Notes under the pieces: generated by a model | Databases searched by the model: none | Told to the model about the DNA's origin: nothing | What the model saw: the letters and a program-made list of their open reading frames with translations, nothing else | Made by a program: the position numbers and the translations under genes | Assembly (NCBI GenBank): GCA_030295235.1 | Contig: AP026141.1 | Span: 682,001 to 706,851 of the forward strand | Source of the DNA: Fistulifera solaris | Taxonomy: Eukaryota | DNA: 24,851 nucleotides | Direction: 5' to 3' | In this document: positions 1 to 24,851 of the stretch, one piece after another | Numbering within the stretch: position 1 is the stretch's first letter | How the letters are laid out: every line of letters starts with the position of its first letter

Positions 1-1429
1 CCTTTTCTTGAATCAGCACAAACTGTTTTGCCTTTCGCACGGTTTGTAACTCTTTCTCCCAAGAGGCAGTACGTGCTAGTGCTGCTTCAGTTGGCGTTCG
101 GAAACATTGACAGGTTTGCATATAGTGAAAAGAGAGTCTGGCTTCTATATCACTTTCCTTGCGTTGCAACTTTTCCTTCAGAATTCGGTATGCTTCTTGC
201 GTACAAAGTGAATAGTAGCCCGAACCATTCGAAGTTTCCCCAAATACGTAACCATCTTTTTCAAATACTCGCCAATCTTGGAAACACGAACGAAGGCCTT
301 TTCTGTGGTGCCAGGAACAAGGTTATTGTCCGGTTTTACCCAACGTATGTTCATGAATTCTTCCAATGGCGTTGATGGCGTCAATTCGTATACAACAGGT
401 ACCGGTTCTTCAGACATAGCTTCGTTTGAAATAGAAATAGAGGTAGACGTTTCGTTTGATTCTCTTTTTCTCTCGGTCAAAGAAACGAACAGCTTGGACT
501 CGGTTTCTCCCGACATCAAATTCATGTTCTTCGCACAGCAAGTCGCATCAACAATGGAATAATAATCAGCCGGCGGCTCCCCGCGATACAAAGCGACATC
601 GCTCGAGTTGATGTACGGCTCCTTATATGATTGTTGCCAAGCTTCGCTGGTTTGTTGAAAAGCCATTTCTAAATTGCTTCCAGAAGATCGGTCATTTAGG
701 GAATCGTCATGATTCAGAAAGGATCCTCGAATACGAATGCAATCAGCTTCATATTTCGCAATTGAATGCAGAATGTGAGTGTGCCACATTAGATCAATGT
801 CGTAGGTCGGGACAATCATGCAGTCACTGCCACGTTCGCGATGAAACGATTTTGATAACAGGAGAAACTTTTGATAGCGTTCGATTGCGTGTTGTAAGAA
901 AGTATCATGCTTGAATTTTCTGTCCGAGACTTGCCACAAAAACTTCTTTTGCTCGTTGACGGATGCTATGAGATAAAAACCGTCCATGTCGCAAACTGAT
1001 TCGGTGATCGGCATATCAGTTAATGCATCTTCTAGGGGCAGAAAGAATGGCTCACCGGGGAAGCGAAGATCCCATTCGACACGCGTTTCTAGCGCTTTGT
1101 TTGTTGTGTCTTCCTTGATTTGAAAGAGAAACGGTGGGCAAGACTCTTCAATCGAATCATCTTGAAACTGTTGCAAGAGATACTTCCGGTAAGGACCTGG
1201 CGCTAAACGATGACAATGAGAGACCCACGAAACATCAGGGAGGAGGGATGAGCATACAGGATGCATTGCTGCGGTGTATATCAGCGAGCAGCGGCAACCA
1301 GCAATTAAGGTAGCGATCGACTGTCAATTGCGTGATCGGTGCCGTCATAACACCCATTCGGTGAAGCTTTTCGAGAAACTCAACATGCTTTCTTGATTCA
1401 ATCAGAAGATTGCAGGAAAAGGGCTCCAT
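1..1429 (-). CDS. Glycine-rich domain-containing protein (GRDP1/DUF1399-like), 3' part runs off the window
   Basis: ORF 1235-1429 (…DRYLNCWLPLL…LIPPP) joins ORF 178-1266 (DVSWVSHCHRLAP…AIERYQKFLLL…IVPTYDIDLMWHTHILH…FLNHDDSLNDRS) through a 1-bp shift at ~1238. These are the two repeated GRDP motifs. A second shift in the T5 run at 257-261 gives KDGYVFGETSNGSGYYSLCTQEAYRIL…, which stays open to position 1. Confidence 0.85.
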
Positions 1430-1630
1430 AATTCATGCAATAAGTTTTCGTCGTAGTGCGCAGGCGTTGCGAGAGGTAGGAAGATAAGCTATTGAATGAA
1501 CGTTCCGCATCAAAGAAAGACAAGATAGAGCTTATAGCTTATTTATTCTTATTATATTTATTTCGCATTTTTTCTTCTTTCGCTTTGCTCGTCTGTCTGG
1601 CACTGCGGTGCGGAGAAGAAGAATCAATCG

Positions 1631-2688
1631 TTGAAAGATCGCCTCGCTCGCATCATCGTCGTATTATTATTGTTTGCTTCTATAGCGAATACCTTCCCTT
1701 CGTTACAAGTACCCATGTTACCTTCTCATTTACAACTATCATCTTCAAAACAACCACATCAAAATCAACATCACCCTCATGAATTCATTCCGACGCATCC
1801 GCTGGGACTGACGGGCGTTATTTGTCAATCTTTCACTTTACAATTGTCGCGGACACCGCGACGGCTGCAATACACACTCTATCGACCGCGACACTTGCTA
1901 TTAGGACCGCCTCCACTGATCGGTATTGCCGGAGGTCCGGGATTACCCTGTCAGTACTTGTCGTCGCTGGTGCATACAATCGAAGATAGAGCCATCGTGT
2001 TATACGATCATGTCGGTTGCGGGCAATCCTTATACAAGGGAACGAACGCTTATGATCGCTACGAAATGATGCTGGATTTAAAAGAACTGATTGATCATTT
2101 AAACTGTGAAGAGTTTCATTTACTAGGGCATTCCTTTGGTGGGTTCTTGGCGTACGAGTATCTCTTACAGCAATCCACTATCTCGCCGCACAAGAAATGC
2201 CATTCGGTCGTACTCGTGAGCACACCTTACGATATGGCGGCGGTGCGAGAACATGTACAGCGACTCAAAGACGAATTAGATGACGATCCGCAAACATTCT
2301 TTCAGCAGCATGAGTGTCGCGTGGTACCGTTGCCTTTACCGTTGCAACAGTCGCTGGATTCCGCAGGATTCTCTTCTTCCATTACCGCCAAAGTACTGGC
2401 CAGAGCACATGGCTTGAACGACGGAGAGAGCGATAATTACGATTCTTCATCTTCTTCTCGCCTTCCGGTATCAACGCCTGCGCTTTTGTTGCAAGGGCAA
2501 CATGATTTTGTACTCAATGTGGCGGACTGGCAGGATGTCTTTCCGGATGCAGAATTCGTCGTTCTCGCTGGTTGTGCACATTATGCCTTTTTGGAAAACG
2601 AAGGAATGTTTGCAGCCGTGGTATCGTCCTTTTGAAACGTCACGAGCCACCACCCAAGCCTTTGGTTTTGCCGAAACCTATAGAATGA
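1631..2688 (+). CDS. Alpha/beta hydrolase, proline iminopeptidase-like
   Basis: Motifs IAGGPG, YDHVGCGQS, nucleophile elbow LLGHSFGG, QGQHDFV (Asp) and GCAHYAFLE (His). Start is uncertain: TTG at 1631, first ATG at 1715. The stop at 2633-2635 is probably an indel; adding one T gives SFLKRHEPPPKPLVLPKPIE* ending at 2688. Confidence 0.8.
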
Positions 2689-3634
2689 ATGGAGAAAGTT
2701 GAGAAGCGACGGGTCACTTTCTTGAGCAGAGATAATCAGGTACCTTTCTCAGATAACGAAAGGTGTTGATGGTAAGTACTCTTTAAAAAGCTCAGGCTTT
2801 GGACTAAAGACGTCAAGACAAAGACATCGGGAACGGCGTTAAAATTCTACCTTGTCGTAAACGCTACGTAAAATCATGTATTGGAGGCAAATTTTTAACG
2901 TCCGTTCCGGCAAAGTCGACGAGAAATATCGGAGAGATCGAGAAAGTAGACTACAGCTAACGACTTTTATCTTCTATCGCAAATCGCAAATCATAAGCAA
3001 ACCTTATCCCTCTCTCAACTCTTAGCGTCGACTATGCTTTGATGAACTGACTGATTATACTTGAGTTGAGAATCTTATTCCCAGAACATCTAGGACTACG
3101 ATTCCCGATCTCGAATCCCGGATGCTACGAAGAGGATAATATATGTGCCCATAAGCACCAAGTTCTCACATGATAATATGTGCAAACACAGATGTCGAAA
3201 GCGTTTAAGACCATTGATTAAGGACTTCTCACTATGTCGCTTACACTAAATTACACGTGGGTCATTTTGAGGCAACACAAAACAACGAAAAAGACCGAAA
3301 TCGTTTATCCCGGCGACATCACGAGTAGTAGCTACTACAGCGAATATCACAGGTCACAAAATTCCAGACATAGTACACAAAACACACAGAACAAAGAGCA
3401 GATTGAGAAACGTTATCGGAGAAAGCCGCAAAGATGGAATAGCCCCTCAAAAAAGTTCGGATCTTTAGCCACTGACCAACTCTCGCCTACTTCGTAGCGT
3501 CAAGTTACCGGTTGTGTCCCCTCTCTTTCTTATTTGCAGTGCTTTTTTGACGGAGCATAATGTTTCAAAAACTTCGTCGGCAATTGCACATTGCACATCC
3601 GATCTTCATAATTTTAGAATCGTTTACCGACACC

Positions 3635-4828
3635 ATGTTTACATCCAAAGCAAAGAAGGAGAAATCCAAGACCTTTCTTTCTTTCCTTCGCCGAAAGAAG
3701 AAGGGCGCTCGTGAAGAGACTTCCAAGGAAAAGAAGCAAGGGGCAAAATCCAAGAAATGTCCGTCGAGTATCATGGAGACAAAAGAGCGCAAAGTCAGCA
3801 GAACGCAAAGTATCAAGACCACTATCACGTCAACTGGATCTATGTGCGACGAGTCGGACACGTACTCGATCTATTCGATCGATGTCATGGCTGAAGCATC
3901 GGTAAGTCTATCTGTCGCTTGCTCAGTTGTACTCCGTACGAGCACCTAACCTTCGTTCATTTTCTTAGTGGATGCCAGCACCTGAGTCGAACGAAATGAC
4001 GCCTCAACGTCATCTGGACGAATTATTGAAAGAGCGAGGATACGAAAAGAACGATACGATTGTCTGAAGACTGGCTATTACAACTCTCCTACCAAGTTGC
4101 AAATTGCCAGCTATCATGCGCACCTCGTGTCTTTGGTGAAACAGAACAACATTGAAGTCATTGATGATATATTGGCGTGTGGATTGTCCCCGAATCCTTG
4201 CAACGAGTTTGGGTCGAGTTTGTTGCAAACCGCCTGTCGACGAGGCAACGTTGAATTGCTCGAAGTCATGCTCCGCCACGGCTGCTCGCTTCAAGTGGCA
4301 GATGAATTTGGGCGCACCCCTCTCCACGATGCACTGTATGCAAAGCAGCCCGCTTTTGCTGTGGTGAAACGCATCTTACAAGAAGATCCTCACTTGATCA
4401 ATCTGGCGGATTCGCGAGGACATTTGGCCTTTGATTACGTGAGAAAAGAGCACTGCGACGAATGGATTGCTTTCCTTGACGAAGTTGCCGATGAAATTTG
4501 GCCGAAACAAAGCGAACAGCCTCCGCCGCACCCACTCACTTTGCGCCAGGCGAACGCCGAACCTCTAGCGGATCCGTCGAATGCGTTGTCTCTCGATCTG
4601 GCCGAGGCAGTTGCCTCCGGTAAATTACGGCCATGTGAAGCTCTCATGTTACAAAACGAAGATTTCAGCGACATCGATGATTCATTCTCGAAATACGATT
4701 CTTCGTACAGTAGCAGCTTGGGCTCCATTTCGGAAGGTTCCGAAGAATCCTTCGAAGACGAAGAGCTTGTCAAAGAATTGGCTCTCATGCAGAGACGTTG
4801 CACCCAAACACCCGTGAGTACGGCATGA
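3635..4828 (+). CDS. Ankyrin-repeat protein (paralog A), 2 exons
   Basis: ATG at 3635. Intron 3902-3968 (GTAAGT…CTAAC…TTTCTTAG). One frameshift at ~4045 restores LKERGYE-ERYDCLKTGYYNSPTKLQIASY. Ankyrin motifs NPCNEFGSSLLQTACRRGN, DEFGRTPLHDA and DSRGHLAFDY, followed by an acidic tail. Confidence 0.85.
3902..3968 (+). other. Spliceosomal intron (67 nt)
   Basis: GTAAGT donor, CTAAC branch point at 3946-3950, pyrimidine tract and TAG acceptor. Splicing removes the in-frame stop at 3947-3949. Confidence 0.8.
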
Positions 4829-5167
4829 ACAATGAAGAATAAGTTATTAGATATAGAGTGTATAGGGGAGTAATTTGTACGGTATTATCTTTTTCGGATC
4901 TGAGAATTCTTTTTAGTTCGTCATCCTGCTAGCTTTCATCGTCAAGAGGAAAGCGAGTAATCCTACCTCTTCGGACATGGTTTCTTGTTACTACCGGAGT
5001 AATTAACTGACTCCGCAGCGACGTCTGTCAGTCCCCCCTTACCTTCGGAATATCGGTGGTTCCGCATGGCGCGAAAGAGTGGCGCGCATTTGGATGCCGT
5101 TTGTGTTTGTCGACATCGTCGCTCTCTCTCATTGTGTGTTGTTTGGGTGGTGTTTTACAACAAAGGA

Positions 5168-8100
5168 ATGGCCTTGGAAGGAGAGGCAAATAACAACAAC
5201 ATCACCGATAATCATAATTTAACACCGCAAGAAAATAGAGCGCGGAAGAAGCGGCCGTGGAGGTCGTGGACGTGGTCGTTTCGGTGGTAGAGGAGGACGA
5301 GGACGTGCGGAGAAAGCGATTGCGGATGAAAACAATCCGCAAGATCGTCCTTCCGGTTCGTCTTTCAACGTTGAAACGGTGAAAAACGATACGAATAATC
5401 ATGATACGGAACAGGTGAAAAGAATGGAAGCGAGAACACTCGCGGGCGAGTAGGAGGCCGCGGAAGAGGCAGGAGTCAAACAAATGACGATAACGAAAAC
5501 ACGCCTGCTTCGAATCACAACAATGAAGATGGCTCCCAGGAAGTCTATCAGGGACGAGGGAGGGGTAGACAAGGAAGAGGACGAGGTCGAGAAGGCCGCT
5601 ACGGTGGTAGAGGAAGAGGACGCGGACGATATGAAGGGAGAGGGCGTGTTGCAAAGGAGGGTAAAGGATCGAATGATACGGATGACGATCAGGGAGCTGA
5701 CAGCAACATCGAAGATAGCGCAACAAATAATGAGATGTCTCACGGGGATCCTCCGACGGCGGTCATCGAAGCAACTTCTGAGCAGCAGCTGAGCTTAGAA
5801 ACGAAAGGCGTAACTTTGATGGAGTCCACCGAATCGAATGTTTCAGTAGCATCGAAACCACAGATTGACACAAAGAATCCGGCTGTCTTACATATAGGTA
5901 ATAAGGCGACGCGAAAGAAAGGCTTTCCCGTTGTTTTAGCTCGTTCGAATGTTGAGCCATCGGATCCATTGCAAGATTTGTCGGAGAAACTGGCTCAAGT
6001 AGCTGTGGAACCATCCACGAAAAAGACCAAAAAAGCCAAGAAAAAGAAGGAAGTTGTCAAGGAAGAAGATACCGATGTAGGCAAAGATGAGCAATCTCCA
6101 GTAGATGTCACCGTTGCACTCCAGAGGCTCCCGGCCCAAGAAGTTAGTATCACTGCGGCTACACAAGTCAAAATGGCACAACAACAGGAAGCCGCAATTG
6201 CATCGGTCGAAACAAAAAGCACGGTTGACAAAAAGAAAAAGAGTAAAAAACAAAATCCAAAGATGCAGGACGCGAAGCAGGCAGCTCGCGCGTTCAACAA
6301 TGCTGTGCGACATGCGGTGGAACGAGGAGATGTACAGGACACTCGTGATTTACTATACGATAAGCGGAATCATCAATTTGCGCTGGATTGCAACGTCCTT
6401 GAGACGGCGATGAAAGCGTTTATTATGGCGGCTCTTCTTGAAGACGCTTTATATTGCCTACGGAATTGCACCTTGCCTGACACATTGAGTGTGATTCAAG
6501 CTGAGCGCATTTTGCAGTGTCTACCACAGAACTTGCGACATTCCAGTGTCTTTTGCGCTGGTGATGTAATCCGCAGCTTGTGTGTAGTTACACAACTCGG
6601 CGACAAACGAACATACTTCCTGCGGATCGTACGGGCCATTGCACTGGAATTTTTGGAAGAAGCCACCACGGCACGTGATCGTATTTGTTCTAGCCCTTGT
6701 GAACGGTTAGTGAGACAAGGGCTCTGTATTGTTAATGCCAAGTTAGAGCGAGGCAAAAGCCGGCCGATCTTGTCGTCAAGCCCGGTGATCAGCTAGGTGT
6801 ATTCATTGCGGACGAAAATCGCGGCTTACAAGCGGGTGACGCTGTCAGTATTTTACCTTACGCAGGCCCTTATCCCTTGAGTGCGGAAAGTTTGGACCGC
6901 GATCTCATCGAAGCTGTTGTTACGTCTACGAACCCCATGAATTTGCGCTTACAAGATCGCACCAACGCGGAACTGTATTCGAGCTTGACGGAACCTGAGA
7001 ATTTGTATAGGATTGATAAATTGGCTAATCGCATGGGATTTAATCGACAGTTGGCCGCTGTAACCAGTTTGTGTGGAAACGATCAAAGGGTGTCGCCTGA
7101 ATTGGTACAGGCGGTCACCGCGATGGACGCAAATTTTATGACGCCCCGTGAAGCCACTCATTTGGGGCGTCTCACGTCGACAGCTGCGTTATGTGCTACC
7201 GCTGTTGGCGACGACGACCAAGACAGTTTGAGAGCTGTGTCCCGACTTGCTTTGGAGAAGTTTAACTCTCTTGAAGGTCTCAACGCAAGTCAGCAGCTAG
7301 CTGTTGAAGGTGCGGTGACTAATAGATTAACGCTAGTTCAGGGGCCTCCAGGTACGTGGGCTTATTGAGACGTTATTGAGATGTTCTGTTGTACCATGGT
7401 TTTAACGTATAAGTGGTACAGGTACCGGAAAGACCGCTGTTGCGATTCGTATCTTGCAGCATTGGGCGAAGATGGACAGTGATGTTCCAATCTTGGCAAC
7501 ATCAGACTCCAACATTGCCGTGGACAATCTTGTCGAAGGATGTGCGAATGTTGGATTAAGAGTAATCCGCATTGGAAGACCTGAAGCAATCAGACCGGAG
7601 CTATTGAAATACTGCATCGACAGAGAAAAGCAGGCCAACTCGGTCACCTTTACAAAGAACGATCGAAACAACTTCGACAAGCTCAAGTCATCTGTTGCAC
7701 ATGCATCGGGAGTGGTAGTGAATGGTTAGATGCTATTGGTGTTTGCCCTCGAGTTCTTGTCGATGAAGCAACACAGGCTACTGAGCCAGCTGTGCTGGTT
7801 CCGCTGATGCGAGGCTGCAAGCAGCTCGTTTTAGTCGGTGATCATTGCCAATTGCCACCAACTGTACTTTCAACACAAGCCGCCGAAGAGGGTCACGGCG
7901 TGCCTCTTTTCTCTCGTATGGTGGCTTGTGGGGTTCCTCCTTATATGTTGGATACGCAATATCGAATGCATCCGGCGATATCACAATTTCCGAGTGACTT
8001 GTTTTATGGAGGGCTTTTGCAAAATGGTGTAAGCGCACCGGAACGGCGTCCTCTCGCTGGATTTCCGTGGCCAGTTCCTGAATTCCCAGTTGCGTTCATG

Positions 8101-8922
8101 CCGATTTATGGGCAGGAACTTGATGATGGTGTTAGCAAATACAATGTAGAAGAAGCACAAGCCGCTGTTCAGGCCGTGCAGATGCTCCTTCAAGGTGGAC
8201 AATGTACCGCCGCTGACATCGCGGTTGTGACACCGTATGCAGCGCAAGCGAAATTCATTCGACGTCTGATTCGTCAATCGATTGCCGAATTCCTTGAAGT
8301 ATCTTCGGTGGATGGCTTTCAAGGCCGTGAAAAACAAGCTGTTGTCTTTTCCGCCGTGCGCAGCAATAATTACGGAGGTGTCGGCTTTACTTCGGACTGG
8401 CGGCGTGTCAATGTTTCTTTTACGCGAGCGCGACGTGCGCTGATTGTTCTTGGCAATGATGTTTGTCTTCGACGAGGAGACCCAGAAACATGGGCGTTGT
8501 GGTTGGCCTGGGCCGACGCAGCAGGCATCAACATGGACCGCCCAGGCCAACCTCGAGGTCGATATGATGCGGAGCAGCTACGCCGCGTTCGAGGTGGTAC
8601 AACGGCTGCCGAACTATTGAAGGACGTCTTAAATCGACAACGAGAGCAAATACAGTCGCAGTTGTTTCATCAAGAACGGGCGGTTCGCAATGCGCAGGGA
8701 CAAATCATGGCGATGGAGGAAGAAAAGGCTCCAGAAGAGGCTCAATTGACAATGGAAGAAGAGGTCGCTTTAATGGAAAACACGGATGGCAATTGGGATG
8801 ACTCGGATGATGAAGCACCGCCAATGCCTCGAAACTTTTCTAAAAGTACGCTGACGAGCAACAGCTCGATTTCCCGAAGCAACACCCGCAGTAGCACACC
8901 GACAGATGCCTGGGATTTGTAA
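5168..8922 (+). CDS. UPF1/NAM7/SEN1-like superfamily 1 helicase with N-terminal RG/RGG-rich region
   Basis: Q-motif LNASQQLAV. Walker A QGPPG|TGKT is split by intron 7352-7421. Other motifs: ATSDSNIAVDNL, VLVDEATQATEP, LVGDHCQLPPTV, QYRMHP, VVTPYAAQ, SSVDGFQGREK, RRVNVSFTRAR. ORF pieces from 5168, 5735-6796, 6877-7351, 7422-~7700 and 7792-8922 are joined by several 1-bp shifts. No UPF1 Cys/His domain is visible, so no gene symbol is given. Confidence 0.9.
7352..7421 (+). other. Spliceosomal intron (70 nt) inside the Walker A motif
   Basis: GTACGT…GTACAG. Removing it yields CCT CCA G|GT ACC GGA AAG ACC = PPGTGKT. Confidence 0.9.
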
Positions 8923-9010
8923 TGCTACCTCGTTTTTAGACAGTATTAAAATTCACTAACATTACAAAACAAAAGGTTACAGACAGAACAAAAACTTAAA
9001 TTCATGTCCG

Positions 9011-9451
9011 CTAGGCCACATCGTTCATACTTCGCATGATCTCACGGCGAAACTCATTCTGAAGTCTCATGTGCTCCAAAGTATCGATTTCTAGTGTGAA
9101 GCCTTGACCAATTTGATACCCATATCCCATAACATTGAGTAAAAGCCCACAAAACGAAGCTACACCGACAAAAGTAAAGGCAAATGACGTCAAGTCGAGT
9201 GCCCTGAGGATGACAAACTCAAAACTCTTTTTCAAGAAACTGAGTTTTTCGTTCTCAACTGACATATTCTTTACGTCTTTTTCAGTTTCGTCACTTGAAC
9301 CTTGTTTCTTTGCTTGCTGCGGAAGAAGAGAAGTTCTAATTGCACTCATTTGACAAGAAGAGACGCTAATTTTCTTGGGCGTGCTGCGAGGAGTGAATCC
9401 GTAAACAGCATGATTTAGAAGTACGCAGAGCAGCAGCACAGTAATTGTCAT
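9011..9451 (-). CDS. Hypothetical small membrane protein with probable bipartite plastid presequence
   Basis: Intact 146-aa ORF. Signal peptide ends AVYG-F, followed by an S/T/K/R-rich transit-like stretch. A hydrophobic segment FAFTFVGVASFCGLLLNVMGYGY lies downstream. Confidence 0.7.
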   Translation of the reverse strand: MTITVLLLCVLLNHAVYGFTPRSTPKKISVSSCQMSAIRTSLLPQQAKKQGSSDETEKDVKNMSVENEKLSFLKKSFEFVILRALDLTSFAFTFVGVASFCGLLLNVMGYGYQIGQGFTLEIDTLEHMRLQNEFRREIMRSMNDVA

Positions 9452-10121
9452 GATCCTTTGCTATTTTTCTGTTAGATATGCAAGAAAAAAATGGAGAAGT
9501 AATTAAACGATTGACGCGTCGAAAAATCGAGTCAGTTCCGATTTCGTTTTCGTCCTCCCAGAATTTCCTTAAAGCATCCGGGACTGCGTTTTGACTTTAA
9601 GTCACGTTACTGTAATAGGACACGGTCAAAATCAAAGCAATTCAAATCAAGTTAGTTCGATTCATGAATCGCATAGACTTATGAGCTACAATCCTCTACA
9701 GCAAAAACTATGTGATTGTTTGAGAACAGTGTGCTTTAATTTCTTGATACAGTTGTCATAGGGAAGATTCTTTGATTTGCAAACAACGACATCTTTCGGG
9801 ACAGGGATGATTGTGAGGAGTCATGAGTCATGAGGTCCTTCTTTACACTAAAGTCGATAGTAGATAATTCAGTTCAAATTTTTCCGTTGGTAAACATATG
9901 TGTCCTAATACGACATTTTCGGTCGTTTCGTAGTATGCTTCAAAATGGCGCACCGCCGAATTGCGCGTCCGTTCGACATATTTGTGTAAGAACGAACAAA
10001 ACGATGATGACAACAAGGCGGAGTTTTTCTTTGCTGAAATTCAATCTTCTTTTTGTTCTTTTAGGATGTATCTGCTGGCGCTTCGCGTCTTCCAGAAGCA
10101 ATTCAATCGTACAAATGAACA

Positions 10122-11633
10122 ATGAGCGTCACCACGGCGCTGCACTTAGTCACTGATGACGGCTTTGCTGTAGTTGCACACAGCCTTTCTGAACTCCTTC
10201 TTCATTCCAGTAATCAGAGTGGAAAGAAACTTTGGATCAAAGATACGGAGGTCTACATCAGAACAGAGCTTGACGCTCAAGAAATAAGGCGCGCGTGTGT
10301 TTTATCCATGCTTCTTATATCGGATGCGCACCAAAGCGAAGAATATCTTGCTATTATTGACCGTAATCTTCATCATCAACGACATGTGGCAGCAGCGGTA
10401 GCTCGCATCTTTTCTCTTTTCGACGCAGTCTATGAGAAGATTATGCTCTTTGCCAGCACTCCATATTCGGCGTGTATAGTTTCTTGTCTTTCTGCCAAAG
10501 AGATTCACCAGATGCTCCTCTCGAATTCGTCACGTGAACATTGCTTTCATCGATGCTCGTTCACATCGGAGCAATCGGCGGCACTTTTGGACCACGACTT
10601 GCCGGTCAATCTGAACTTGAATCACTGTACCATAGACGCATCCGTCATGGCTGAGGTGCTTACGCGAAAGAAAACGAAACACTCGTTAGGAAAGTTGACA
10701 CTCGCCGGTAATGTCTCTAGAGAGGACCGTTCCATGGAGTCTTTCTGGACCGCTCTTAATAAGTCACACGATGAACCGGTCTTTGATGAAGTCACACTAA
10801 AGGGATATGTGTTCCTACCGACAGATATGAATCACCTAGCCGGGGCGAACACACGATGCTTGGCCTTGACTGGCGACTGCGTATTTGACGACGCCGCATG
10901 TAATTTGCTTGTGGATGCGATCGAGACTGGTTCTCTCAAGGCTACATCGCTAAAGCTGTATGATAGTAATTTGCAACAACATCCAGACGAGCGCGAGAAT
11001 CGTTGGAGTCGCCGAGTCCTTCAGGCGATTGGCAGCAGAAACTGCACTTTAGAAGAACTCTTTCTAGGAAGCTATGAAAGTGATGACCACGTGGACATGG
11101 AATGTGCATTATTGTTAGAGATCCTCAAGAGCAATGCTCATCTTCGACACATTCACTTATCGACTACACCATTACATTGTCATGAAGAATGTTGGAGCAC
11201 ATTTCTTGATACCCTTTCGTGCCACCGGTCGTTGAAACAAATTACTCTTCGTCCACCGTCGGAAGCAGTGCCGGCGGGATGGAACAATGAATTAGAACAG
11301 CGTCTATTTGCAGTGAACCAGACTATTCACATTGCAGTGAAAGCCCAAAGTGCATCTGACAATGTCGAAATGGCGAATCTGTGGCAGGAAACATGCGTTG
11401 CAGCGCGATTGGGCGGAACTTGTCGCATTGCAGATCACGGGATCCGGTCCTTTATTCTCACCTCGGTTTTGGAACAACAAAGCGACAGCCACGGGCTAGT
11501 TTTCTCGCTGCTTCAGAGAAATCTAGATCTTTTGCCTATGAAGGAGGGACTCCAACGTCAAATTATGGTTTTCTGTTTGAACTTTCGTGACACGTATCTA
11601 GCTCTTTTAGATTCATGTTTCTGTCAAGTTTAG
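10122..11633 (+). CDS. Hypothetical leucine-rich repeat (RNI-like) protein
   Basis: Intact 503-aa ORF with periodic LxxLxL units (LGKLTLAG, ATSLKLYD, LEELFLGS, LRHIHLST, LKQITLRP) and a C-terminal LVFSLLQRNLDLL, typical of expanded diatom LRR-like families. Confidence 0.65.
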   Translation: MSVTTALHLVTDDGFAVVAHSLSELLLHSSNQSGKKLWIKDTEVYIRTELDAQEIRRACVLSMLLISDAHQSEEYLAIIDRNLHHQRHVAAAVARIFSLFDAVYEKIMLFASTPYSACIVSCLSAKEIHQMLLSNSSREHCFHRCSFTSEQSAALLDHDLPVNLNLNHCTIDASVMAEVLTRKKTKHSLGKLTLAGNVSREDRSMESFWTALNKSHDEPVFDEVTLKGYVFLPTDMNHLAGANTRCLALTGDCVFDDAACNLLVDAIETGSLKATSLKLYDSNLQQHPDERENRWSRRVLQAIGSRNCTLEELFLGSYESDDHVDMECALLLEILKSNAHLRHIHLSTTPLHCHEECWSTFLDTLSCHRSLKQITLRPPSEAVPAGWNNELEQRLFAVNQTIHIAVKAQSASDNVEMANLWQETCVAARLGGTCRIADHGIRSFILTSVLEQQSDSHGLVFSLLQRNLDLLPMKEGLQRQIMVFCLNFRDTYLALLDSCFCQV

Positions 11634-11722
11634 CTATCACCGCGCACTTGCATAATCCAAATATAGCTTGTGTGAATGAATAGTATTCCTTTTCGACAAC
11701 TACACTGGAGATAGTGATCGCT

Positions 11723-11850
11723 GAGATAAGGAATGAATAGAGATAAGTAACAGAGATAAGTTATAGCCTAGATGATCAATGATCAATGATCACATCATGA
11801 TCACTGCTTACAATCACTGGTCACTGATCGGATCGATCACTGATCACTTT
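11723..11850. repeat. GAGATAAG x3 followed by a TGATCA/GATCAC-rich degenerate 7-mer array
   Basis: GAGATAAG at 11723, 11740 and 11753. TGATCAA-TGATCAA-TGATCAC starts at 11773, with further TGATCA at 11798 and 11841. Confidence 0.8.
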
Positions 11851-12024
11851 GCTTATGATGAGTCACGAATGAGAGACGAAGGCGTTAAGGAAACGAGAAC
11901 GTAAAACTTCAATGGACGCAATCGATGTTCAACCATCTTACTGTTTACTGGTTACAAACGAAAAGCGCATCTTGTATCTTGTCGTTCCCAGTTTCCAGTC
12001 CCAAAAAATAACAACTGGCTACAG

Positions 12025-12121
12025 GCTTGCCGCTTGCCGCTTGCGGTTTGCGGTTTGCGGCTTGCAACTTGCAAATTGCTAAGGTTCAAGGTCAAGGTTC
12101 AAGAGTCAAGATACAAGATAT
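12025..12121. repeat. Drifting heptamer tandem array (14 units)
   Basis: GCTTGCC GCTTGCC GCTTGCG GTTTGCG GTTTGCG GCTTGCA ACTTGCA AATTGCT AAGGTTC AAGGTC AAGGTTC AAGAGTC AAGATAC AAGATAT. Confidence 0.9.
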
Positions 12122-12890
12122 GAAACGTCTAAAGTTCAAATTAGGAATAAATATTTAGGAAAACTAGTCAGTATGAAAAAACTGCAGTAGCATTACTTCG
12201 CAAGTCCAAGCAAAGAACTCAAAGAGAAGTGTTCGCGTCGTTCCTCGCGGCTATAATCCCAACGTTTACGATGAATTCGCCTCTATAATAACGTCGAGGG
12301 AAGAGGAAACGGCAAACCAGCGGAAATTTGACTCGAGACTCGAGAATCAAGTGTGTATCTTAGAGAGAGTACCAGTACGTGAGTCGAGCGTCGAGCGTGC
12401 CTCGCCCCTCGCCGCCGGCCGCCGCCTCGCCGCAGGCTGCGGTTCATTATTGTAGAGACGCTCAATATTTGAAAGAACGCTAAAAATAGTAGACTGCAAA
12501 GAAATGTACTTTGCTGTAATTCTATTGGCCCATTTCTTGATTTCTTGACAATGTTACGTATTTCCCGACTAAACTTGACAACGATGTTCTCTGAAGCCTA
12601 CACTCTCGACAACCGTCATTTTTCATCAACTGGGACCTGCCATCTTGCTTCGCGTCCACGTGGCCACATAACGATGGTATAGAATTATGTGGTTGCGGTT
12701 CCACGACGTTCCACGCACTGTGGGGCTCCAGAGTAGACATTATCACACGACACTCGTTGCGAACGCCGGACACGAGCTTTTTGGTTCAACATTCAACCTT
12801 CATCTGTGCACCTCCCCTCCTCTCTTTCCACCCACAATTGTTTTCATTTCTTTCTTTCTCGACCAACAGCTCCAAAGACACCAAATACAA

Positions 12891-14164
12891 ATGAATCCTC
12901 CACAATCGTCTCGTCAAAGTCGCATTCCCTTTACATTGCAAGCTGTATTTCTAGCCTCAAACCGCGGTAATGAAGTGCACAAGCCTCCTCCCGAGAAAGT
13001 CGCGAGCAAAGTGTTTTTTCGTAACTGGTTGTTTCAACGACAATCGAATTCGGCAAATAAACGCAACAGCCTGTTTTCTCTATCAAAGCAGGATGTGAAG
13101 CAAGAGGAGAAAGCAGTTGTTGAGCGAAGAAGCAGTTCAGGAAGCGGCAATGTAAGTTGTAGCAACAGCTTGAAGGAAAATCTTGTCTCTCATTCGACTC
13201 TGACATCTCAATGGCCCCTTGCTTCAGCTAATGGACCCACAGGTGTATTTGGATGCTATGCTACGATCGAGAGGCTATTCAACGAAGCGATACGAAAGTT
13301 TAAAGACTTCTTATCACAACAAGCCGACTGCCCATCAATTGGCATCGTACGATGTCTTTTGATCGGTTTAGTGAGAAAACATGAGGTCGAGCACTTTGGG
13401 AAATTATGCAAACGGGCATTAGCTCCAATCCCTGTAACCAATACAGTGAAACTATTGCTCACACCGTATGTCGACATGGAAGTAAGGCTATGCTGGATGT
13501 TCTCGTAGAACGAGGCTGTGACTTTCAAGTGGCGGATGATTACGGAAGGTGCGTAAAAGTGAAGGGATGATCGAAATGTTACTACGGCTTGCCGCGCATT
13601 TCTAACAAGCGATTTCTTTTGAATCTACAGAACGCCACTTCACGATGCTTGTTGGGCCGCAACACCATCTTTTGATGTTGTGGAAATCATCTTGAAGTCT
13701 GATGTACGAATGCTTCATATGATCGATGCGCGCGGCCATTGCCCGCTCAACTATGTGCGCAAGGAGCACTACGACCAATGGATCAAGTTCTTTGAAAGTA
13801 AAAAAGAGGAGTTCTGGCCAAAGCGATCTATTGCAAAAGATGGAGAGCAAGGACCTCCCAAGCGGCATTGGATGGGCCGAACTCGAAAAAGTTTTGTGAA
13901 TCGCCTCTTTCCTTACCGAATGAAATGGCACGTATGGTTTCGAGTGGTCGCATGACACCCGAAGAAACGCGACTACTGATGCCCGATGAAGAGACTCAAG
14001 AGACATGGGATGACTCGGACTTTGATTCGGAAGAGGATGACTATGATAGCGAATACGACAGCGATGAAGACGACGACAATGATGATTACTCATTGGATGA
14101 TGAAGATTTTGAAGAAGAAATGGGCGCGCTTCTTAGCGCGCTTCCAAGTATCGCCATCCGTTAA
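12891..14164 (+). CDS. Ankyrin-repeat protein (paralog B), 2 exons, several frameshifts
   Basis: Stitched reading: MDPQVYLDAMLRSRGYSTKRYESLKTSYHNKPTAHQLASY…GISSNPCNQYSETIAHTVCRHGS…VADDYGR|TPLHDACW…DARGHCPLNYVRKEHYDQWIKFF…acidic tail. It is colinear with paralog A. Intron at 13549-13630. The start at ATG 12891 is tentative. Confidence 0.8.
13549..13630 (+). other. Spliceosomal intron (82 nt)
   Basis: GTGCGT…CTAAC (13602)…CTACAG. Removal gives TAC GGA AG|A ACG CCA CTT CAC = YGRTPLH. Confidence 0.9.
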
Positions 14165-14279
14165 CAACTGGAGACCCTAGCGTGCACAAGGGGCGAACCA
14201 AAATTAGACTAATGAACAAATCGAAATAAACCAGGAATGTTACGCCCCTTACTTCACGTTTATATTCATCGATTGTCAA

Positions 14280-15903
14280 TTAGTTGGATTCCGAGTACTT
14301 TTTCACTGCTTTGCCAAACTTTTCAAGTGCCTCTTCTATCTCAGCTTTGCTAATGATCAAAGGCGGAACAAAACGAGCAACGTTGGGACCGGCAGCGACG
14401 AGCAGAAGACCTTCGTCCATAGCAGCTTGTACAAGCGGTCCAGCGAGATCTTTCGTTTCCACTCCTTTGAGCAAACCCCAACCGCGGACGCCACCTAATA
14501 CAGCAGGATATTGTTGGGCGAGTTGTTCAAGGCCGGCGCTGAGTTGTGCTCCACGCTCTCGCACGTTATTCAAAACATCATGATCACAAAGATACTTGGC
14601 AACAGCAAGTCCGGCAGCACAAGCCAAGGGATTTCCTCCCTATTAAAGAACGTCAGTGTCAGCAATCGATCATGTCATCATTTCGAGAGCAAAGACTCTA
14701 ATAATGAGTTACTCACATAGGTAGAAGCATGATCACCAGGGCCAAAAACATCGGCAGCTTTGGCATTGGCCATCATGGAACCGATGGGCACACCACCTCC
14801 CAATGCTTTCGCCGAAGTGAAAATATCTGGTTCAACGGGCAAATTCTGATAACCCCACAGACGTCCGCTACGTCCCATACCAACTTGGACTTCATCACAA
14901 ATCATGAGAGCCCCAGTTTCATCACACAACTCGCGAATGCGGGTAAAAAAGGCATCATTGCCTGGAATAATTCCACCTTCACCCTGAAGTGCTTCCATCA
15001 TGATAGCAGCCAAGCCTCGATCCGAGTTCTGAATCTCTTTGACTTTCGATTCCAACTCTTCCACGTTGTTGTAGGTAATGTATTCGAAACCAGGAACCAT
15101 CTGGCCACCGTATCCAAAGCCTTTCTGATATTTCGGCTGGCCAGTTGCGGTGATTGTGGTCAAAGTTCGACCGTGGAAAGACTGGTGTGCTGTAATAATA
15201 ACAGGTTTTTCAATCCCTCGGTTGTGAGCGTGCTTTCGTGCGCATTTGATGGCAGCTTCGTTGGCTTCAGCACCCGAGTTGCAAAAGAAAACCTTTTCGG
15301 CACAAGAATTGGCTGTCAACCAGTCCGCGAGAGCTGCCTGAGCCGGGATAAGGTACAGATTCGACACGTGATGACACTCCTGCATTTGCTTATAAACTGC
15401 TTCCGTTAAAGCCGCATTGTTGTGTCCCAAAGCGCAGGTGGCGATTCCACTGACACAATCCAAATACTCCTTTCCGTCGGTCGTAAACAAACGACATCCT
15501 TCACCCTTGGCGATAGTGAGAGGATAACGCCTGGACGTAGTCAAAGTAAGCAGCAGACAGTATGGTGAGGATCACGTGTAAGTAGAAAGAATGAAGGCAT
15601 CGTGCAAGGAAAGAGTATCCGAGCGTATGCCCGGCAACAAGTCGTAATTACAAAAACATCAACATTCCGTTTAAAAATTGCATTCCCAGTACACAATCAA
15701 ACGTACCCGTAGGTCTTTTGCACGTGACTTTCGTAGCTTTTCGCCGTAGCGTCCTGTTCTTTCATCATATCTGCAGTCGATCGCGGAGGAACCAATTCGA
15801 TCTTTTCGACGGTCGCCGACAACGACGAGATCGTTCGTGATTGCGAAGGCGCAACGAAAGCATGCGCACCCGTTAGAAGCAAGAGTGCAACAGAGAGTTT
15901 CAT
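14280..15903 (-). CDS. argD: Acetylornithine aminotransferase (class III PLP aminotransferase), plastid-targeted, 3 exons
   Basis: Exons 15903-15707, 15530-14717 and 14639-14280; introns 15531-15706 and 14640-14716 are both GT-AG. Motifs TYG|RYP, YLDCVSGIATCALGH, FFCNSGAEANEAAIK, SFHGRT, DEVQVGMGRSG, SAKALGGG, HASTY|GGNPLAC and VRGWGLL. Presequence MKLSVALLLLTGAHA-FVAP. Confidence 0.95.
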
Positions 15904-16739
15904 AATTACGAGAAGAAATGTATTGCAGAGAAAGAGAAATGGATTGCTGATAATAAGATGAGTTTTGTTTCAACGACAAAGCGAAGAATTTCTCAAACAC
16001 ATGCAGAAAATGCAGACATGCGGAGATCCAAACGATCCGATCCAACGAATACCGTTTGGTGCAAGTACACAAACGACGAAAGTGCTCTCTTTTCGCTTCC
16101 GCTGAGTTTGTGGAGATCTCTGCGCGTTTCGATGCGCGCGGTGTCTGATCGTCAACCGTTTGTAAGCTTTATTTAGCCACGACTGTTTTTCAGTCATGAA
16201 TCGCGAACGTCAAGAGTCCCGCATATACCTCTTGAGTCCCGAGACAAACTGCCACCTAGAGTCTCCGTTCATTCTCTTAGCTCTCTTCGCAAAATCGCTC
16301 ATGACGACGCAATTACTTTCAGCAATATTCAAATACACTTCTCGATTGTTCACATTTGGAGTCCTTCAAAAGACATTGTCGTTCGTATTCACTACAGTCC
16401 TCTTGTGTAGGCGACCTTTGAAACACGACTGCATTCCAGTCAAACAATATATTTATTTAATAAAAAAAAGGTACAAAACAAAATTACAAATGCGTCGAAG
16501 ATCAACGACCTTTCTTGCGAATGCTACTGGCATAATTGTTTTCGCGTTTGCAAAAGCCCCGCAGACTTCAACTAACTTTACCCGCAAAGGCAACATCTTT
16601 ACTTAGTTTCTTGTTCTGAAACACGAATTTTATCTCAACCATTCTAAATCGATTTATTGGTCGAAATTGCATTCTCATTTCGCACGTGCCGGTCATCTTC
16701 TTTTAAATAAATAAACGTCATTGCGCGTCAGGCAGCGCG

Positions 16740-17971
16740 TCACCTTTTCCGACCCGAATCGCATTGGACCAAACTTCGAGTCTTTGCAAATTCATACAGT
16801 TCGATATCCAAACTATTCTTGGCGACGAGGAAATCGTACACTTCTGCTTCCGGGATTCTGTCACGCGCACTCGCCTGATTCTTCTTCTGCGGTAACGCAA
16901 TTTGCAAGCCGAGTAGATCCGCTACTGCTTCCAAACCATCTTCTAAACACTCCATATCAAGAATAATACTAAATCGTTCCAATAAAGCCTTTGCTTGCTC
17001 CACAAACCTTTTGGGTGTATGGCTTCCCCGACAGCATTCGCTCGATGTCAGTGCGCGCAAAGCGAAATTATCCGTATAAGGCGATCGAGCAAAGGCCCAC
17101 CACTGAGAATGGGCTTGATCGGGATTGATACGTGCACCAAAGACCGCTGGCCACAGTTCCGCTCCTTTTTGTCATACGCCAGCATGCGGGTCATGGGATC
17201 GCGCGCCACATAAATACTCAACACCGATGAATGCTCCCAATTTGTATCACTTAAAGTCACTTGGCCCGGTGGATGATTGAATTTCCATGAAACCAAGTCA
17301 AATTGTGACCGAACGACTGCGGCATTGGCGGCAGTATCACGATGAAGCCATGGATAGTAATAGGGATAACTCGGATCAGGACGATCTTTCAACTGCCAGC
17401 AATCCGGTCCAGGAGTATGATTGCCCAAGACGGAGCATATAGCATGCCCTGCGTGATATTCTACTTCAATGTGAATTATCAAAGCGTCCTGTTGCCGATA
17501 CGCTTGAATTTGTTCGGCCGCTGTTGCCGAAACATTGTATTGTCGATTGGATATTCCTCGGAACAAAGTATCTTGGGGTTGATGTAAGTCATACACCAAA
17601 GGACTAGCTTTGTTGATATCGCTGACTGTATCGACCTCATTTGAGTTGCCTAAAAGCTGTCCAGGATCGAAACGTCTTCCTGCATAGGCGATACCCAATC
17701 CAATTGCTAATAATAAAAACGGCAACATGAGCAAAGCCCAACTCACTGGAGAAAGAGGCGCAAGTCCATCAATGGATGACTCCTCCGAGTTGTCATCATC
17801 TGCGTCATTGTCGTCAATTTTTTCAGAATCCTCGTCACTTTCGCTGAAATCTGCAAAGCGCTCGGATCGCAGCGGAGCCGGAGGATCGCGAAGTCTTTTC
17901 GAATGAGGTAATTGATCTGTCATTTCCAGATCCTTCTCCTCGATCGACTTTGCGATTTTCGAAGTCGTCAT
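16740..17971 (-). CDS. Type II membrane protein, sulfotransferase-like (tentative), frameshifted
   Basis: Acidic cytosolic N-terminus and one TM helix (WALLMLPFLLLAIGLGIAYAG). Motifs YHAGHAIC and YVARDPMTRMLA. The C-terminal piece (16740-17060) contains AKALLERFSIILDMECL and NSLDIELYEFAK, resembling sulfotransferase-family C-termini. Confidence 0.6.
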
Positions 17972-18326
17972 TAGATGCTGTTATGCACGTTTTACTTTAC
18001 TGGAATGATTCCTTCGTTCGTACGTAGTATAATATTTCTCTGAAATGAAATGATCGCATCAACTGCAACGAAAAAACCTGCTAGAAAAAATACGGCCTTA
18101 TTTTTAGAAACCTGTGCGCGGTGCAGCTCTTTATAAGGACTCTACCTGATACTGGTACAGTACCAGGTAAGGAGAACACAACGGTTAATGCAACGGAAAC
18201 AAGCACTCTTCCAACGGCTAATTCACAGTAAGCACTCTGACGAAGATCGAGCCGTTTGCGCCTTTGGGCGAATAAACATCGCGTCTCATATGACCAAGCC
18301 GACATTTATCCATAAAGCAATTAGAA

Positions 18327-19264
18327 ATGAAAGCAATAAGTGTTGCTACAAGCTTTGTAGCATTATATTATCCAGTCGCAAGCTTATTTTTAAACGCGCA
18401 ACTGTCTCGTCGCGGCGTTCTGGAGCGCGCAGTTACAACAAGCGGTATTGTGTGGACGACAACATTTTCTCACGACGCTGCAGCAAATGCAATTGATGAA
18501 TTGACGCTTAGCTCAAGATTTGAATCGAATATTCTGTTTCAACCCTCAGTGACGGCACTCAATGGTGAAAGTAATGGAGTCGACAATACATATTATCCAT
18601 CTTGGTTGGAAGGAACATGGAATGTTACACAAACGCTTATCAATGTTGACGCTCCGTTGGGTTTTTCGTTCGCGGGCGGCCCGAGCGGTGTAGAATCCAT
18701 AGGAAAGCAATCAATACAAGAATCTACTAAACAGTTAAACATTCCGGTTCAGTTGACGTTGAGATACGTAAAGACACCCTGGGGAGTCGCTGAAGATCGA
18801 CTATTCAACACAGCACAACGGCTGAATGCATTTGCAGGACGCGTCGTTGTGGCTTCTGTCGACTACGCCAACGTGGCTGTTTCCAATCGAGCCAGTGTTC
18901 TAGCAAAGGGAGGAACCGAAGAAACTCCGCTTCAAACGACTGTCGTTCGATTCAAAGGGCCAGCAGCACAAAAATCATTCCTAGTGAGTCACAATCAGCC
19001 CCCCGACGATGACTTATCAGTTCCTGGTGTGGCTTTGAAGTGCAGCGATCCATTTTCTCTCTCACAAACACGAATACGGCGCCTCCAATCACTACAGATA
19101 CGGAATACCTGTGGAGTTTGCGGCTCGATAAACGCAGCAATTCGGTGACGGGCAAATTACGAATAGCTGGCTACTTGAACCCAACGGATAGGCTATACTT
19201 TGATGCTAAAAAGCGAGCCGTTACATTGCAGGACTACACACTTTACATGAGGAAAATAGATTAA
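18327..19264 (+). CDS. DUF6816-like protein, probably plastid/thylakoid-targeted
   Basis: Signal peptide ending VAS-LF, then SRRGVL…AAANA (twin-arginine-like). Motifs YYPSWLEGTWNV and EDRLFNTAQRLNAFAG. Continues in ORF 19040-19264 (ITTDTEY…IAGYLNPTDRLYFDA) after a shift at ~19000-19030. Confidence 0.65.
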
Positions 19265-19754
19265 ATTTTAGAGAGACACGTTTCGATTATTTGTCGACTT
19301 GCTTGTTCGACTCTCGACAATTCTTGGTCGAATTAATGACAGAACAGACGCATGTAAATTCAAACCGCTGGCCCCAGGCTTAACATTGCTCAGGGTCATT
19401 CATGTTGATTATTATTTCAAAGGGAAGCTAGAACGGATTTTGGTCTTTGAGATCTTCACTTTTCTAAAATAAAATTGCTACTGTAACCGAGTCTTTCCAA
19501 GAATCGGCTCAGCAATTCGGGGAACATCTTGCCGAAACTTCAGTACGGTTTCGGCCAAAGAATTCTGAACTATCGAATAGAAAGTACACAATGACTTATG
19601 CCTAAATTGTAACTGTCCAGCAGAATGACAGCGCTTAATTGATAAACGGCACTCCGTCCACGCCATTCTCGTCCCTCATATTTTCAAAACTTCGTCCGAT
19701 CGACTGCATTTCGAACTTTGAACATTGACGACGCTCGAGCTAAGAAAGAAAACA

Positions 19755-21156
19755 ATGAAGAGCTTTCTTAAAATTATACTTCTTTTACATTCTTTGGTGG
19801 ATGTAGGAGCCTCGTTGCGTGGCAGTCATGAATCATCACGTAGGAGAGAATTGTTTCAGCATCGTAACATGCAATGGGCCCCTGAAGATTCTGCCATTTC
19901 GGACGAATATATCATCGTGTTTGACCAAACAAGCACAGCTGACGACGTGGATGGATTACTTAAGCGATGGATGAAAACTCTTTTGTCCACTGCAAAGATC
20001 GTGAATGAATACAATGGATTGACAATGAAGACGGTTGTCGTCAAGCGAGTGTCTTTTCCGATTTTAAAGCTCATTTTAAACAGCAAAGCCGTCAAATATG
20101 TTGAGCAGAACCAAGTAATGGAGCCATCAGAAACAACTTCGTCATGGGGGCTCGACCGGATCAACCAAATCAACCTGCCGCTAGACAGTTCGTTTACTGC
20201 GACCGGAACGGGCGTAGGGGTCGATGTTTACATCATCGACAGTGGAATCATGCTGGACCACGACGAGTTCGAAGGAAGAGCCCGATGTGGATATAATTCA
20301 TTTTCGAACACAGTAGGTACTGGCTGTGATGACCTCCGTGGGCATGGATCTCACGTGGCAGGGGTAGTTGGAGGAAAGACCTGGGGCGTTGCCAAGAAAG
20401 CGAATCTTGTTGCTGTCAAAGCCCTCAATGACGACACGGGCTCAGGGACGCTTGCATCCGTGGTCGGCGCAGTTACATATGTTTGCGACCAGAAAATTAA
20501 GAATCCTGATCAACCAGTCGTCGTCAACATGAGCATCAGCGGCAGTGGTCGAACGCGTTCTCTGGACGAAGAGGTAGAGCGATGTAACTCAAATGGTGTA
20601 ATATTCATCACATCGGCTGGCAACTCGAAAGGAGACTCGTGCAATTTCTCCCCGGGAGCCACTGCTGGATCGATAGCAGTAGGTGCGACTAAGAAGGACG
20701 ACAGTATGGCTCCATTTTCGAACTTTGGGGCCTGTGTGGATATCTTCGCACCTGGATCGGAAATTCAATCCGTCGGAATAACTTCGACAACAGCGACTGC
20801 GTCAAAATCCGGGACGTCAATGGCTTCCCCCTATGTTGCCGGCGCAGCCGCCTCTTTACTTGGAACTAAACCCGACTTGGACAGGTGACAACGTACGATC
20901 AGCGTTAAAGGAAACTGCCAGCACTGGTGTCATAACATCTCTTGGAGCGGACTCGGCGAACTTATTGCTGAACATCGCCGGAGTTGGGAGTTCAAGTGGC
21001 GGTAATGATGATGGAAGCAGCGGGTCCGATACCGACGTACCAGCCGACACAGGATCCGACAATACCTGCGTGGCGCTTCTTGAACGATGTACGAGTCAAA
21101 CGAATTGCTGCGGATCGTGGAGATGTAGCAGCGCTTTTAAAGTATGCTGGTTTTGA
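19755..21156 (+). CDS. Secreted subtilisin-like serine protease (S8A, proteinase K-like) with I9 propeptide and Cys-rich C-terminal module
   Basis: Signal peptide MKSFLKIILLLHSLVDVGA. Prodomain EYIIVF…VKYVEQNQ and mature start SWGLDRINQ. Catalytic triad IIDSG / HGSHVAG / SGTSMASP and oxyanion SAGN. A frameshift at ~20855 leads into YLELNPTW…CC…C* ending at 21156. Confidence 0.93.
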
Positions 21157-21360
21157 TTTTTCTGCGCAAAGAATTCATATTTAAGATTGCTAAACGCGAA
21201 AGATTTATTTATATAGCCAGCTCTTGTTAGAAATCCGTGCATCTAACAATAACGATTCGTAGCTACTGCCTGTCGCAATAATAGAGCAACGCTCACATCG
21301 CATTACACCGAGACTAGACCGACGCTTCTTTCGTAACTTCCGCGAAACTAATAAGTAGCT

Positions 21361-22623
21361 TTACAAAAAGGCCAAGACGCCACTCGTACTCAAACACCAC
21401 GACAATAGCAGCGTCATGGGTACCACGGATGCGACATACAAGCCGGTCAATAGCTTAGCCATTCCCTGTGCTGGCAAACCGGCTAACTGCAGCAAGACAA
21501 CCGCGTTTTGAGCGGGTGGCGTGCAACCCTGTAACAGCAAAATAAAATGAAAGATGGCAGATCGGGCGCTATGTTCTCCCAGCAAGCCAGCACCAATTAG
21601 TAAGCGACACATTGTATGTGCCAGCAAGGGCATTACCATAAAGCGAGTCGCAAATAGTGTGACGAACGGCCAAGGCGAAGATTTTTTGGATGATATAGCC
21701 GTAGATTGTTCCGAATCATCCTGAGGTAAAACTAAACTGCCAGCGAGAACTAACATTACAGCAGGAAGATAGGCTGTGCCAAGCGTTTGGCAAGCGCCGG
21801 TCACTGGTTGCAAAACGCCCCCGAAGAACAAATTTCCGAGTCTCGGCACACTTCCCAGCAACATCCCGATGAGACTACCAATGACGGGCGGGCTCAGAAA
21901 TTGTTTCAATCCAGAAACTACTTTTTTGAAGCGGGGAATCCGAGGCGCCATTTACCGTGTTGCTGCTAGGCCCCGACAAGATAATTTTCCCAAAAGTCCA
22001 GAAAAGAGGCGACCAAGCAAGCAAGTAAAATGATACCGCAGCTGCAGCCATACCTGCAAGAGGACTTCCTTCTAAAAGAGCCGCCGAGAAGATGAGTGGC
22101 AAAGGGCCTGCATTCGCAAATGTAGTGCACATTTGCACATGTCGACGCGTTGTATCGTCACGAAAAAAGCGCGAAGTTACCATAGCAAGTGTAGCTCCAA
22201 TAGCAATTTGCACAATGCCCGCAATCGGCATAATCCAAAGCGACGGTTTCTGTGCATCGGAAACGCTGCGAAGCGTTCGCGCGACACTGACAAACAGAAA
22301 TGTCGGTTGGAAGATGTGGTACGTCAGCTTTGAAAGAGCTTTGACCGCATTTTGTCGAGAATGTTTCGTTTCGCCAACATTCCGCCGATGCCAAGCGCAC
22401 TAAGCAATTGCGCTGTAGCCGAAAGACTTGCTTTAACCACAACTGGGTTTAAAGCAGCACTTAATGTTAACGCAGGGCGAGCATTGACGACCCTAGCTGA
22501 AATGAATTTCTTGTCGTAGAGAGTTCCTCGACTTCTTTTTTCAATTCGCCTATGCAACGTCGGCGCGGTAAAAGCTTTAGCAAAACAAAAGCATCCGAGC
22601 AAAATAATTAACCGAGAACGCAT
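21361..22623 (-). CDS. Auxin efflux carrier / PIN-LIKES (Mem_trans) family transporter with bipartite plastid-type presequence, frameshifted
   Basis: MRSRLIILLGCFCFAKA-FTAP, followed by hydrophobic pieces with HIFQPTFLF, CTTFANAGPLPLIF, YLLAWSPLFWTFG, LSPPVIGSLIG, AYLPAVMLVLAGSL, RFMVMPL and LLQGCTPPAQN. Spread over ORFs 22324-22716, 21875-22231 and 21361-21951. Confidence 0.8.
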
Positions 22624-22659
22624 CTTCAGGAATAAAGAACAGCAAGAATGATGAACTAC

Positions 22660-22680
22660 TGATTGATTGATTGATTGATT
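22660..22680. repeat. (TGAT)5 microsatellite
   Basis: TGATTGATTGATTGATTGATT, just upstream of the transporter start codon. Confidence 0.9.
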
Positions 22681-22873
22681 AATGGTTCCTGTCGATCCGA
22701 TTTTACAATAAATCATCGCGTGTCGCGTGTCGCGACGACGCGATGCGACGACTCAAGGGGAAATCACTGGGGGACTCGCTTCTGCAGTCCCGCGATGATT
22801 GTACACTTTACATGATACACAGCGATGGCAAAATTTTGACCGCTTATTATCTAAACCGACCGAGTGTCGCAAA

Positions 22874-22887
22874 GGGTTAGGGTTAGG
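22874..22887 (+). repeat. Short interstitial telomeric tract GGGTTAGGGTTAGG
   Basis: 14 nt of perfect telomere repeat in the same orientation as the terminal array, 1.2 kb inside it. Confidence 0.85.
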
Positions 22888-22960
22888 AATTTGGAAATTG
22901 GGATATGGAACATGGAAATTGGAAAAGGGGCGTGAGAAGTAGGTAAATAGGAAGTAGCAA

Positions 22961-23587
22961 TCAGTAATAAGGAAAGGAGGGAGGTGACAATAATGGAACT
23001 AAGTATTGAAAGAAAATGTCATGGAAAGTATCAAGTCTATTTTGCGCAACAGAGACAACTGCAGTTTTGGGGCGGGGTTTGTTTGGGTCCATTTCAGCGA
23101 CCTTAATCAAGGTCGTACCAACATGAACAGTCTCCTCTCTGTAGAATTGCTGAGTATGATCATACATCTTTGTTGTAGTTACGTGGATGACAGAAGAGTC
23201 ATTTTGAAATGCGGTACCTTGGAGTGCGTCCAAAGCGAGTTTCACGCAATTTTCAATATCGGGGCGTGTGTCACAAATTTTGGGGCATTCGCTTTTAACG
23301 GCCAATCTTTTCCCGCTGGTCCGACAATGAAATGATGTTTTGGACGTGGGAAGTAGAATTTGACAGTAATTGAACACGGGTTCCCGTTGCAGCGAAAAAT
23401 ACCAGTGGGGGCTTGCTGCAATGCCTCTTGAAACGCATCCCGAAATGAGTTCTGGTTTGCTTTGCTTGGACTGAACATTTTGACCTTTCCGCTTGCCTTG
23501 GTTGTTGTTGCAAAATTACGGTACTGTGGTCTTGGCTTCCCAGAAATCTTGCAGGTAAAAAGAAGCGAAGGTGGTCGGTGAATTCAT
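22961..23587 (-). CDS. rusA: RusA-family endodeoxyribonuclease (Holliday junction resolvase), with homopolymer frameshifts
   Basis: Stitched from ATG 23587: MNSPTTFASF/TCKISGKPRPQYRNF…KMFSPSKANQNSFRDAFQEAL…PCSITVKFYFPRPKHHF…LKANAPKFVTHA/PDIENCVKLALDALQGTAFQNDSSVIHVTTTKMY…GTTLIKV. This matches the RusA pattern G.P.P..R…F.F.RP…PD.DN..K..LDAL.G….D..V…..K.Y. Shifts occur at the A5 run (~23557-23561) and G4 run (23261-23264). The true stop is 22961 or, with one more shift, 23037. Confidence 0.85.
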
Positions 23588-23607
23588 ACTTAGTCGTGGA
23601 ATTTGTG

Positions 23608-24113
23608 TCAAAGCAGTACTCTCCTGGTGCAACTGCCGTGTGTTTCGCACTGGAGCTCAGCCTCAGGAACGGTCCACTCTGGAATGTAAGCGCCGATTTC
23701 GATGCTGGAAAAATGACCACCTCCAGCACGCTTAAGAGTGGCGTGATCCTCCCAGAAAGATGGGTTAGCAATTTGTTACCGTGCTCATCGTAATAAAATT
23801 CCGTGCCGTTAGTGCGATTCAACATGGATAGCTTTTGTCTGTTGCCATGTGCGGAATGAACAAGAAGTTGGCTTTGTAACTCGTTGCAAATGCGCGTGAA
23901 TTGTTTCTGGTCTCGTCGCTGAGGGGCAATGTTACCAGCATGGGAGAGGCGATGGATGCCGATGTTAGCAAGAGCATCAAAAAGCAGGAGAGCCACAACG
24001 TTGGAGAAGAGGTCTTTGATTGTTGTCGCGAGCGGATGCAACGTTCATTCCAATGCAAAGCGAGTTCATCCAAAGCCGTCTCTGCGTACGCATTAGAAAA
24101 CTGCTGAATATCC
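23608..24113 (-). pseudogene. 5'-truncated unknown ORF interrupted by the telomere
   Basis: The frame is open from the telomere junction (PDIQQFSNAYAETALDELALHWNE…). It continues in the 23295-24041 frame (LHPLATTIKDLFSNVVALLLFDALAN…NGTEFYYDEHGNK) and plausibly into IANPSFWEDHATLKRAGGGHFSSIEIGAYIPEW…RRVLL* (stop 23608-23610). No family recognised. Confidence 0.45.
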
Positions 24114-24851
24114 GGGCTAGGGTTAGGGTTATGGGTTAGGGTTAGGGTTAGGGTTAGGGTTAGGGTTAGGGTTAGGGTTAGGGTTAGGGTTAGGGTTAGG
24201 GTTAGGGTTAGGGTTAGGGTTAGGGTTAGGGTTAGGGTTAGGGTTAGGGTTAGGGTTAGGGTTAGGGTTAGGGTTAGGGTTAGGGTTAGGGTTAGGGTTA
24301 GGGTTAGGGTTAGGGTTAGGGTTAGGGTTAGGGTTAGGGTTAGGGTTAGGGTTAGGGTTAGGGTTAGGGTTAGGGTTAGGGTTAGGGTTAGGGTTAGGGT
24401 TAGGGTTAGGGTTAGGGTTAGGGTTAGGGTTAGGGTTGGGGTTGGGGTTAGGGTTAGGGTTAGGGTTAGGGTTAGGGTTAGGGTTAGGGTTAGGGTTGGG
24501 GTTGAGGGTTGGGGTTGGGGTTGAGGGTTAGGGTTAGGGTTAGGGTTAGGGTTAGGGTTAGGGTTAGGGTTAGGGTTAGGGTTAGGGTTAGGGTTAGGGT
24601 TAGGGTTAGGGTTAGGGTTAGGGTTAGGGTTAGGGTTAGGGTTAGGGTTAGGGTTAGGGTTAGGGTTAGGGGTTAGGGTTAGGGTTAGGGTTAGGGTTGG
24701 GGTTGGGGTTAGGGTTAGGGTTAGGGTTAGAGGTTAGGGTTAGGGTTAGGGTTAGGGTTAGGGTTAGGGTTAGGGTTAGGGTTAGGGTTGGGGTTAGGGT
24801 TGAGGGTTAGGGTTAGGAGTTAGGAGTTAGGGTTAGGGTTAGGGTTAGGAG
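24114..24851 (+). repeat. Telomere, (TTAGGG)n
   Basis: About 740 bp of tandem TTAGGG reaching the end of the window, with the G-rich strand running 5'->3' toward the end. Variant units at the junction (GGGCTA, TTATGGG) and distally (TTGGGG, TTGAGGG, TTAGGAG). Confidence 0.99.

Follow-up and report, generated by a model that had tools for sequence, protein, structure and literature searches.

In this work we ask what a RusA-type Holliday-junction resolvase is doing at the extreme end of a Fistulifera solaris contig. The window, that is the whole stretch of 24,851 nt analysed, is the right end of contig C38 of the assembly (G000; 62 contigs and 51.7 Mb as searched), in which homeologous gene pairs are about 80-87% alike. 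The first-pass annotation had located a resolvase gene at 22961..23587 and read it as a horizontally acquired nuclease acting at chromosome ends. Judged from its sequence, the window RusA is the last, 3'-most gene of a mobile unit, which consists of a first gene (ORF1), RusA, a pyrimidine-rich tail and a 23-nt tag ending in CCCTAA. The features of the window copy are the following:

22873..22902, minus strand: fixed 3' end of the unit, the 23-nt tag plus 10 nt of telomere pattern, joined on to host DNA
22903..23036, minus strand: 3' untranslated stretch, pyrimidine-rich and unstructured (MFE -2.6 kcal/mol, z +1.2), with degenerate heptamer repeats
23037..23651, minus strand: RusA resolvase remnant, about 204 of about 220 codons, start codon gone, CxCxxC C-terminal tail
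23252-23254, minus strand: Glu codon at the site of the second catalytic Asp of the window RusA
23630..23657, no strand: junction of an internal deletion of about 580 bp, which removed the 3' part of ORF1, the spacer and the RusA start
23650..24117, minus strand: fragment from the middle of ORF1 (corresponding to about residues 159-314 of P0003, a relative of 433 aa), a predicted OB-fold single-stranded DNA-binding protein, cut on its 5' side by the telomere
24114..24849, plus strand: terminal (TTAGGG)n array of 121 copies, the distal end of the contig, capping the 5'-truncated unit

The window copy and the RusA family

The resolvase itself is real: Pfam RusA matches were obtained in two minus-strand frames, at 22964-23515 (E 4.4e-9, over the cut-off) and 23245-23583 (E 0.006), and a Cys-containing tail lies in a third, so that the gene is indeed spread across three frames, with the motif D-I-E-N-C-V-K..DAL..ND as first read. 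All three parts, tail included, stand in a single frame in P0001, an intact metagenome protein of 146 aa, which equals the N-half frame of the window at 72/73 residues and carries Asp at the disputed site. Contigs from two short-read runs of different studies (X1, which may be the assembly's own source sample and would then not be strain-independent, and X2) span 22882-24109 with 14 gaps each relative to the window, and the window bases 23072, 23074, 23561 and 23565 are absent from both. Nine deletions are listed and the contigs are 4 bases shorter, hence the 5 unlisted gaps are insertions, one of which we infer to be the break near 23260. The frameshifts are accordingly attributed to assembly errors: extra bases are missing from X1 and X2 at two of the breaks, and P0001 is near-identical and intact. 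Either introns or the same indel errors also break up the reading frames of two host genes of the window, at 21361-22752 and 5405-8922 (a Mem_trans transporter and a helicase-like gene).

For the Asp-to-Glu change a read error had been named as one possibility, and there this explanation fails, since the Glu codon is common to the window and X1. At position 23252 X1 has Glu like the window and X2 has Asp; the agreement with X1 makes Glu a real substitution, and it is private to the window copy, because Asp occupies the D72 site in 12 of the 13 readable genomic copies (17 copies examined). Nor does a complete RusA start from the ATG at 23587, which is out of frame: in intact relatives, 214-256 aa long, the protein extends further upstream in a different frame, which matches the window up to 23651. 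Beyond this point window homology jumps into ORF1, through the loss of about 580 bp that the C1, C2 and C19 copies contain, and single X1 and X2 contigs span this deletion without a joint. With neither start codon nor promoter side of its own, and with an altered active site (Glu at the D72 site), the window copy is probably a dead pseudogene, 5'-truncated, its start codon deleted and a catalytic Asp replaced. It is also not a lone gene: the same DNA search gives 52 matches in the assembly, and the other long copies are 68-76% identical to it.

RusA resolvases are dimers which cleave four-way junctions symmetrically and depend on Mg. Family identity was assessed on an intact member, P0131, which matches Pfam PF05866 at E 2.7e-18, over the curated cut-off. 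Its structure model (pLDDT 79) returned RusA at all of Foldseek ranks 1 to 6 (E 0.0025-0.0098), and in the VIA fold match the E. coli enzyme ranked top (Z 8.6, rmsd 3.0 over 111 residues; next row Z 6.0); a PDB sequence search with the RusA profile gave no real match, RusA being found there by the fold search. According to the accessible part of PMC1636454, the critical residues of E. coli RusA are D70, D72, K76 and D90/91. Across 21 aligned family rows, the D, D, N, K and later D are invariant and the three Cys of the tail are present in at least 90%; the C-terminal Cys tail, noticed at first in the window alone, is therefore a conserved family trait, and may bind metal through CxCxxC. The absence of an intron and of a targeting peptide, also claimed at first, holds. 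The telomeric RusA thus shares with E. coli RusA (PF05866; PDB 1Q8R, 2H8C, 2H8E) the Pfam family, the fold and the catalytic residues, and differs from it in being about 220 aa long, with a basic N-terminal extension and the CxCxxC C-terminal tail, in being eukaryotic and carried on a telomeric unit, and in having no arginine-rich loop of the R66-R69 type before D70 (a Pro precedes the first Asp, with no Arg run).

Comparison of codons from well-matching stretches only, a choice which biases dN down, gave dN/dS of 0.08-0.13 between the window copy and four other copies, 0.15 for C1-C2 and C5-C37, and 0.07 for C2-C16, dS being saturated in two pairs. The ratio ranged from 0.19 to 1.37 in the seven closest pairs, which differ by few changes and are dominated by errors. 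The values of about 0.1 between subfamilies (0.07-0.15 where dS is finite) indicate purifying selection on the RusA family.

No RusA fused to a longer protein was found in 8000 candidates of 449-2000 aa. The assembly also holds an intact, internal, homeologous RusA pair with canonical motif (L031:1201-1998, contig C34; L032:1201-2016, contig C35), whose N-terminal extension resembles an organelle-targeting presequence and which has no DNA similarity to the telomeric copies. At another locus (L125:403-1116 and 1189-3564) the neighbour faced by a eukaryote-like RusA is a gene of 791 aa that has an NDC10_II domain, of the Crypton-like tyrosine recombinase type. Algal mobile elements of at least two kinds may carry RusA.

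Organization of the telomeric unit

All copies have one common 3' end, the 23-nt tag running into CCCTAA. A search of the assembly for the tag, allowing up to one mismatch, gave 61 matches, against 0 for the reversed control: all 61 are polarised relative to the nearest contig end, 60 lie within 11 kb of it, and 38 ends are occupied. The RusA profile matches 22 of the 47 end stretches fetched, some of which are duplicate ends; these stretches contain 67 tagged units with a single common 3' end, 30-3288 bp long (median 232), the length being measured as far as similarity to any of five reference units extends. The units are variably 5'-truncated and stacked head-to-tail with subfamilies mixed, and most RusA-unit copies are fragments with the fixed 3' end and no start. 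After the tag, telomere pattern extends for 1-22 nt (median 7) at 60 junctions; for 22 of these a donor could be identified, with microhomology of 0-4 nt. On the proximal side of the tag, most flanks bear no relation from one end to another. RusA is very probably the cargo of a telomere-attaching mobile unit. The single, horizontally acquired host nuclease proposed at first is at odds with a gene carried by a polarised, 5'-truncated, multi-copy telomeric unit, whose window copy has lost its start codon and a catalytic Asp.

At the homeologous chromosome end (C39 right end, L285:2941-2968) there is no RusA, and a degenerate tag relic only is found, about 230 bp inside the telomere. Just inside the tag of the window lies a short dispersed repeat (22754-22870), which has high contig depth, is matched 11 more times at interior positions, and is possibly a MITE or SINE end.

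Other arrangements occur besides simple tagged units. The extreme 3' end of the unit is duplicated in tandem, over 150 bp, at C15 and C25. Tag-less pieces exist, namely a distal ORF1 fragment at C1/C56 and the C7 left copy; the former (L043:7651-8489 at the C1 right end, and its C56 copy) is internal to ORF1, and is attached via 5-6 telomere repeats outside a long unit. Whole arrays and subtelomeres are common to several ends as blocks (C1/C56/C7), which indicates that DNA-level copying also happens. Outside tagged units, kilobases of low-complexity satellite and several Copia-type elements were observed (L274, L275, L252, L253, L051 and L263), and at the right end of C33 such sequence amounts to as much as 30 kb.

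No reverse transcriptase (RT) was found in the longest unit (3.3 kb) or in distal zones, by scans which are weak and also missed the frameshifted RT of the telomeric family B, described below; Pfam scans of 88 element frames and of 142 frames mostly from distal zones gave RusA and Copia domains only. An RVT_1 search of the assembly listed 28 matches, and the 13 examined are, we assume from their motifs, Gypsy-like, CRE-like or TERT-like. Neither these 13 of the 28 loci nor the distal zones yielded a Penelope-clade RT, in scans that miss frameshifted RTs. A pair of 916-917-aa frames with an RVT_1 match (L087 and L088, contigs C31 and C30) is presumably, by motif, telomerase reverse transcriptase. 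The true 5' end of the unit may lie outside the assembly. The 3' end is unstructured, with no hammerhead next to the 3' repeat: Rfam gave 0 matches in 7 loci, and the core motif occurs in 1 of 67 tags, where it spans a junction on the other strand. The unit contains no poly(A).

Family B, located at the C31 left end (L281:263-3004) and also on C2, C46, C6, C10, C39 and C33, is 5'-truncated and telomere-specific; we take it, by motif, to be a CRE-type non-LTR element with an RT and a restriction-like endonuclease. Family B and the RusA unit are interleaved in mixed head-to-tail arrays. The 3' terminus of family B is CCCTAA, with telomere pattern over 10-27 nt, and the 3' sequence common to the two is only CCCTAA and a general pyrimidine richness. 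Family C, at the ends of C15, C25, C9, C30, C50 and C27 (L264, L265, L256, L272, L270, L257), has the same 23-nt tag on an unrelated, AT-rich, decayed body, which holds a possible decayed antisense ORF; at C18, C33 and C41, ORF1 pieces are preceded on their upstream side by a stretch 73% related to it.

ORF1, relatives and origin

ORF1, a gene of about 430 aa directly upstream of RusA, has 123 matches among cluster representatives, a few of them repetitive and false. No convincing Pfam family was found in 42 scanned, and the ESM Atlas gave no match at 0.9. With the structure model (pLDDT 83.8), VIA returned RPA70 (Z 7.7) and Pot1 and Teb1 (7.2), below the caution level of 8 of the tool, nearly all 50 rows being OB-domain proteins; the best Foldseek rows likewise belong to OB proteins, none with an E-value better than 0.027. 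The model thus suggests that ORF1 is likely an OB-fold, RPA/POT1-like protein, which would bind single-stranded DNA. In the longest copies a stretch of about 650 bp upstream of ORF1 may contain a further broken ORF (L047:2132-2900, L043:6900-7600); the frame upstream of ORF1 has no Pfam match and no usable ESM Atlas match.

Of 80 metagenome loci compared, 7 are close, with RusA 41-45% identical over the whole query. In 6 of the 7, ORF1 was detected by HMM directly upstream of RusA, other sequence preceding the seventh. The tag is present, with 0, 1 and 5 mismatches, in all 3 close loci extending more than 260 nt past the stop (the remaining four end sooner); when up to 3 mismatches are allowed, none of the 143 control loci has it. 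Gene order and 3' tag are thus found again in metagenome relatives at about 42% RusA identity.

A quick tree was built on 90 rows of 158, after removal of near-copies, P-numbered rows being labelled by similarity. The 14 family rows form one clade (SH-aLRT 96), which joins the internal RusA of the assembly (L031) and L125 at a node that is not starred (SH-aLRT 94). In this quick tree the phage origin implied at first is not borne out, the clade joining the internal RusA and not the phage sequences sampled; an origin of the family inside algae is suggested, and a fresh transfer from phage is not supported. A viral origin was considered and rejected: no ORF1 relative and no tag were found in viral contigs, and the RusAs of viruses match only distantly and for the most part partially. 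A single match to the tag in prokaryote genomes was discarded as due to chance, lying in low-complexity repeats with neither RusA nor ORF1.

Known systems and possible modes of spread

Telomere-attaching elements are known in rotifers, fungi, flies and one diatom. Among telomeric units, Drosophila HeT-A has no RT and encodes a protein of its own, and yeast Y' elements encode a DNA-processing enzyme and are spread by recombination; the RusA unit differs from these in having no Gag-like or helicase gene and no poly(A), in keeping telomerase-type repeats and in its variable 5' ends. A closer likeness is found with endonuclease-deficient Penelope-like elements (Athena, Coprina, Terminons), for which the accessible parts of PMC6431247 and PMC8557442 describe a fixed 3' end, a short telomere seed, polarity and graded 5' loss. 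Coprina has been reported from the diatom Phaeodactylum. Like these elements, as far as the descriptions go, the RusA unit has a short reverse-complement telomere stretch at its 3' end, 5' truncation capped by telomere repeats, head-to-tail arrays and accessory genes; unlike them, it has no hammerhead, and no Penelope-type RT was found by scans which miss frameshifted RTs. Neither RusA nor an OB-fold protein is listed in the Terminon cargo in the accessible part of the review PMC6431247, where the word 'resolvase' is absent. The MoTeRs of Magnaporthe oryzae, in the part of bioRxiv 10.1101/845669 available, have 5' ends towards the chromosome tip, with RT-encoding and RT-less elements in mixed head-to-tail arrays. 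The RusA unit has the same orientation, and is interleaved with family B (CRE-type RT by motif) as MoTeR2 is with MoTeR1. MoTeR2, according to the same part, has both termini in common with MoTeR1 and no known coding function, whereas the RusA unit, which encodes two conserved proteins, shares nothing but CCCTAA with family B. The anatomy is thus like that of Penelope-like elements and of MoTeR2-type partners, yet the unit is filed as neither, having no hammerhead and no terminus shared with family B. Literature on RusA in connection with telomeres, retrotransposons or diatoms, and on diatom telomeric elements, contained nothing on the RusA unit, most subscription papers being outside this scope; in the literature covered, in part as excerpts, a resolvase and a single-stranded DNA-binding protein as cargo of a telomere-attaching element are new.

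We lean towards RNA-templated, telomere-primed addition of the unit to chromosome ends, a mechanism which we hold, as a whole, to be moderately probable on account of the fixed 3' end, the short telomere seed, the graded 5' loss and a polarity as in Terminons and MoTeRs. A transcript ending in C-strand telomere sequence would pair with the G-rich 3' terminus of a chromosome end almost devoid of telomere, and an RT, acting in trans or encoded in a 5' part absent from the ends examined, would extend the chromosome outwards. Extension would usually stop early, telomerase or the next unit providing the cap. ORF1 would bind the single-stranded end or the cDNA, and RusA would most plausibly resolve the unit's own branched intermediate, whether the template is RNA or DNA; cutting of integration intermediates, one of the roles first suggested, is most likely that of the intact family. 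Counting against an RNA template are the failure of the scans to find an RT or a hammerhead in the unit, the lack of poly(A) and of a 3' end common with family B, the tag-less pieces, the copying of blocks, and the fact that both proteins are of DNA-recombination types.

Several of these points would fit a DNA-templated homing to telomeres with no RNA step, a reading which we consider doubtful, though it is the main rival. An eroded end would invade another chromosome at the telomere-like tag, with the OB-fold protein on the G-rich strand of the tag; DNA synthesis would proceed outwards, and RusA would resolve the D-loop or four-way junction. The cargo, a predicted single-stranded DNA binder plus a junction resolvase, agrees with such a route, as do the RT and ribozyme not found and the arrays and subtelomeres copied between ends as blocks; D-loop extension of telomeric arrays has been described for MoTeRs, in the available part of bioRxiv 10.1101/845669. 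E. coli RusA cuts 5' of CC (PMC1636454, accessible part), and telomere C-strands would offer CC sites in every repeat. However, the junction homology of about one telomere repeat is short for strand invasion, and the majority of units are short 3' fragments, independent of one another and belonging to different subfamilies, in direct stacks, which is the usual signature of primed reverse transcription. In a stronger form of the DNA route, unlikely in our judgement, the unit would represent an algal class of telomere-homing elements with no polymerase, RT or transposase, carrying only an OB protein and a phage-type resolvase and invading DNA at the tag. If true, this would be a selfish, self-encoded recombination route of telomere extension beside telomerase, widespread in algae.

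It is quite improbable that a horizontally acquired nuclease serving the host at t-loops or stalled forks was kept in subtelomeres and multiplied by their ordinary duplication: the purifying selection and intact active sites of the family are compatible with this, and basic N-terminal extensions with no signal peptide would fit a nuclear protein, but fragmentary copies with a fixed 3' end and no start, tag-proximal flanks mostly unrelated between ends, and a homeologous end with a tag relic and no RusA all speak against it, and for the disabled window copy it is already largely refuted. An assembly artefact, with long reads collapsed or chimeric at contig ends, as might be suggested by the numerous indel errors in this region, where each of the two contig sets shows 14 gaps, is scarcely credible, being refuted by the single contigs from two studies that span the whole unit with the same deletion, and disfavoured by the 68-76% identity of the window copy to other long copies and by the recurrence of the architecture in metagenomes.

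The RNA-templated reading and its DNA-templated rival concern a unit of some breadth: no fewer than 38 contig ends carry the tag, relatives whose proteins are about 42% identical keep both the gene pair and the 3' tag, and more than 100 ORF1 relatives are without annotation. The unit offers a testable handle on how telomere-primed insertions are finished, in particular on second-strand formation and junction resolution, and, if no RNA step exists, it would represent a new mode of spread.
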